Assembly: GCA_049516875.1 (NCBI GenBank) | Contig: JBEKSS010000009.1 | Location: forward strand, 32,001-96,000 | Direction: 5' to 3' | DNA length: 64,000 bases | Source: Candidatus Bathyarchaeia archaeon | GTDB taxonomy: Archaea > Thermoproteota > Bathyarchaeia > Bathyarchaeales > Bathycorpusculaceae | Part shown: positions 1-64,000 of the stretch, piece by piece | Layout: each line of letters opens with the position of its first letter | Numbering within the stretch: position 1 is the stretch's first letter | Notes under the pieces: model-generated | What the model saw: the letters and a program-made list of their open reading frames with translations, nothing else | Databases searched by the model: none | What the model was told of the DNA's origin: nothing | Made by a program: the position numbers and the translations under genes

Positions 1-1293
1 GGTTCTTCCTTCTGAAATGCTCTTAGCATAGTCAACCAGAGCGGTCAACATGGCCTTCACCGCAGAGCCTGCCTCGTTTAGTTCGTCTATTTGCTTTTCA
101 AGGGAATCTATTCTATTAACTTCGTTTGAATACTCAGCATTACATTGAATTCTTTCTCTGATTTTCTCGAGGGCAATTATATTGACAGACAATAAAATTT
201 TTGCGCAATACTCCTCGATTGATTGCCGTCCTTTCCCTATTGTGGAATTGATGCTTGAAAGCAGCGTTCCTGCTTGCTCATTTTCTTTGATACGGATATC
301 TATTTGATGCCTCTTTTCGGCAGTCAGCGTTTCTTCTAGACAAAACGGGCATGTTGGCTCATGTATTAGATTCTTGCCGATTTCCAAAAATCTGTAGAGC
401 TCGGCGTCAAAAGACCTGAATTGCTTCACCATTGAAAAAAGTTCTTTGACTTCTTCAGTCAGCCTCAAGAGATCCTTTACGACAGATGTTCCTGGAACCA
501 TTAACCTACTCATGATTTCAAAGTCTTCGGACTTCTGCGCCAGCTTCTTTAGCTCCTCGTCAACGGTGTTGCCTAGTTCATCGACGGATTTGGTTGCCAG
601 GGAGTAAGTTCCTGTGATTGCCTTAACCAAAAGATCTTCAAAAACCAAAGGACCGAATGGCCGTTTTTCCAGTATTGAGTGCAACTTATCGAGTTCAGCG
701 AAGCCTTTAAGGTCGCTTTCTATTCCGTCGTAGACTTTCTTTGTAGATACATATAGACTCTCAGCTTTTTTGGAGCTTACAAGCTCTTGCAAGTCGGTAC
801 GAAGTTCGCTCAAGATGCCCAAACCGAGTATCTTGCTGGTTTCCTCCCAACGATCTTTTGGATCAGTTTCAACATAATGTTTCACCTCGATTTGTGAAAG
901 AACTGGTTTAAAGACATCAGCGAAACTTATTCCAAGGGAAGAAAAATCATCAACTTCCTTCCCATCGATATAATATTCCTTTTTTTCAGGACTAACCAAT
1001 TTCTTTTTCAGCTTTGTTTCCTTGCCGTGAATTTCAGCAAGAAGCTCTACATAGGTTTCTTCGTTTTTCTCACAGTGAAGATTGCGCAAGAAGTCTCCTG
1101 AGTATTCACTCTTGCACGCTGATTTCTTCTTTCGCGATATTTCATCAAAAAAGAGCCATTCAATAGCTTCAACTAGACTCGATTTTCCAGAGCCGTTCCT
1201 CCCCCTTACAAGAACTAGGTTTCTGTCTAGATTCATGGTTTGTTTGTCCTTGAACCCTCTGAACCCGCATACAGTTATGTCCTTAAGTCTCAC
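1..1293 (-). CDS. SMC/Rad50(SbcC)-like ATPase, 3' part runs off the window
   Basis: Not in the ORF track. Manual translation from GTG at 1293 gives MRLKDITVCGFRGFKDKQTMNLDRNLVLVRGRNGSGKSSLVEAIEWLFF: the GFR strand and Walker A (GxNGSGKSS) typical of SMC/Rad50/RecF heads, followed by helical sequence. Confidence 0.85.
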   Translation of the reverse strand, partial: MRLKDITVCGFRGFKDKQTMNLDRNLVLVRGRNGSGKSSLVEAIEWLFFDEISRKKKSACKSEYSGDFLRNLHCEKNEETYVELLAEIHGKETKLKKKLVSPEKKEYYIDGKEVDDFSSLGISFADVFKPVLSQIEVKHYVETDPKDRWEETSKILGLGILSELRTDLQELVSSKKAESLYVSTKKVYDGIESDLKGFAELDKLHSILEKRPFGPLVFEDLLVKAITGTYSLATKSVDELGNTVDEELKKLAQKSEDFEIMSRLMVPGTSVVKDLLRLTEEVKELFSMVKQFRSFDAELYRFLEIGKNLIHEPTCPFCLEETLTAEKRHQIDIRIKENEQAGTLLSSINSTIGKGRQSIEEYCAKILLSVNIIALEKIRERIQCNAEYSNEVNRIDSLEKQIDELNEAGSAVKAMLTALVDYAKSISEGRT

Positions 1294-1432
1294 TCAAATC
1301 AGCCTTCACAAGTTCATCAAAACTTTCAGAAAGTCCACTTGCTCTCTTTCTCGTGTATGAATGAACATATCTCTTGTGCGTTGGGCTTTTCAGGTTCTTT
1401 GATAGTTCTTCTAGAAGAGTTTCTTCGCCCAT
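1283..1432 (-). CDS. 49-aa hypothetical protein overlapping the ATPase start
   Basis: Manual translation MGEETLLEELSKNLKSPTHKRYVHSYTRKRASGLSESFDELVKADLSET. Its stop overlaps the first codons of the ATPase, suggesting translational coupling. Confidence 0.55.
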   Translation of the reverse strand: MGEETLLEELSKNLKSPTHKRYVHSYTRKRASGLSESFDELVKADLSET

Positions 1433-1439
1433 ATCTCAC

Positions 1440-2241
1440 TATATCCGCAATAATGTCTTATTACATTTTTCCATCCCGATGAATAACTTGCCGAGTTGCA
1501 CGGCGAAGGCGACGGATCCCATTCCTGCCCGCACGCTAAGTTGAACGAAAAGCTGTGTCAGCATAGTCTTCGTATTGTGTTTAACTATTCTCATGTATTC
1601 ATCGTACTGCCGGTTCTCTTTATTACCCAGATGCAGATCAATGGTCTTAGCATACAGTTTTACGGTAGTAGGTTTGTCTTCGATTAGGTTTCTTAGGAGG
1701 GTTAGAGGGGTCGAGATTAATGTGCTTTCTTCAGATTTGGGGTAGACAAGAAGAACGATTTGCAGTTTGGCAATGCTAAACTGTAGGCTATTATTTGATA
1801 GTAGTCGGCGTTTGATTTATCCCTCTTGTATTTGGCATCTATTATGAGTGGATATTCTTCGTTGACTGTCTTGACCACTATGTCAGGTATGATTCGTATT
1901 TTTCCTTCTTTTACAAGGGAATTGAAGCGAGATTGCTTTTCAATTTGATAGCCCTTAAAATCTGGGTCTTCGGTAACTATTTCTTGAATTATCTCCGTCA
2001 TGAAATCTTGGTATACCTTATTCATATTGACAATAAAATTAAACCCTCGTGATCGCCCCTTATGGACGCTACGGATGAATCTTTCCTCAAGAATTAATTT
2101 CGAAAGCTTGATTATTTCTTCATAATTTTGGTTGAGTCGATTAAACTTGACCCGATCATGTTGGTTCTCCATAATCAAATAGCGTATTGGCATCGAACTG
2201 TTTGCTTCCTGAGAAGTAAACAAAAAGTCCCTCAATTTCAC
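1440..2241 (-). pseudogene. mcrC: McrC-like restriction nuclease subunit remnant (5'-truncated, frameshifted near 1760)
   Basis: Motifs FNRLNQNY, FIVNMNKVYQDF, IIPDIVV, IIDAKYK and ADYYQIIAY match McrC. The expected VLLVYP continuation lies in another frame after about 1760. The N-terminal half is missing and there is no mcrB. The 3' end is approximate. Confidence 0.75.
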
Positions 2242-2452
2242 TCATCAAAGGGGCATAGATTTTCTCCACATTCTCCAAGTTCCAGTCTCTTACATTGGTA
2301 AGAACTGCTAGGAGAAAAGACGGCAAGAATCCTGCAACGATGCCAATAGTTAGACCTTCGATGGTCTGATTCCATTCAGTTGAGGCCGCCAGTATTAATG
2401 ATATCACAAGGAGCGAGCCCCACAAACCGACAACTTTCCAAAGATAACCCAA
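2156..2452 (-). CDS. Small two-TM membrane protein, possibly truncated by fusion to the mcrC remnant
   Basis: Two hydrophobic segments; the 3' end runs out of frame into the McrC-like sequence. Confidence 0.4.
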   Translation of the reverse strand: MGYLWKVVGLWGSLLVISLILAASTEWNQTIEGLTIGIVAGFLPSFLLAVLTNVRDWNLENVEKIYAPLMSEIEGLFVYFSGSKQFDANTLFDYGEPT

Positions 2453-2652
2453 ACACGACCCTCAATAAAGAGAGCTTTATTCTGGTTACTTTAAGTTTTA
2501 GTGCCAGAAGGTGTGTTGCTGGCCAAGGTGATTATAGATGAGTTGACTCAGAGCCAAGTGCTTCCTCCCGTTAGTTAGTCTTCGTCCCATTCCGGGTGCG
2601 TTGTCAATGTTAGGAAACGTTATAATTCAATCAAGCGGTAGGTAATCACAGG

Positions 2653-3747
2653 ATGTCAAGAACAAAACGTGTGCTTGCCAAGCTAATAGTAGTTGCGGTC
2701 GTAGGTCTTGCAATTTTTCTGCTTTCTTACTTTGCAGGTTTTGGACTGTTAATTTCCATCACGATAAGTTCGTTGTCATTTCCTTTTGTTCTTGCTGCGC
2801 TTTTCCCGAGCAAGGCCTTCAATTTCTTTGAAAGGCATCTCCAGGCCATATCTATAGCATTTATTATTGCGCTACCTGGTGTGTTGACAGTTCTCCTCGG
2901 GGGCTTTCTGGGAGTATTATTACTCTACTACGTTCCTATTCTATTCATATTAGCTGCGCCGCTCCTCGCCTTGATATTGACCGAAGTGGGCGTCATACTG
3001 ATCTACCGGGTGATGATTCACGAGGTCGTTAAGGAGGAAAGATGCCCAGTATTTATCCTTCGGACGCGAAAAATGCTCAATAGGATCGCAATTTGTATAT
3101 TTGCTGCGTTCCTCTCGCTTCCATTTCTAATCTATCTCCTTGGCTACCTTGGCGTGAAACAACCAATACTCCCTCTCTTGTACCTCTACGCTTTTGTCTT
3201 TTGGTCCTATTTCTTTCTCTTGCCGATCTCGTTAGGCATAGTCAACAATTATAAGCAGGTCAAACTGGGCCTGAGAGCCGCAATCGGGGGTTTTGAAAAA
3301 CTCACCCAGTATTCAACGCCTGTTGAGAAAAGCAAAACCCTGTCTGATTTGGTGTGGTTAATGGACAGTCTGCGTGTCTACAGCAAGCTTATGTCTTCTC
3401 AACCTAATCGTCCAGTCTTAACGAACGTAAAAGTATATTACGACGCAGCCGTCGTAGCGGTTCTGAGTGGCACGCGAAAAGACCAAAGAAGAACATTGGA
3501 AGCTCTGAAGGACATGCTTGAGGCATTAGGAAAGAAAAAAAGCGAAGTCAACTTCAAGGAATTTTTGTTCGCCCTTATTCGGATGACAAAAACTGAACGC
3601 GTGACATCGAACGATGTTGAAGCAGCGACGAAGACTGAATCCAGGACTGAATGGATAAAAGAGCGTTCCAAATCTATCGTAAAATACGTGGTCCCAGTCG
3701 TTAGCGTGGTTGTGCAGATTCTCGCCGCTTTATGGGCTAAAGGATGA
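2653..3747 (+). CDS. Multi-pass membrane protein of unknown function
   Basis: 364-aa ORF with about 6 N-terminal hydrophobic segments and a C-terminal hydrophobic tail. A TATA-like TTTATAAT lies just upstream (about 2620). Confidence 0.7.
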   Translation: MSRTKRVLAKLIVVAVVGLAIFLLSYFAGFGLLISITISSLSFPFVLAALFPSKAFNFFERHLQAISIAFIIALPGVLTVLLGGFLGVLLLYYVPILFILAAPLLALILTEVGVILIYRVMIHEVVKEERCPVFILRTRKMLNRIAICIFAAFLSLPFLIYLLGYLGVKQPILPLLYLYAFVFWSYFFLLPISLGIVNNYKQVKLGLRAAIGGFEKLTQYSTPVEKSKTLSDLVWLMDSLRVYSKLMSSQPNRPVLTNVKVYYDAAVVAVLSGTRKDQRRTLEALKDMLEALGKKKSEVNFKEFLFALIRMTKTERVTSNDVEAATKTESRTEWIKERSKSIVKYVVPVVSVVVQILAALWAKG

Positions 3748-3874
3748 GTGCAATCCCCTTGCAAGCTATGAGGAGCGCTTTTCGCAGAAAGGACAAGGTT
3801 ATGGTTCAATTTGCGAACGAAGTGAGTGCGCGCGTTGCAAAGTAACTTTGTCACATACCGTCTTGCAACGAGAA

Positions 3875-5691
3875 CTATGGTCTTTGGTTCGAATCATGGT
3901 CGGGATACTTAGGCACAGTCAGCTTTTGTTTCACACACTTAGGAATTTCGAGTTCTTTTATTAATAGCCACGGAACTCTTACCTGCCGCTGTTTGATATT
4001 GATGTCTAAGATGCCAGAGTCCTGACCGGAGTTTTCTATTCTGAAATCTTGGCTTGAAACCATTTCTTTTAGTTCAAGGAACGAGATTAATGTGGTTCCC
4101 ATGAGCTCTTCGAATTGTATTGCGATATTCGTGACGAGAAATGGAAGGATGAAAACTGGTTTTGTTTTGTCAACCCCAAGTGCAGTGCCTAAGTCCTTTC
4201 CGACATAACTTTCGAATCTGCTTGGATTGTTCTTTATCCACATTGCTCTGTAAAAATGCTCAAGACAGAATCGTCTAAAATGTTTGAGTTTGTGGCGGTC
4301 GAGTGCTTTGTCTTTTATCTCTTTACACTCAATGACGAGCAAGCAGTTGTTTTTGCTTGATATTACGTCTATATCTGTTTTTTTCTTCTGTTCTCCCCAT
4401 AGACCATGAGCAACTTCAAGCGGGATTGTTGGTTCGTTAATCTCAACTCTGTTTGGAATCGTGTGCAGTCCTTGCTCTATCATAACACGCCTACATGCTT
4501 GCTCAAAGGCATCACCTTTGAAATCATTATTCAGTAATTCTCCAAAACATTCTTCTAGTAAAATCCGTCTCGAACCAGTAAGCCTTCTGAAACTCGTGAA
4601 TATGTAGTCATCGACTGCAATGAAACCGAGAAATGAACTTTTGAACTTTCCTTTGAGGAGCTGAATTGTTTTTGTAATATTAGCGAGGCCAAAGCAACCA
4701 AGTTCCCTCTCTCTAATGAGTTCGGAGTATTTCCAAATTCCTATCGTATGGATGTTTTGTAGCACAGATATGTAATTTCCGAGGTTATTTCAAAAAAAAT
4801 CTGAAAGTCAATTCCGAAGGATTGCTTGAATGTGTAAGAATAATTCTTGATGGAACTGTAAGACTTGTAGATCTCTTTGTCTTCTCTTCTCAAGATCTCC
4901 AAATTTTCTTTACCCTTACCCATATCGACTATTTTGAAATTCTCGGCTGCAGTTTCTCTGAAAAATGAGTTCCAATCAAAGACTGTTGCACTATTCTCTA
5001 TTATCCTTGGCGTAATACCTTCTCTTTCAAGTATCGATTCCACGGCACTCCCATCAGGCAGAGTGATCTTTCTCAAACCAGTTGTATCATCAAATTCAAC
5101 TGTAGTTCCCTCAGGTGCCCCACGGAGCATTGTTTCCAAGAGGCCCTGTTTGTAACAAAGATCTCTTAGTTCGAGAATTGCTTTCATTCTCTTTTCAACA
5201 GACTTGTGTTCGCCTCCTTTGATGACGATGAAAAACCATCCTGGAATTCGATTTAAGAAATAGCGGGGTTTTTTAATCACCCAATCTTTTTCACCGATTT
5301 CTCCTTCCTTACCTAGGCCTATTAGGTAATCATCGACATTTTGTTGGAGGGTGATTCCGAACATAAATTGGGGAAGTTGACGAATTTTCAGTGGTACGAA
5401 GGAATCGTTTTTGATAACAGTGTTAAGAATAGTGTTTACTACGTTGTACCATTCGGCCATGAACTGAAACATTGAAAGAACAAAATCTTCATGTTCCTCT
5501 TTTTCTAAACCATTCGTCAGGTTGAACTTGAGGAACTTTATCTCCAAATTGTTAATTGCATCTTCGAGGCAGAGCAATAGCAGTATTGTGTCAATATGAT
5601 TGTTTTTTGAATACTCCGCTTTGAGTTGGTTATTGACTTTTTCTAGCTGTCTACCTGCCTCAGCCTTGTTCGATGCCTTAAAATTGCTCAA
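3875..5691 (-). CDS. About 600-aa protein with a C-terminal PD-(D/E)XK nuclease domain, split by a 1-nt frameshift near 4757
   Basis: ORFs 4741-5691 and 3875-4765 join if one A is added to TACAAAACATCC. The C-terminal part has FEQ...TDIDVIS...LLVIECKE, a restriction-endonuclease-fold active site. Confidence 0.65.
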
Positions 5692-5978
5692 CTTGACTTC
5701 TCTCTTTGAGCTTAATGTGAAGGTCAGTCATGCTAAAAGCTTCTGGTGAATCGCAATTAGCGTGCGACAATGCTGAAACACCTTAAGTTCCAGAATTCAT
5801 TATCCTAATCAATTCTTCAGCGCGCTGCCTTAGGCGTCTTGCTTTCGTCAGCAATATCCGTTTGTTGCTCCAGACAGAACAAGCACAAAAGAAGCACCAT
5901 ACAGTCACGACACCAAACACTAGAGTAGCGCGCGTGCTGTGAGAATAAAATACTTTTGGTTCACGTTGCAAAAACTTG

Positions 5979-5998
5979 GCGTTAACGCGCGTTAACGC
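5979..5998. repeat. Perfect 20-bp palindrome GCGTTAACGCGCGTTAACGC
   Basis: Tandem duplication of the self-complementary 10-mer GCGTTAACGC, read directly. Confidence 0.9.
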
Positions 5999-6056
5999 AT
6001 TCTCGCGAATAGTTCATTGTGCTAACGCGAAAAGGAGCTTAATTCGCAAAGAACTG

Positions 6057-6168
6057 GTCACAAAAACAGAGTGTCACAAAAACTCAAAAAAGCATGTTGC
6101 GTCAATTGTCTTTTTGTGAATTCCTAGAAAAAATGAATTGTTACGAATTGTTACAGCAAAATTGTTAC
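6057..6168. repeat. Short direct repeats: GTCACAAAAAC x2 and AATTGTTAC x3
   Basis: GTCACAAAAAC at 6057 and 6073; AATTGTTAC at 6136, 6146 and 6160. Confidence 0.75.
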
Positions 6169-6364
6169 AAAAGCATGGACTTTCACGTTAATCCTCGTTT
6201 AGCGCGCTCGAACTTCGATGATGGATGTGTCCTTCGGGTTCTCGCTGTCATGGCCAACATGCGCATGATTGGATTAGGGATAGAATTGGGTCAGATTCTG
6301 AGAAACGGTTTAATATTCCATTCTTCTTGGGAAGAGACTGCAACCATGGAAAGGAGGATTGTAA

Positions 6365-7789
6365 ATGGAATTACCTCAAAAACCAAAAGTGTCGCGCTTA
6401 ACCACAGCTTTGATCGCAGCAGTCATCATCTGTCTGTTGGCAGGGGGAACACTCGGCTACGCGATAAGCAGCTTCACCCTTTCGAACCAAAACAATGATC
6501 TCCAGAGTCGCATTTCAGCTCTCGAAAACCAGGTTTCAACTCTCGAAAACAACGTTTCGACTCTACAATCAGCGACGAACGTTTCGACTCAAGTCATTAA
6601 TCTTCAGAGCCGCTTGTCGGTTCTCGAAAACCAGGTTTCGGCTCTACAATCAACGGCGAACGTTTCGAGCCAGATCAGTGATCTCCAGAGTCGCATTTCG
6701 GTTCTCGAAGAGCAGGTTTCAAATCTCCAATCAACGATCAACTCATTCACACAAAACGTCACCTACCAGAACATCACCTATTTTCTAGGAGAGAATTTCT
6801 CACTGTCTCAGTTGTATGAGCAGATCAAAAGCTCTGTAGTCGTGGTTCAAGGAATAATAGTTCAGTACGACTTCTTCGGGCAGCCTTACTACGCAGAAGT
6901 GCAAGGCTCGGGGTTTGTCTCTAACCTGACGGGGCAGTTTGTGATAGTCACGAACTACCACGTTGTTGACGGCGCAACCAACATCACCGTCACATTTATT
7001 GACGGAGACGCCTACTCAGCCACTGTAACTGGTTCAGATCCCTACGCAGATCTCGCGGTGCTTTCTGCAAACGCGCCACAGCATGAGTACGTGCCACTGA
7101 CAATCACAAGCTCGTCAACTCTGAGAGTCGGTGACCCAGTGCTTGCCGTCGGCAATCCTTACGGGCTGGCAGGATCTGTGACCTCAGGAATAGTCAGCGC
7201 TCTGGGCAGAACGATTACGGAGAGCACGGCGGGCGCTTATGCTATAGCTGATTGCATACAGACGACGACACCCATAAACGCAGGCAACTCTGGAGGACCT
7301 CTTCTGAACTATCTAGGTGAAGTCGTAGGCATAACCGCCGCCATCGTAAGCAACTCCCAAGGGCTGGGCTTCGCGATTCCTTCAAGTTCGATACTGCGAG
7401 AGATCGCATCTTTGATCACAAACGGCTCATACAACAACCATTCTTGGTTGGGAGCGTCCGGAACAGACATGACGTTGGGCATTGCACAAGCGATGAACAC
7501 AAGCGTCACCTACGGTTGGCTGATCGCTCAGGTCACAAGCCAAGGACCAGCGGACAAAGCCGGTTTGCGAGCCGGCACAACTCAAGTCCAAGTTGATGGG
7601 ACATCGGTGACGATAGGAGGCGACATTATACTAGCCCTCAACGGCACGAGAATCAGGAACTCGGATGACCTTTCAACTTACGTCGAAGAATACACTCTAC
7701 CAGGCCAAACAATTAGTGTTGCAGTAGTAAGAAACAACGCGACTCTGACATTGCCGCTCACGCTGGGAACCAGACCGCCACCAACGTAG
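6365..7789 (+). CDS. htrA: Membrane-anchored HtrA/DegP-family serine protease with coiled-coil stalk and PDZ domain
   Basis: GSGF, TNYHVV (His), DLAVL (Asp), INAGNSGGPL (Ser), C-terminal PDZ (GPADKAGL...GDIILALNG). N-terminal TM and repeated LQSRISxLENQVS heptads. RBS GGAGG upstream. Confidence 0.93.
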   Translation: MELPQKPKVSRLTTALIAAVIICLLAGGTLGYAISSFTLSNQNNDLQSRISALENQVSTLENNVSTLQSATNVSTQVINLQSRLSVLENQVSALQSTANVSSQISDLQSRISVLEEQVSNLQSTINSFTQNVTYQNITYFLGENFSLSQLYEQIKSSVVVVQGIIVQYDFFGQPYYAEVQGSGFVSNLTGQFVIVTNYHVVDGATNITVTFIDGDAYSATVTGSDPYADLAVLSANAPQHEYVPLTITSSSTLRVGDPVLAVGNPYGLAGSVTSGIVSALGRTITESTAGAYAIADCIQTTTPINAGNSGGPLLNYLGEVVGITAAIVSNSQGLGFAIPSSSILREIASLITNGSYNNHSWLGASGTDMTLGIAQAMNTSVTYGWLIAQVTSQGPADKAGLRAGTTQVQVDGTSVTIGGDIILALNGTRIRNSDDLSTYVEEYTLPGQTISVAVVRNNATLTLPLTLGTRPPPT

Positions 7790-7891
7790 CGGCCTCTAAG
7801 CAGGCTATCACGAGGAACAGTAAGCCGCATCATAGTGCATACTGTGACCGTCGTGCGCCGTGGCCAAAGTGAGGAGAAAATAGTCAGATCA

Positions 7892-8446
7892 TCAGCGAAT
7901 CCGCACATCTTTTTTCTTGTCGAGCAAATCTGTGATTTCGTCGAATTCTCCCGTATAGTCCTTATGCTCCTTAACAAGTCTCCTCAATCTGTTCTGGTTG
8001 AAACTTCCAGTGTATATTCCAAACACAAAAACGGCGAGTAGCGCCCAGAAAAAGAAACTAGAAAACACGTTCAAACCGTCTGTGTAGATTTCAGCGACGA
8101 GGGGAATCAATGCTCCAACAGATGTAGAATACCCGCTAATCATCCCTATGAGGGCTCCCCTAAGATCATCCCTATTATCGTTTATACTCTTGGCCAAACT
8201 GGCTTTTCTTTGCCACAGGTTTGAAGTATCACTATAGTCTACAGCGCTAGCCAGTTCGTCAAAGGCTTCAATCAAATTTCCTGAACTGCGTACGAATGCA
8301 CTGTTCACTTTTTGATGATACAGCTCTCTGCTCTCCAGATACCGCTTCTTAAGTGCTATGTTGTCCACATAGGGAGTCCTCCTCTCTCGCCAGGCGTACC
8401 TAACATTCTCCAAGAAGCCCTTCATTCCGTCTTCAAGCTTGGCCAT
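7892..8446 (-). CDS. Hypothetical protein with two C-terminal TM helices
   Basis: 184-aa ATG ORF with an upstream TTTAAATA TATA box on the minus strand. Confidence 0.65.
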   Translation of the reverse strand: MAKLEDGMKGFLENVRYAWRERRTPYVDNIALKKRYLESRELYHQKVNSAFVRSSGNLIEAFDELASAVDYSDTSNLWQRKASLAKSINDNRDDLRGALIGMISGYSTSVGALIPLVAEIYTDGLNVFSSFFFWALLAVFVFGIYTGSFNQNRLRRLVKEHKDYTGEFDEITDLLDKKKDVRIR

Positions 8447-8515
8447 ATTCCCTCTGAGTTTTTATTCATAAGAGAATCGCTATTTAAACATGATAAGCGC
8501 GCTACAAGAGACGCT

Positions 8516-8783
8516 TCAAAGAAAAGGGTCAACCGCCTCCGCTGCCTGTTTAGATTCGATGACTGGAACTATCTCAAAGTCAACCAAGTCCTGCCATTGA
8601 ATCACCCACTTCTGGAACAAGCTTGCATCATCACAATTCCATAAGTTGGAAGCAACGGTTACAATTAGCCTCCACCCAACTTCCAACGTATTTCAACCCT
8701 TCAGGCAGTATTCTACCCTCTTCTCGAACTCTCTGATAAACTGCTTTTGCATCCTTGAATCGCTCAATCACCATAAACAGCAT
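8516..8783 (-). CDS. DUF3303-like small protein (one extra base near 8638)
   Basis: MLFMVIERFK...LPEGLKYVGSWVEAN.NRCFQLME continues as CDDASLFQKWVIQWQDLVDFEIVPV in the neighbouring frame. The span is 268 nt (3n+1). Confidence 0.7.
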
Positions 8784-9471
8784 CCTGTGTCCCTCACAGC
8801 CTTGGTCAACCCTTTCACAGTTTTCAACCCATCTACTTTCATTAATGTTTCGCCCTGCAAAGATTCGCCCCACTCCCCACCAACGCGCGCTACGCCTTTC
8901 CCTTGCAAACGCCGTCCATTATCCATTCTGATTTGACACTAATTACTCTGACTAAACAAGCTTCTTATAACGCGAGGCGTCAGACTTGGGTATGCAAACC
9001 AAAATCGCATATTTGTTCATGGGAAAGAATACAAGGCTACAAGCAAGATTGCGGAAGCAGCAGAGGGGCAAGCCGATACATGAACTGAGTTCACTTCTCC
9101 ATCGCAAGCTCCTGAAGATTGTCTGCAGCGTGGTTTGGGATATTCGTTTGATGAAGACGTCAATACTGATAACCAAAACGCCATTAACGACGCTCAAATG
9201 TCTGTCTCGCAACTACATTGGCCGCTCGCCTGTCAACAGTGTCTTCATTCACAACGCGAACGCGAGAATGCTCAGGGCAGCCAAGCATATCACAGATGGT
9301 TTTTCTCGGCTTTTGGAAGAGTTTGCACATGAACGCGGCTGACACGAATCTTTGAATGTTGGAAGACAACACTGGAGTTTCTGCCAAGACCGGTCAGTTG
9401 CACACAAACTATCCTGTTCATAGATAGCGCGCGCTAAGAGTATTAAGTGGCCATGCAGTTATCCGTAGCTT

Positions 9472-10020
9472 ATGCAACTTGGAAAAGTGTTTCGAAAATT
9501 CTCCGCCAGAGACGGACGAGAAGTGATTCTGAGAACACCCAAATGGGAAGACCTAGATGACCTTATGGAACTCATCAACTCACTTGTAGACGAGAAAGCA
9601 GAGATTGCGCGCACTGACAAAGTTACCAGAGAGGATGAAGTTGAATGGTTGCCCAAAGTGCTCGCAAGTCTGGAGAAAGATGAGCTTTTTTTCCTAGTTG
9701 CAGAAGTAGACAGAAAGGTTGTCGCCTCATCCGACATTCACATTCTAAACGGTAACGAGAAACATGTCGGTGTCCTAGGCATAGTCCTCAAGAGTGGCTT
9801 CAGGGATTTGGGCATCGGGACGGAGATGATGAAGACATTGGTAGAGCAGGCTATGGCTTTGGGTTTGAAGGTTTTGACGTTGCAGGCTTTCGCCACGAAT
9901 AAGCGAGCGGTTCATGTCTACGAGAAAGTGGGTTTTGTTCAAACTGGCAGGGTTCCCAAGAAGCACTTCAAAGATGGTCAATACGTAGATGAAGTAATAA
10001 TGACAAAGTTGATCGAGTGA
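9472..10020 (+). CDS. GNAT-family N-acetyltransferase
   Basis: FRDLGIG acetyl-CoA motif and N.RAVHVYEKVGF. Confidence 0.9.
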   Translation: MQLGKVFRKFSARDGREVILRTPKWEDLDDLMELINSLVDEKAEIARTDKVTREDEVEWLPKVLASLEKDELFFLVAEVDRKVVASSDIHILNGNEKHVGVLGIVLKSGFRDLGIGTEMMKTLVEQAMALGLKVLTLQAFATNKRAVHVYEKVGFVQTGRVPKKHFKDGQYVDEVIMTKLIE

Positions 10021-10414
10021 GCGCCCGCACGATTGGTTTGGGTTTGAGGCCAAGTTTCCTCCCGGTTTCTCAAGTTGTCTTTGTCAACATCCTTCAAAAT
10101 CCATTCTCCTCTACAGTCACAAGCGAGACTTAGCCTATTTCAATCTTTGGGAATGGTTCAGGAGGAGGGGGTGAAACTCATCCAGACCAGAAAATTGTCT
10201 ATTGTCAGGGCGCGCGCTGTAACGATTCTCCATGCTTTCCCGGCTCTCAACAGAAGCATGCCAGAAGAACATGACTTCGTTCTGCATTACTGATTTCTGC
10301 TAAGGATTGCAGGTTCATAAACGCTTTATCAAAAAAAATCAGCATTAACACGCAGGCTCCCACGTTCGATACTGGAGCTGAATTTGGAACAGCAACAACC
10401 AGGAGCATATTCGC

Positions 10415-10843
10415 TTGATTATCAAAAACAGTTCACGGTATCCCTCCGACAAAGTTGAAGACCTCGTCAAATTCGCCCTCAGAAACTCGCCACATTCCGA
10501 TAGACTAGAAGTTCAAGTGGGAAGGAGCAAACACGCATTCTACGGACGTATCTTCACAAGCGCAGAGAATTGTACATGCGGATGCAACGGCCAACGCTTC
10601 CTAATCGTAGTCCGAATAGGCAGCAAGAAACACTTCCCATACCTCTCCATCTATCCAAACAACAAACGGTGCCAGAAGTACGCGGTAATGTTGAACAACT
10701 GGAAAGAAGCACTAGTGAAAGTCACAGCGCATGAAGGAATGCACCTGCGACAGCTGACAGAAAAGAAACCCATGTGGGAACACCAAGCAGAGAAACACGC
10801 AAAAATCCTCCTCGCCAAATATCGAACCACCTTTGCAGACTAG
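10415..10843 (+). CDS. Small zincin-like metallopeptidase
   Basis: LVKVTAHEGMHLRQ (HExxH) followed by a distal E.QAE helix. Confidence 0.6.
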   Translation: MIIKNSSRYPSDKVEDLVKFALRNSPHSDRLEVQVGRSKHAFYGRIFTSAENCTCGCNGQRFLIVVRIGSKKHFPYLSIYPNNKRCQKYAVMLNNWKEALVKVTAHEGMHLRQLTEKKPMWEHQAEKHAKILLAKYRTTFAD

Positions 10844-11010
10844 CAAACGTATTCAAACCTAAATTCCTACAGCATCCAACCTTGTCCGACCAACGCCCGC
10901 AAATCCAAGCGCACGGCAATCACAATATTCCGCTTTTTGATATATATCGGAAATTGAAAGAAGCGCTTTATTGAGATTTACGATATAAAACTGTAAGGGT
11001 ACAGGGCGTC

Positions 11011-11244
11011 ATGGGTATGAATAAGCGGAAAAAGGTTAAACTGCTCGAAGCTCAAGATGCTGAAAGCATACAGCTTCGCTGGAAAATTAGAAGGCAAGTT
11101 CAACAGGAACTCCTGCAAAAGAAGTTAATGCAATGTTTCTCAAGTCCAAGTGAAGGGGATGCATGCATCAAACGATATCCTGAAGCCATGCAACCAATGA
11201 TTAGGGATTTCATGCGAAAAGCAGATGAGCAAACGAGGCTTTAA
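11011..11244 (+). CDS. Small hypothetical protein
   Basis: 77-aa ATG ORF in an intergenic gap, with an AT-rich promoter-like sequence upstream. Confidence 0.5.
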   Translation: MGMNKRKKVKLLEAQDAESIQLRWKIRRQVQQELLQKKLMQCFSSPSEGDACIKRYPEAMQPMIRDFMRKADEQTRL

Positions 11245-11288
11245 AGCACATAGCAAGCGCGACGTTTTCCTTAACCATTTACAAGCTT

Positions 11289-12470
11289 CTATTTCAGGCG
11301 GATTTCAACCCCGTCTCCATCCTGCAGTGTGAATGTTGCGCCGACTTTTTGCGGACTGAACGCGAGACGTTTGGACCACACTCTTGCATACTTAAAGTTT
11401 TCTTTGAAGTCGCTGTGAATGCTCTTAGCCAAGTCGTAGACCGACGAATCCTTCCTTAGGATGAACGGGTTCCTCGAAAAGCCTCTCTCCTTCGGTTCCT
11501 TCGTGTAGACACGCATCAGGTTCAACGCCTTAAACAGAGTCTCACCCAGCTTCTCTAAGCCGATTCTGCGGTAGCACGAGACCGCGAGGATCGGAAGCTT
11601 GCCGCGAACATAGGTTTTGAGCAGCTTCAGGTTCCTCTCAGCACCCTTCACGTCAGCCTTGTTCGCAACAATCACCGCAGGCTTGTAAATCGTGTTCTCA
11701 AACACGGCCTCCTCAACCTCCTCCAACGTGGCGTCTCCCGAGATCCTCACAAACGCGTCCGTGACATGGTAGGTCTTGAGCAGATCTTCAACATCCTTGA
11801 ACGTGCAATCAACCAGTCTTCCGAAAACGACTATCCGCAGGCCCGCACCCATGTACTTCCTCTCTATATCCACCCGCGCACGCGGCTGGCTCACCAATAT
11901 CCGCGCCTTCTCCATCTCCCCCAAAACCAGAGACAACCCATCAACAGGGTTCTGCGACAAATCGACAATGATGATTAGACCGTCAGCGTTCCGGGCTATC
12001 CCCAAGGTTTGCAGTCCCCATGTTCTCCCGTCCGCTGAGCCCTCCATCAACGCCGGGGCCTCAATCAACTGGAACTGAATGTCCTGGTAATTCATTATCC
12101 CGGGCACAGGCACTCTCGTCGTGTACGGGATCGGTGACACTTCAACCTTAGCGTTCGTGACGGCGGCAAGCAAACTGCTCTTTCCCGCCTTCGTCAGGCT
12201 TATGAGGGCTACTTGTGCCGCGCCCTCCTTCTCAATGAAAAACTTCGGCCCACTCCTAGCCGTCGACGCCTTCTTCCTCTTCTTCTCCTCAATCTCCTTC
12301 CGCAAGTTCGTAATCTGCTTCTTAGTCTGAACCACCAATTTCGACGTGCCATGATGCCTCGGGACCAAGCTCAGAAACTCTTCCAGCAGGCGAAGCTTCT
12401 CACGCGGCTCCTTCGTCGCCTCAACCTCTTCCCACTTGTTCTTCGCGTCAGGAGGCAAATTCGTCGGCAT
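11289..12470 (-). CDS. DRG/Obg-family GTPase with TGS domain
   Basis: MPTNLPP N-terminus, KAGKSSLL (G1), PYTT (G2), EAPA (G3 variant), NKAD (G4), RVYTK and C-terminal TGS domain. Confidence 0.92.
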   Translation of the reverse strand: MPTNLPPDAKNKWEEVEATKEPREKLRLLEEFLSLVPRHHGTSKLVVQTKKQITNLRKEIEEKKRKKASTARSGPKFFIEKEGAAQVALISLTKAGKSSLLAAVTNAKVEVSPIPYTTRVPVPGIMNYQDIQFQLIEAPALMEGSADGRTWGLQTLGIARNADGLIIIVDLSQNPVDGLSLVLGEMEKARILVSQPRARVDIERKYMGAGLRIVVFGRLVDCTFKDVEDLLKTYHVTDAFVRISGDATLEEVEEAVFENTIYKPAVIVANKADVKGAERNLKLLKTYVRGKLPILAVSCYRRIGLEKLGETLFKALNLMRVYTKEPKERGFSRNPFILRKDSSVYDLAKSIHSDFKENFKYARVWSKRLAFSPQKVGATFTLQDGDGVEIRLK

Positions 12471-12670
12471 AGCCCGCGCATCCAAACAATAATCTCAAGG
12501 CTCAACGCTAATATCTGTTTCCGAACAGCATGGACTTTACACTTTTTCTCGCTGTCACAAAGGCTTCAAAATGGTATAGACCTCTCGTGCGCTGCACATA
12601 CTACCATCATCAACTTCTTAAGTTGACAATTCCATTATTTGCTTCATTCAAAGGTAGAGGAAAGCGCGGA

Positions 12671-13195
12671 ATGAAAGAGACTGAGTTGAAGCTGGTTTCT
12701 GAGCTTATGAAGAACTGCAGAAGAAGCGATAGGGAACTCGCGAAAGCTATCGGAGTCTCTCAGCCCACCGTCAGCAGGATGATCACGAAATTGGAGAAGG
12801 AGGGTTTTCTCAAAGAATACACTGTCATACCAGACTTTCAGAAGCTTGGATACAGTCTGGTAGCCATAACGCTTGGCAACGTGAAGGAAGAGTTTCGGAA
12901 GCCGGAAATGCTAGACGAGGCGAGAAGAAAATTCGTGGAAAGTTTCGATCATGCGGCTTTTGAGGTAATTCTGGATGAGAGAGGAACGGGAATGGGATAC
13001 GACGGGATCATAGTTTCTTTCCACAGAAGCTACTCGGAATATGCTGACTTTAAAAGATGGATAGCGCAGATGCCCTTCATCAACGCGCGCAGGCTTGACA
13101 GTTTTCTACTGGATCTCACCGACAAAGTGCACCACCGCTATCTCACTTTCTCATATCTGGCCAAGCACTTACTGCAACCTCAAAACAGAGCCTAA
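12671..13195 (+). CDS. Lrp/AsnC-family transcriptional regulator
   Basis: ELMKNCRRSDRELAKAIGVSQPTVSRMITKLEKEG helix-turn-helix and IPDFQKLGY linker. Confidence 0.88.
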   Translation: MKETELKLVSELMKNCRRSDRELAKAIGVSQPTVSRMITKLEKEGFLKEYTVIPDFQKLGYSLVAITLGNVKEEFRKPEMLDEARRKFVESFDHAAFEVILDERGTGMGYDGIIVSFHRSYSEYADFKRWIAQMPFINARRLDSFLLDLTDKVHHRYLTFSYLAKHLLQPQNRA

Positions 13196-13391
13196 AACTA
13201 ATCACGCACGACACAGACCACGCTCCATAACAAAAGAACGTGCGTTTATGCTTGCGCTAGGTTTCTCATGGTCTATTTTGATGGTCAACTTATCATGTCA
13301 ACCTATACAATAGGCGCCCTCGCTGAACATGAATTGCACGTATGGCGGGAAAGGTTTAAGGTTATCCTGATAGTTTTGCTCTAATCTAACA

Positions 13392-14330
13392 GTGAGGAAT
13401 TTGGACTCGAATCTCGTGGGAGAGTCAGCTGCGATTCTCACCTCATGCTTCTGGACGTTCAGCTCTATCCTTTTCACGTCGGCTGGCAGAAGGTTTGGTT
13501 CAATCAGTGTCAATGCGTATCGCACTATAATGGCTATTGGGCTTCTGGCTTGTACGCATGTCGTTTTGCTGGGTACTCTACTGCCTCTTGCAAGCAGCGG
13601 GCAATGGTTCTGGATGGGTTTGAGCGGCATCGTTGGGCTTGGCATTGGTGATTTCGGGTTGTTTGCAGCGTACGTTACCATCGGTCCCCGACGTTCAGTC
13701 CTCATACAGGCCTCAGCCCCAATATTTGCATCATTAGCCGCGTACTTCATGCTGGGAGAGCCGTTGTCGACAGTGGCGGCACTTGGGATAGCAGTCACAT
13801 TGTTAGGCATTATCGTGGTCATACTCGAAAGGGAAGAGACGCCGGAAGAGAAGTCGGAAGAGAGGCTTGCAGCGAAGAAGCGGAAGACTTGGGGGGTGTG
13901 CTTCGGTTTGGTTTCAGCGATGGGTCAAGGGTTCGGCGTTGTTCTCTCCAAGAAGGGAATGTATCTTGGCGTGAGCGTGGCGATGAATCCGCTGTCCGCA
14001 GCGTTGATACGGATGATGCTGGCAGGCGTTTTCGTGTGGACATGTGCTCTCTTCGCAGGAAAACTGCCGGAACTGCACCGGGCTATGAAGGACAAAGAGG
14101 GAATCAAGTACACGGCTGCGGGTGCACTGGTTGGCCCGTTCGTTGGCATGACACTCTCCATGGTCGCTGTAGCCGACACTCAAGCAGGCATCGCGCAGAC
14201 ACTGATGTCCCTGATGCCCGTCCTCATCATCCCAGTGATATGGATAATCTACAGAGAAAGAACCAGCGGGCGCGGCATACTAGGCGCTATCGTTGCCATC
14301 ATCGGAGTTGCCATTCTATTCCTAACCTGA
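13392..14330 (+). CDS. EamA/DMT-family transporter
   Basis: About 10 TM helices in two repeats, with IGD, LGE.LS and YRER signature positions. Confidence 0.88.
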   Translation: MRNLDSNLVGESAAILTSCFWTFSSILFTSAGRRFGSISVNAYRTIMAIGLLACTHVVLLGTLLPLASSGQWFWMGLSGIVGLGIGDFGLFAAYVTIGPRRSVLIQASAPIFASLAAYFMLGEPLSTVAALGIAVTLLGIIVVILEREETPEEKSEERLAAKKRKTWGVCFGLVSAMGQGFGVVLSKKGMYLGVSVAMNPLSAALIRMMLAGVFVWTCALFAGKLPELHRAMKDKEGIKYTAAGALVGPFVGMTLSMVAVADTQAGIAQTLMSLMPVLIIPVIWIIYRERTSGRGILGAIVAIIGVAILFLT

Positions 14331-14643
14331 AACCACAGCACGCGCGGCTTGCCACTCTGATGGCAACTCACTCGTAGAAAGCCTACGAGCAGAAGAACTA
14401 GTGAATCTTGATGTTTGCACCGAGAATTGATGCCATTGTTTTTTGTGGAAGGCCTGGAGCATTTTGATAAGTCATCGTAAACTTTCTCGCTGTGCCCAAT
14501 AAACAGCACTATGACCTGTTTTTCGGCCAGGTCCATTTCGAAGATAGTTCAAACAACGCGGACGTCAAAGACTCTTTAGTCAGTTTTTGTTTACGAAAAG
14601 CCTTTTCTCGCTGTTTCTAACCGTTGTTCACTGGAGGATTGCT

Positions 14644-15622
14644 ATGGCTGGGTTTGAGAAGGAAACAAACTCCACCGTTTTTGCGGCTTTGAAGCATCCG
14701 ATTAGGCGAAAAATACTGCGGGTCCTTTCTGAGGGCTCCCGAAGTTTTACAGACATGCAGAATTCTTTCAACGTTAATAGTCCTGTTCTGACGTATCATC
14801 TTGAAGCCCTGAGAGACCTGATTTCTAGGACTGAAGACGGAAAATACAGACTATCCGCAACGGGCGAAGGTGCCATAGCACTGATGGAAAGAGTGGAAGA
14901 GGCTCCAAAAACAACGTCAAGAACCGTCTCACCAACTAGGCGCAGGCGTGTCCTGAGTCTCTTCCAGTTAACAACCACAATCTTAGCTATAACTTTGCTG
15001 ATAAGCGGATGGTACCTGGCATCTGTCTCAGAAATACGGACTTCCTACAGTCTGCCATACGAATCTTTTTCACGCAGAACTCCCCCAACAATCAACGGAG
15101 TAATCTACGACACCTGCATCACCACCCTCGTCCCTCCCACAGAAGAACTGGTCACCAACGGGTCACCCTCATTTCTGTAAGAATCAAACACATTGAAAAA
15201 GTTTCACAAGGAATCTGCAACATCAGCCTAAGATACACAGAATACTCACACATGGAAGACAGATACGTTCCCAAAGAACAAAATTACACAGCAGGACAGT
15301 TTCTGCCCTCAGAAACCAGCGATGGACTCATCTTCTCAGGCTTCATATCATTACCAGCAACCATAGGACTGGAAAAAGCGAACAACCCTTACCCAAGGAC
15401 ATCGTAATCTCGGTGCTCACTAACACATCCGACCCCAACCCGGCGTTGCTGCTAAGCGTTGAAGCACCCATATACGGCTCGCACGCGGAAACACAGCCTT
15501 ACAGAAACCAAGGCTTCCTATGCATCTCCACAGGCACCATGATTCTCACTGCAACGCTCACATCATCAGTCCTCCTCACGATAGACGAACACAGACACCA
15601 CAGCACACACGACCGTTCCTAA
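14644..15622 (+). CDS. Membrane-tethered ArsR-like winged-helix regulator (two apparent frameshifts near 15160 and 15390)
   Basis: FAALKHPIRRKILRVL...LTYHLEAL...GKYRLS wHTH, a TM helix, then an extracytoplasmic domain and second TM encoded in successive overlapping frames (15009-15407, 15413-15622). Confidence 0.7.
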
Positions 15623-15781
15623 ACCCGTTCGTCGAGGCAGCCTGCGCCCCTGGCTCCACCCAGTCCACGGACATCGGCGTCTCCTGAGAAACCCCAAGCA
15701 CCCTCCTCAGAGCGTTACCCAACCCCATCACACTTGAAAAAACAAACCCAAGAACAACAACACACCCGCCACACCGCACGT

Positions 15782-15828
15782 CCGTTTGAGTCTCAATAAA
15801 ATCACGGATTGAGTACTCAAACACAAGG
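15782..15828 (+). repeat. Left copy of the inverted repeat flanking EF-1alpha
   Basis: CCGTTTGAGTCTCAATAAAATCACGGATTGAGTACTCAAACACAAGG matches the reverse complement of 17467-17515, with a 30-bp perfect core. Confidence 0.9.
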
Positions 15829-15964
15829 ACCCAAACCCCAACACCACCAATCCACCCCATTGAACAAGGAAACGCACACGCAAAGCGCATGCCAACGACA
15901 GAAGCTCAGCTCAACTTACAACAGAATTGCACGGGGTAGCTACGAAAAAAGGGAGAAAATGAAG

Positions 15965-17269
15965 CTATGGCCCTTTCTTAGTTATCTCCTTTATGATGCC
16001 TGCGGCCACGGTTGTGCCCATGTCTCTGACGGCGAAGCGGCCCAGCTCCTCAAACTCCGCGAAGGTTTCGACGGCAATCGGGTGCAGAGGCTCCATCCGC
16101 ACGACGGCAGCGTCTCCAGTCTTCAGGAAAGTCGGTTTTTCCTCAGTGACCTGTCCCGAGCGCGGATCAAGTTTTCGTATCAGCTCCGTGAACCGGCACG
16201 CCACCTGTCCGGTGTGGTAGTGCAGGACGGGCGTGTAGCCGGCTGCAACGGCTGTGGGGTGGTAGATGACGATGATTTGTCCGATGAACTCTTTGGCAAC
16301 CGTCGGCGGGTTGTTGACGTGTCCGGCGACGTCTCCGCGGTGGATGTCGGTTTTGGCTACGCCGCGTATGTTGAAGCCTATGTTGTCGCCCGGTTCAGCC
16401 TTCGGAATGCGTTCATGATGCATCTCCAGTGATTTGACCTCGCCCTGCTTGTTGGTCGGCATGAAAATGACCACGTCGTTCTCTTTGATGACGCCGGTTT
16501 CCACTCTGCCGACGGGGACGGTGCCCACGCCTGTTATGCTGTAAACGTCCTGGATCGGAACGCGCAAGGGTTTGCCCGTGGGTTTGGGAGGCACTTCGAA
16601 CGTGTCCAGAGCTTCAATCAGGGTTGGACCCTTGTACCATGGCATGTGTTCGCTGGGTTTGACGAGGTTGTCGCCGGTCCAGCCGCTTGTGGGTACGAAC
16701 GGAATTTTTTCAAGTTTGAAGCCCACCATCTTGAGCATTCGACCAACTTCGTTCTTGATTTCGTTGTACCGTTCTTCACTCCAGTTCACCGAAACATCGT
16801 CCATCTTGTTGACGGCTACGATGACCTGGCGGACGCCCAGTGTGAAAGCTAGGAACGCGTGTTCACGTGTTTGGCCGCCGGGGCCGATGCCAGCTTCGAA
16901 CTCTCCTCTCCTGCTGGAGCAGAAGAGTATGGCGCCGTCGGCTTGGCTTGCCCCTGTGATCATGTTTTTGACGAAGTCTCTGTGTCCGGGTGCGTCTATG
17001 ACGGTGAAGTAGAACTTCTTGGTCTCGAACTTTAGGAATCTGAGGTCGATGGTGACGCCTCTTTCGCGTTCTTCTTTGAGGTTGTCGAGGACCCATGCGA
17101 ACTTGAAGCTTTCTTTTCCGGCTTTCTTGGCTTCTTCCTCGAAGGTTTTGATTGTTCTTTCGTCGACGGCTCCTGCGAGGTAGAGCAGGTGGCCTGTGGT
17201 GGTTGATTTGCCGTGGTCTACGTGTCCCATGATGACTAGGTTCAGGTGTGGCTTAGCTGCTTTGCTCAC
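15965..17269 (-). CDS. tuf: Archaeal translation elongation factor EF-1alpha
   Basis: [51 protein letters not shown]. Confidence 0.98.
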
Positions 17270-17466
17270 TTTCTTTTTTTCCTCCTGTTCTTCAAGTATT
17301 TCCTCTAAATTTTAGTGAATTCGTTTATTCAACTGTTTAAAGGGTTATTTTAAGTTTATGATGTTGACTCTGCGCTTGTGACACGGGTGTAACGCGTTTG
17401 CGGGGCGCTTGTTCGGGGCCTGTGGGAGTCTTTGGGATCTTGCGGAGTTCGTGTTGGCGTGTGAGC

Positions 17467-17515
17467 CCTTGTGTTTGAGTACTCAATCCGTGATTTCTTT
17501 TTGAGGCTCAAACGG
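17467..17515 (-). repeat. Right copy of the inverted repeat flanking EF-1alpha
   Basis: Reverse complement is CCGTTTGAGCCTCAAAAAGAAATCACGGATTGAGTACTCAAACACAAGG. Confidence 0.9.
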
Positions 17516-17627
17516 TTGTTGTGACGTTTTTGGGAATTCAGATGGGGGATTCATAAGCGATTAATATTGTTGTGCGGGGAATTAGTACGGTCATCGTGGC
17601 GTTGGATGTTGCGTAGGGGTCGGTTGG

Positions 17628-19649
17628 TTGCGTGTAGGTGAGAATCAGGGTCCTTGTGAGTCTTGCGCACGGGCGAAGGCTGGGAGCGGGAGGAAGGGGC
17701 GGAAGAAGTGCGTCTCGTCTGGCGTTGGCTCGTGTGGGGAGGTTGGGGCTGAGCGGAGGCATTATGAGGAGAGGCTTTCCGCTTTGAATTCTTGCGGTTG
17801 GAGGTTGAGTGCGGCCAAGAGGCTGGATGAGGTTTATGAGTTGACGTTGGATGCTATGGAGCGTACTCTGGGTTTCGAGCATGCTTCTTTTGTGACGGTG
17901 GACGGTGACAGGCTCAGGTTTGTTTCTCAGCGCGGGTACACTACACGTCTCGGTTATGAGTTGCCTCTGGACGGGACGAAAGGTGGAATAACGGTGAGGG
18001 CGGTGCAGATGCGCAAGTCCGTCCTCGTGCCCGACGTCACGAAGGACAAGGCTTATCACAGAGGTAATCCTGCGGCGCCGCCAGCGCGTTCGGAGCTCGT
18101 GGTTCCCGTCATTGCTGAAGGCGAAGTGCTGGGTGTTCTGAACGTGGAGAGTGAAGAGCTGAACAGGTTTGACGAGGAGGATGTGATGCTGCTTGAGATT
18201 CTGGCTTCGCACGCCGCGACGGCTATCAACAATCTGAAGCGGCGGGATGATATTCAGAAGCGCATTGATCAGCAGGCGTCCTTGATGAAGAGCTCTGCTG
18301 AGATGATTCACTCGGTTGATTTGCATCAGCGTCTTCAGGCGATTCTGGATGCTATCAGAGGCTTGGGGTGGGGAAGAGTTGTGCTTTCGCTGACGGATGA
18401 AAACTTTGACATGGCGAAGCCCGAAGACATCGTGGGCTCAGGCTTGACGGAAGAGGAGAGGCTTTACCTGTGGAAACACCGGAAACCCGGCAGTGCCTGG
18501 AAGGAACGTTTTGGGCCGCAGTTTGAACGTTTCAAAATCGGCGAGTTCTACTATCTGCCTTGGAGCAACAGTTTTGTCAGGGAAAGGTTCAGCCACGGCG
18601 TCGTACTGAGCCATTTGTCACAGGAGCAGATGTTGGATTGGGACCCGAACGATCTGCTTTTGGCTCCGCTGCGACTGGCTGACGGGCGAAATGTGGGCAT
18701 AGTAAGCATCGACGACCCGGCGGACGGGAAAAGGCCAACCAAAGAGTCGTTGGCGGCGTTGGAACTGTTCTTGTATCAGGCTGCGGTGGCCATAGAAAAC
18801 GGTAGGCTTATTCAGCAGCTCAACCAAGCAAAGGACCAGATTCAAGGGTACGCGGAACAGCTTGAGGTGAAAGTGAAAGATAGGACCAGAGAGCTGGTTG
18901 AGGCTCAAAACCAGCTGCTGAAGGCGCAGAGACTTGCTGCCATAGGTGAGCTGGCGGGAATGGTTGGGCATGACCTGCGAAACCCGTTAACGGGCATAGC
19001 AGGGGCTGCGTACTATTTGAAGACAAAACTGGGCCAGAAGTTGGACAAAAGAGAAAGAGAGATGCTTGAGACCGTCGAAAAGGCTATCGGGTACTCGAAC
19101 AAGATCATCAACGACCTCCTCGAGTACTCAAGAGAGATAAGGCTGGAACTGTCAGAAGCAGAGCCGAAATCGCTTTTGAAAGAGGCGTTGTCACTGATTG
19201 AGGTTCCACAGAAGATTCACGTGCTGAACCGGACCCGAGGGGACCCACGGGTCAAGGTTGACAAGGAAAAGATCCGAAGAGTGTTCGTGAACCTAATCAA
19301 AAACGCGTTCGACGCTATGCCCGACGGCGGAAAACTGACGGTGAAAAGCGAGAAAGACGGGGAAAACGTTGCATTCACCTTTTCTGACACGGGCACAGGC
19401 ATGTCGAAAGAGGTAATGACCAAGCTCTGGTCACCGCTTTTCACAACAAAGGCAAGAGGCATGGGTTTCGGGCTGTCAATCTGCAAACGCATAGTGGAGG
19501 CGCATGCAGGCAAAATCTCAGTGGAAAGTGTTGCGGGCAAAGGCTCCACTATCACGGTGACTCTTCCAACAGAACCGAAAACTTTAGACGAGCAACAAAC
19601 AGTCTGGGTGAACATGCCAGAACGTCTGCAATCCACAGTAAGAACATAA
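17628..19649 (+). CDS. Cytoplasmic GAF-domain sensor histidine kinase
   Basis: Two GAF-like domains (RSELVVP...GVLNVES), H-box GHDLRNPL, N-box NLIKNAFDAM, DTGTG, FTTK, GMGFGLSI. Start codon uncertain. Confidence 0.92.
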   Translation: MRVGENQGPCESCARAKAGSGRKGRKKCVSSGVGSCGEVGAERRHYEERLSALNSCGWRLSAAKRLDEVYELTLDAMERTLGFEHASFVTVDGDRLRFVSQRGYTTRLGYELPLDGTKGGITVRAVQMRKSVLVPDVTKDKAYHRGNPAAPPARSELVVPVIAEGEVLGVLNVESEELNRFDEEDVMLLEILASHAATAINNLKRRDDIQKRIDQQASLMKSSAEMIHSVDLHQRLQAILDAIRGLGWGRVVLSLTDENFDMAKPEDIVGSGLTEEERLYLWKHRKPGSAWKERFGPQFERFKIGEFYYLPWSNSFVRERFSHGVVLSHLSQEQMLDWDPNDLLLAPLRLADGRNVGIVSIDDPADGKRPTKESLAALELFLYQAAVAIENGRLIQQLNQAKDQIQGYAEQLEVKVKDRTRELVEAQNQLLKAQRLAAIGELAGMVGHDLRNPLTGIAGAAYYLKTKLGQKLDKREREMLETVEKAIGYSNKIINDLLEYSREIRLELSEAEPKSLLKEALSLIEVPQKIHVLNRTRGDPRVKVDKEKIRRVFVNLIKNAFDAMPDGGKLTVKSEKDGENVAFTFSDTGTGMSKEVMTKLWSPLFTTKARGMGFGLSICKRIVEAHAGKISVESVAGKGSTITVTLPTEPKTLDEQQTVWVNMPERLQSTVRT

Positions 19650-19954
19650 GAAAAGCATAGCAGTAATCGTTTACAAGGTGGCTTGTCCCTCTGGCTTTGC
19701 TTAGTCTGTGGACGATGATGTGGCTCAGGATGCGAGGGCATCTTTCTGGAGAGCGCGACTCAAGCCTACTACGGTTGAAAAAAGGGAATTTGGGAGCACA
19801 CATGCCATTGAAGGTTCTGTGGTTTTCAGCATGTGTGTGCGCAGATGCCTACCCGCCGGGTTCGATGTATGATCCAGATATGATTTGACAAAAAGGCGCA
19901 GGTCCCCGTGGAGGATTGGCTGGGTGGAATGCTTCGCGGTAATAGGGCAAGGTC

Positions 19955-20965
19955 TTAACAGCTGGGTTTTGTGTTTGTTCTTACTATGTCGTTCAGCACT
20001 GCGTAGGCTGTCTGTTTTGGGCCTAGGAACTGTGCTGAGACGAAGATTTCTTTCGAGGTTTTGAAAGTGTATTTTATGGCCATGTTTCCTTGGTTCACTG
20101 TGGCCAATGCGTCGTCTAGGGGGATAGTTTTTGGGGAAACGTTCATCTCAAGTTTGTCTTTGTTTCTTGTGATTTCGCAGATGAGTTTGACTTTTTTGTT
20201 CTCTTTGCGTGCTTCTTTCATGGTTGTTTCGACGTGTCTGATTCCTTCGATTTTGACGTCCTTGAGCCTTGCATCCTCTCCGAAAAGCGCGTTCGCCATA
20301 ATCACCAGTTTTCTTGCCGCGTCTACTCCGTCGACATCGTCAGAATAGTTTGTCTCAGCCCATCCTGCCTTTACTGCTTCGTCGATGGCTTCTTGGAAGC
20401 CTTTGCCTTTCTCCATCTCTCCGATGACGAAGTTTGTCGTGGCGTTGAGTATTCCCCTGACGCTTTGAAGCTCATCGGCTTTGAAACACGATTCTAATAG
20501 ACAGAACACTGGAACGTGCGCGCCGACCGTTGCTTCGTAAGACAGCTTGACACCGTTTTCCTTAGCTATCCTCATGAGCTCCTTGTAAGCAACAACTAGC
20601 GGGCCTTTGTTTGACGTGACAACATTCTTCTTCGCGGCCAACGCGACCCTTATGTTTGAAAGCCCAGGCTCGCCACTCGACGTGGACGGTGTCAACTCTA
20701 CTATCGTGTCGCTTTCAATTCTTCTTATAGCATCTAACGCGCTGCAGCCTTCCACGTATTTTCCAAAGCCTTTCCAGCCGAGCATTTTATACTTGAGAAC
20801 TTCGGATGGGCCGAGACCTCTTTTGTCGACGGCAGTTCCTTTTGAATCAGAAATAGAAACTATACGCGGGTCGAATCCCTGTAATTTTAGCAGTTTCTTC
20901 TTTTCGTCAATGAGCTGGATTAGGTTTTGTCCCACGTGACCTAGGCCTATTAGTTGAATCCTCAT
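19955..20965 (-). CDS. hom: Homoserine dehydrogenase
   Basis: IGLGHVG Rossmann motif, VVTSNKGP, YEATVGA, GILNATTNF, AE...DDVDGVDAARKL. Confidence 0.9.
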   Translation of the reverse strand: MRIQLIGLGHVGQNLIQLIDEKKKLLKLQGFDPRIVSISDSKGTAVDKRGLGPSEVLKYKMLGWKGFGKYVEGCSALDAIRRIESDTIVELTPSTSSGEPGLSNIRVALAAKKNVVTSNKGPLVVAYKELMRIAKENGVKLSYEATVGAHVPVFCLLESCFKADELQSVRGILNATTNFVIGEMEKGKGFQEAIDEAVKAGWAETNYSDDVDGVDAARKLVIMANALFGEDARLKDVKIEGIRHVETTMKEARKENKKVKLICEITRNKDKLEMNVSPKTIPLDDALATVNQGNMAIKYTFKTSKEIFVSAQFLGPKQTAYAVLNDIVRTNTKPSC

Positions 20966-21114
20966 GCAGGCACCATTGTTTCTGTACATATTTTAGGTTT
21001 GGCAAAAAAGCCAGCAAATTCCTTGGGCAAGTGCTGCTATCGTCTCGAATACCGTGAGGTAGAAGGGAAATAACAATAAGAAGCTGGGCTGAATAGTCCA
21101 GTGCGGGGATAAGA

Positions 21115-21456
21115 TTGGAGCAAAATAGGGAGCAAACGGGTGTTGCAAAGGCACAGACTTCAAGGTTGGTTGATTTGGCAGACTATCAAGAAGGTTCTGT
21201 GGTAAGTCGAACGATAATTGATAGAAAAACTGGAACCGTGACCTTTTTCGCTTTTGATGAGGGACAGGGACTGAGTGAACATACGGCGCCGTATGATGCC
21301 TTGGTTTACCTTCTTGATGGAGAAGCAGAGATTGTCATCTCAGGTAGGGCAATGCGTGTGAAAATGGGCGAAATGGTTGTCATTCCAGCCAAGAAGCCAC
21401 ATGCTCTGAGGGCAGTGAAGAAATTCAAAATGATGTTGACGATGATTCGATCTTGA
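21115..21456 (+). CDS. Cupin-domain protein
   Basis: FAFDEGQGLSEHTAPYDA...GE...PHAL cupin motifs. Confidence 0.9.
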   Translation: MEQNREQTGVAKAQTSRLVDLADYQEGSVVSRTIIDRKTGTVTFFAFDEGQGLSEHTAPYDALVYLLDGEAEIVISGRAMRVKMGEMVVIPAKKPHALRAVKKFKMMLTMIRS

Positions 21457-21547
21457 TGCGTCTGTTTGAGCATGGATCAGTATACGCGTGCGTTTTGAGT
21501 TCAGAAAAGTCTGATTTTGCCGAGACATTATTGAAACAAGATGAACC

Positions 21548-22251
21548 ATGAAAAGCGAAGCTGAACCTATCAATTGTCCTTTTTGCGGTGCTCCTTACAC
21601 AGACGTTATCGCAGCCGATGTTGTTCAGGTGAAATGCAAGTATTGTGGAGGAATGTTTCAGGTTCCCCAAACCATCGGAGCCGAGCTTTCCAGATGTCTC
21701 AACCATCCTGAGAAAGTTGCTGTTGGAATATGCAATAACTGTGGGCAAAGCTTCTGCGGGAGCTGTCTTCATGCCCATCGCCTTGCAACGCGCGATACGA
21801 GTGCTACCTTGTATTCGTGTCCAGACTGTCTCAAAGCCATGCACGACAAGAAGGTTCAAGGGTACATCTACGCTGGAGCTCTCACGTTGCTCATGGGCGC
21901 GCTCTTTACAATTGTCGTGCCCGTGCCCGGAGTGATACTCTTGGTGTTTGGGCTCGTTTCGATATTCTACGGTTTCTCAGGCAAGTCGGGAGCAATTGAA
22001 GGGAAGACGATTGACGAGTTGAAGGCTGAGCAGGAGAAAAGGAAGGCTGAGGCTGCTGAGTACGATGGGGTTGACTTTGAGGCGATGTATGACGAGCTCG
22101 TGACCAGATACGTGAAGCATTGGGAGCATCGGAAGGGCTTCAGGTTCTTGATGAAGAAATCAATGCCTATGTGAGACATGGGCAGAGTTTTCCCGAGGCC
22201 GTTATAGCAGTCTACCGAAGGCAGGAAAAAAGTCGGCGCGCGCCTGCCTAA
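21548..22251 (+). CDS. Zinc-ribbon/B-box membrane protein (frameshift near 22122)
   Basis: CPFC, CKYC, CLNH...CNNC...CGSC, CPDC and two TM helices. Adding one G at TTGGGAGC extends the frame (GASEGLQVLDEEINAY...) to TAA at 22251. Confidence 0.7.
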
Positions 22252-22403
22252 CCACATGATTGGACGCTATGCTCGCTAGAACACAAAATGTTCACACCAA
22301 TGCAGGTTGTTTACTCTCCTAGGATTAAGTATATTATTACTTTCGCATAATAGTCACTACTGCTTCAATGCCGCAAATGTGAAAACTAAGTCGAGAGACG
22401 TGA

Positions 22404-23192
22404 ATGAACATGCTGTATGCACTCCCAGAACAGCCCCCTATGAAGAGGCGAAGAACCTACACGGTCCTGCTGATTGTTTTGTTGGATTCTTTACTGGTTC
22501 TTGCCCTGATTTTCTTCTTTCCACTTCTCACGCGGTCTGCGAATCGACGCTTGACAAGCTTCGACTGGGCGGGCTACTGTGTCGCCTCAGACTTGAATAG
22601 TCCGCAACCTTCAGTCACAAAGATCAACGCGTCCTGGACAGTTCCCACAGTCAACATTCTAACGGGAGGCTCCTTCTCCGCAGCGTGGATTGGTGTGGGT
22701 GGACAATTCGACGATACGCTGATCCAGGCAGGAACCGAACAGGATTCAACAAATGGGCGAGGAACATACTCGGCTTGGTATGAACTGTTGCCTAACACAG
22801 CAGTGTCGATCGATTCACTGAGTGTATCGCCAGGAGACAACATCACTGCTTCAATATCGGTCTTAGACCTGACCACGAACACGTGGTCGATAGAAATTCA
22901 CGATGTCACGAAGGTTCAATCGTTCCAGAAGAGTGTCACTTACGTTTCCTCAATGCTTTCTGCTGATTGGATTGTAGAGCGACCGACGGTAAACAATCGT
23001 GTCAGAACTCTAGCTGACTTTGGCGAAATAACATTTGTAGGTTGCACAGCAACCATAGGCGGCAGAGTTGGAACCGTCGGCAGCTTTCCTTCTATCCAAG
23101 TCACGATGTATGACCGCCAAAACACAGAACTGGTGAGTATCTCGGCCCTTGCTTCCACGGGCTCGTCATTCACAGTCAACTACGCAAGCTAG
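22404..23192 (+). CDS. Membrane-anchored G1 (eqolisin/peptidase A4) glutamic peptidase
   Basis: WAGY, AWIGVGG, LIQAGTEQD (catalytic Gln), WYELLP, SADWIVERP (catalytic Glu); N-terminal TM. Confidence 0.88.
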   Translation: MNMLYALPEQPPMKRRRTYTVLLIVLLDSLLVLALIFFFPLLTRSANRRLTSFDWAGYCVASDLNSPQPSVTKINASWTVPTVNILTGGSFSAAWIGVGGQFDDTLIQAGTEQDSTNGRGTYSAWYELLPNTAVSIDSLSVSPGDNITASISVLDLTTNTWSIEIHDVTKVQSFQKSVTYVSSMLSADWIVERPTVNNRVRTLADFGEITFVGCTATIGGRVGTVGSFPSIQVTMYDRQNTELVSISALASTGSSFTVNYAS

Positions 23193-23413
23193 CAGATGAC
23201 TCGTAGAATCTCTCGCGATGCTGTGGGGGCGTTGCGCGCGCTAATCATCTTTCCTTCTTAACATTCACTGATTAGAGTATACATTAAAGAATCCATAACA
23301 CAAGAGGACGATGGAGAGGACGCGACGAGACTTTTTCGGGTTTGCAAGACTTAAATAGCGTTACGTAGTCCATGTTTGACTGAGTATGTGTGACTGGTTG
23401 ACTCTGGTGCGGA

Positions 23414-24397
23414 GTGCCAGGGATGAACAAGATGGAAGTTTTGGTTTCTTTTGATTTGCCGAGCGTTTATATAGAGAAGATTAGGGGTGTTTCGTCAAGC
23501 ATTGAGGTCGTGCAGAGTGAAGACAAGGAAGAGGCTTTGCGTCTCGTCGAGGATGCAGACATACTGTTTGCTGGTTTCTTCTCGAAAGAGCTGTTTCTTG
23601 CCTCGAGGAAACTGAAGTGGATCCAAGCGTGGGGTGCTGGCGTCGATAGGTTTCTTTTTCCGGAAGTGGTGAAGAGTGGGGTGATAGTGACGAACGCTGG
23701 GGGTGTCCATCCTACGCCGGTTTCGGAGCACGTCGTGGGGGTGATGCTCTGCCTCTGCCGAAAGCTGCACCTCTTCATCAGGAATCAGGCAGAGAGAAAA
23801 TGGGAAAGGTACGAATCATGGATATCCACGGAACAGGTTGAGGAGTTATCAGGCAAGACCGTAGGGATATTGGGGCTGGGCAGAATCGGAGCAGAAATAG
23901 CGCAGAAGGCGAGATGCCTTGGAACGAGAGTGATCGCAACAAAACGGGATACTTCTCGTAGGGCATCAGCGAGTGTTGATCGGCTGGTCCGTCCGGCTGA
24001 TCTGAACGAGCTGCTCGCCGAATCGGACTTCGTTGTTCTCTCGCTACCATTGACCAAGGAGACGCAGGGAATGATTGGGGAAGCACAGTTGAGGAGCATG
24101 AAACGGACCGGCTACCTCATCAACGTGAGCAGGGGAGGAATCGTGCAGGAAAACAAGCTCATCGAAGCGCTGAAGCAGGGATGGATCGCTGGGGCGGGCT
24201 TGGACACGTTTGAGAACGAGCCGTTGCCTGGAGACAGCGAGCTCTGGGGCTTCAAGAACGTGATAATCACTCCCCACGTCGCTGGCCTAACGCCGTACTA
24301 CATGGAACGTTTGACAAACATATTCTGCGAAAACCTACACCGATTCATCCGTAAACAACCTCTGATGAACGTCGTAGACAAAACTCTGGGATACTGA
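23414..24397 (+). CDS. D-2-hydroxyacid dehydrogenase
   Basis: GAGVD, GLGRIG, INVSRG, GAGLDTFENEPL, ITPHVAG. Confidence 0.93.
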   Translation: MPGMNKMEVLVSFDLPSVYIEKIRGVSSSIEVVQSEDKEEALRLVEDADILFAGFFSKELFLASRKLKWIQAWGAGVDRFLFPEVVKSGVIVTNAGGVHPTPVSEHVVGVMLCLCRKLHLFIRNQAERKWERYESWISTEQVEELSGKTVGILGLGRIGAEIAQKARCLGTRVIATKRDTSRRASASVDRLVRPADLNELLAESDFVVLSLPLTKETQGMIGEAQLRSMKRTGYLINVSRGGIVQENKLIEALKQGWIAGAGLDTFENEPLPGDSELWGFKNVIITPHVAGLTPYYMERLTNIFCENLHRFIRKQPLMNVVDKTLGY

Positions 24398-24601
24398 AAC
24401 GGACAGTGCACTCGGTTTTGGGCACGACACGACGGATCGCGGGCCAATCAGCATTGTGTTATTGCCTTTCGGGCGACATAGCGTACGCGAGTCTGACGTT
24501 TTGCGCCCATGAACATTGGAGGGTAAGAACTTTTGTCTAGAAAAAGGTTTCATAAAGGTTAACTATCCAGACGATGCAGAGTTGAGGACCAGAGGATAGT
24601 A

Positions 24602-27600
24602 TTGAGAAGCAAGCCCCTCCAACGCATAGTTGTTAGTCTAGTTTTGATAGTCGTTATGATGCTGGCATCCACCGCGGCGTGGACGTCAGTGAGCCCTGAT
24701 GATAGTGCTATCGGATTAGCGCGCGCGATCGAACAGCGACTGCCCAGAATATTCTATCTACAGAATTTTGAGAACGAAACGGCGGGCAATCCTGCTGACA
24801 ATTGGACAGTGTTCCCACCTGGCGCAGGAAGTGTCATCGTCAACGGTAGCACCATTGATGGGGATATGGGCAATTATGCGAAGTTCGTTGACAACTCAAC
24901 CATAGACTCGGTGGTTGCTTCGCGCAGCTTCACCCAGCAGAATGGCACGATTATGTTCAGTTTCTCTGTTAGCCTCCCATACACTACGGGCGTCCACACT
25001 GGCCTTGAAGTAAGCGTTGATGATGGAGGCTTCAACGGTTCGAACATCGTCTTCAAGGACGGGGCAATATGGTACTATGACGGAAACAAAGGGCTCGTTG
25101 CTCTGAGATCTTACTACGTTGCCAACCGATGGTACAGAATCAAATTCATTATGAACATACCTGCCAACGTCTACAACATCCACATCGACGATCACCTAGA
25201 ATGGACAGGCGCAGAGTTTAATGGATCTTGCAGCCAGATTCATAGAATAGCTGTCACCGAGTTCTCTCCCTCCGACGCCCCAGGTTCACTGTTGCCAATA
25301 GGGTTCATTGACGACGTAGAAGGAAGGCAAGGCATCATTATTCCGGTTGATTTTCCAACGATCCAGGCGGGAGTAGACGCGGCCAGTCCAGGAGACCTTG
25401 TGTACGTTACGTCTCAGAGAATCTACTTCGAAAGCGTCTACATACCAATGGAGAAGAGCGGCATATGGCTTGTCGGGCAAGATGCCAGCACGACGATTAT
25501 CAATGGAAGGTTTGCAGAGACGAATCCCTACAGGATAGCGTTGGATGGCTGTTCAGATGTCGTCGTGTGCGGCTTCACGATGAATTGCTCGAATGAAAAC
25601 GGCACACAAGTCATCCTGTGGTACAGCTCGGGCAACGTCATCACTCATAACATAATAATCAACGGTCTTGGCGACGGAATATATATTCGTGGTTCGAACT
25701 CGGACATAACTGACAACGTGATTCAGTCAAACCAGGTTGGCATCAGCCTGGATTCGGGCAAAGACAACTTGGTGATGAACAACACGATAATGGGAAACAT
25801 GGTGGGTCTCCAGTGCGGAGAAGAAGCTGTCAACAATCTGATTTACGCGAATCGATTTGTTGCCAACAATCAGCAGGCGCTCGATTACGGGACATCAAAC
25901 GCGTGGGATGATGGTTACCCGTACACGTCCACGCCGGATAGCATTGCGGGAGGAGGAAACTATTGGAGTGACTTCAGTAACTGTACCGACGTGTATTCGG
26001 GCAAGTATCAGGATGAGGAGGCCAACTGTTGCTGGCCTTCGCCAGATGGCATATGTGATCAACCGTACAATATAAACGTCAACAGCGTTGACCATTACCC
26101 GCTGTTCCTGATACAAAATGTAACCCAGGTCCCGAAACTTAACCGCGCCAATTGTGCCCTTGGGGTGTTCGACAAAAGCGTCCAATACACAGATAACGTT
26201 ATCGTGACGGCAACAACACTCAGGTTCGTCAATATTTCCAAAGCAACCGTTTACGTGGACTATACCTACGCGGGTGTGACCACTCACCGGAGCATCTCAA
26301 TGACAGTGTCTGGTAACATTTTGACTGGTACGATACCGCACCAGCCCTATAATACAACGGTCAGATACAACGTCAGTGTGGTTGCGTCCGGGGTCGACTG
26401 GAGGGGTTCAAGTAGCAACTTGAGCCTGAACTCAACCAACTACCCGATTCCATTTCCCTATCTCGTGGACGACATGACGCCACCTGATTTCCCCAAGATT
26501 CCGCCTTTCACAATAACGGGAGGTGATGAGAATCAAACGTATACTGTAACAACAACGGTGACAGAACCATCGGACGCGAGCGGTGTAGACAAGGTTTACG
26601 CGTCTTACCAGGTCAACTTCACTTGGTGGACGGCTGAAATGACGAAGGATGGCGACGACACGTACACGGCGGTGATTCCCCGGCAGTGGGGAGGTACTAC
26701 GTTGAATATCAAGGTGACCGCTGTCGATAAGGCGGGCATCCCAGGTGCGCCTACACCTAGTAACAGTTCCACGTATGTGAAGAGACTTGCTCAACTCAAA
26801 GTGAACTCCACTGACCCTATCCCTTACGACCCTTGTGATGTCGATCTCGGCTTACTGTCGGGGGATCAGACGTACACGGGTGGCTTCAACATCACTAACA
26901 TTGTCCAGCCGAATGATGACGTGCTCCTTTGGAACATAGTAACAGTTGAAGGAGGATCTTGGTTGCGCCCTCTTTCTATCACGCACGGCACCTTGACTGG
27001 TGGTCAAACTATTCACGTGGTCGTGACTGTTGACACCACCAACTGCTCAGATCCGGGTCTTTATGTTGCCAAGCTCTCTGTAAATGCAAACGGGACGGTG
27101 CCTCAGTGGGCTGTGATCTTGACCTTTACGGTGAGAGACATAATAATCGACATCTCATGGGCATCTTCTGAATGGCCGAACCGAGTCAACGTCGACTCAA
27201 CCCAATATGTAGCTTTTCACGCAGAGTGGGCCATCAACTGTGTAGACGCCACAGACGGCGCCTTGAAGATTTTTGGGAACGACACTTATGAACCAGTAAA
27301 CACTACGGGCTGGGCCACGTTCTCTGTGAGCTCTTCATCGCCAGCAAATATAACTTTCGGAGTTGAGAAGGTTGTATTTGGCAACGTAACGTCGTTTTGG
27401 CAAACGGCGCTAAATCGGACCATAGCGTGGGATCGTGTACAGGTTGTTCTCACAATGGACAACAACTATGTGAACGTTGACTCCCCCGCCGACATATCAT
27501 GGGGCGGCAGCTATTATGAGCTTGACCAAACTCCGTTCAACGCGAGCACGGGCTATGTCTTCTTCAACGACAGTTTAACCCGTGACCACGTTGACGAAGC

Positions 27601-28273
27601 ATGGATAAGCACGTCTTCAATCGTTGACTACAGTTATCCTAACGTAACAGCCTATGAGAGCAACAGCGTCGACGTTATCTGGGACGAGATAGAGATAATC
27701 GCAGGAGGAGTATCGCGCTCACAAACCCCCGTGGGGCAACCAGAGTCAGTGTGGTTCATAGGAATTTACGAATTAGAAAACAAAGTGTTCAAAGGCGCGA
27801 ACGGCATGTTGTTTGTGAATGATGGTGCCAGTGATTCGGCCTTGAACTGGTCAGGCGACACGGAGATATGGCGAAAGGATGATTTGAACTATTCGACACC
27901 AGGAACGAGAATCTTCCACGTTTCGAAGGTGTTTGACAACGTACACAACCTGACCAAGATTAAAGATAACGTTGGACCGTTGAACATAACGTGGGGCGAG
28001 CCGGCACCGAGACCATGGTGGGAGGCTTGGTGGCCGACAAGTGAGGACGTTACAACGACAGAACAACCCGTTCAGACCGTGCAGCCGGTTCAAACACAAG
28101 CTGCCAACGCATACGCTACTTGGGCTGTAGTTATAGTAGTGGTAGTCGCGATGGGCTTAGTCCTCATGCTGTTGATACTCATGAGTTCTGGGAAGAAGTC
28201 CAAGTCAAAGAATGGCAAGAAGAGAGCTGTCCTGCCAACCTACAGCATCAACACGCCCAGTTCGAAACGCTGA
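24602..28273 (+). CDS. Large cell-surface protein (lectin-like N-terminus, NosD/pectin-lyase beta-helix, Ig-like domains, C-terminal TM anchor)
   Basis: Signal peptide; PVDFPTIQAGVDAASPGD and Asn-rich beta-helix ending GGNYWSD...DGICDQPY; C-terminal TM with basic tail. Confidence 0.85.
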   Translation: MRSKPLQRIVVSLVLIVVMMLASTAAWTSVSPDDSAIGLARAIEQRLPRIFYLQNFENETAGNPADNWTVFPPGAGSVIVNGSTIDGDMGNYAKFVDNSTIDSVVASRSFTQQNGTIMFSFSVSLPYTTGVHTGLEVSVDDGGFNGSNIVFKDGAIWYYDGNKGLVALRSYYVANRWYRIKFIMNIPANVYNIHIDDHLEWTGAEFNGSCSQIHRIAVTEFSPSDAPGSLLPIGFIDDVEGRQGIIIPVDFPTIQAGVDAASPGDLVYVTSQRIYFESVYIPMEKSGIWLVGQDASTTIINGRFAETNPYRIALDGCSDVVVCGFTMNCSNENGTQVILWYSSGNVITHNIIINGLGDGIYIRGSNSDITDNVIQSNQVGISLDSGKDNLVMNNTIMGNMVGLQCGEEAVNNLIYANRFVANNQQALDYGTSNAWDDGYPYTSTPDSIAGGGNYWSDFSNCTDVYSGKYQDEEANCCWPSPDGICDQPYNINVNSVDHYPLFLIQNVTQVPKLNRANCALGVFDKSVQYTDNVIVTATTLRFVNISKATVYVDYTYAGVTTHRSISMTVSGNILTGTIPHQPYNTTVRYNVSVVASGVDWRGSSSNLSLNSTNYPIPFPYLVDDMTPPDFPKIPPFTITGGDENQTYTVTTTVTEPSDASGVDKVYASYQVNFTWWTAEMTKDGDDTYTAVIPRQWGGTTLNIKVTAVDKAGIPGAPTPSNSSTYVKRLAQLKVNSTDPIPYDPCDVDLGLLSGDQTYTGGFNITNIVQPNDDVLLWNIVTVEGGSWLRPLSITHGTLTGGQTIHVVVTVDTTNCSDPGLYVAKLSVNANGTVPQWAVILTFTVRDIIIDISWASSEWPNRVNVDSTQYVAFHAEWAINCVDATDGALKIFGNDTYEPVNTTGWATFSVSSSSPANITFGVEKVVFGNVTSFWQTALNRTIAWDRVQVVLTMDNNYVNVDSPADISWGGSYYELDQTPFNASTGYVFFNDSLTRDHVDEAWISTSSIVDYSYPNVTAYESNSVDVIWDEIEIIAGGVSRSQTPVGQPESVWFIGIYELENKVFKGANGMLFVNDGASDSALNWSGDTEIWRKDDLNYSTPGTRIFHVSKVFDNVHNLTKIKDNVGPLNITWGEPAPRPWWEAWWPTSEDVTTTEQPVQTVQPVQTQAANAYATWAVVIVVVVAMGLVLMLLILMSSGKKSKSKNGKKRAVLPTYSINTPSSKR

Positions 28274-28396
28274 TGCGGTATCATAACGTGCACGTTGGCA
28301 CGCCGTTGAGTATGACGATTGGAGTCTTGAATGCATGATGGAGGATGATGGTGCAGAAAAATGAAGGAAGAGGGATACTCAGAGCGGTGTTTTAGG

Positions 28397-28786
28397 TTAG
28401 GGATGCATTGGCTGCAGTATGGCGAACTGGTTGCCTTCAGGGTCGGCGGCTATTGCTGTCCAGCCTACGCCTGGGACCACTTGCTTGGGCACGATGATTT
28501 TGCCTCCTAGAGCTTTGATTTTCTTGATGTACTCCTCTGCGGACTCGACTGAAATGTAGTTAATCGGCTTGGCGTCTCGGCGTGTTTTCTGGTATATGCC
28601 TCCGTTCACTCCGGGTCTCAGGGATCTCATCTGCTCATCCATGGGTACGGTGCCTAGCATCCAGTAGTCCATTTCCATCTCTCCGGGGGCTTTCTCAATC
28701 TTCCAATCGAACAGTTCTGAATAGAATTTGTTCAGTTTGTCAACGTTCTTTGCGGGTATCTCAAAGTGAACAACCGTGTGATCCAT
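28397..28786 (-). CDS. VOC/glyoxalase-family protein
   Basis: VVHFEIPA...FYSELFDW, GVNGG, ADPEGNQFAI. Confidence 0.9.
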   Translation of the reverse strand: MDHTVVHFEIPAKNVDKLNKFYSELFDWKIEKAPGEMEMDYWMLGTVPMDEQMRSLRPGVNGGIYQKTRRDAKPINYISVESAEEYIKKIKALGGKIIVPKQVVPGVGWTAIAADPEGNQFAILQPMHP

Positions 28787-28881
28787 TTTTTACACCTTCG
28801 TTTCAAGCATCGAAAACGAACGCGGTTGATATAAACTATTGCTACAGTCAGCCTGCAGCAACGGTTCATGCTTAGCGCTTG

Positions 28882-29718
28882 CTAGGTCTTGGGTTTGACG
28901 CCGGATATCTTCACGCTTGCGACGGTGTTGGCGATTTTCTTGATTTTTTCGACGGGTATTTCTGTGGTCTTGACGATTGCTTGTGCGGTGGGGTCGTTGG
29001 CCATGTTTTCGACTGGGAAGTGGTTTTCTTCGATGATTTTGACTTGTTGAAAGCCGGCCTCTTTTATCATTTGTAGGTATTTGCTCTTCATTTCGGCGCC
29101 TGAGAGGCATCCGATGTATGCTTGTACGTTCTTTTTTATGATTTCTGGGAGCTTTTTCAGCAGGACGATGTCTGAGACCATTAGTTTGCCGTTCGGTTTT
29201 AGGACTCTGAAGGCTTCTTCGAACACGCGTTTCTTGTTTGGTGAGAGGTTGATTACGCAGTTTGATATTACGACGTCAACGGTGCTGTTCGCTGCGGGTA
29301 GGTTTTCGATTTCTCCGAGTCTGAACTCGACGTTTTTGTATTTGCTTTTTCTGGCGTTTTCTCTTGCCCTGTCAATCATTTCGGGTGTCATGTCCACGCC
29401 GATGATCTTGCCGCTTTTGCCGACTCTGTTTGCCGCTAGAAAGCAGTCGAATCCTCCGCCGGAGCCGAGGTCCAGGACTGTTTGTCCCTTTCTCAGGGAA
29501 GCCAAGGCGACGGGGTTGCCGCATCCGAGACCCAGGTTTGCGCCTTCTGGAACTGATGTTATTTCTTCTTCGCTGTAGCCTATTCTCCTGCTGATCTTCT
29601 CGCTCATATCGGGGGTATTGGAACCACAGGAGGTTGGGGCACCGCAACAGGATTTTTCGTTCTTGGCGATCTTTGCGTAGCCTTCTCGAACTATCTTCTT
29701 CACTTTTTCTTCTTTCAC
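28882..29718 (-). CDS. arsM: Arsenite S-adenosylmethionine methyltransferase
   Basis: VREGYAKIA..SCCG, NLGLGCGNP, VLDLGSGGGFD, VISNCVINL, YIGCL. GTG start after a GAGGTG RBS. Confidence 0.93.
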   Translation of the reverse strand: MKEEKVKKIVREGYAKIAKNEKSCCGAPTSCGSNTPDMSEKISRRIGYSEEEITSVPEGANLGLGCGNPVALASLRKGQTVLDLGSGGGFDCFLAANRVGKSGKIIGVDMTPEMIDRARENARKSKYKNVEFRLGEIENLPAANSTVDVVISNCVINLSPNKKRVFEEAFRVLKPNGKLMVSDIVLLKKLPEIIKKNVQAYIGCLSGAEMKSKYLQMIKEAGFQQVKIIEENHFPVENMANDPTAQAIVKTTEIPVEKIKKIANTVASVKISGVKPKT

Positions 29719-29806
29719 ACTGTTCACCTCCGATTTGATGACTTGCGCACGCTTCCTAATCCTATGTTTGGAACCATCTTGAGTGAAATCCTCAGCGACC
29801 GATGTT

Positions 29807-30058
29807 TCAACTGCAACCACATCCATTCTCTGAATCTTCCGCAACAGGTTTCGCCTCTCCGATTAGACCTGACGCAAACTCGTCCATGTGTGCCATTGCA
29901 CCTTTTCTAACCATCTTTGCTATCGCAATTGCCTCCATGATTTCTTTTTCCTCTGCTCCACTATCTTTCGCCCCCTTCATGAGGTGTTCAGGACAGGGCT
30001 GACAATTTGCCGTTACCGAAGCTCCGACCGCTATCAACAATTTGGTTCGGTTTTCCAT
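29807..30058 (-). CDS. Carboxymuconolactone decarboxylase/AhpD-family protein
   Basis: KLLIAVGASVTANCQPC (CxxC) and C-terminal GCGC; RBS GAGGAGG. Confidence 0.82.
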   Translation of the reverse strand: MENRTKLLIAVGASVTANCQPCPEHLMKGAKDSGAEEKEIMEAIAIAKMVRKGAMAHMDEFASGLIGEAKPVAEDSENGCGCS

Positions 30059-30085
30059 AGCAGACCTCCTCAATATTCTTGTCAA

Positions 30086-30325
30086 CTACTTGATGACCAG
30101 CTTGAGTGCGGGGCTGAGTACTTTGCTCACTGCTTCTCCCAGTCCTTCTGCTTTGAGCATCAGAAGACAGCACACTTCGCCTCCTTTTTCACAGGCCACG
30201 ATGGCGAGCTTGTCGCCGGGCTTCAATTTTGCTTTCTCCCTTATGTCCTTAGGAAGGACTATCTGCCCTTTCGAATCAATTGCAACGACGGCGTCTACCC
30301 TGAAACCTTCATTACGACCGTTCAT
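30086..30325 (-). CDS. AbrB/SpoVT-type DNA-binding protein (resembles the HgcAB-associated small AbrB family)
   Basis: VAIDSKGQIVLPKDIREKAKLKPGDKL swapped-hairpin motif plus a VCC Cys pair. Confidence 0.82.
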   Translation of the reverse strand: MNGRNEGFRVDAVVAIDSKGQIVLPKDIREKAKLKPGDKLAIVACEKGGEVCCLLMLKAEGLGEAVSKVLSPALKLVIK

Positions 30326-30349
30326 TACTCTCACTGCCCAAAGCTGTGT

Positions 30350-30396
30350 TTCTCGGATTATTTATGTTTTTCGGATTTTTCAGAAAAATACGATTA
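30350..30396 (-). promoter_or_regulatory. Promoter/operator of the AbrB-CMD-arsM unit
   Basis: Minus strand reads TTTTTCTGAAAAATCCGAAAAACATAAATAATCCGAGAAA: repeated ATCCGA/TTCTGA boxes around a TATA-like CATAAATA. Confidence 0.45.
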
Positions 30397-30487
30397 GGCG
30401 AAGAAAGCCCTCCAGCACCGTGCCTCCCACGCTTCGTTCCCGCCCTTGAGGAAGCCTTTTCATCCTGCAGATTGTTCGCGGTTTGGG

Positions 30488-30883
30488 CTAGTCGGCTTCG
30501 TTGATGAGTCTCTTGACTCTCTTCTCTATTTCGTCCCTCATCTCCATCACCCTCTCGATGGACTTTCCTTTTGGATCATCGATTCCCCAGTCTACCACTC
30601 TGTTCAGCAGTGGAGCGGGGCAGAATCCTTGGGCGCTGCATCCCATAACGATTATCGTTTCTGCTTCCTGAACCATCTGGTTAGTGATAAGTTTCGGCTT
30701 GTTGGCTAACAGGTCTATTCCCTTTTCTCGCATGACCTGAACGACCATGGGGTTAACTTCGTTCGCTGGCATCGTCCCCGCGCTTGAAGCCTCAATCTTG
30801 CCATCACCATACAACCTTGCGAAGGCTTCTGCCATCTGGCTTCTTCCAGCGTTCTCAACGCAGACGAAAAGGATTCTTTTCAT
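30488..30883 (-). CDS. arsC: Arsenate reductase, LMW-PTPase fold
   Basis: ILFVCVENAGRSQMAEA P-loop, MGC.....CP resolving cysteines, DW.IDDPKG. Confidence 0.88.
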   Translation of the reverse strand: MKRILFVCVENAGRSQMAEAFARLYGDGKIEASSAGTMPANEVNPMVVQVMREKGIDLLANKPKLITNQMVQEAETIIVMGCSAQGFCPAPLLNRVVDWGIDDPKGKSIERVMEMRDEIEKRVKRLINEAD

Positions 30884-31163
30884 TCTTTCTTCACGTCCGT
30901 TGGAATGATGAAACAACGGGTTTAAAGTGTGTCAGCGCGCGCTACGAGTGTCTGGCAAGCAGGGCCCTTATCTGCTCTTCAGTGCTTTTTTTCACCAGAC
31001 TCGCCACAATATTAGTGAGATGGTCACTAAATAAACGCTTTTTCCTCATTAAAAGCGCGCGTAAGTCTTATTCGTGCAGCCCCATTTTTCTTGTTTGCTG
31101 CAAGAACGCCAAACAGTCAAATAGTCAGAATCCAGTTCTATGCAATGGGACTGTGAGGGAAGA

Positions 31164-31817
31164 ATGCGAAGTGCGAGAGTTGTGTCTTTTGATATGGACG
31201 GAACTTTAACCGACATCTCGTTTGCAGATTCCGTGTGGCTGGAGGGAATACCTCGTTTGTACGCCCTTAAGAATGGTCTTGCGTTTGAAGATGCAAAAAA
31301 CAGTGTGATGAACGAATATAACAAGGTCGGCAGACAGAAGCTTGAATGGTATGATATAAGTTATTGGATAGCCAGGCTGGGCTTGAACGTTTCTCCCAAA
31401 GAGGTTTTGAATTCTTATCAACACAGAATCAGGATTTTTCCGGATGCAATTGAGGTTCTGGAGGAGCTTGGGGATAGAGGATTTAGGCTAATCATGGTGA
31501 CGAATGCCCATAGGGAGTTCGTCGATTTGGAGCTTGAAAAGACGAAGATCATGCAGTATTTTGAACGTGTTTTTTCTCTAACTTCTGATTTTGGACTCGT
31601 CAAGAACACGGTTAGCGCTTACATGAAAGTGTGCAACGTTTGCAATGTCTCTCCTGACGAAGTGGTTCACGTGGGTGATGATGAGTGTTTTGATTTTGAC
31701 GTGCCTAGCAAAATGGGCATGACGGCCTTCTACCTCGATAGAACAGGTGGACACTCGGGGGAGTTTGTGGTTCGCAGTCTGAAAGAGTTTAGCGGAAAAC
31801 TCGCAGAGCGTACTTAG
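31164..31817 (+). CDS. HAD-superfamily hydrolase
   Basis: SFDMDGTL, MVTNA, HVGDD...D motifs. Confidence 0.9.
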   Translation: MRSARVVSFDMDGTLTDISFADSVWLEGIPRLYALKNGLAFEDAKNSVMNEYNKVGRQKLEWYDISYWIARLGLNVSPKEVLNSYQHRIRIFPDAIEVLEELGDRGFRLIMVTNAHREFVDLELEKTKIMQYFERVFSLTSDFGLVKNTVSAYMKVCNVCNVSPDEVVHVGDDECFDFDVPSKMGMTAFYLDRTGGHSGEFVVRSLKEFSGKLAERT

Positions 31818-31956
31818 CGTGCTGAACTGGATCGTGCGGTTTTTGATGGTCTTTTGCTGCAAAGCAGCGTTACGTGTGCGTTGCAAACTCGTTTTTTGCG
31901 GGGCAGATTGTGATAAGCTAAAATTGTGGTCTCTAGTTTAGACAAAGGGATGTCTG

Positions 31957-32751
31957 TTGTCGTCTCGACGAAGTCTTGAAAGGTTGAAAGGGAAAGCGCC
32001 GCAACTGCTGGTTTTAGCCCTCGTCGCCATTGTAATTCTAATCATCTTGTTGGAGACCTTGGAAGACACTTTGATCGAGGGAGGCACGTTCAAAGGCACA
32101 CCTCTTGATATACTGTTGAACGCTGTCATCATGCTTACGCGAGACGTTACTGCAGCCGTCTCGTCTTGGGGCTATGCTGGAATCTTCTTGTTGATGTTGC
32201 TTGAGGCAAGCTCTCTGCCCGTTCCAAGCGAGGTTGTACTCCCGTTCTCCGGCTACCTCGTTTCTCTAGGCCAGCTTAACTTGTGGCTAACCATTTTGGT
32301 TTCAACTCTTGCAGGAATAACGGGGTCGCTGATTGACTACTACGTTGGAATGAAGGGAATAAACCTGCTCACCCGACGGAAAGCTCTGGGCAAACTCCTT
32401 CTTAATAAAGCGCGTTTGGAAACGGCCGAGAGGTGGTTCAGCAAGTACGGCTCCCTCGTTGTGTTTCTGGGCCGCATGATCCCGGGGTTCAGGACGCTGG
32501 TGTCTTTTCCAGCGGGGGCGGTAAAAATGTCGCTGACAAGGTTTATCGCATTCACACTGGCTGGATGTCTAGTCTGGAACGCGTTTCTAACTTACATCGG
32601 CGTGTATGTAGGTACTAACTGGCGAGAGGTCGCTGGTGTATCACACTACATAATCATAGGTGTCGTAGCGGTGATCCTGGTGGCGTTTGTCGTGTTCTTG
32701 ATCAGAAGAAAAAGGGGAACCTGCGCGCATGCGTGTTCCGAAAATGGTTAA
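31957..32751 (+). CDS. DedA-family membrane protein
   Basis: LPVPSEVVLPFSGY, FLGRMIPGFRT, PAG. Confidence 0.9.
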   Translation: MSSRRSLERLKGKAPQLLVLALVAIVILIILLETLEDTLIEGGTFKGTPLDILLNAVIMLTRDVTAAVSSWGYAGIFLLMLLEASSLPVPSEVVLPFSGYLVSLGQLNLWLTILVSTLAGITGSLIDYYVGMKGINLLTRRKALGKLLLNKARLETAERWFSKYGSLVVFLGRMIPGFRTLVSFPAGAVKMSLTRFIAFTLAGCLVWNAFLTYIGVYVGTNWREVAGVSHYIIIGVVAVILVAFVVFLIRRKRGTCAHACSENG

Positions 32752-32938
32752 AAATGGTATTTATTCTTTTTAGGGCTTTTGGAGGCAGTTTTGAGGCGCG
32801 CATCTGTTTTTGACCTACTTGCACTGTCCGTCTCAACACAGCCAAGACCTACTATCAAGCAAGTCCAAATCAAACGCAGATAGGCAAAAGAAGAATAGAA
32901 ACCATTTTAGACCAATTTAGGAACAAGCATGCGCGCTA

Positions 32939-33847
32939 CTAGGTTATGGATGCGAGGTATTTTTCCACCATGTGGTGGGGGTGGTAGCTGAGCTTTGCTT
33001 TTCTTAGGCCTGGTACTCCGAGGTCTTGTTCGCGGTTGACGAACTTGAAGCTTCTGAGGGCGTTTTGGCAGAACCATTGGTTGATGAGTTGGTATAGGCC
33101 TGTGATTTCGGGGTTGACTTTCTCGAAGTGTATGACTGCTGTGTCGTTGTTGAGTGGTTCTGCAATTGTGAAGGCTTCGAGTTTGCCGTCGACGTAGGCG
33201 GCGCCGCCGGACACTGCTAGGAGTTCGTAGTTGTCGAAGATTGTTTTGATTGCCTTGTTTTCTGCTTCAAGGCTTGGGACGGAGTCGCATTTGCGGAGGT
33301 TGCACCATTCTGTTTGAAGCTGGAGGCAGTCGTTCACGACCGTGGCGTTGAGCTTCGCGTACTCGCACTTGTAGGTGGAAACGCAGCGGGTTATGAAGTT
33401 GCGTTTTGAATGGTACTTGTCGCCTGGAAGATCGGCGAGGTCGCTGGTTAGGTAGACGTAGTCCCAGTCGTCCCTGTCTGGCTCAACGCGAAATCTTTGG
33501 CTAAGCTGCTTTGCCTGTTCTGATTCCATGCTGTAGAAGAGCATCTTGGGGTGATTCTCGGCTGCCGCCTTTTTCATGCTTTCTAGCACTGCGGAGATTG
33601 GTTCTTTTGTTAGGGGTGGCAGAAGCACGTTTTTGCCGTCGCGTATTCTCTTGCGTTGCAGCAGCACTGTTTTGTCTAGGCGTGAGAGCTGGACTGGTCC
33701 GGCCTCGTTCCACACGAAGAGGTTTGTGAAGGTAAGCTCCGACATTTGCGGTTGCATCACTTTGAAGAGTGGGTCGAGAAGGGCTTTGTCCACTATGGTT
33801 AGGTTTCGGAACTTGGGGAATTCTGGAAGCACATCGTTTCCGTTCAA
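32939..33847 (-). CDS. DUF2156 / aminoacyl-phosphatidylglycerol synthase C-terminal-like protein
   Basis: SELTFTNLFVW, DYVYLTSDLADL.G.KY..KRN, IHFEK, VNREQDLGVPGLRKAKLSY.P. Confidence 0.88.
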   Translation of the reverse strand: MNGNDVLPEFPKFRNLTIVDKALLDPLFKVMQPQMSELTFTNLFVWNEAGPVQLSRLDKTVLLQRKRIRDGKNVLLPPLTKEPISAVLESMKKAAAENHPKMLFYSMESEQAKQLSQRFRVEPDRDDWDYVYLTSDLADLPGDKYHSKRNFITRCVSTYKCEYAKLNATVVNDCLQLQTEWCNLRKCDSVPSLEAENKAIKTIFDNYELLAVSGGAAYVDGKLEAFTIAEPLNNDTAVIHFEKVNPEITGLYQLINQWFCQNALRSFKFVNREQDLGVPGLRKAKLSYHPHHMVEKYLASIT

Positions 33848-33916
33848 GGTTCTATTTTCCTGGCAGTCTTGCTTTTCGGATCGAGAGGGTGAATCTCTGG
33901 GGACGTTGAAGGCAGG

Positions 33917-34234
33917 CTAGAGTTTCTGGGTCTGTCTGAAAAGGTTCTGTAGTACCTGTGCGGATGTGAAGAGGGCGCGGTTGCCTCCGACGTAGTATGA
34001 TACTCTTATAGTTTCGATGATTTCGTCTTTTGTGGCTCCGAGTTTGAGGGCTCTTCGACCTAGGGCCGTGGCGCCTTGTAATGCGCCGTGTTCCACGTCG
34101 ATGGCCAAGGCTATCAACACTTTGAACTTCTGGGGCAGGACCCCTTCGGAAAAGACAAGGTCCTGCAGCCTGTTGTAAGACTCGATAACTTTTGGATCAA
34201 ATTCACTGTAAACGTCCAAAGGGTTTGCGGACAC
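33917..34234 (-). CDS. Carboxymuconolactone decarboxylase-family protein lacking CxxC
   Basis: SEGVLPQKFKVLIALAID...ALKLGATKDEIIE. Confidence 0.8.
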   Translation of the reverse strand: MSANPLDVYSEFDPKVIESYNRLQDLVFSEGVLPQKFKVLIALAIDVEHGALQGATALGRRALKLGATKDEIIETIRVSYYVGGNRALFTSAQVLQNLFRQTQKL

Positions 34235-34474
34235 ATCATCACCTAGAAGCTCATAGTAAGCCCTTCTGGAAATAAAGCTTCGTCAATGGAAACTGTCAAC
34301 TTAATGGACATTGACTGATTTTGTTTGCAACGTCTTCTTGAAGCACGCGCGCTGCTTGTTTTTGAACATAAGACCCAGCGCGCGCTTGGAGGCAAGTGTG
34401 GCGGATTCATGGTTTTGATTAGTGTTAATAGTGGTCCTGCTTCTATCTTAAAGCTGTAGTTGGAGGTTCGATTG

Positions 34475-34738
34475 TTGCCTTACGTTAAGCCTGAGAACAG
34501 AGTGAAGTACGAGAAGGTTCTTGATGAACTCATAGGTACCCTGAAGTCTCTGCCCATGGAGGAGGTGGATGGAGAGCTAAACTATGTTGTGACGAAGATA
34601 CTCAGGGAAATCTATCCCCTTCGATACTTTCACATCAACAAAGCCGTAGGCGTCCTAGAATGCGTCAAGCTCGAATTCTACAGAAGAGTTGCAGCACCGT
34701 ACGAGGACGAAAAGATCAAAGAATCCGGCGATGTGTAA
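34475..34738 (+). CDS. Conserved small hypothetical protein (DUF6899-like)
   Basis: PYVK...GELNYVVT...GVLECVKLEFYRRVAAPYEDEKI..GDV; RBS GGAGG before TTG. Confidence 0.75.
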   Translation: MPYVKPENRVKYEKVLDELIGTLKSLPMEEVDGELNYVVTKILREIYPLRYFHINKAVGVLECVKLEFYRRVAAPYEDEKIKESGDV

Positions 34739-34782
34739 GACATCAATCAAACAGCCCATAGAAACCCCTGCTTTCACGTTTG

Positions 34783-35577
34783 TTATTGCCCCGTTCTTGC
34801 ATTCGCTTTTGTTCGACTTCTTTTTTTAGACTGGTTCTCCAAGACTTCTACTGCCTTTATGGCGATGCGCATCTCTTCCTTGATTGCCTCTTGAACGCGT
34901 TCACCCATCTCTCCGGTCTTTTCGCCAGGCTCAAATTCGCCCTTCCCCACACCCATTAAGGGTTTGCTATCAACCGCCAAGATGGCTCCAGCCCTCAACC
35001 TCTTAAGCTTTGCAAGCGTGAATATCACGGAGCACTCCATCTCAACAGATAAAACATCAAACCTGCTCCAGCGTTTCAGGCTGTCCATGCTACCATAGAA
35101 GGCGTCCGACGTTAAGACAGGACCGAAATGAAGGTTCCGCTTCGACTCTTGTGCTGCTTGAACCAGTGCTGTGGTCACGTTGAAATCTGCGACGGCAGGA
35201 TACTCAACTGGCACGTAGTTTCTTGAAGTTCCGTCGCCGCGTACAGCAGCAGACGCGATAACGATGTCGCCAACCTCTACATCGGGTTGCAGGCTGCCCG
35301 TCGTTCCAACCCGTATAAACGTTTCAGCCCCAATCCTCGCCAACTCCTCCACAACAATCGCCGCCGACGGACACCCGATTCCCGTTGAACAAGCAGAAAC
35401 TCCTATGCCATCAACGCTGCCCGTGTACGTCACAAGCCCCCGATAATCCCCAACCTTCACACTCTGATCAAAAAAACCCGCAACTCTCTCAACTCTCTTT
35501 GGATCTCCCGAAATCAAAACGTACTTAGCAACATCCCCCACCCCACACATGATGTGAGGCTGCAACCGCTTCCTCAT
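34783..35577 (-). CDS. Uridine/purine nucleoside phosphorylase
   Basis: QPHI, SGDPKRV, STGIGCPSAAI, IRVGTTG, VRGDGTS, SVEMECS. Confidence 0.92.
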   Translation of the reverse strand: MRKRLQPHIMCGVGDVAKYVLISGDPKRVERVAGFFDQSVKVGDYRGLVTYTGSVDGIGVSACSTGIGCPSAAIVVEELARIGAETFIRVGTTGSLQPDVEVGDIVIASAAVRGDGTSRNYVPVEYPAVADFNVTTALVQAAQESKRNLHFGPVLTSDAFYGSMDSLKRWSRFDVLSVEMECSVIFTLAKLKRLRAGAILAVDSKPLMGVGKGEFEPGEKTGEMGERVQEAIKEEMRIAIKAVEVLENQSKKRSRTKANARTGQ

Positions 35578-35778
35578 CAAAATCCCCAAACTCAATACGC
35601 AAGACCGCAAATTATGTTTTCTGATAGGGGGTTCTGTCAGCTGGGTCCCAAGCGAATAGGGTGTCATATAGATTAACCAAAGGGGCTCTTTCTTTTCTGA
35701 AAACCGATTCTATTAACTATTAAGGGCTTAGTGAAAGAAAAAGGGTTGAGTGTTAGCTGGCAAGGCTTCATGCTTGGT

Positions 35779-36103
35779 TTATGTGACAGAGTTCCATATG
35801 TTTATCGAGTCTGTTCCGGGCACTTCAAAAGTCGTAAACTCGGTAAATCGTCGTCATAAATTCCTTGTCTTGCATCACCCTGCTGAAACACTTTTCAACG
35901 TCCGCCAAGCTCTCAAACTCCCACATTTCAACGTACCCGCCCCAGTTGCCGCCCAGCATTTGAGCAAACATCTTGTACGATTTTACCTCTTTAAACAACT
36001 CCGGGCGCTTCTCTTTCCATGCAAAGAATTTCTTGACGAATGCTGGGAAATCTGCCTGCTTTTCTGGTTTTATCAAGTACGTTTCCACCATGAAAGTAGC
36101 CAT
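35779..36103 (-). CDS. Small dimeric alpha/beta-barrel (NIPSNAP-like) protein, frameshift near 35842
   Basis: GGYVEMWEFESLAD.E pattern; C-terminus EFTTFEVPGTDSINIWNSVT is in the adjacent frame; RBS GGAGG. Confidence 0.65.
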
Positions 36104-36305
36104 CCTCCCACCTCCTCTTCTTGTACGCTGAGCAATAATTCGAAGCAGTACTAATGGTTTAAGCCTCCATTGTCTATGTCCGAACAGCCAACCAGAATCC
36201 GACAGTGCGCGTCAATCATGCCACGCATTTCCCCATGAGACGTGCACTCAGATCTATCACGAGTGTAAGAATAGATTTGGAACAGAATAGGATCTAATTC
36301 TGAGC

Positions 36306-36515
36306 TAATTCTGAAAAACGCCTTTATAATTCGCAGGCCATGACGAGTTTGGAGGTTGAGAACAAATCGGCAACACCTATTCCTTCAAAAAGGGCTCGTA
36401 AAGGCCCAGAGAAGTCAAGCTTTTTTCGTCTCTCCTTTCTCCTCCTACTGCTCTGGGCCCTTGCGAGAACTCGAGAAGGAGTGGGTTATGCTGATGCATC
36501 GAGGTGGAGAAAATG
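36306..36515 (+). ncRNA. Putative structured leader RNA, copy 1 (promoter + hairpins + RBS)
   Basis: BRE/TATA GAAAAACGCCTTTATAAT. 17-bp stem 36395-36411/36451-36467. CU-rich loop TTTCTCCTCCT complementary to the downstream RBS AGGTGGAGAAA. Homologous to 38510-38720 on the minus strand, with a compensatory change. Confidence 0.65.
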
Positions 36516-36686
36516 AACACACAATTGCTGCTCGAAGAGAAACATGCCGTGCTGAAGAATGAACTCAGCGAGAACTTGCAGAAGAAACATTCTTTGGAAT
36601 TGAAAATCAACGAACAGTTCGAGCAACTGAAAAGAATAGAGATTTCACTGGAAAGACGCGCTCGTACAACAGCAGACGAGGAGTAG
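36513..36686 (+). CDS. 57-aa coiled-coil protein downstream of leader copy 1
   Basis: RBS GAGGTGG and ATG; Leu/Glu/Lys heptad pattern. Confidence 0.65.
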   Translation: MNTQLLLEEKHAVLKNELSENLQKKHSLELKINEQFEQLKRIEISLERRARTTADEE

Positions 36687-37030
36687 CAATCTTAGCACGC
36701 ATTCTTAATAGTTCCAACTCTAGTCTCACTCGTCAAATACCCAACGGCAAAGGCTGACACGTTGTACGTGCCCGTTTTCAGGCCTTCGGAAATACTTTAA
36801 TGTCCAGAGCTGTTCGTCAAAGCGCCTCTTGAGCCGTTGTCACCAGTAGCGGATACAATGGCGCCGGCGCGCGCTTTGCTTAAGCGTTGTTTGCTTGTTG
36901 ATGCTTTGATCTTTGCGATAACGGGCGCGCAAAACAAACAATCATAAATCAGTCCTTGAAGCTGCAATGTAGCGGTCATAAGCCTTTAATACAGAGATCC
37001 CAGAAAATGTTCTTCAGGAGGAAAAGCAAA

Positions 37031-38359
37031 TTGTCTAAGCGGTGGTTGCTAGCAGATGTCCTAATGTTTGCCATAGCTTTAAGCTTCGCAGCTCAAATAT
37101 GCATCTTCAATACCACAACGAAACAGAATGCCGTGGGAATCGTCTACGGCGCCAACGGTCCACTCGGAGGCGCGCGGGTGTATGCAGAAGGAGACAACGG
37201 CTCAGGATCCGCCATAACCGACAGTTCCGGACACTACACTCTGACTACGGGCCTGATGACTGGGACTTACAACTTGACAACCTTGGCCTACGGGTACATT
37301 GACAGCGAAGTAGACTCCGTAAGCGTAACAGTTGGCCAAACCACATCAGGCGTGAACTTTGACCTACAGCTTTCCGGCGCAATCTCAGGCATAGTCACTG
37401 ACGCAGTGAGCCAGAGCCCGATCAACGGCACTGTAATCTTCGCGAACCTTGCAAACGGTTCTGGAACCTTTGGATTTTTCGGCACCACAGGGACTGATGG
37501 GAAATACTTCATGGCGACAAACCTGCCAACCGGAACGTACAACGTCTCAATGGAAATCGCACCAGACGGATATTTCCGTCAAATGACGACGGCAAACGTC
37601 GTTGCGGGAGTTGAAACCAAGAATGTAAACCTTGCCCTAGCAAGATCGGGAATCCTCTCAGGAAAGGTAGCGGCACCAAACGGCACAGGCCTCTTCGACA
37701 TTGATGTCATAGCTTCTAATGGCACCACGTACTTTGGTACTGCCACAACGGATTCATCAGGCAACTACAGGATTGCCACAGGACTGGGAACAGGCACCTA
37801 CACCGTGGAAGCTTTCGGTGACGGAAACTTCACAACGTACACTGGCACTGTGGCGGTTACTGCTGGCCAAGAGACGAGCGGCATAAACATGGAATTAACC
37901 CCCATCACGACGCCTCCGACACCTTCGGGCACGATAACCGGACGCGTAACAGACCAGAGCAACAACCCTATTAGATTCGCGTCGGTCACGGCCAGTGGGA
38001 GCGGCGGCTTCGGTTCAGGCGATACCGACAGCAACGGCTACTACAACATCTCAAGCGGATTGGGAGACGGAAACGACTACAACGTCACTGCAACGGCATC
38101 AGGCTATTATGATGCATCTTATCCAACTCTCGTCAGTGTCACAGTCGGCCAGACAACACCCAACATCAACATCCAGATGACCGCGCAGCCAGCACAAACC
38201 TTCGGAACCATCACCGGCACCGTTACAGGAGCTTCAAACCCGATTCCAGAGTTTCAGTACCCATTGATGGCAATGCTCTCACTGACACTCGTAGCTGCGG
38301 TAGCAGGCAAACTGATGCTCAAAACGAAACGCCACAAGAACGCGGACAACGCACCATAA
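37031..38359 (+). CDS. Surface protein with four carboxypeptidase-regulatory-like beta-sandwich repeats and a PEF-CTERM sorting signal
   Basis: Signal peptide; repeats G.V.....TDSSG.Y....L.TGTY.V; C-terminal IPEF, TM and basic tail; RBS AGGAGG. Confidence 0.88.
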   Translation: MSKRWLLADVLMFAIALSFAAQICIFNTTTKQNAVGIVYGANGPLGGARVYAEGDNGSGSAITDSSGHYTLTTGLMTGTYNLTTLAYGYIDSEVDSVSVTVGQTTSGVNFDLQLSGAISGIVTDAVSQSPINGTVIFANLANGSGTFGFFGTTGTDGKYFMATNLPTGTYNVSMEIAPDGYFRQMTTANVVAGVETKNVNLALARSGILSGKVAAPNGTGLFDIDVIASNGTTYFGTATTDSSGNYRIATGLGTGTYTVEAFGDGNFTTYTGTVAVTAGQETSGINMELTPITTPPTPSGTITGRVTDQSNNPIRFASVTASGSGGFGSGDTDSNGYYNISSGLGDGNDYNVTATASGYYDASYPTLVSVTVGQTTPNINIQMTAQPAQTFGTITGTVTGASNPIPEFQYPLMAMLSLTLVAAVAGKLMLKTKRHKNADNAP

Positions 38360-38365
38360 AATCTC

Positions 38366-38377
38366 TCCTTTTTTTTG
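38366..38377 (+). terminator. Oligo-T archaeal terminator candidate
   Basis: Run of eight T about 10 nt after the stop of the PEF-CTERM gene. Confidence 0.5.
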
Positions 38378-38512
38378 TCAAAAACCCTTTCGCATCCAAT
38401 ATGCGACCCTCGTGCCCCTTGTTACAGCCCAAAAACAGTTCTCTTTCTCAAATTCTTGAAGAATACTTACATCAAACAATAAGTTTCTATCCGAACAGAA
38501 GCTGAACAGCAT
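38378..38512 (-). CDS. 44-aa small ORF downstream of leader copy 2
   Basis: Manual translation MLFSFCSDRNLLFDVSILQEFEKENCFWAVTRGTRVAYWMRKGF after AGGTGGAAAAAG, in the same position as the ORF after copy 1. Confidence 0.4.
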   Translation of the reverse strand: MLFSFCSDRNLLFDVSILQEFEKENCFWAVTRGTRVAYWMRKGF

Positions 38513-38720
38513 CTTTTTCCACCTAGAAAATTCAGTACAGACCCCCTTCAAGTTCTCGCAAGGGCCCGGAGCAGGGGCTTGGAGGAGAAAGGAGAGTGAA
38601 AAAGCTTTTCAACTTCTCCGGGCCTTCACGAGTCCATCTGGAGGGATGGGGCGTTGCTGATTCGTCTCAGCTTCCGATGTTCCCATTGCTCGTGAGCTAT
38701 TAAGGGGTTTTTCAGAATTA
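38510..38720 (-). ncRNA. Putative structured leader RNA, copy 2
   Basis: Minus strand has TAATTCTGAAAAACCCCTTAATAG promoter, GCTGA/TCAGC hairpin, 17-bp stem (38616-38632/38555-38571), CTCTCCTTTCTCCTCC loop, RBS and ATG. Confidence 0.65.
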
Positions 38721-38772
38721 AGTCCAAATCCTTTCCAAATCTTTTTTACTTCACTTGTGGTTGCAGGTGGCC

Positions 38773-39020
38773 TTACAAATGTTGAGTAAAAGTGGCTGGA
38801 AGGAGTCGGATCCATCCGTACAGCTTGTGCTCATCGTCTTCGGTCTCCAACAGTTCCATGATTTCAGGGCAGTGGTAGAGGAATTTTAACCCCTTGTCGG
38901 TTGTCTTGGACACAACTGTCTCGTCCAACGATGCCTGTCCAGCAGTTTGGTGTCAATCACAAGTTTGAGGTACCCGTTCAGCATAAGGTAACTCAGCCCT
39001 GCCTTCCACGTTATATTTAC
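38773..39020 (-). pseudogene. Degenerate winged-helix DNA-binding gene
   Basis: Fragments WKAGLSYLMLNGYLKLVIDTKLL and KTTDKGLKFL are in different frames and resemble small archaeal wHTH proteins. No clear start codon. Confidence 0.45.
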
Positions 39021-39146
39021 TCTTCAACGCGCCGTCACGCGCCATTTCGCGCGCGCTTACGATTTGAAGGCGAGAGATCATTAGCAGCGAAGAAACTTTA
39101 AGACCTGCGCGCCAACTCTTTTTCAGTGTTGGAGGAAATCTGACGC

Positions 39147-40040
39147 TTGAGCAAGCAGAAGAAACTCATCGATAGACCCGTTCCGAAACGCCCCCTGGGT
39201 TCAACAGGCGAAATGGTGTCTCTGCTGGCCGTCGGGGGCTATCACATAGGCTCACCCTCTGACCCTCGAGTCGGTGTTGAGATAATTCGGACGGCCATCG
39301 ATAACGGAGTCAATTTCTTCGACAACGCATGTTGTTACCACAACGGGAGAAGCGAAGAAATAATGGGACGAGCACTCAGAGAGGGCTACCGAGAAAAAGT
39401 GGTTTTGATGACGAAGAACCACGGCCGCGACTACGACACGTACAAGAAGCGACTGCAGCAGAGCCTAACCAGGCTCCAAACCGACTGCATAGACGTAGTT
39501 CAATTTCACGAAATAATCCAGGAAGGCATACCTGAAAAACTCTTTAAGGACGGAGCCATCGACGCGGCGGTAGAAGCCAGGAAGGAAGGGAAAATCCGTT
39601 TCATAGGCTTCACAGGCCACAAATGGCCAAGCCTATTCTTGGAAATGCTGCAAAAGAATTTCAAGTGGGACACGGTTCAACTGCCACTGAATGTCTTAGA
39701 CTATCATTATAGAAGCTTCACGAAAGAAATCCTGCCCATATTGCTTGAAAAGAAAATCGGAATGATAGGAATGAAAAGCATGGCCGGAGGAGACGCTCTG
39801 GAAATCGGCGGCTTAACACCACAGGAGTGCCTCCGATATTCCATGTCGCTACCAGTATCGACTGTAGTCGTCGGAATGGACTCCATGCAGCTTCTTAAGC
39901 AGAACCTTGAAACCGCTTCAAAATTCAAGATGATGTCCGACAGCGAAAAATCCGATTTTCGCCAGAAAACTCGGCCGCACGCAGAAAACGGTGAATATGA
40001 ACTTTACAAGACAAGCACAAGCTACGATAGCGGGCTCTGA
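39147..40040 (+). CDS. Aldo/keto reductase
   Basis: RPLGSTG, GVNFFDNA..Y, SEEIMG, MTK, SLTRLQTDCID, GKIRFIGFTGH. Confidence 0.92.
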   Translation: MSKQKKLIDRPVPKRPLGSTGEMVSLLAVGGYHIGSPSDPRVGVEIIRTAIDNGVNFFDNACCYHNGRSEEIMGRALREGYREKVVLMTKNHGRDYDTYKKRLQQSLTRLQTDCIDVVQFHEIIQEGIPEKLFKDGAIDAAVEARKEGKIRFIGFTGHKWPSLFLEMLQKNFKWDTVQLPLNVLDYHYRSFTKEILPILLEKKIGMIGMKSMAGGDALEIGGLTPQECLRYSMSLPVSTVVVGMDSMQLLKQNLETASKFKMMSDSEKSDFRQKTRPHAENGEYELYKTSTSYDSGL

Positions 40041-40075
40041 CCGACTACGCACGGCATACAGCGTTGTGGCAGGCT

Positions 40076-40666
40076 TTAGGGGTTTCGGTATTTCTCCTCA
40101 AGAATCTTGTTCAAGAACCTCTGAGCCTGCCTTGCCGAAAGCCTTGCATGTTCAAGATCATCTAGCTCTTTTCTCTTCTCCCATTTTGATCCCGCAGCGA
40201 TTGACCGAATAGTCTCCTTCGTTTCCCAAGGAAAAACTATCCAGCAAGACGTTTTCTTTTCACGGTAGTCAGGTTCGACAACGCTCCACGGCTTCGTGTA
40301 CATGGTCACAGTCCTCACTTCCCTTGCTCCTTCTCTGATGGTGTGCGCTTTTGCCAGTCTCAGGCTCTTCCCCGTGTCCACAACTTCATCAACGACGAGC
40401 ACTCTCTTACCCGAGACCGCCGTTGACAGTGGCTGCGTCAGCCTCGGTTGACGCTTCCTCTCGCCGACACCTGTGTAGAATTCGACTCCGATGTTTGCCA
40501 GCACAGGAGCACTTAACAGGTCACACAGCACGCGAGCAGGAACCCAGCCTCCCCTCGAAACACCGACTACCACATCCGGCACAAACCCGCTCCTAACAAT
40601 CTTTCTGGCCAGACTCAGAAGAACGTTATACATTTGGTTCCACGTTAAAACTTCAAACTCTGTCAC
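40076..40666 (-). CDS. Purine phosphoribosyltransferase-family protein
   Basis: GVSRGG, VLVVDEVVDTGKS PRPP-binding loop, WIVFPWE. Confidence 0.9.
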   Translation of the reverse strand: MTEFEVLTWNQMYNVLLSLARKIVRSGFVPDVVVGVSRGGWVPARVLCDLLSAPVLANIGVEFYTGVGERKRQPRLTQPLSTAVSGKRVLVVDEVVDTGKSLRLAKAHTIREGAREVRTVTMYTKPWSVVEPDYREKKTSCWIVFPWETKETIRSIAAGSKWEKRKELDDLEHARLSARQAQRFLNKILEEKYRNP

Positions 40667-40768
40667 TCGCGTCTTCGTACTCCAGCCACCGTTTTGATAG
40701 ATTCTGCTAGTCCACGAATTAATAATTATGCATGCATTGCGCTCACGGTTTGGTTCGCGTGCTTATTC

Positions 40769-41890
40769 CTAGTCTTCTTCCCATTTGGTTATCCATGAAC
40801 CTATAACAATGCATGCAACGCCCAGCACGGTGATAATAGCAGTGTTAATGATTGCAGTCTGCGACTGTCCGAAAATCATGGATGCTCTGAGTCCGTCACT
40901 CACGTAAGTGAGCGGAAGCACCCGCGCGATTGCCTGCGGGAATAGTGGCATCTGGCTCAACGGGAAGAACGTGCCTGACAGAAACATCATGGGGAAGGTT
41001 ATCACGTTCGCCGCCGCGTCCGCACCATCAGGGTCTTTCACGAACCTTGCGATGATCATTCCCAAACCCGTAAACATCAAAGAAGCCATCGCAACCATGA
41101 ACAACGAAATGGCATCCACAGTCATCTTCATACCGAACACCGCCACTCCCAAAATCAGCATAACGGACATACCCAGATAAGTTATCAGAACGTTGTACAC
41201 GGTTCTGGAAAGTATCCACTCATAACGCTTCAAGGGCGTGGTTGCCAGCTTGTGGAAGACACCGTTCTGCTTGAACTGAGCACTTATCGAAACCGAAGTG
41301 AAAATGCTCGTAGTCATGGCCGTCATTCCGATGACTCCTGGCAAAAAGAAGTCAATGTAACCATAACGCTGCGGCGCTATCGTCAAGTCCTGAACATTCA
41401 AGAAATTAACACCGTTTGAGAGGCCGAAGTTGATGTTTTCAACGATGCTCATCACGATGCTGCGCACTATCGGGCCCGAGGACGTGGATTGATCATATAT
41501 CAAAGTAACGTTGGCAGCAGTAGCGGTGCCGTTGGTGAAATAGGCCGATGTAGCATTAGTGCCGAACCCAAACGGGATTACGAGCAGACTGCTCAGCCTG
41601 TTCGTTATCGCGTAGTCTGTGGCATTAACTGAAGAGTCAATCATCTGTATGTTGAAAGGGGCGTCTGTAGCGTTCAGGTAACCTATCAGTCTATCAGACC
41701 AGTATGTTGCTTTTCCGCCGACTATGTCTTGATTCTGAACGTAAAGGTCGTACTTCGTTGAGGATTGGCTGAAGATAGCTCCGAACAGGAGTATGAGAAC
41801 GCACGGAAAGGCAATCGTCCAGAAAATGGTGCTTTTGTTGCGCAGGAAACTTCTGATGCTCGCTTTCAAATCAATTACGACGTGACTCAT
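40769..41890 (-). CDS. ABC-2 type exporter permease
   Basis: FWTIAFP, YIDFFLPG, KLATTP, FPMMFLSGTFFP. Overlaps the ATPase stop (ATGA). Confidence 0.92.
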   Translation of the reverse strand: MSHVVIDLKASIRSFLRNKSTIFWTIAFPCVLILLFGAIFSQSSTKYDLYVQNQDIVGGKATYWSDRLIGYLNATDAPFNIQMIDSSVNATDYAITNRLSSLLVIPFGFGTNATSAYFTNGTATAANVTLIYDQSTSSGPIVRSIVMSIVENINFGLSNGVNFLNVQDLTIAPQRYGYIDFFLPGVIGMTAMTTSIFTSVSISAQFKQNGVFHKLATTPLKRYEWILSRTVYNVLITYLGMSVMLILGVAVFGMKMTVDAISLFMVAMASLMFTGLGMIIARFVKDPDGADAAANVITFPMMFLSGTFFPLSQMPLFPQAIARVLPLTYVSDGLRASMIFGQSQTAIINTAIITVLGVACIVIGSWITKWEED

Positions 41891-42831
41891 ATGGTGCCCT
41901 CCTCCTCTCCCAGAGTTTCCCCAGTTAGGTTCAGAAACACGTCCTCAAGGCTCGAGCGTCTGAGCTGCAGTTCGCCGAACGGAATGTCGCTGCTGCTTAG
42001 ACTGTGCAGCACTTCCGAGACTGCCACACCATGATTCAGATGAACGATTACGTCTCCCGTTGGCCCGTCATAGTTCGCTTTTACACCCAGCTTCTCTATA
42101 TTCGGAACAGCCTTCGGACTCGTCTTCTTCAGTATAAGCATGTTCCTCTTGCCATACTCAGAAATAAGCCCCTGAGGCGTATCCATCGCAACGATACTAC
42201 CGTTGTGAATGATGCCCACTCGACTGGCGAGAATCTCAGCCTCCTCCATGTAGTGCGTCGTCAAGAAAACGGTCTTTCCCTGCTTGTGAAGCCCGTCGAT
42301 AAGATGCCAGACGCCGTGTCGCGCCTTCGGATCCAACCCCGCAGACGGCTCGTCCAAGAAAAGCACTTCAGGATTATTAACCAACGCGACGGCTATACCC
42401 AAACGCTGCTTCAAACCGCCTGACAAGTGTTTAAACAGGACGTTTCGCTTATCTTCCAAATCCACGAGTTTTATCAAACCGTCAACATCCGGACGACTGT
42501 TAAACATCCCAGCATAATACTGAATCGTCTCCTTGACGGTGAGCCTTTCATAAGTGTAGAAGTCCTGCGGCAAAACACCCGTCCTTTTCTTTATCGCCAT
42601 CTGGTCCTTCGCAATGTCCAACCCGAGGACAAAGGCTTTCCCACTCGTAGGCTTTCGCAGGCACTCCAACATCTCCACCGTCGTTGTCTTACCCGCACCG
42701 TTAGGCCCCAGAAAAGCGAAGATCTCACCTCGACCAACGGTAAAAGAAATACCGTTAACCGCAATTAAGTCGCCATAGCGTTTGGTAAGTCCTTCCACTT
42801 GAATAGTACTGTCATTGCTCAAACTTGTCAC
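41887..42831 (-). CDS. ABC exporter ATP-binding subunit
   Basis: GPNGAGKTT, LSGG, LFLDEP, TTHYMEEA. Confidence 0.95.
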   Translation of the reverse strand: MTSLSNDSTIQVEGLTKRYGDLIAVNGISFTVGRGEIFAFLGPNGAGKTTTVEMLECLRKPTSGKAFVLGLDIAKDQMAIKKRTGVLPQDFYTYERLTVKETIQYYAGMFNSRPDVDGLIKLVDLEDKRNVLFKHLSGGLKQRLGIAVALVNNPEVLFLDEPSAGLDPKARHGVWHLIDGLHKQGKTVFLTTHYMEEAEILASRVGIIHNGSIVAMDTPQGLISEYGKRNMLILKKTSPKAVPNIEKLGVKANYDGPTGDVIVHLNHGVAVSEVLHSLSSSDIPFGELQLRRSSLEDVFLNLTGETLGEEEGTI

Positions 42832-43032
42832 TTCCAGTGATTACCCGCCTTCGACATGGACTCCGTTATCTTAAACTTTTCTGTGACCTCCCAGGAAAGA
42901 ACGCGTTCCTCAGGCCTAATTCTCTGTGAACGTGCATCGGTCGACAGGCGCACACAAACTGCCGCAAGTATTTTATACAAGAGTTTCCGAAGTTGCTTGC
43001 AGACAGAGAAGAGCCAAGATTCTGGGAAAAAC

Positions 43033-43329
43033 ATGTCAATCCCACCTGAGATCGCCTGGATAATCCCCGTTGTCCTACCATTCATCATAGGCCTGCTCGT
43101 GGGCGCCGTGCTCAGGAAAGCCATGAAGCTCCTCATACTCGTAGTCGCACTAATCATCATCCTCGTCGCAACCGGAATCTTGAGCATAACCTTCACCGGT
43201 CTCTTCGCCCAAGCCATGCAGTTCTTGCCCAAGCTCTACGACGTCGGACACGGATGGCTCAACGTCCTACCCTATACTTCCATTTCATTCTTGATTGGCG
43301 TCGCACTGGGATTTCTGTTCTCGAAGTAA
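43033..43329 (+). CDS. Small membrane protein (FUN14-like)
   Basis: Three hydrophobic helices with FIIGLLVGAVLRKAMKLL. Confidence 0.7.
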   Translation: MSIPPEIAWIIPVVLPFIIGLLVGAVLRKAMKLLILVVALIIILVATGILSITFTGLFAQAMQFLPKLYDVGHGWLNVLPYTSISFLIGVALGFLFSK

Positions 43330-43395
43330 CGCGTGCACGACAGTGCTGCTCAATCCAGCTCAAGACATCGTCCTTCGGCGCGCGCTACAAGTCCG

Positions 43396-43539
43396 ATGAC
43401 TCAGGGTCCGTACGGCGGCACCTACTCTGTCATGCAGACCAGTCTGGCAACAATCTTGTTTCTTGGTTTGGTGCTTTCTTTCCTCGGTGTCCTTATCGCA
43501 GAATTCGCAAGTAAAATTCGGAAGAGAGTAATGTCCTAA
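43396..43539 (+). CDS. Possible 47-aa single-TM peptide
   Basis: One clean hydrophobic helix followed by a basic tail. Confidence 0.35.
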   Translation: MTQGPYGGTYSVMQTSLATILFLGLVLSFLGVLIAEFASKIRKRVMS

Positions 43540-43626
43540 CCCAGGAAACGCGCGTCATGCCAACCACAATTGATGAGACTGTCAAAGCAACCGTTAATAG
43601 GCAATAAGACAGAAATCAACTACGGG

Positions 43627-45819
43627 ATGCCTGATCTACCTTCGAAAGCAGTAAACGGTTCTTCTGGAGATGCAGCGAGAATGAGCAGTGAAACGCCTTC
43701 GAATGAAATTAAGATTGAGACCAACGGCTCTTTTTTGCTGGGCAGAACCAGGAAAGATGATTCTCCGGTTGAGTTGCCAGTGCATGCTTTTAAGCGTCAC
43801 TTCATGGCCCTCGGAGGCAGCGGTTCGGGCAAAACCGTGCTGTGTAAATGCGTCATCGAAGAGGCTGTGCGGAACAACATTCCAGTCCTCATAATCGACC
43901 CCCAAGGAGACATTTCCTCTCTCGCCATAAAGGGCAATCCTGAAGAACTGGAAGAACATGGAACATCCTTGGAGATTCAAGAAGAATTCTTCTCAAGGGC
44001 AAGGATAGCGATTTTCACTCCTGCCAGCAATAAGGCCATCCCCATAAGTGTCAACCCGTTCAAATCCCCCTCACAAGACATTCCTCACGAAGAAGCCGTT
44101 CAAGCTATCGACCTCACGGCTACTTCTCTGACAAGCTTTCTCGGCTACGATCTGAACACGGACGCTGGAAAAGGCGCCAAAGCGTACATGTTCACCATAC
44201 TTGAACACCTGTGGCAACAGGGGCAGAGAATCAGCGACATGAGCCACCTGGCGCATCTGGTCCTAAACCCCCCAGCAAAAATCGCGGCGACCCTCAACAG
44301 TCTTGTGGCCAAAAAAGAACCGGAAGAGATTGCGCGGAAGCTGCATTTTCTGACGGTTGGAACTTCATCATTGATGTTTCAGATGGGAGTTCAGATTGAC
44401 ATCAGTCTGTTCTTGGACAACAGCGACGGAAAGGTGCCAGTGAACATAATCTACCTGAATACATTAGCGTCTGAAAATGATAAGCAGTTCTTCTTGGCGA
44501 CTCTCTTCAAAGAGCTCTATTGTTGGATGCTGAAGAACCCCTCAAACGATTTGAGGATGCTGTTTTACGTTGACGAAATCTCCCCTTACATCCCACCTTA
44601 CCCAAGAAACCCGCCTCCAAAAAACGCGTACACCCTTCTCTTCAAACAAGCAAGAAAATATGGTATAGGACTTGTAGCGGCCACACAAAACATCACAGAC
44701 ATAGACTACAAGGCTTTAGCGCAGGTCAACACGTGGTGTCTGGGCCGCATGATGACAACCCAGGACATTGCCAGAGTCCAGAAAATCATTCAATCAATAG
44801 ACCCAGCGCACGCTGACACTGTTCTGCGGAAACTGCCAAGCCTGCGAACGGGCGAATTCCTCTTGCTCTCCCCCGACTTCTACGATGACGTCGTCGATTT
44901 TAACGTTCGCTGGTTGGCGACCAAACACTTGACACTGGACGAAAGAGACCTCTCACAATACGTGCCCGCGGAATCAAGGATGTTCTTCGAAAAACACTTG
45001 GAAACGAAAATCACTAAGAAGTGGACCGCAGCCGCGCATTTTGCACCCTCCACGACTCTGGAGGAGAGAACCCGGCGATTTCTCTATTCAGCAAGAAAAG
45101 CAGTCTCAGCAGACTCTGTCGCCAGAAACTTGAAGACAAGTCTCGCAGACACGGAAAAAACTCTCCACAAGCTCGTCAACACCAGAATCGCAAGAAAAGG
45201 TCGGACCAAAGGCCGCAGTAAATACTTGTACTGGCTCTCAGAATTCAACCTCGACCCTTCCAGAGACATCAACGGAGAAGTCCTGACGATTCCTGCACGC
45301 ATCACTCAGGTCGAAGCTTCCAAAAGAGCCAATTCCATGCTTCAGGGCAGCTCGTACCGCAAGGAGGAAGAAATCTACGATGCCGAGCTCTCGTACATCC
45401 CCATCTGGAGAGTCACCGCGACCCGCGAAGCAACCAGACTGCTCCTCCTCAAGAAAGAAGAAACACACACATACTACGTGAGTGCACAAACAGCTGCCAT
45501 AATATCACTCGAGAAAAAAGAGATAGTCTTTCACAAGCTGATGACGAGCGCCACCGAGAAACTGAGAAACCTGGACGAAGATGAACACATCACGTTCGTG
45601 CCCAAAATGCCCGGCGAAATTGAAAAGTTTCCACAGATAAAACTTGGCATTGATAGAGCATATCAAACGCTAGAATTGAAGATAGGCGTCAAGCCGGTTT
45701 CAACAGAAATGATATTACTGCCAGTCTGGAGCCTGAAAGTGCAGCACAAAAAGAAAAAGACGAAACGCACCATCAGCATGGATGCAGCCACAGGCCGCTC
45801 GTTGTCTGGACATTTCTAG
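43627..45819 (+). CDS. HerA/FtsK-superfamily (DUF87-type) ATPase with C-terminal wHTH-like extension
   Basis: RHFMALGGSGSGKT, IIDPQGD, FYVDE, QARKYGIGLVAATQ. Start uncertain (43570, 43627 or 43681). Confidence 0.85.
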   Translation: MPDLPSKAVNGSSGDAARMSSETPSNEIKIETNGSFLLGRTRKDDSPVELPVHAFKRHFMALGGSGSGKTVLCKCVIEEAVRNNIPVLIIDPQGDISSLAIKGNPEELEEHGTSLEIQEEFFSRARIAIFTPASNKAIPISVNPFKSPSQDIPHEEAVQAIDLTATSLTSFLGYDLNTDAGKGAKAYMFTILEHLWQQGQRISDMSHLAHLVLNPPAKIAATLNSLVAKKEPEEIARKLHFLTVGTSSLMFQMGVQIDISLFLDNSDGKVPVNIIYLNTLASENDKQFFLATLFKELYCWMLKNPSNDLRMLFYVDEISPYIPPYPRNPPPKNAYTLLFKQARKYGIGLVAATQNITDIDYKALAQVNTWCLGRMMTTQDIARVQKIIQSIDPAHADTVLRKLPSLRTGEFLLLSPDFYDDVVDFNVRWLATKHLTLDERDLSQYVPAESRMFFEKHLETKITKKWTAAAHFAPSTTLEERTRRFLYSARKAVSADSVARNLKTSLADTEKTLHKLVNTRIARKGRTKGRSKYLYWLSEFNLDPSRDINGEVLTIPARITQVEASKRANSMLQGSSYRKEEEIYDAELSYIPIWRVTATREATRLLLLKKEETHTYYVSAQTAAIISLEKKEIVFHKLMTSATEKLRNLDEDEHITFVPKMPGEIEKFPQIKLGIDRAYQTLELKIGVKPVSTEMILLPVWSLKVQHKKKKTKRTISMDAATGRSLSGHF

Positions 45820-46069
45820 AAGGAACTAGCGCCGTGGTCACTTTGGAGATTTTGGACCGCAAAAGGCACGAGAGTTTCCGTTGTAGTTATGCTTAAAGCT
45901 TATCGAGCGCGCACTAGAAACTGGGAAGTTATAGTCTTATTACTCCGTTCCTATTGAACTGTAGTCACGAGGCCCTTGGCTTGCTTCAGGTCTGAGTAAT
46001 GAACTGTAAGAGTGTGCAAACGTCATGAGGCATCTGGGAAACGAAAGGAATGGTTAGCGGTGATGGCTT

Positions 46070-46720
46070 ATGCCAGAGGCGTTTAAGGGATTTGCAGCGC
46101 GTTTGTACGCGTTTGCAACGAGAAGGATCTCTTTGTTCAGGGACTTTGACATCACAATAGCGGACGAGATTTTGAAAAAAGTCGCATTGGGGACGGTTCT
46201 GGATGTGGGGACTGGCCCAGGACATCTTCTTGTCAAGATAGCTATCAGAAATCCATCCTTGGAAGCAGTTGGACTTGATGTCTCACGGGATATGATTAGG
46301 ATAGCTCGCGCAAATGCAAAGAGGGCAGACTTGGACAATGTGCAGGTTCTCGTGGGCGACGTTGCAGAAATCGGCATGCAAAATGAATCTGTGGATCTTG
46401 CTGTGGCAACGCTGAGCTTCCATCATTGGTTAAAACCAGCCAAGGCGTTCGAAGAGCTCCACAGAGTCTTGAAAAGCGGAGGAGAAGTCTGGATATACGA
46501 GGTAAACAGTGACCTGACATCACAAAGCGAAACATGGGTGAAAACCAAGTACAACCCAATCATAAGAAAAGTTGCACCCATAGTCGTGAGAATGTTAAGT
46601 AGGCACTCCATCACAGTTGAGAATGCCCAGGCAATTCTCAGAGATAAGAAGAACAGGTTTGCCCATGCCAAGGTTGAGCAACTCGAACCTCTGCTCGTAA
46701 AGATGATATTGACTAAGTGA
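46070..46720 (+). CDS. Class I SAM-dependent methyltransferase
   Basis: VLDVGTGPG, GLDVS, SFHHW, RVLKSGG. Confidence 0.9.
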   Translation: MPEAFKGFAARLYAFATRRISLFRDFDITIADEILKKVALGTVLDVGTGPGHLLVKIAIRNPSLEAVGLDVSRDMIRIARANAKRADLDNVQVLVGDVAEIGMQNESVDLAVATLSFHHWLKPAKAFEELHRVLKSGGEVWIYEVNSDLTSQSETWVKTKYNPIIRKVAPIVVRMLSRHSITVENAQAILRDKKNRFAHAKVEQLEPLLVKMILTK

Positions 46721-47019
46721 GCACAGCCCGCGCCTATTCAAGCTACATTCGTCCAAAGCGCGCTAAATCCTTTGTAATAATCGCGCGCGTGGAAAATTCC
46801 AAACAGACTGGGTTTTCATGATCTGCATGGTGGATGCTTCCAATGAATCCAATGATATGTTTCCAGATGGCATGCGTGCACATGCTTGGCTATATGGGGC
46901 CATATCATTTAGTACCAGTTAAAACCACTTACTGCTTTACGTTTTTTATTCCATAGTGTTCATGTATCTTAGGGTGCTCCCAAAACTATTTAAATGCTCC
47001 AATTTACAGGTCCAACTGG

Positions 47020-48513
47020 TTGAAGTTGCTCACGCATACTTATACGATGGATATACGAGGTCCCGACAAGAACCGTTTAATTCTCGGTTTGAAAACCGCC
47101 ACATTCTTAGCAGCAGTTCTCGTTGTCTTTCGCCAAGACTTAGCAAAGGTGGTAGTTGACGCTTTGCAGAACGAGTCCACAACTTACGTGCTGGCTATAC
47201 CCTTTCTCTTCGCCTACCTGATCTACCGTAAAAGAAAAATGTTGAGAGCGGTGATGCCGCTTGAGAGTCAGGCTCAGCCAAAAGTCTTCGGATTCTTCGC
47301 GACGATCGTCGGAGTGCTTCTCGCCTCAATAGCATTGCTGTTCTATTGGTTTGGTTCATACACGTTCACGCCTCTGGAATATCACATGTTGACCCTGCCA
47401 ATCTTCGCCGCTGGCCTAACCCTAATCCTTTTCAACACACAAACACTCAGAGAATTAGCGTTCCCCTTGGCTTTCCTAATACTCTTGACGCCGCCATCAG
47501 AAATACTCAGCAATGTTGGTCCAGCTTTTTCAGTGATAAGCTCAGAAGCCTCTTATGCCTTCATACGGTTTGTAGGCATACCGTCAACTCTCACGAGTGA
47601 GTATGGCAACCCGGTAATCCAGTTGGCCAGGTCGGGCGGCCAGACGCTGGGCTTCGCCGTCGACGTAGCTTCCTCGGGCATCGGCAGCCTGCTAGGATTT
47701 CTGGTCTTTGTGGTTTTTATCGGTTACATCATCCGGGACAAACCGTGGAAGAAACTTGCGCTGTTTCTCATTGGGTTTCCACTTATTTATGTGCTGAGCA
47801 TAGCGAGAATAGCCACGATTCTCCTGATAGGCTACAACTTCGGGAGAGACGTGGCAATAGGGCTTTTCCTCCCGCTGGGCGGATTGATTCTCATATTCCT
47901 CGGAACCCTCCTGTTGCTCGTTCTCTCAGATAGAGTCTTCCACACCCAGATATTCTCCAGACCATCGCAAGAGTGCTTAGCATGCAGCATACCGCTCATA
48001 GCCGACCGAACCTTCTGCTTTTCCTGCGGCAGAATCCTGAAACCTGCAACTGCCGAATTCCACAAAACCGACGTGGTGAAAATAGCTGCAATAATTACTG
48101 TCCCAGTTCTATTAATGGGGCCGATTGTAACATCGTCGCAAGCAGTTCTGGTCCTGTCTCAGCACAGCTTGTACGTTGCAGCGACAATATGTGCATTGCT
48201 TCCGAGCGTCGCAATTTTATACATTATTGAAAAGAGAGAACAGAATAAAGCAGATGCCCGATTCTATCAAAAGCTGTCAACGCGAAATAGGCAAGTCATC
48301 GACACGGTCTTAGAAACAGAAAAAACCACGATACCCACCTTGCGCGCAATCGCCGCCACATACCAAAAGAAGACAGGCGAACCGCTCAAAGATGAAGAAA
48401 TGCTACAAGGGCTCTACCATGCAGAAAGAACAGGCATAATAGAAGGCGACATAGCCAATGTCCAGGACGAGCCAACACAAGTATGGAGAGGCCAACTGAA
48501 ACTTTCTAAGTGA
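47020..48513 (+). CDS. Exosortase/archaeosortase-family membrane protein with substituted catalytic residues, zinc ribbon and C-terminal wHTH-like domain
   Basis: YVLAIPF, FPLAFL.L.TPP and FAVDVASSG (canonical ACSG) followed by xxRI; CLAC...CFSC. Start may be 47047. Confidence 0.78.
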   Translation: MKLLTHTYTMDIRGPDKNRLILGLKTATFLAAVLVVFRQDLAKVVVDALQNESTTYVLAIPFLFAYLIYRKRKMLRAVMPLESQAQPKVFGFFATIVGVLLASIALLFYWFGSYTFTPLEYHMLTLPIFAAGLTLILFNTQTLRELAFPLAFLILLTPPSEILSNVGPAFSVISSEASYAFIRFVGIPSTLTSEYGNPVIQLARSGGQTLGFAVDVASSGIGSLLGFLVFVVFIGYIIRDKPWKKLALFLIGFPLIYVLSIARIATILLIGYNFGRDVAIGLFLPLGGLILIFLGTLLLLVLSDRVFHTQIFSRPSQECLACSIPLIADRTFCFSCGRILKPATAEFHKTDVVKIAAIITVPVLLMGPIVTSSQAVLVLSQHSLYVAATICALLPSVAILYIIEKREQNKADARFYQKLSTRNRQVIDTVLETEKTTIPTLRAIAATYQKKTGEPLKDEEMLQGLYHAERTGIIEGDIANVQDEPTQVWRGQLKLSK

Positions 48514-48542
48514 ACAGACGCAGAAAAAGGGTGCGGGGTGTT

Positions 48543-51500
48543 TTATCGACGTTTGCGTTTGTACATTCGAAAAGCGCCTAGTGCTGCGAAACAACCAGCC
48601 AAGCCTAAGATTGTTCCAAACAGGTATTCTGGGATCAGGGAGAATCCTGCCGTAGTCACGATCTTGTTGTTGTACAAAGCGTCAACGTCGGCATCGTACT
48701 TGCCGTTGCCATTAACGTCGACCAGAATATCATACTTTCCAGGAGTCAAAGACTTGTTCCATACAGCGGTCAGATTAATGTTTCCCGAAGAGTCCGAAGA
48801 CACAGAGGTCACGGTGCCTTGAATCCTAGCGGGGATTGTCATACCGTCAACCCATGCTGTGTCATTCACGACGTAAATGTTGTATGTCTGGTTTGGCGCA
48901 TAGCCTGTTCCAGTGACATAAACCGTTTCGTCAGAATTGAAAACATCTTTCTGCGCACCTGTACCGTCACAACTTCCGATGGTAGGCCGTTCCCGAACCT
49001 GCCAGTTCCAGGTTATGGTTGAGTTCTCGGTTATGGTAAAAGTCACAAAAGAGCCACTGCCGCTAGACGGAACAGAACCAGAACCAACCCACCCAGTACA
49101 AGTCCAAACCTGACCTGCTTCAGTCACTGGACTCGTAACACTACAAGTAACCGAGCTACCATCGCCGTAGGGGTTATTACCAACACCCGGACTCGGACTA
49201 TCATGGGCAGAAGAAACAGTCAAGTTCCACTGAACAGGCGGAGTCACAACCCAGCTCCAAGTTATGGTTGAGTTCTCGGTTATGGTAAAAGTCGTAGAAG
49301 TGTCACTACCGCTAGAGGGGACATAGAAGCGATCGCCAACACCCGGACTAGGACTGCCATGAGCAGACACAACACCTAAGTTCCACTGAACAGGCGGAGT
49401 CACAACCCAGCTCCAAGTTATACTCGAATTCTGAGTTATCGAGAACGTCACAGAAACACCGCTACCGCTAGAAGGAACAGAACCAGAACCAACCCACCCA
49501 GTGCAGGTGTAGGAAACACCAGCCTCAACCACAGGACTAGAAACACTACAAGTAACCGAAGCACTATCATTATACAGGTAATCGCCAACAGCCGGACTCG
49601 GACTGCCATGGGCAGAAGAAACAGTCAAGTTCCACTGAACAGGCGGAGTCACAACCCAGCTCCAAGTTATGGTTGAGTTCTCGGTTATGGTAAAAGTCGT
49701 AGAAGTGTCACTACCGCTAGAGGGGACAAGGTAATCGCCAACAGCCGGACTCGGACTGCCATGGGCAGAAGAAACAGTCAAGTTCCATAGAACAATCTGC
49801 CAATTCCAAGTTATGCTCGAATCCTGAGAAATCGTGAAGGTCACGGAAGAGTCAGAACCACTGGACGGAACAGAACCCGTACCCGTCCAACCAGTACAAA
49901 CGTAAGCAACACCGCCTTCGGTCACCGGACTGGTTACACTGCATGTAACAGAGTCACCTTCATCATAGAGGTGATCGCCAACAGCCGGACTGGGATTGTC
50001 ATGAGCAGAAAAAACGGTCAACGTATGCTGAACAGCGTTACCATGCCAATTCCAAGTGATAGTTGAATCCTGAGTTACTGTGAAAGTCACGGAAGAGTCA
50101 GAACCACTGGACGGAACAGAACCCGTACCCGTCCAACCAGTACAGGTCCAAACGGTACCACTCTCAGTCACCGGACTAGAAACACCACAAGTAACCGACG
50201 TCCCATCATTGATAATGTGGAGTCCGTTGCCGGGGTTGGGGCTGTCATGAGCAGAAGAAACGGTTAACCTGCGCTGAACAACCTGCCAGTTCCAAGTTAT
50301 GCTCGAGGTCCCCGTTATCGTGAAGGTGACAGACGATGAACTGCCGGAGGATGGAACGCTTCCTGTTCCAGTCCAGCCAGTGCAAATGTAGTGAGTACCA
50401 GACCCGTCCGACACAGGAGAAGTGACAGACTCGATTATGCTTGAGCCGGAGTCAAACCACCAGCTCAAGGGAGTTGGCGAGTCGTAAGGAGAAGAAACAG
50501 TGAGGTAATACTGGGTCTTCCAGTTCCAAGATATGCTTGACGGCGCAACAATCGTGAACGTCACAGACGTCGCAGAACCAGAAGCAGGAACACTTCCCGC
50601 ACCAGACCAACCCGTGCAAACGAACTGAATGCCAGAACCACCGGACACAGGAGATGTCACTGAATCGGTTATGCTAGAACCAGAGTCAAACCACCCGCTC
50701 AAGGGAGTTGGCGAGTCGTAAGGAGAAGAAACAGTGAGGTAATACTGGGTCTTCCAGTTCCAAGTGATGCTCGATGGCGTAGCTATAGTGAAGGTTATGG
50801 ATGAAGCGGTTCCGGATGCAGGAACACTTCCTGTTCCAGTCCAGCCAGTGCAAACGTACTGAGTGCCAGAACCGCCAGAAACCGGAGAAGTAACAGACTC
50901 GGTAATGCTTGAACCCGAGTCAAACCAACTGCTCACAGGAGAAGGCGAATCGTGCGGAGAGGAGACAGTGAGGTAGTATTGGGTTTTGTAGTTGCTGATT
51001 ATGTTTCCGTAGGTTGTGATTGTTATGGAGCCGCTTTGGACAGAGGATAAGCCGCTTGTGCTTGTCCAAAGGTACTGCTTGGTGGTTGAGCCTACGACGA
51101 GGGGTGATTGGAAAGCGAAACTGTGGGTCGAGCCCACGCTCCAAGAGAATGACACGGGTAGTTGCAGTCTAGAGTAGCTGACCGAGTCGATGATAACCAC
51201 GGTTCCCGTAAAGTCAGAGCTAACTCCCACTTTATCAAACGTGACTTGATTCTGAATTATATAGTTTCCGACGACGTTTCCCGAAGCTGTCACTGTTAGT
51301 GTTCCGCTTTGGAGAGGTGACAGCCCCGAGGTTGAACTCCAAACGTATTGCTTACTGCCCACGATTAGCGGTGACGCAAACGAGAAACTGTGGCTGGACC
51401 CACTGTCCAACCATAAGGAAACAGGGAGACTGCTTACACCATAATTAACGCTGTCAACGCTTGCTACCGCGCCCGCAAAGTCCGAGCCAACGCCAGTCTG

Positions 51501-53327
51501 GTCGAACGTCACTTGATACTGGGTCTTCCAGTTCCAGGTTATGGTTGAGGGCGCACCAATCGTGAAGGTAACAGACGAGCCACTGCCTGAGACAGGAACG
51601 CTTCCCGTCCCAGTCCAACCCGTACACGCGTACTGGGTTCCAGCGCCACCGGACGCCGGAGACGTGACAGACTCGGTAATGCTCGACCCAGAGTCAAACC
51701 AGCCGCTCAACGGAGTGGGCGAATCATGCGCAGAAGTCACGGTCAAATAGTACTGCGTCTTCCAGTTCCAAGTTATACTTGAGGCTGCGGTTATGGTAAA
51801 AGGGACAGACGAAGAAATGCCGGACGCAGGAACACTTCCCGTACCTGTCCAGCCCGTACAAACGTACTGGGTTCCTGAAGGACCGGGCGTTGGAGACGTG
51901 ACTGACTCAGTTATGCTTGAGCCGGAGTCGAACCAGCCGCTCGCAGGAGTGGGCGAATCGTACGGGGAAGTGACGGTCAAATAGCACTGAGTCTTCCAGT
52001 TCCACGTGCACGTTGTGTAGGCATTAAGCGTAGATGAGCCGGTGGAGCTTGAGCCTGCACTGCCTCCAGAGCTTAGGCTTCCCGTACCTGTCCAGCCCGT
52101 TGTCTCATATTGGATTCCCGTTCCGTCAGAAACTGGTCTTGTGATAGTCGATGATACACTAGACCCAGCATTGTACCATCCTGCTCCAGTTGGATTGTCA
52201 TAGGTAGATGAAACGCTGAAGTAGTATTGAAGCTGGAAGACGGCGGTGTAGGTCGTGACTGCTGTTGGCGACACCGAGTGTGATTGAGCCCCAGAATCGC
52301 TCCAGCTTGAATAGATATATTGGCTTTGTCCAGATACTAAGGTAACAGGAGAGTTTGCGGCTATCGTGTGGGATGAGCCACTGTCCCACCAAGGAGTCGT
52401 GTATGGAGTTGTCACAGCACCTCCATCAACAGTAACGTAGCCACTTCCAGTGGCAGGCGAACTTGTAATCGTGTGCTGATACTGAGTCTCGTAGCTGCCA
52501 GTAACCGTTCCAGACGAATGAACAGGCGAAGACACACCTGTAACACCCGTTGAGACATACTGCTTACCCGAGCCCGCCGGAACAGGGCTGGTGTACGAGA
52601 AAGTTGTCCCATCATCAACCCAGATGGCACTCGACGGAAAAGTACTGTAAGTATACGTGCTGCTGCCCACCGTAAGAACCGTACCAGAAGCATCACTGCT
52701 CAACCCACTCTGCTGGAAAGTCACACTCCACTGAGTCTTATAGGTTGCCGAATAAGTTCCCGCAGCCATTATGGGCGAGGCACCTGAACTGCCCGTCTCA
52801 ACGAACTGCTTACCTGAACCGCCTGAAACAGTAGCCGTCCAACTGAAAGTCGTACCGCTGTCAACGTAAACGCTACTCGGCAAAGCATTGTAAGCATAGT
52901 TTGTTCCTCCCAACGTGAGAACAGTGTTGCTACCAGCATCGCTGTCTAACCCAGTTGCCGTGAAAGTCACCTGGTATTGAGTCTTGTAAGTGGCTGCGTC
53001 TGTCCCTGAAGCCGTTATAGGCGAAGCAAGACCTGAATCTCCAGTCTCGACGAACTGCTTGCCAGAACCGCCTGAGACTGTGGATGCCCACGTGAAGGTG
53101 GTTCCCTCGCTGTCAACCTCAAAGTTAACAGGCAAAGTGTTCCAAGCATAGTTTGTTCCTCCTAACGTGAGAACAGTGTTGCTACCAGCATCGCTGTCTA
53201 ACCCAGTTGCCGTGAAAGTCACCTGGTAGGGGGCCTGCGTGCGCGCTTCTCTTAGAGTCGTTAACATCAACAGTGTGAAGAGAACTAGCGAGACAAAAAG
53301 AAATGCGTAGAACCTTCTGTGTTTCAT
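48543..53327 (-). CDS. Giant Ser/Thr/Gly-rich repetitive surface protein with PEF-CTERM-like anchor (IPEY)
   Basis: Signal peptide; many 80-90-aa beta repeats (LTVSS..SP....CTGWTGTGSVP.SG....FTI....ITWNWKTQY); C-terminal IPEY, TM and KRKRR. Confidence 0.9.
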   Translation of the reverse strand: MKHRRFYAFLFVSLVLFTLLMLTTLREARTQAPYQVTFTATGLDSDAGSNTVLTLGGTNYAWNTLPVNFEVDSEGTTFTWASTVSGGSGKQFVETGDSGLASPITASGTDAATYKTQYQVTFTATGLDSDAGSNTVLTLGGTNYAYNALPSSVYVDSGTTFSWTATVSGGSGKQFVETGSSGASPIMAAGTYSATYKTQWSVTFQQSGLSSDASGTVLTVGSSTYTYSTFPSSAIWVDDGTTFSYTSPVPAGSGKQYVSTGVTGVSSPVHSSGTVTGSYETQYQHTITSSPATGSGYVTVDGGAVTTPYTTPWWDSGSSHTIAANSPVTLVSGQSQYIYSSWSDSGAQSHSVSPTAVTTYTAVFQLQYYFSVSSTYDNPTGAGWYNAGSSVSSTITRPVSDGTGIQYETTGWTGTGSLSSGGSAGSSSTGSSTLNAYTTCTWNWKTQCYLTVTSPYDSPTPASGWFDSGSSITESVTSPTPGPSGTQYVCTGWTGTGSVPASGISSSVPFTITAASSITWNWKTQYYLTVTSAHDSPTPLSGWFDSGSSITESVTSPASGGAGTQYACTGWTGTGSVPVSGSGSSVTFTIGAPSTITWNWKTQYQVTFDQTGVGSDFAGAVASVDSVNYGVSSLPVSLWLDSGSSHSFSFASPLIVGSKQYVWSSTSGLSPLQSGTLTVTASGNVVGNYIIQNQVTFDKVGVSSDFTGTVVIIDSVSYSRLQLPVSFSWSVGSTHSFAFQSPLVVGSTTKQYLWTSTSGLSSVQSGSITITTYGNIISNYKTQYYLTVSSPHDSPSPVSSWFDSGSSITESVTSPVSGGSGTQYVCTGWTGTGSVPASGTASSITFTIATPSSITWNWKTQYYLTVSSPYDSPTPLSGWFDSGSSITDSVTSPVSGGSGIQFVCTGWSGAGSVPASGSATSVTFTIVAPSSISWNWKTQYYLTVSSPYDSPTPLSWWFDSGSSIIESVTSPVSDGSGTHYICTGWTGTGSVPSSGSSSSVTFTITGTSSITWNWQVVQRRLTVSSAHDSPNPGNGLHIINDGTSVTCGVSSPVTESGTVWTCTGWTGTGSVPSSGSDSSVTFTVTQDSTITWNWHGNAVQHTLTVFSAHDNPSPAVGDHLYDEGDSVTCSVTSPVTEGGVAYVCTGWTGTGSVPSSGSDSSVTFTISQDSSITWNWQIVLWNLTVSSAHGSPSPAVGDYLVPSSGSDTSTTFTITENSTITWSWVVTPPVQWNLTVSSAHGSPSPAVGDYLYNDSASVTCSVSSPVVEAGVSYTCTGWVGSGSVPSSGSGVSVTFSITQNSSITWSWVVTPPVQWNLGVVSAHGSPSPGVGDRFYVPSSGSDTSTTFTITENSTITWSWVVTPPVQWNLTVSSAHDSPSPGVGNNPYGDGSSVTCSVTSPVTEAGQVWTCTGWVGSGSVPSSGSGSFVTFTITENSTITWNWQVRERPTIGSCDGTGAQKDVFNSDETVYVTGTGYAPNQTYNIYVVNDTAWVDGMTIPARIQGTVTSVSSDSSGNINLTAVWNKSLTPGKYDILVDVNGNGKYDADVDALYNNKIVTTAGFSLIPEYLFGTILGLAGCFAALGAFRMYKRKRR
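49202..49728. repeat. Identical 122-bp direct repeat within the surface-protein gene
   Basis: 49202-49323 equals 49607-49728 by direct reading. Confidence 0.88.
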
Positions 53328-53926
53328 TTCTTTTCTTGACTCCTTCTCCCTTTAATCAACAAGTACTGGGTCTTCCAGTTCCAAGTCATACTTGAGGGCT
53401 GTGTTATCGTAAAGTCTACGGATGTCACAATTCCAGAGGGTGGAACATCCCCGGTACCTGTCCAGCCCGTGCAGACGTACTGAGTGCCAGAACCGCCAGA
53501 AACCGGAGAAGTAACAGACTCGGTAATGCCAGAACCAGAGTCATACCAGCCACTCGCAGGAGAAGGCGAATCGTACGGGGAAGTGACGGTCAGGTAATAC
53601 TGGGTCTTCCAGTTCCAAGTTATACTCGAATCCATCGTTATAGTGAACGTGACGGATGAATCCGTGCCAGAAGGAGGAACACTGCCACTTCCAGACCAGC
53701 CCGTGCAAACGTACTGGATTCCTAAAGGACCGGGCGTTGGAGACGTAACACTGCAAGTAACAGAGTCATTATCATTGTACGTGTTAGGCCCAACAGGAGG
53801 GTTCGGATTGTCGTAGTCGGAAGAAACCGTCAACGTCCACGTTCCCTGCGCGCGCGTTGCAAAGTACATTAAAGCAGAGAAAATGAAAAGGATCAGCAAA
53901 GATGTAACTACTATTCTTTTCCTCAT
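53324..53926 (-). CDS. Short secreted paralog of the giant surface protein (two repeats, no anchor)
   Basis: Signal peptide and two repeat units, ending right after WKTQY. The stop overlaps the ATG of the large gene. Confidence 0.8.
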   Translation of the reverse strand: MRKRIVVTSLLILFIFSALMYFATRAQGTWTLTVSSDYDNPNPPVGPNTYNDNDSVTCSVTSPTPGPLGIQYVCTGWSGSGSVPPSGTDSSVTFTITMDSSITWNWKTQYYLTVTSPYDSPSPASGWYDSGSGITESVTSPVSGGSGTQYVCTGWTGTGDVPPSGIVTSVDFTITQPSSMTWNWKTQYLLIKGRRSQEKK

Positions 53927-54150
53927 TCTACTTTCTTCTTTAATCTTTACGGTTTACGAATAGTTGTTGTATCATTGTTTCACTGTTTTAACGTTTTCTT
54001 CCAAGAATCAACTGAAGCAGTATGGTGTGCGCTGAGAAAGGCATGATCCGGAAGTGGGCAGCGCAGGCAACAGTCGGTGAAAAATCATCATGATAGTTTA
54101 GACGACGCGTCAACGAGCTCTTTTCTGCGAGGCGCGCGCCGATCAAGTTC

Positions 54151-54687
54151 TTAGTGTTGGATAACTCGATTGCTTGCTGTGAGGATGGATTCTATGAAGG
54201 CTGATTTTGCTTCTGTGTAACCTAAACGATCTGTCCCGTACTTTATAGCCAATCTCTTCTTCAGATTGAAGTACGCTTGAGCTATCTGAGGGTTTTTCCT
54301 AAGAAAATCGCGGAACACTATGTGTTTTTTCCAGTGTTCACTATTGAACTTGACAAGGTGCAGATGGTATCCGACACTGTGTGAGCCCTTTCCCAAACAG
54401 TAATACCATTCTGTGTTATCTGGTTGCGGCGTGACATCTTTGTAGCCGACGCTTTCCAATGGCGAGATGCATTGATTCGCTTCATCAACGCTGTTGACAC
54501 CCGCCATTATGTCGATGATGTTCTTCCCACCTAATTTAGGCACTGCCGTACTGCCGACATGTTCGAACGCGCAGATTCTGTGCTCAAGAACTCTGCGAAC
54601 AAACGCTTTCTCCTTCTCGTAAAGTGTCCGCCACTGCGGATCATAATCAACGATGATTACTGCGCTAGGCAACCCTTTTCCCAGCAA
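54151..54687 (-). CDS. GrpB-family nucleotidyltransferase-fold protein
   Basis: IVDYDPQW, EHVGSTAVP.L..K.IIDI, HLHL, FRDFLR, Y..LK..LA, YTEAK. Confidence 0.9.
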   Translation of the reverse strand: MLGKGLPSAVIIVDYDPQWRTLYEKEKAFVRRVLEHRICAFEHVGSTAVPKLGGKNIIDIMAGVNSVDEANQCISPLESVGYKDVTPQPDNTEWYYCLGKGSHSVGYHLHLVKFNSEHWKKHIVFRDFLRKNPQIAQAYFNLKKRLAIKYGTDRLGYTEAKSAFIESILTASNRVIQH

Positions 54688-54866
54688 TCAAGATTGTTTG
54701 AGGAACAGAAAAGTCTTTGGTCTTGTGCAAGCATCGCTGGAAGCGCTCGCATTGGCGATATTCGGCATAGCGCGCGCTAAGTAAGTCATTCCTTTTATTG
54801 TTTTTGTTTGTTTGCATGGGGGCTGAGAGAAAGAAAGAGAGAATGAGAAGTAGAAAGAAGTGTGTG

Positions 54867-54886
54867 TTTGGGATAAGACTTTACCC
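54867..54886 (+). repeat. Dispersed intergenic motif GATAARACTTTACCC, copy 1
   Basis: TTTGGGATAAGACTTTACCC. Confidence 0.85.
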
Positions 54887-54940
54887 TTTCTCTCTCTCAT
54901 CACAACCACGGAGTATGTTTCGCCGGATTATTCCCGCGAT

Positions 54941-55663
54941 TTAGCTGGTTGCCGTGACATTGATGTAGGTTTCAGCCCAAAATGGAGGAAGGTAAGAGGA
55001 CAAGCTAGGGTAGAAACGAGGGTCCGGTACGAAGGCGTCTACAACGTATGTGCCCGGAGTAACACGTAAAGAAGATTCTGGATAAATGACTGTCTGGTTC
55101 CACACGAATGTTCTTGTTAGGCTTTGGCCGGGGGGAATTGTGAGCGTCGTCTGACTTTGGTTAAGTGGAACAGTATACCACATTTCGAGGCCCTCTTCAG
55201 GACTATCAGCGATATAATATGTATTCCACACTTCGACTATGACGGGAGGATCTACGATAGAAGAGAAGGAGTGGGGTATGTAGCCTAGGTTTGTCAAGGT
55301 CACTGTGATGTGGACGTCTTCGGTCAGCGCGTAAATAGACTTGTCTGTTGAGACTGTGAAAGACCATTTCGGGGTGCCAATGACCCAGGCTGCGTGGGTG
55401 GCTCCTGAAGACGCGATTATCAAACCGAAAATGAGAACAAGAAACTTTCTCCAGCTGAGCCTTTGATTACTTAGCAGATGATCTAAAGCAAAAACGAAAG
55501 TGAAAATCCAAGCAAACGCTAGAATAGGATACGCCCATACGTACTGCATTTCTTGATAGAGATTTACTTCTTGATAAACTGTCATTGCAAGACTTGCACC
55601 CGTCAAGATGCAGACAGACGCACTAAACACCAGAAGGCTGAGTCTGAAGCTCATTCTCTTCAC
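54941..55663 (-). CDS. Membrane protein with three TM helices and a C-terminal Ig-like (BsuPI-like) domain
   Basis: VSTDKSIY...V.ITVTLTN...IPPGQSLTRTFVWNQ...PGTY.V. Confidence 0.72.
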   Translation of the reverse strand: MKRMSFRLSLLVFSASVCILTGASLAMTVYQEVNLYQEMQYVWAYPILAFAWIFTFVFALDHLLSNQRLSWRKFLVLIFGLIIASSGATHAAWVIGTPKWSFTVSTDKSIYALTEDVHITVTLTNLGYIPHSFSSIVDPPVIVEVWNTYYIADSPEEGLEMWYTVPLNQSQTTLTIPPGQSLTRTFVWNQTVIYPESSLRVTPGTYVVDAFVPDPRFYPSLSSYLPPFWAETYINVTATS

Positions 55664-55857
55664 TTTTTCAGAGACGTCTCACGGAATTTAAACTTTTGGA
55701 CGCACCACGTGCGCTGGAAACGCAATAATGCCGATTTTTCGTCAATGTTCACCCGTCCACAGGTCAAGCGCGCGCAGAATGGGTTGAACTCGATGTCTGT
55801 CTGTGTCTCTCAGAGAGAGGTAGTATATAGGTGAAAGAAGCAGAGATAGAGGTTTGG

Positions 55858-55884
55858 GTTTGGGGATAAAACTTTACCCCAACC
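55858..55884 (+). repeat. Dispersed motif, copy 2
   Basis: GTTTGGGGATAAAACTTTACCCCAACC, an imperfect hairpin. Confidence 0.85.
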
Positions 55885-55961
55885 AACAACCGACGACGCG
55901 CGCGCACTTTCATATCTGCAGGAGGAATCACTCAGCGCACGTGCTATTCGCTTGTGCAGCT

Positions 55962-56660
55962 TCAAACTTTTTCAGGTGTGATGTTTAGCCATATCTTTCG
56001 TTTTAGACCTCCAAAGGAGGTGAGGCTTGTGACAAGCAAAGTGCCCGCCAGGATGAGATTTCCCAAGGTGGCAGATGCAGGGTTTTGTGCAATATAGAGG
56101 CTGACACATACAAAAATGTAGAAAGACAAAAGACCCGTGAGGCATTGAGTCGCGTGGATGATTTTTCGTGCTTGATAAGCCTTTGATTTCAAGACACTTA
56201 GAACGGATCTCAACCGTTTGGAGATATCGGAAAGATCATCTAAGATAAGAGTCAAACCGCCTAAAACAAAGAATCGTCCAACATTAGTCGCTAGGCTAGC
56301 GTTGCGTGCCGTGAATAGACTGACTAGAGGAACGGATGTGGACATCTTTAGCATAATAGCGGATAAAACCAAGACCACGAACCCATAAACGTAGTGATGA
56401 AACCATAACCTTCCAGTTTTCATTCTACCAACGCTCATGGCCGGAAAAATGTTTACAATTGAAGCTAGAATTATCACCCAGAAAAGGGAACCATCAACCA
56501 GATACGGCGGATAAAGCTTCCAATTAGCCTCATAAAAACCCGCCAAGAGTCCGATTGCATACACTATGCACAGAAGGCAATTGAAAGTCAAGACCAAACT
56601 AAACAGTTTTCTTCCACAGACCGAGACAAGGCTAACCACTGAATCGGCACCACTCCGCAA
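55962..56660 (-). CDS. Multi-pass membrane hypothetical protein
   Basis: About 6 TM helices; RLWFHHYVYG and GGLTLILDD. Confidence 0.75.
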   Translation of the reverse strand: MRSGADSVVSLVSVCGRKLFSLVLTFNCLLCIVYAIGLLAGFYEANWKLYPPYLVDGSLFWVIILASIVNIFPAMSVGRMKTGRLWFHHYVYGFVVLVLSAIMLKMSTSVPLVSLFTARNASLATNVGRFFVLGGLTLILDDLSDISKRLRSVLSVLKSKAYQARKIIHATQCLTGLLSFYIFVCVSLYIAQNPASATLGNLILAGTLLVTSLTSFGGLKRKIWLNITPEKV

Positions 56661-56929
56661 TCTTCAAACTGGCATAATAAATTCGTGAATCCGTCTAATA
56701 GCTGTTTTTGTAAACCAAATCATTAAGTCTCATTTTAGCACGCGCTAAAAAGCCAATTGCTTCTTGGCCTGCGTTCAAAACAAACCCATTTAGAATAAAC
56801 TTCTATGCGGACACCCACCGGTCCACTTGAAACTGCAAATGGATCTTGCTTTGAGCGCGCGCGAATTTTGGTAGAATTCTGTAAAAAGTTTATAGTCCAA
56901 TCTTCGAGGCACATTGTGTAGGAGTAGGA

Positions 56930-57106
56930 ATGAAAACCATTAAAATCCCAAATGAAACATTCGAATTCTTAGCGTACGTTGCGCGGCAAGACGTAACGTT
57001 ACCGCCTCTTCTCGTTGATTACCTAAAATGGGACCGTTACACAAAAGAAGAGGTCAAAGCCCATCTTCACGTATTGGACAGCACATGCAACAAAGTCCGC
57101 GTTTAA
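56930..57106 (+). CDS. 58-aa ribbon-helix-helix-like protein (below the ORF-track cutoff)
   Basis: MKTIKIPNETFEFLAYVARQDVTLPPLLVDYLKW...; RBS GGAGTAGG; BRE/TATA AAAAAGTTTATA at 56883. Confidence 0.65.
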   Translation: MKTIKIPNETFEFLAYVARQDVTLPPLLVDYLKWDRYTKEEVKAHLHVLDSTCNKVRV

Positions 57107-57261
57107 ATACTGCAAGACTTCAAAATCATTTGATGAAGTCTGAAGTTTTCTTTAATCGTCGTGTGTGTGTTTGTTATGTGTGCATGTTTTAGTTATGTGT
57201 GTGAGGAGAGAGAGTAAGAGTATTAGAGTAAGAGTATGAGAGAGAGAGAGAAAGAGAGAAA

Positions 57262-57285
57262 GATAAAACTTTACCCCAACCAACC
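57262..57285 (+). repeat. Dispersed motif, copy 3, inside a low-complexity GT/GA then AC tract (about 57150-57400)
   Basis: GATAAAACTTTACCCCAACCAACC. Confidence 0.85.
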
Positions 57286-57459
57286 AATTTCACGGTCACT
57301 CGCTCTGCCAGTCACTCAAGCTCTCAATCACTCGCTTTGCCAACCTGCTCCTCTACTCCTACACCTACCTATACCTATACCACCACACCACACACGCACA
57401 CGGCGTGAGTGTGAAGGAAGGGCAGGCTAAAACGCGGGGGCCTAGAAGAGTATTAGTAA

Positions 57460-58058
57460 TTGGTAAAGCACAATTCTAGTGAAGAGTGGAACTCTGAACT
57501 TCATCCGCCGGACCGGTCTCAAAGAAGTCATATCCGATGGGCAAACCGAGAGGGATGTGATGAGTATCAAATCTTGCTTAACCGTATGCCATTAATCAAC
57601 AGGCTTCCCGTAGATACAACTTGGTCGAGGGTAGAGTCGAGAAGGAAGACTTGCCCTCATTGAGGCTTATCAATGAGATTTCGTGGATTGATCTTTCATT
57701 CTCCACTGGAGACATACCAATAGCCGCGCGCAATGTGGAGATTCATAGCAGGGTCAAGTTGCCGCTCCCGCGGGGGGTCATAACTGACGGGCTAACGCGG
57801 CAGCAATATTCCGATAGATTGGTGCAGAGTTTATCCGAATTTAGAAGCCAAGCCGCGGCCACAGGTCACAATCTAAGGTTAATTCTGATGAGCTGTCGTC
57901 AAGGTGGGCCATTCACGATCCTAGAGGGAAATCACACGGCAATGGCATTATATTTTAGGCATTTCATCGATGAGCCTCAGATTCAGTATCCTGCGCATTA
58001 TGCGTACCTGGGCGTTTCCTTTGATATGGTTAATTATCAGTTTTTTCACAGCTCCTAG
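57460..58058 (+). CDS. ParB/Srx-like fold hypothetical protein, frameshift near 57635
   Basis: ORFs 57460-57663 and 57621-58058 overlap out of frame; FTILEGNH.AMAL resembles the ParB/Srx xDGxHR motif. Confidence 0.5.
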
Positions 58059-58148
58059 CATGTCACGCGCTAAAGAGTGAAAAGGCGCGCGCATTCGGAT
58101 TTGTTGGTGCGTGCGCATGGACTGTTTCAAAAAGCAAGTGCGCCTGCT

Positions 58149-58916
58149 TCAGCGCAATAGGTTTAGAAGTTGCTCTGCATCCTTTGGAGGGTAGCCTGAA
58201 TAGTACTTGCTGAAATATCCAAAAACCTCCAATTGCCTATCCAAGAAACTCTTCACCTGAACTGCCCACTTTCTAATGTCTTCTGTTCTGTCAACTTCGA
58301 CCTTACACAAAGTTCCATTCACCTTTCTTCTATCTCCTTTCAACCTCACGTAGACAAAATCGGTCGCTACCTCCTCCTCAGGGACAGGCTGACCAACTAA
58401 AACCAGAGCCACACCGTTCTCTCTGAGAAGAGAGTTCAACTTTTCTCCCAGCAAGCCTTTGTTTCTCACTTCAACGGCGTAGCGAAAGCCTTTCGGCAAG
58501 GTGGATAAAAACTCTCGCAGAGTTGGAAAATGCTTGGGTCCAAATGAGCGGGGGAACTGGAGCAGGAGCGGTCCGAGCTTGTTCTGCAAATGGGACATTC
58601 TGGAAATGAAGGTGTCCACCTCTCTTTCACAATCCCGCAGCATTTTGACGTGAGTTATGATTCTGGGAAACTTTGCTGAGAACAAGAAACCCTCAGGCGT
58701 CTGTTTTCTCCAAGCCTTCACCGTGCTTGCCGAGGGAATCCTGTAGAACGTGTTGTCTAATTCCACAGAGTCAAAGTGTTTCGCATATTCGGCCAGAAAC
58801 GCTGCGGGCTTGAGGCCACGTGGATAGAAGTCGCCGACCCAGAACCAGTAGCTCCAGCCCATCGTGCCAATGTGTAATTTTCCTATTCTGCCTCTTTTGC
58901 CCTCAGAACTAGCCAC
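58149..58916 (-). CDS. DUF72 (YecE-like) TIM-barrel protein
   Basis: IGTMGWSY..W.G.FYP, VELDNTFYRIP, F.FSAKFP..ITH, LLQFP.SF, AVEVR, YVRL.G. Confidence 0.92.
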   Translation of the reverse strand: MASSEGKRGRIGKLHIGTMGWSYWFWVGDFYPRGLKPAAFLAEYAKHFDSVELDNTFYRIPSASTVKAWRKQTPEGFLFSAKFPRIITHVKMLRDCEREVDTFISRMSHLQNKLGPLLLQFPRSFGPKHFPTLREFLSTLPKGFRYAVEVRNKGLLGEKLNSLLRENGVALVLVGQPVPEEEVATDFVYVRLKGDRRKVNGTLCKVEVDRTEDIRKWAVQVKSFLDRQLEVFGYFSKYYSGYPPKDAEQLLNLLR

Positions 58917-60283
58917 TGTTTCTCCCCCGCCTTCTTAAACCGCGCCAACACATACCTGCCGCGTAATCTCTGGCCGTGCAGAGTGAACTCCACCAGGTTA
59001 TCACTCCAAACCTTCGTCTCGTACGTCCCACTGTCAAATATCTTCACCGTTCCAGCTCCATACTGCCCTTCCGGTATTGTTCCCTCAAAACTCCGATATT
59101 CCAGCGGGTGATCCTCCGTTTCCACGGCAAGCCTCTTCTCCCCCGGCTGCTCAGGCATTCCCCTCGGAACAGCCCAGCTTTTCAACACCCCGTTCTTCTC
59201 CAGTCGCAAATCGTAATGAAGCCTTCTCGCGTGATGCTCCTGAACAACAAAAGTTCGTCCCCCCTCGTTGCTAACCGTCCCTGATGGTTCCGGTGTGACC
59301 GCAAAGTCCCTTCTTGAAACGTACGGTTGCAGGCTACCCTGCATTATCTGATCCAACGTGCACTCGGAAGGAAGCTTGTCATCCCTAATTCCAAGAAACC
59401 TAGCCATGCGCAGTCTGCCATCTTTGGTAACGTTTTGATAAGCCACTTGGCAAACGGTCTCAGGCTTCAACCAGACTATCTCTTCTTGAGCATCGACCCC
59501 CTCGAGAGTCTTATCCTCGACTCTGAGAGGTTCAAACGTTTTCAACAGCGATTCCATGTTTTTTTGACTGAAGCCAGTTCCCACCTTACCCACGTAGACG
59601 GGTCCCGCCTTGCCAAACAGTCCCAAAACCAGTGCCCCAAACGTCGACTCTCTCGCTCCTTTGCCGATTGTGTAGCCAAAAATGACGCAGTCGCACGTCA
59701 GGATTGGTTTGATTTTCAACCAGTTCGTGCTTCTGGCTCCAGGTTCGTACGTGCTGTCCTTTTTCTTGGCCATCACGCCTTCCATGCCCTTCGCCAAGGC
59801 AGCCTTGTAGTATGCCTCTCCCTCTGTTTCCACGTATGCGGACAACACAACGTAGCTTCCTTCGCGCACGTACTCTTTCAAAAGCCCTTTTCTCTCGATC
59901 AGTGGAAGCTGAACAAGAGGGTTCCCGTCTTTCTCGAGTATGTCGAAAACTATGTAGGTTGCGGGTGACGTTAGCCGCAAGTACTTGACGTTTTCAATGG
60001 AAGAGGTCTTGCTTCTCTCCGAGAGCGCTTGAAAGTCAGCCTTGCCTCCCTTTATGACGACTATTTCGCCGTCGATCACCGAGTTCTCTGTTAGGCTTTT
60101 CAGCTCTTCTAGCTCTGGAAAATTGTATCGCAGTTCTCTGTCGTTTCTGCTTCTTATGCTGAGTCCACCGTTAACGTAGCTTATGGCCCTTATGCCGTCC
60201 CATTTGACTTCGAATATCCAGTCTTCTGAATTGAAAGGTTTTTCAGTGTGCTGGGCAAGCATCGGCCTGTAGTGTTGTCTCAT
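58883..60283 (-). CDS. ligD: NHEJ ATP-dependent DNA ligase fused to a C-terminal 3'-phosphoesterase (PE) domain
   Basis: EVKWDGIR, DGEIV, FDIL, EGVMAK, WLKIK; then FVVQEHHARRLHYDLRLE, KSWAVP, EDHPLEY, GQYGAG. Confidence 0.93.
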   Translation of the reverse strand: MRQHYRPMLAQHTEKPFNSEDWIFEVKWDGIRAISYVNGGLSIRSRNDRELRYNFPELEELKSLTENSVIDGEIVVIKGGKADFQALSERSKTSSIENVKYLRLTSPATYIVFDILEKDGNPLVQLPLIERKGLLKEYVREGSYVVLSAYVETEGEAYYKAALAKGMEGVMAKKKDSTYEPGARSTNWLKIKPILTCDCVIFGYTIGKGARESTFGALVLGLFGKAGPVYVGKVGTGFSQKNMESLLKTFEPLRVEDKTLEGVDAQEEIVWLKPETVCQVAYQNVTKDGRLRMARFLGIRDDKLPSECTLDQIMQGSLQPYVSRRDFAVTPEPSGTVSNEGGRTFVVQEHHARRLHYDLRLEKNGVLKSWAVPRGMPEQPGEKRLAVETEDHPLEYRSFEGTIPEGQYGAGTVKIFDSGTYETKVWSDNLVEFTLHGQRLRGRYVLARFKKAGEKQWLVLRAKEAE

Positions 60284-61089
60284 TGTTTCTTCAGCTGATT
60301 GAGCGTTTCCTGCAGGGCTGCCATGAGCTCTTTGGCTTCCTCTTTCACGGGTTTTTCAGCGACTATTGTTTCACCCTTGAGCTTCTTTGCAATGAGCTTT
60401 CGAATCCTCTCCTCGTAAGTGTCCTCATATTCCGTTATGTCGAATTCGCCTGAAAGATCGTTTATTATCTTCACGGCAAGGTCCAGTTCTTTCTTCTCGG
60501 GTTCCTTGAGTCGTTTCAGCTCTTCGGAGTTGTTCGGATCTGAAATCTCGTACGCGTATCGAAGCGTGGTCAAGACTAGCGCTCCCTTGTAGGCGTGCAA
60601 CAAGACAGGATACTCTTTCGTTCTCAGAGTGATTCTTCCCGCGCCGGCCTTGTGCGTTTTCTGCAGGGCTGTCAAGAGTAAGCTGTAGGCTTCATCACTC
60701 TTGTCGGGCGTGAGCACATAGGATCTTTCGAAGTATATCGGGTCGATAGAGAGGTAGTCCACAAACTTGTCGATGCGGATTTTTTGGCTGGACTGTGGCC
60801 TCGCCGCGTCAAGCTCCCCTTTCTGGAACACTATGAAGCGGTTCTTGCTTACCTCGTAGCCTCTCACAGTGTCTTCCCAAGGAACCACCATGTTATCCTT
60901 GACGCAAACCTTCTGATACCTCAACGGTTGTCCATCTTGTTTGTGAAGGAACCTGAAAGAAAAAGCCTTGTCAAACGTCATCGTGTAAAGCTTAACCGGC
61001 ACGTTGACCAGCCCGATTGTCACGGCTCCACTCCAAAACGGCCTTTTCGGAATTCGAACATTTGGTTCTTCAATTGGTTCTTCCATCAA
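60280..61089 (-). CDS. ku: Ku DNA end-binding protein
   Basis: WSGAVTIGLVNVPVKLY, VRGYEV, IDPIYFERSY, Y.DTY...I..LI..K, LMAALQ. Confidence 0.95.
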   Translation of the reverse strand: MMEEPIEEPNVRIPKRPFWSGAVTIGLVNVPVKLYTMTFDKAFSFRFLHKQDGQPLRYQKVCVKDNMVVPWEDTVRGYEVSKNRFIVFQKGELDAARPQSSQKIRIDKFVDYLSIDPIYFERSYVLTPDKSDEAYSLLLTALQKTHKAGAGRITLRTKEYPVLLHAYKGALVLTTLRYAYEISDPNNSEELKRLKEPEKKELDLAVKIINDLSGEFDITEYEDTYEERIRKLIAKKLKGETIVAEKPVKEEAKELMAALQETLNQLKKQ

Positions 61090-61943
61090 TTCACACTCTT
61101 CTCAAGTCTCTGCCTACCGTCAAGCATTCCCTTCCAAGGGTTGCTCTCAGACTTGGCAATAGTGAACAAAGTGAAACTCTCTGGCTTTAATCCTTTTTTG
61201 ACTTCGCTCCAGTCTAATGGCATAGAAACGGTTGCTTGAGGAGTAGCCCTCAGACTGTACGGACAGATCATAGTTCTACCATGAGAATTCTGCCTGTAAT
61301 CAATGTAAACAGTTCCGGGCTCTTTGGACTGGGAAACTTCCGAGACAACGGCTGGAGACTCTCGGGCCAAGTACTTTCCGACTTGGTGCACGTATTCCCT
61401 TGTCTGAGCAAAGGTGTACTCTCGAACTATGGGAACAAGAATGTGCAATCCCTTTTTTCCAGAAGTCTTCACGTAAGATCTAAGACCCAAGCCGTCAAGC
61501 TTCTCCTTCAGCGTCAACGTCACGGCGACAGTGTCGTTCATGCTCGCCGGCGGCTCCGGATCGATGTCAAAGACCATAAGGTCGGGCTTCTCGAAGGCGT
61601 CTATTTTTGAGAGTGTCATGTGAAGCTCTAGGGCCGCGAGGTTGGCAAGCCAAACAAGTGTGTCTAGGTCATTGCACACAACGTAGTTTATTTCCCGCTC
61701 GGCTGCTTCGGAATGTTTCTTGAACGTCTTCACCCAAGCAGGAGTGCCCTGAGGCATGTCCTTTTCGTAGAAGCCCTCCTTGTCGACGCCGTTGGGAAAC
61801 CGCGTCAGAACTGTCGGCCTGTTGGCAAGGATGCCTAACATTCTGGAGGCCATTCTGATGTAGTGTTGGATCACCTGCGCTTTCGTCACTATTACCTCTG
61901 GATAAAGTATTTTGTCCAAGTTCGTGAACTCTACCCTAGTCAA
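61086..61943 (-). CDS. Stand-alone LigD polymerase (AEP primase-polymerase)
   Basis: TNLDKILYP, RFPNG, FYEK, FDIDP, KTSGKKGLHI, YIDYRQN, PYSLRA. Confidence 0.93.
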   Translation of the reverse strand: MTRVEFTNLDKILYPEVIVTKAQVIQHYIRMASRMLGILANRPTVLTRFPNGVDKEGFYEKDMPQGTPAWVKTFKKHSEAAEREINYVVCNDLDTLVWLANLAALELHMTLSKIDAFEKPDLMVFDIDPEPPASMNDTVAVTLTLKEKLDGLGLRSYVKTSGKKGLHILVPIVREYTFAQTREYVHQVGKYLARESPAVVSEVSQSKEPGTVYIDYRQNSHGRTMICPYSLRATPQATVSMPLDWSEVKKGLKPESFTLFTIAKSESNPWKGMLDGRQRLEKSVN

Positions 61944-62333
61944 CTTCTCCAGGCAGACTCACCCTCTGAGTTGAATATGTATCTCTTCGTCCGGATATTT
62001 GTGCGTGTTACCGCTCAATAGCACGCCCTGCGAGTCAGGCATCTGTATATGACCAAATCCTTTTGAAAATAAGAAATTATCGTTGAAGAACCAGAAGACA
62101 ATTACTAGTACGAGTAGCGCCACCAAGAAAACGATATCTTTGGTTGGAAAATGTCTTTCTGTTACTAACTTCTCTGTGGATTCCGCTTTGTCTCTAAGTT
62201 CTGCATACTTAAGATTGACCGCTTCTAGCTTTTCTCGTGAATTGTAACGCGCGGGCGATGTTTGCTTTGTTCCCGTGAAACGGGCTCTCGCACTGCTTAA
62301 TAGTCTGCAGAACGGTATCTCTGATTGATTAGA

Positions 62334-63239
62334 ATGGCAGGTTTCAGAAGAATCGATAGAATCTTGAAAGGCAAGTCGACTCTTGAAGGCGCAGGCGTCA
62401 AGCTAAAACGTGCATTTGGTCCTCATGAAGTTCCTTTGCTGGACCCGTTTTTGCTTCTTGACGATTTTCACTCCAATAACCCGGACGACTATTTGGCGGG
62501 TTTTCCTTGGCATCCCCATCGAGGTATAGAAACAGTGACCTACGTGCTTGAGGGCATGGTTGAGCACGGAGACAGCATGGGAAACAGGGGCGTGATACGT
62601 TCGGGCGATGTGCAGTGGATGACAGCGGGCAACGGCATCATCCATCAGGAAATGCCGAAGGGTTCCGAGGGTGGGCTGATGTGGGGCTTCCAGCTTTGGG
62701 TGAACCTGCCCGCGTCGCACAAGATGGACGACCCGACGTACAGGGGCATAACGAGAGGCGAGATCCCTGAGGTCGAGGTTAATCCAGGCGTCAGAGTCAA
62801 GGTAATCTGCGGCGAATTGAAGGGAAACAGGGGGCCCGTTCAAGGTCTCACGGTGGACTGTGAATACTTGGACGTGATGTTGGAACCGAACGCTCAACTC
62901 GAACACTCCACTAAGAAGGGACACGGAGCCTTTGCTTACGTAATCGGTGGAAGAGGCTACTTCGATCAACAGAGATCAAACCCAATCGACGCAGAACAGG
63001 TCGTCGTCTTCAGCGGAGGCGAAAAAGTCAAGATTAGCACAGGGGACAATAGTCTGCGGTGCCTCATGATATCGGGAAAGCCTGTAGGTGAACCGGTAGC
63101 TTGGCTTGGGCCCATCGTTATGAACACCCAGGAAGAGCTGAGAACTGCGTTCAGCGAACTCGACCGAGGCACTTTCCTGAGAAACCCAAAGGCCGCGAGG
63201 AACCCGCCTGAACTGCACCCGACCTATTACAAAAGATAA
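62334..63239 (+). CDS. Pirin-family protein
   Basis: DPFLLLD, GFPWHPHRGIETVTY, QWMTAG.GI.HQE, GPIVMNT. Confidence 0.95.
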   Translation: MAGFRRIDRILKGKSTLEGAGVKLKRAFGPHEVPLLDPFLLLDDFHSNNPDDYLAGFPWHPHRGIETVTYVLEGMVEHGDSMGNRGVIRSGDVQWMTAGNGIIHQEMPKGSEGGLMWGFQLWVNLPASHKMDDPTYRGITRGEIPEVEVNPGVRVKVICGELKGNRGPVQGLTVDCEYLDVMLEPNAQLEHSTKKGHGAFAYVIGGRGYFDQQRSNPIDAEQVVVFSGGEKVKISTGDNSLRCLMISGKPVGEPVAWLGPIVMNTQEELRTAFSELDRGTFLRNPKAARNPPELHPTYYKR

Positions 63240-63450
63240 GGAACAGCAAGCAAGCTGGCACGGAATCGATTCGAGAATCTGCTGGCCCGCCCCAAACAGA
63301 CACATCAGGAATGGCGCAAGATTAGGTCAGAGATCTTAGCGTGGTGTGGAATATAGATTGAATTGGGATTTGGGGTTTTTCGATCAGCGTGAACACAGAC
63401 TGGAAAGTCTTTAAAGGCCTAGTCAATTAGAATGGAAGTTGGTGGTGCAG

Positions 63451-63828
63451 ATGGAGTATGTTAAGACTGATAGGGCACCTTCGCCGGTTGCGTGTTATTC
63501 TCAGGCTGTGAGGGCGGGTGACTTGCTTTTCGTTGCTGGCCAGGTGCCTTTGGATCCTAAGACCAAGAAGCTGGTTGAGGGTGGCATTGAGGCTCAGGCG
63601 AGACAGGCTTTGGAGAACGTCAAAGCGATAGTTGAGGCTGCTGGTTCGTCTCTTGAGAAGGTGGTCAAGGTGACGGTTTTCTTGAAGGATATGAAGGATT
63701 TCAAGAAGATGAACGACGTGTGCTGCACGTATTTTATGAAGGACCTTCCGGCTCGAACCACGGTTCAAGCACAGCTAGCCGTGCCGGAATTGCTCATAGA
63801 AATCGAAGCCACAGCCTGCTTCACATAG
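63451..63828 (+). CDS. ridA: RidA/YjgF-family enamine/imine deaminase
   Basis: YSQAV, GQVPLDP, VVKVTVFL.D, PARTTV, IEIEA. Confidence 0.92.
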   Translation: MEYVKTDRAPSPVACYSQAVRAGDLLFVAGQVPLDPKTKKLVEGGIEAQARQALENVKAIVEAAGSSLEKVVKVTVFLKDMKDFKKMNDVCCTYFMKDLPARTTVQAQLAVPELLIEIEATACFT

Positions 63829-63854
63829 AAGCGCGTGCACATCTGTGAATAGCT

Positions 63855-63882
63855 GGTTTGGATAAGACTTTACCCCCAAACC
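63855..63882 (+). repeat. Dispersed motif, copy 4
   Basis: GGTTTGGATAAGACTTTACCCCCAAACC. Confidence 0.85.
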
Positions 63883-64000
63883 CCCCAACTTTTGGTTTAT
63901 GCATGGCACGCGTCAAGAATGGTATTTCACGTTTTTGATTTTCTCACGCGTCTAGACAGACTTAAATTACGATTGCCTTAAGAATATGTGAAGGACAGGC

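Follow-up and report, generated by a model that had tools for sequence, protein, structure and literature searches.

Several described regulatory RNAs resemble the element reported here, each in part. In Staphylococcus, RsaE/RoxS and the hairpins of RNAIII expose a conserved pyrimidine-rich loop that is complementary to GGAG-type ribosome-binding sites (RBSs); there too, a genome holds several sibling copies, driven by a regulated promoter. In SgrS-SgrT, SR1-SR1P and RNAIII-hld, a structured RNA domain and a small open reading frame (ORF) lie on one transcript. The ROSE and fourU thermometers carry in the 5' leader a pyrimidine-rich element complementary to the downstream Shine-Dalgarno (SD) sequence, and the Methanosarcina and Haloferax sRNAs that target RBSs or untranslated regions are archaeal, promoter-driven and about 100-200 nt long. 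Unlike the staphylococcal RNAs, to which it shows no sequence or Rfam relationship, the RNA described here is archaeal, its putative seed, at 13-24 nt, far exceeds theirs in length and tops a rod of some 33 bp, its targets are candidates only, and most of its copies are fused to a small-protein ORF. It differs from RNAs of the SgrS-SgrT type in that some copies have lost the ORF and kept the RNA domain, and in that this domain, whose regulatory role we infer, precedes at least two unrelated small-protein families as well as other genes. Whereas the SD of a thermometer lies inside a helix, here the structure does not include it, and no specific support emerged for loop-SD pairing. There is also no homology to the Methanosarcina and Haloferax sRNAs, which are confined to a single species or genus, in contrast to a structure backed by covariation across at least 15 genera of Bathyarchaeia. 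In the literature searched, we found no description of this RNA family and no regulatory RNA described for Bathyarchaeia.

The element is present twice, in inverted orientation, in the window, that is, the whole 64-kb stretch of DNA that was analyzed (Table 1). Copies 1 and 2 share 81% identity over the structured part, and the mean column identity of the two arms was likewise 81% over about 290 columns. The BLAST E-value between the copies within the genome was 6.9e-24, indicating that the match of the arms is far beyond chance. When the sequence was re-read, all features listed in the first-pass annotation were located at their coordinates. The two inverted copies that it had reported are real, but the genome total proved larger: a BLAST search within the genome gave four copies, and two simpler hairpins with the same loop accompany them. 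Similarly, the 17-bp stem was present as described, but continues upward to 23 modelled pairs and is enclosed by a further helix, P2. The small 5' hairpin, P1, was also found in its place, but is weakly supported, with a double change in one of its five pairs.

Table 1. Positions of the RNA copies, their promoters and the associated genes, numbered from the first letter of the window.
Feature	Position	Strand	Remarks
Copy 1, promoter region	36272..36331	+	read from sequence
Copy 1, upstream half-site AGAAT	36284-36288	+	
Copy 1, duplicated AATTCTGA	36296-36303 and 36307-36314	+	
Copy 1, TAATTCTGAAAAAC	36306-36319	+	
Copy 1, purine-rich BRE-like GAAAAAC	36313-36319	+	
Copy 1, TATA box TTTATAA	36323-36329	+	
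Copy 1, structured RNA	36347..36513	+	covariance-model match, R1 147.2 bits, R2 132.3 bits
Copy 1, 5' GGAGG	36351-36355	+	
Copy 1, P1	36355-36359 (GTTGA) with 36367-36371 (TCGGC)	+	
Copy 1, P2	36376-36386 with 36475-36485	+	
Copy 1, P3	36395-36411 (plus 36413-36415) with 36451-36467	+	
Copy 1, pyrimidine loop	~36416-36449	+	core CTCTCCTTTCTCC at 36430-36442
Copy 1, loop segment TTTCTCCTCCT	36436-36446	+	complementary to AGGTGGAGAAA; ATG next at 36513
Family A small-protein gene, 57 aa	ATG 36513, stop ends 36686	+	SD-like AGGTGGAGAAA at 36502-36512
Gene between the copies, 467 aa	36956..38359	+	secreted/anchored protein; from TTG, ATG at 37008
ORF after copy 2, 44 aa	38378..38512	-	doubtful gene
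Copy 2, structured RNA	38513..38679	-	covariance-model match, R1 130.2 bits, R2 113.9 bits
Copy 2, loop core	38584-38596	-	plus-strand reading GGAGAAAGGAGAG
Copy 2, P3	38632-38616 with 38571-38555	-	
Copy 2, 5' GGAAG	38675-38671	-	
Copy 2, promoter region	38697..38745	-	with degenerate upstream half-site
Copy 2, TATA TTAATAG	38703-38697	-	
Copy 2, AATTCTGAAAAAC	38720-38708	-	inside TAATTCTGAAAAAC mirror, 38721-38707

The element is about 165 nt long in each copy, and its modelled fold is an unbranched rod, in which the outer helix P2 is followed by P3, with the pyrimidine loop at the tip. In an alignment of 49 copies, which was fitted to the model and so favors structure, compensatory double changes occurred in 29 of the 37 modelled pairs, as compared with a shuffle mean of 19.5, and the number of cells with double changes was 151, as compared with a shuffle mean of 66.6. 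None of 500 shuffles reached the observed values. The double changes fell in 20 of the 23 pairs of P3 and 8 of the 9 pairs of P2. An earlier alignment (A5), with a stem-only model fit, had double changes in 23 of the 37 pairs. Paired cells amounted to 81.5%, against 35-49% when the 3' partners were slid, and one divergent copy (L105) retains the loop although its stem is entirely different in sequence. These data uphold the initial proposal that selection acts on RNA structure. The minimum-free-energy fold of copy 1 contained P2, P3 and a helix TCGGCA/TGCTGA, and the centroid fold of copy 2 retained P1 and P3. In single-sequence folding, copy 1 had a z of -2.29, whereas copy 2 (z = +0.25) showed no advantage over shuffled sequence; it is thus comparison, not thermodynamics, that supports the structure. 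An all-against-all analysis of column covariation returned only the known pairs, with no further helices or pseudoknots above the noise of purine/pyrimidine columns.

Peptide coding inside the element was ruled out, since no reading frame was open across it in more than 13 of the 49 copies and the loop lengths modulo 3 were evenly spread (16/14/19). The statement in the first-pass annotation that reading frames are not conserved within the element therefore held over the larger set. The status of the element as a previously unclassified RNA was supported by Rfam 15, which gave no match in the 64-kb window at gathering thresholds. In E-value mode, only chance-level scores were obtained for the copies (best mir-335, 17.9 bits against a threshold of 64) and for five related loci (MIR8008, 34.5 against 66), the best matches being look-alikes of plant miRNA precursors at about half their gathering scores. 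Comparative sequence evidence of this kind leads us to regard the element as very probably a genuine, new, structure-selected RNA family.

Within the host's family, 24 of 151 genomes, from 15 of 70 genera, had a hit of covariance model R1; outside this family, model R2 found the element in only one genus of a second family (2 of 25 genomes). All 49 copies aligned with the covariance model come from one order of Bathyarchaeia. A pattern scan of public genomes returned 28 loci, 21 of which were confirmed by R1, all titled Bathyarchaeia or Bathyarchaeota; the other seven (six with bacterial titles and one "Euryarchaeota archaeon") were not confirmed by R1 and were taken as chance matches. A simpler hairpin with the same loop, which we call type III, is more widespread, usually occurring once or twice per genome. 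In 66 of the 151 genomes of the family, a flavodoxin/WrbA-like gene follows it at a distance of about 170 nt. On the pyrimidine-loop strand, the stems of 30 type III homologues contained 56 G.U pairs as compared with 3 A.C mismatches, indicating that this strand is the RNA strand and that type III is a same-sense relative of the rod. The same count ruled out a kissing-loop partner with a purine loop, candidates for which were exact loop complements in hairpin loops (G000:C10:43430 and C3:114478).

A ATTCTGAAAAAC motif together with a TATA box precedes 35 of the 49 family members, and 28 of these 35 contain the palindrome [AG]GAAT-N7-9-ATTCT, a possible operator. Two unrelated promoter types (35/49 and 10/49) were recognized, and in both of them the TATA box lies 28-31 nt 5' of GGAGG. 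This geometry suggests that each copy probably has its own promoter and that the 5' end of the RNA probably lies at the invariant GGAGG. A T-run directly 3' of the structure is present in some copies only, for example T6 in a relative of copy 2 in another genome (G004).

In most copies, a conserved small ORF begins within about 15 nt of the 3' end of the element. Among the genes that follow are those of small-protein families A and B, which are unrelated to each other, and in a few copies a transmembrane peptide is encoded. The proteins of families A and B had no Pfam or NCBIfam match, and in the ESM Atlas they fell in unnamed clusters only, with scores below 0.9. A type I toxin-antitoxin system did not fit these loci, as these common downstream proteins are hydrophilic or coiled-coil, although a few copies do precede transmembrane peptides. 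The first-pass annotation had placed two unrelated small ORFs after the end of homology, and these fared differently. Downstream of copy 1, the 57-aa ORF is a real conserved gene: many other copies are followed by homologues of it, and the differences among nine aligned homologues of family A number 633/553/968 at codon positions 1/2/3, an excess at the third position. Its product is predicted to form a coiled coil. Downstream of copy 2, on the other hand, the 44-aa ORF has no ATG in the nearest relative (G004, loci L022/L038), where the T6 run directly follows the structure. This ORF is thus doubtful as a gene, and the RNA of copy 2 may be non-coding. Since archaeal transcription ends at oligo-T tracts, a T5 run near 38385-38381 (-), 3' of copy 2, could end its transcript.

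The 467-aa gene between the copies is outside the RNA family proper; its product has four CarboxypepD_reg-like repeats (PF13620, 3.2e-36, 4 stretches) and a C-terminal hydrophobic anchor. Across the family, a divergent gene for a 100-aa ArsR/HTH_5 regulator adjoins 21 elements, and 10 elements have, some 80 nt upstream, a gene for a 183-aa double winged-helix regulator. No regulator gene was found next to copies 1 and 2.

The loop is the most constant part of the element. It comprises 21-46 nt of pyrimidine sequence with a nearly invariant core, CUCUCCUUUCUCC, in the 49 copies, and it remains the same whatever gene follows, be it a gene of small-protein family A or B, one for a transmembrane peptide or the flavodoxin-like gene. 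The invariant single-stranded parts are only this long pyrimidine tract and the 5' GGAGG. The loop is located at the far tip of the rod, away from the RBS. A run of T5-T7 was counted 5' of the core in 17 of the 49 loops, which is a minimum, since the T6 run of copy 1 was scored as 0. The 3' end of the 16S rRNA of this genome is GGATCACCTCCT, so that the CUCC repeats of the loop are anti-SD-like. No covariation of the loop with any partner was detected in the 49-copy alignment, because the loop does not vary.

The best overall explanation, to which we assign a probability of roughly 0.45, is that copies 1 and 2 are lineage-specific structured regulatory RNAs of Bathyarchaeia. In the comparisons, the element is the 5' leader of a small-protein mRNA in most copies, some copies, including copy 2, lack a conserved ORF, and the rod is an elaborated form of the type III hairpin. 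The exposed CUCC-rich loop, resembling the anti-SD tail of 16S rRNA, would serve as a base-pairing seed for purine-rich SD-type sequences. Its targets may lie mainly in other mRNAs, as expected of an sRNA-like, dual-function transcript, and possibly in its own RBS. Translation would thereby be tuned as an output of the neighboring transcription factors of ArsR type, whose probable binding site is the AGAAT-N8-ATTCT palindrome beside the promoter. A trans-acting RNA with an anti-SD-like loop, which the first-pass annotation had offered as its other option, appears to us the most attractive reading. In its favor are the constancy of the loop irrespective of the gene behind it, its place at the tip of the rod, its likeness to the 16S tail, and the want of a conserved ORF in copy 2 and its G004 relative. 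Seed pairing of the loop with SD-type sequences, mainly in trans and under ArsR-like regulators, is a tentative mechanism with somewhat less than an even chance of being correct.

An alternative that deserves attention, while rather doubtful, is a protein-binding leader, in which the pyrimidine tract with its CUCC/UCUCC repeats docks an Sm-like, KH-domain or cold-shock-type protein that sets the stability, termination or translation of the hairpin-bearing transcripts. Proteins of these types prefer pyrimidine tracts. The invariance of the loop across unrelated downstream genes and two architectures would agree with such a leader, as would the T5-T7 run 5' of the core in at least 17 of 49 loops and the want of covariation support for an RNA partner; moreover, the short units repeat at a fixed spacing, and an RNA-binding protein in oligomeric form would account for the CUCC spacing just as well. 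However, the unbroken invariant stretch of 13-24 nt exceeds the typical single-stranded RNA sites of proteins, and no gene for an RNA-binding protein recurs beside the elements. A strictly cis-acting switch, whose loop pairs alternately with its own SD/start region and with the 5' GGAGG, for example in response to temperature, is unlikely. In its favor, the loop segment and the RBS of copy 1 are complementary at 10 of 11 positions. It also gains from a copy in genome G002 (L040), in which, by eye, the variant loop CCAUUUUCCUCC fits GGAGAAAAAUGG, located at the start codon of that copy, at 11 of 12 positions, and from the purine-rich tails of the copies: the loop paired better with its own RBS region than with most crude gene starts, 14 of 23 parsed copies being under the 20th percentile of these starts, a result that may reflect purine richness alone. 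Yet the loop paired no better with its own tail than with the tails of other copies (mean -15.3 and -14.9 kcal/mol, respectively; 49 copies), so the anti-RBS pairing in cis suggested by the first-pass annotation lacks specific support. In addition, own tails surpassed composition-preserving tail shuffles in only 8 of 49 copies at p<=0.05 (mean z -0.44), the loop and the RBS lie at opposite ends of the rod, and the same loop is found in copies devoid of a conserved ORF and in type III, about 170 nt from its gene.

A riboswitch for a small molecule or ion seems very improbable. In its favor stand the conserved structure of the 5' leader, with its invariant unpaired nucleotides, and the nearby genes for ArsR/SmtB-like regulators, a type that often responds to metals; nevertheless, the element has no multi-helix junction or conserved internal-loop core, its invariant bases being in a terminal loop and a 5' tail, and its RBS is outside the helices. 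The downstream genes encode small proteins or, in type III, a flavodoxin-like protein rather than transporters or enzymes of a single pathway, and no Rfam riboswitch matched. Least credible of all is that the copies are the ends of a mobile element (a transposon or MITE with the 467-aa gene as cargo) or a peptide-coding duplication. The arms of about 230 bp, inverted around a 2-kb cargo, do recall a mobile element, but the remaining copies occur singly, in conserved synteny with genes for regulators, membrane proteins and small ORFs; a search of genomes of the same genus did not return the paired arrangement, and the arms enclose no transposase. The similarity at the outer edges is that of promoter sequence common to all solitary copies, so the MITE ends that the first-pass annotation had raised against its own proposal did not materialize. 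The G.U-rich covarying stems and the absence of a conserved frame point to selection on RNA, against both a mobile element and a duplicated peptide.

For the preferred reading, a base-pairing loop acting mainly in trans, two specific partners were considered. One is the RBS of the gene for the general transcription factor TFB: in the host genome, GGAGAAAGGAGA lies directly 5' of the TFB start codon, overlapping the end of a Gar1-like gene. Complementarity of at least 11 nt to the TFB RBS was present in 14 of 17 genera with the RNA as compared with 2 of 11 without it, and the site decays in the main clade lacking the RNA. These raw counts are suggestive, but with only 2-3 independent evolutionary contrasts (sign test p = 1) the co-variation is not significant once phylogeny is considered. 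That a stress-responsive ArsR-like regulator and its sibling RNAs would throttle the synthesis of the basal transcription machinery in this way is thus quite unlikely in our estimation. The other is a segment in the 3' domain of 16S rRNA, GGAGGAAGGAG, with which the loop core can pair with one G.U; the segment is part of a purine-rich conserved helix region, and we regard it as a possible partner and a lead only.

Bathyarchaeia rank with the most abundant uncultivated archaea of sediments, peat and soils. The covariation and the clear sequence signature make the family fit for inclusion in RNA family libraries and in genome annotation. The putative regulon would tie together ArsR-like regulators, two conserved small-protein families and a flavodoxin/WrbA-like gene, and may point to an unrecognized stress circuit, possibly for redox or envelope stress. 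To our knowledge, SD mimicry or sequestration in trans has been little explored in archaea, and the long, constant anti-SD-like loop of this RNA would provide a test case for it.

The two inverted arms in the window aligned with a mean column identity of 81% and retrieved each other at E = 6.9e-24 in a whole-genome search. A direct check of the sequence located every feature that the first-pass annotation had listed for them, so that its observation is confirmed; its interpretation is supported in part. Folded alone, copy 1 formed the long stem and the outer helix (-62.3 kcal/mol, z = -2.29). Copy 2 folded no better than shuffled sequence (z = +0.25), and its centroid fold retains the 5' hairpin and the long stem.

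Features and their coordinates (G000 is the window's own genome, C-numbers its contigs, L-numbers loci; the window itself is G000:C9:32001-96000)
Feature	Location	Strand	Remark
Arm 1	window ~36272-36520	+	aligned to arm 2
Arm 2	window ~38745-38495	-	aligned to arm 1
Copy 1, structured RNA	window 36347-36513	+
Copy 2, structured RNA	window 38679-38513	-
Half-site AATTCTGA, in tandem duplicate	window 36296-36319		copy 1 promoter
C-terminal end of the 467-aa repeat protein, ...NPIPEFQYPLMAMLSLTLVAAVAGKLMLKTKRHKNADNAP	window 38255-38359	+
TFB site GGAGAAAGGAGAA	G000:C1:473959-473971	+	L144 ~660-672
C10 type III locus	G000:C10:43329-43549	-	L112/L114; 29 homologous loci L115-L143
Orphan type III-like hairpin	G000:C3:114478 region	+	L113 ~1960-2010
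16S rRNA 3' end GGATCACCTCCT	G000:C16:1-560		contig begins inside 16S gene
Tandem element pair	G109:C20:2793-7748		L068

To the consensus stem modeled in R1 (14 sequences), a second covariance model, R2, adds the small 5' hairpin (P1), the outer helix of two segments (P2) and an extended stem (P3). Among 49 copies aligned to R2, a fit that leans towards the structure, standard pairs occupied 81.5% of the cells, as compared with 35-49% when the 3' partners were slid by 1-3 columns. Both sides had changed in 29 of the 37 pairs (19.5 on average in shuffles, none of the 500 reaching the observed number), and double changes were present in 151 cells against a shuffle mean of 66.6. Doubly changed pairs numbered 20 of 23 in P3 (84% of cells paired), 8 of 9 in P2 (74%) and 1 of 5 in P1 (83%), the middle pair of P1 being unpaired in 20 of the 49 copies. 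In an alignment fitted to the stem model only, 23 of the 37 pairs showed double changes and 79.3% of the cells were paired. The fold is thus under selection, as the first-pass annotation had proposed. Read by eye from the aligned sequences, an alternative pairing exists in copy-1-type elements, where UCGGCA, the 3' half of P1, can join with UGCUGA after P2 and so lengthen the rod. The P3 loop is invariant and exposed: it measures 21-46 nt, is 67-90% pyrimidine with an uninterrupted pyrimidine run of usually 15-30 nt, and has a nearly invariant core, CUCUCCUUUCUCC. In L105, a divergent copy found in a low-GC relative, the stem sequence is wholly different and the loop is the same. No stop-free frame on either strand was found in more than 13 of the 49 copies, and loop lengths modulo 3 were evenly spread (16, 14 and 19). 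The element is non-coding, in line with the earlier remark that its reading frames are not conserved.

The window's own genome carries two further copies (copies 3 and 4), on contigs C7 and C2. The covariance-model search that the first-pass annotation had suggested did find homologues in related archaeal genomes: R1 detected the element in 24 of 151 genomes and 15 of 70 genera of the same taxonomic family, at 1-5 copies per genome. R2 detected it in 9 genomes of an order-wide sample (n=151); beyond the home family, its matches were confined to a single genus of a second family (2 of 25 genomes). Scanning one genome of every prokaryotic species for an exact pattern gave 28 loci; R1 confirmed 21, all titled Bathyarchaeia or Bathyarchaeota, and did not confirm the other seven (six bacterial titles and one 'Euryarchaeota archaeon'). 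Since the genomes are metagenome bins, absences mean that the element was not found in those searched. Rfam 15 gave no family at gathering thresholds within the window; in E-value mode, applied to the surroundings of the copies and to five related loci, its matches were all at chance level. This agrees with the initial impression that this is not a known riboswitch. The listings and abstract openings returned by a full-text literature search contained no description of such a Bathyarchaeia RNA. In L068, two copies lie in tandem on the same strand, 1.8 kb apart, each 5' of a family A small-protein ORF (see below), one of which seems degraded at its 5' end.

The inward-facing arms enclose a 467-aa gene, whose product has four CarboxypepD_reg-like repeats, and the inverted pair could be taken for a mobile element. 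However, the paired arrangement is specific to this genome, the searched genomes of the same genus having solitary copies; the repeat's outer edges consist of promoter sequence common to solitary copies; element copies stand in conserved synteny; and no transposase lies between the arms. Our interpretation is that a promoter-RNA module was duplicated locally, on either side of an unrelated gene. The PEF motif at the end of the 467-aa protein, with the hydrophobic helix and basic tail that come after it, resembles an archaeosortase PEF-CTERM sorting signal; this end had no NCBIfam match.

The promoters are conserved. The type seen in copies 1 and 2 (ATTCTGAAAAAC, then TTAATAA) is present in 35 of the 49 copies; in 28 of these it is immediately preceded by an [AG]GAAT-N7-9-ATTCT palindrome. 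Ten copies have a different, unrelated promoter (GTCCGACGG..CTTATAAG), and four, including one truncated at a contig end, have neither. The invariant GGAGG begins 28-31 nt downstream of the first T of the TATA box in both types. Given this spacing and the usual archaeal promoter geometry, the start site should fall at or just before GGAGG, and the 5' end of the transcript would be a perfect Shine-Dalgarno (SD)-like GGAGGU. For the main family, expression, transcript ends and strand are judged from promoters, ORFs and G.U statistics. The tandem half-site in the copy 1 promoter recurs in same-genus loci L038 (G004) and L064 (G002), and is missing in copy 2 and other copies. The G004 relative joins a copy-1-like promoter to a copy-2-like tail, which points to recombination between sibling copies.

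Genes for regulators and for small proteins are linked to the element. Upstream of 21 elements, by ~170 nt, lies a divergent gene for a 100-aa ArsR-type (HTH_5) regulator, followed by a 150-aa membrane-protein gene; in 10 elements, a same-strand gene for a 183-aa double winged-helix regulator, itself preceded by a 92-aa membrane-protein gene, ends ~80 nt upstream. Genes for MacB/FtsX-type permeases (14 elements) and PAP2 phosphatases (5 elements) lie downstream. Copies 3 and 4 are in canonical regulator contexts; copies 1 and 2 are not, and have as neighbors a NIPSNAP-like gene and, by reading of the translation, a probable aldo-keto-reductase-like gene. Within ~15 nt 3' of most copies is one of two conserved small ORFs: family A, a ~57-aa coiled-coil protein (after copies 1 and 3), or family B, ~80 aa and often split into two ORFs (after copy 4). 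Differences at codon positions 1/2/3 were 633/553/968 for family A (9 parsable sequences) and 156/122/246 for family B (5 parsable sequences); being concentrated at third positions, they indicate that both are real genes. Neither family had a Pfam or NCBIfam match, and a protein atlas search gave no lead. In split family B loci such as L045, L047, L048, L052 and L078, an N-terminal ORF of 20-40 aa (MD..K..SAA..KV.T.H) precedes the conserved C-terminal part (…FRIMIFLHSAKDFPSVLRLYG…) in another frame; the split may represent two genes, frameshifting or decay. The remaining copies are followed by short transmembrane peptides or nothing recognizable. The 44-aa ORF of copy 2 is not conserved, its ATG being missing in the closest relative (G004), where a T6 run directly follows the structure.

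As to mechanism, the first-pass annotation had offered a cis translational switch, in which the loop pairs with the element's own RBS, or a trans sRNA presenting an anti-SD loop. In the 23 copies with a placed start codon, the loop did pair more strongly with the own RBS than with the majority of 400 crude gene starts (median percentile 0.17; <0.2 in 14 and <0.05 in 4 copies). However, over all 49 copies the loop paired no better with its own tail than with those of other copies (-15.3 vs -14.9 kcal/mol), and the own tail beat composition-preserving shuffles in only 8. The signal therefore reflects the purine richness of the tail rather than position-specific complementarity; the proposed cis pairing is unsupported, and we regard a purely cis switch as improbable. 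Screening all columns against one another for covariation brought out no additional helix or pseudoknot, as expected given that neither the loop nor the 5' GGAGG varies.

A common trans partner is favored because the loop occupies the distal end of a ~33-bp rod, is identical whatever gene follows, and is kept in ORF-less copies. Because it is CUCC-rich like the anti-SD tail, a purine-rich SD-type RNA is the most economical partner, and we prefer the hypothesis that the loop would recognize such an RNA by pairing, at a probability of about 0.4. The main rival, binding of the loop by a pyrimidine-tract-binding protein, seems to us unlikely, less so than the purely cis switch. By a crude count, roughly a third of the 2003 first-ATG gene starts in this genome are preceded by an SD-like motif. 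The loop core can pair with GGAGGAAGGAG in the 16S 3' domain, and nothing points to the accessibility of that site.

Among start codons of this genome, the best non-self complement of the loop, GGAGAAAGGAGA, immediately precedes the ATG of a TFB gene. The corresponding GGAGAAAGGAGAA doubles as the TFB ribosome-binding site and the final codons of a Gar1-like gene. It can pair with the RNA loop at 12 of 13 positions, and many genera retain it. Taking one genome per genus (30 loci, 2 unparsable), at least 11 contiguous complementary nucleotides were found upstream of TFB in 14 of 17 genera with either RNA form (the element or the type III hairpin described below), as compared with 2 of the 11 genera for which the searches gave neither form. 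On the TFB gene tree, only three changes in RNA presence occur, so that these counts amount to 2-3 independent contrasts (sign test p = 1), and the site also lies within coding sequence. The TFB site as a trans target is thus a lead, not a result.

Searching the genome for the complement of the loop yielded two further, simpler hairpins with the loop CUCCCUUCUCUCCUUUCUCCCC(U)C (type III). Homologues of the C10 locus were detected by BLAST in 66 of 151 genomes of the family, representing 39 of 70 genera, mostly as a single copy per genome. The exact pattern, whose strictness makes the count a lower bound, occurred in 17 of 401 genomes of the class, namely the window's genome and 16 of 103 others of the home family, and in 0 of 297 genomes of other families. 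Type III bears its own BRE/TATA block (AGAAAAATTTAAAAGCAAC), and 7 of its 15 predicted consensus pairs show compensatory changes. Its pyrimidine-loop strand has 56 G.U pairs against 3 A.C mismatches, so that this strand is the RNA; the count rules out type III hairpins as a complementary partner RNA. A T-rich spacer 3' of the stem leads to a second invariant TATA-like block, CACTTATAGCTTGTGGAACAATCTTCTAT, of ~29 nt, ~65 nt past the loop core and ~100 nt before a flavodoxin/WrbA-like gene (FMN_red, ~160 aa), which follows type III in 24 of 30 loci. Since this block looks like a TATA box with an operator reaching the start site, the gene may have its own tightly controlled promoter. The orphan hairpin in L113, with a 9-bp stem and the same loop, has no recognizable promoter block or flavodoxin-like gene and converges on an opposite-strand gene.

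Because type III is simpler, more widespread and has the same loop, the element in the window looks like a more elaborate, multi-copy derivative of an older hairpin RNA. Taken together, the element is a genuine, new, covariation-supported Bathyarchaeia RNA family with an unusual invariant pyrimidine loop, and is tied to a small regulon that comprises ArsR-like regulators, small proteins and a flavodoxin-like gene.
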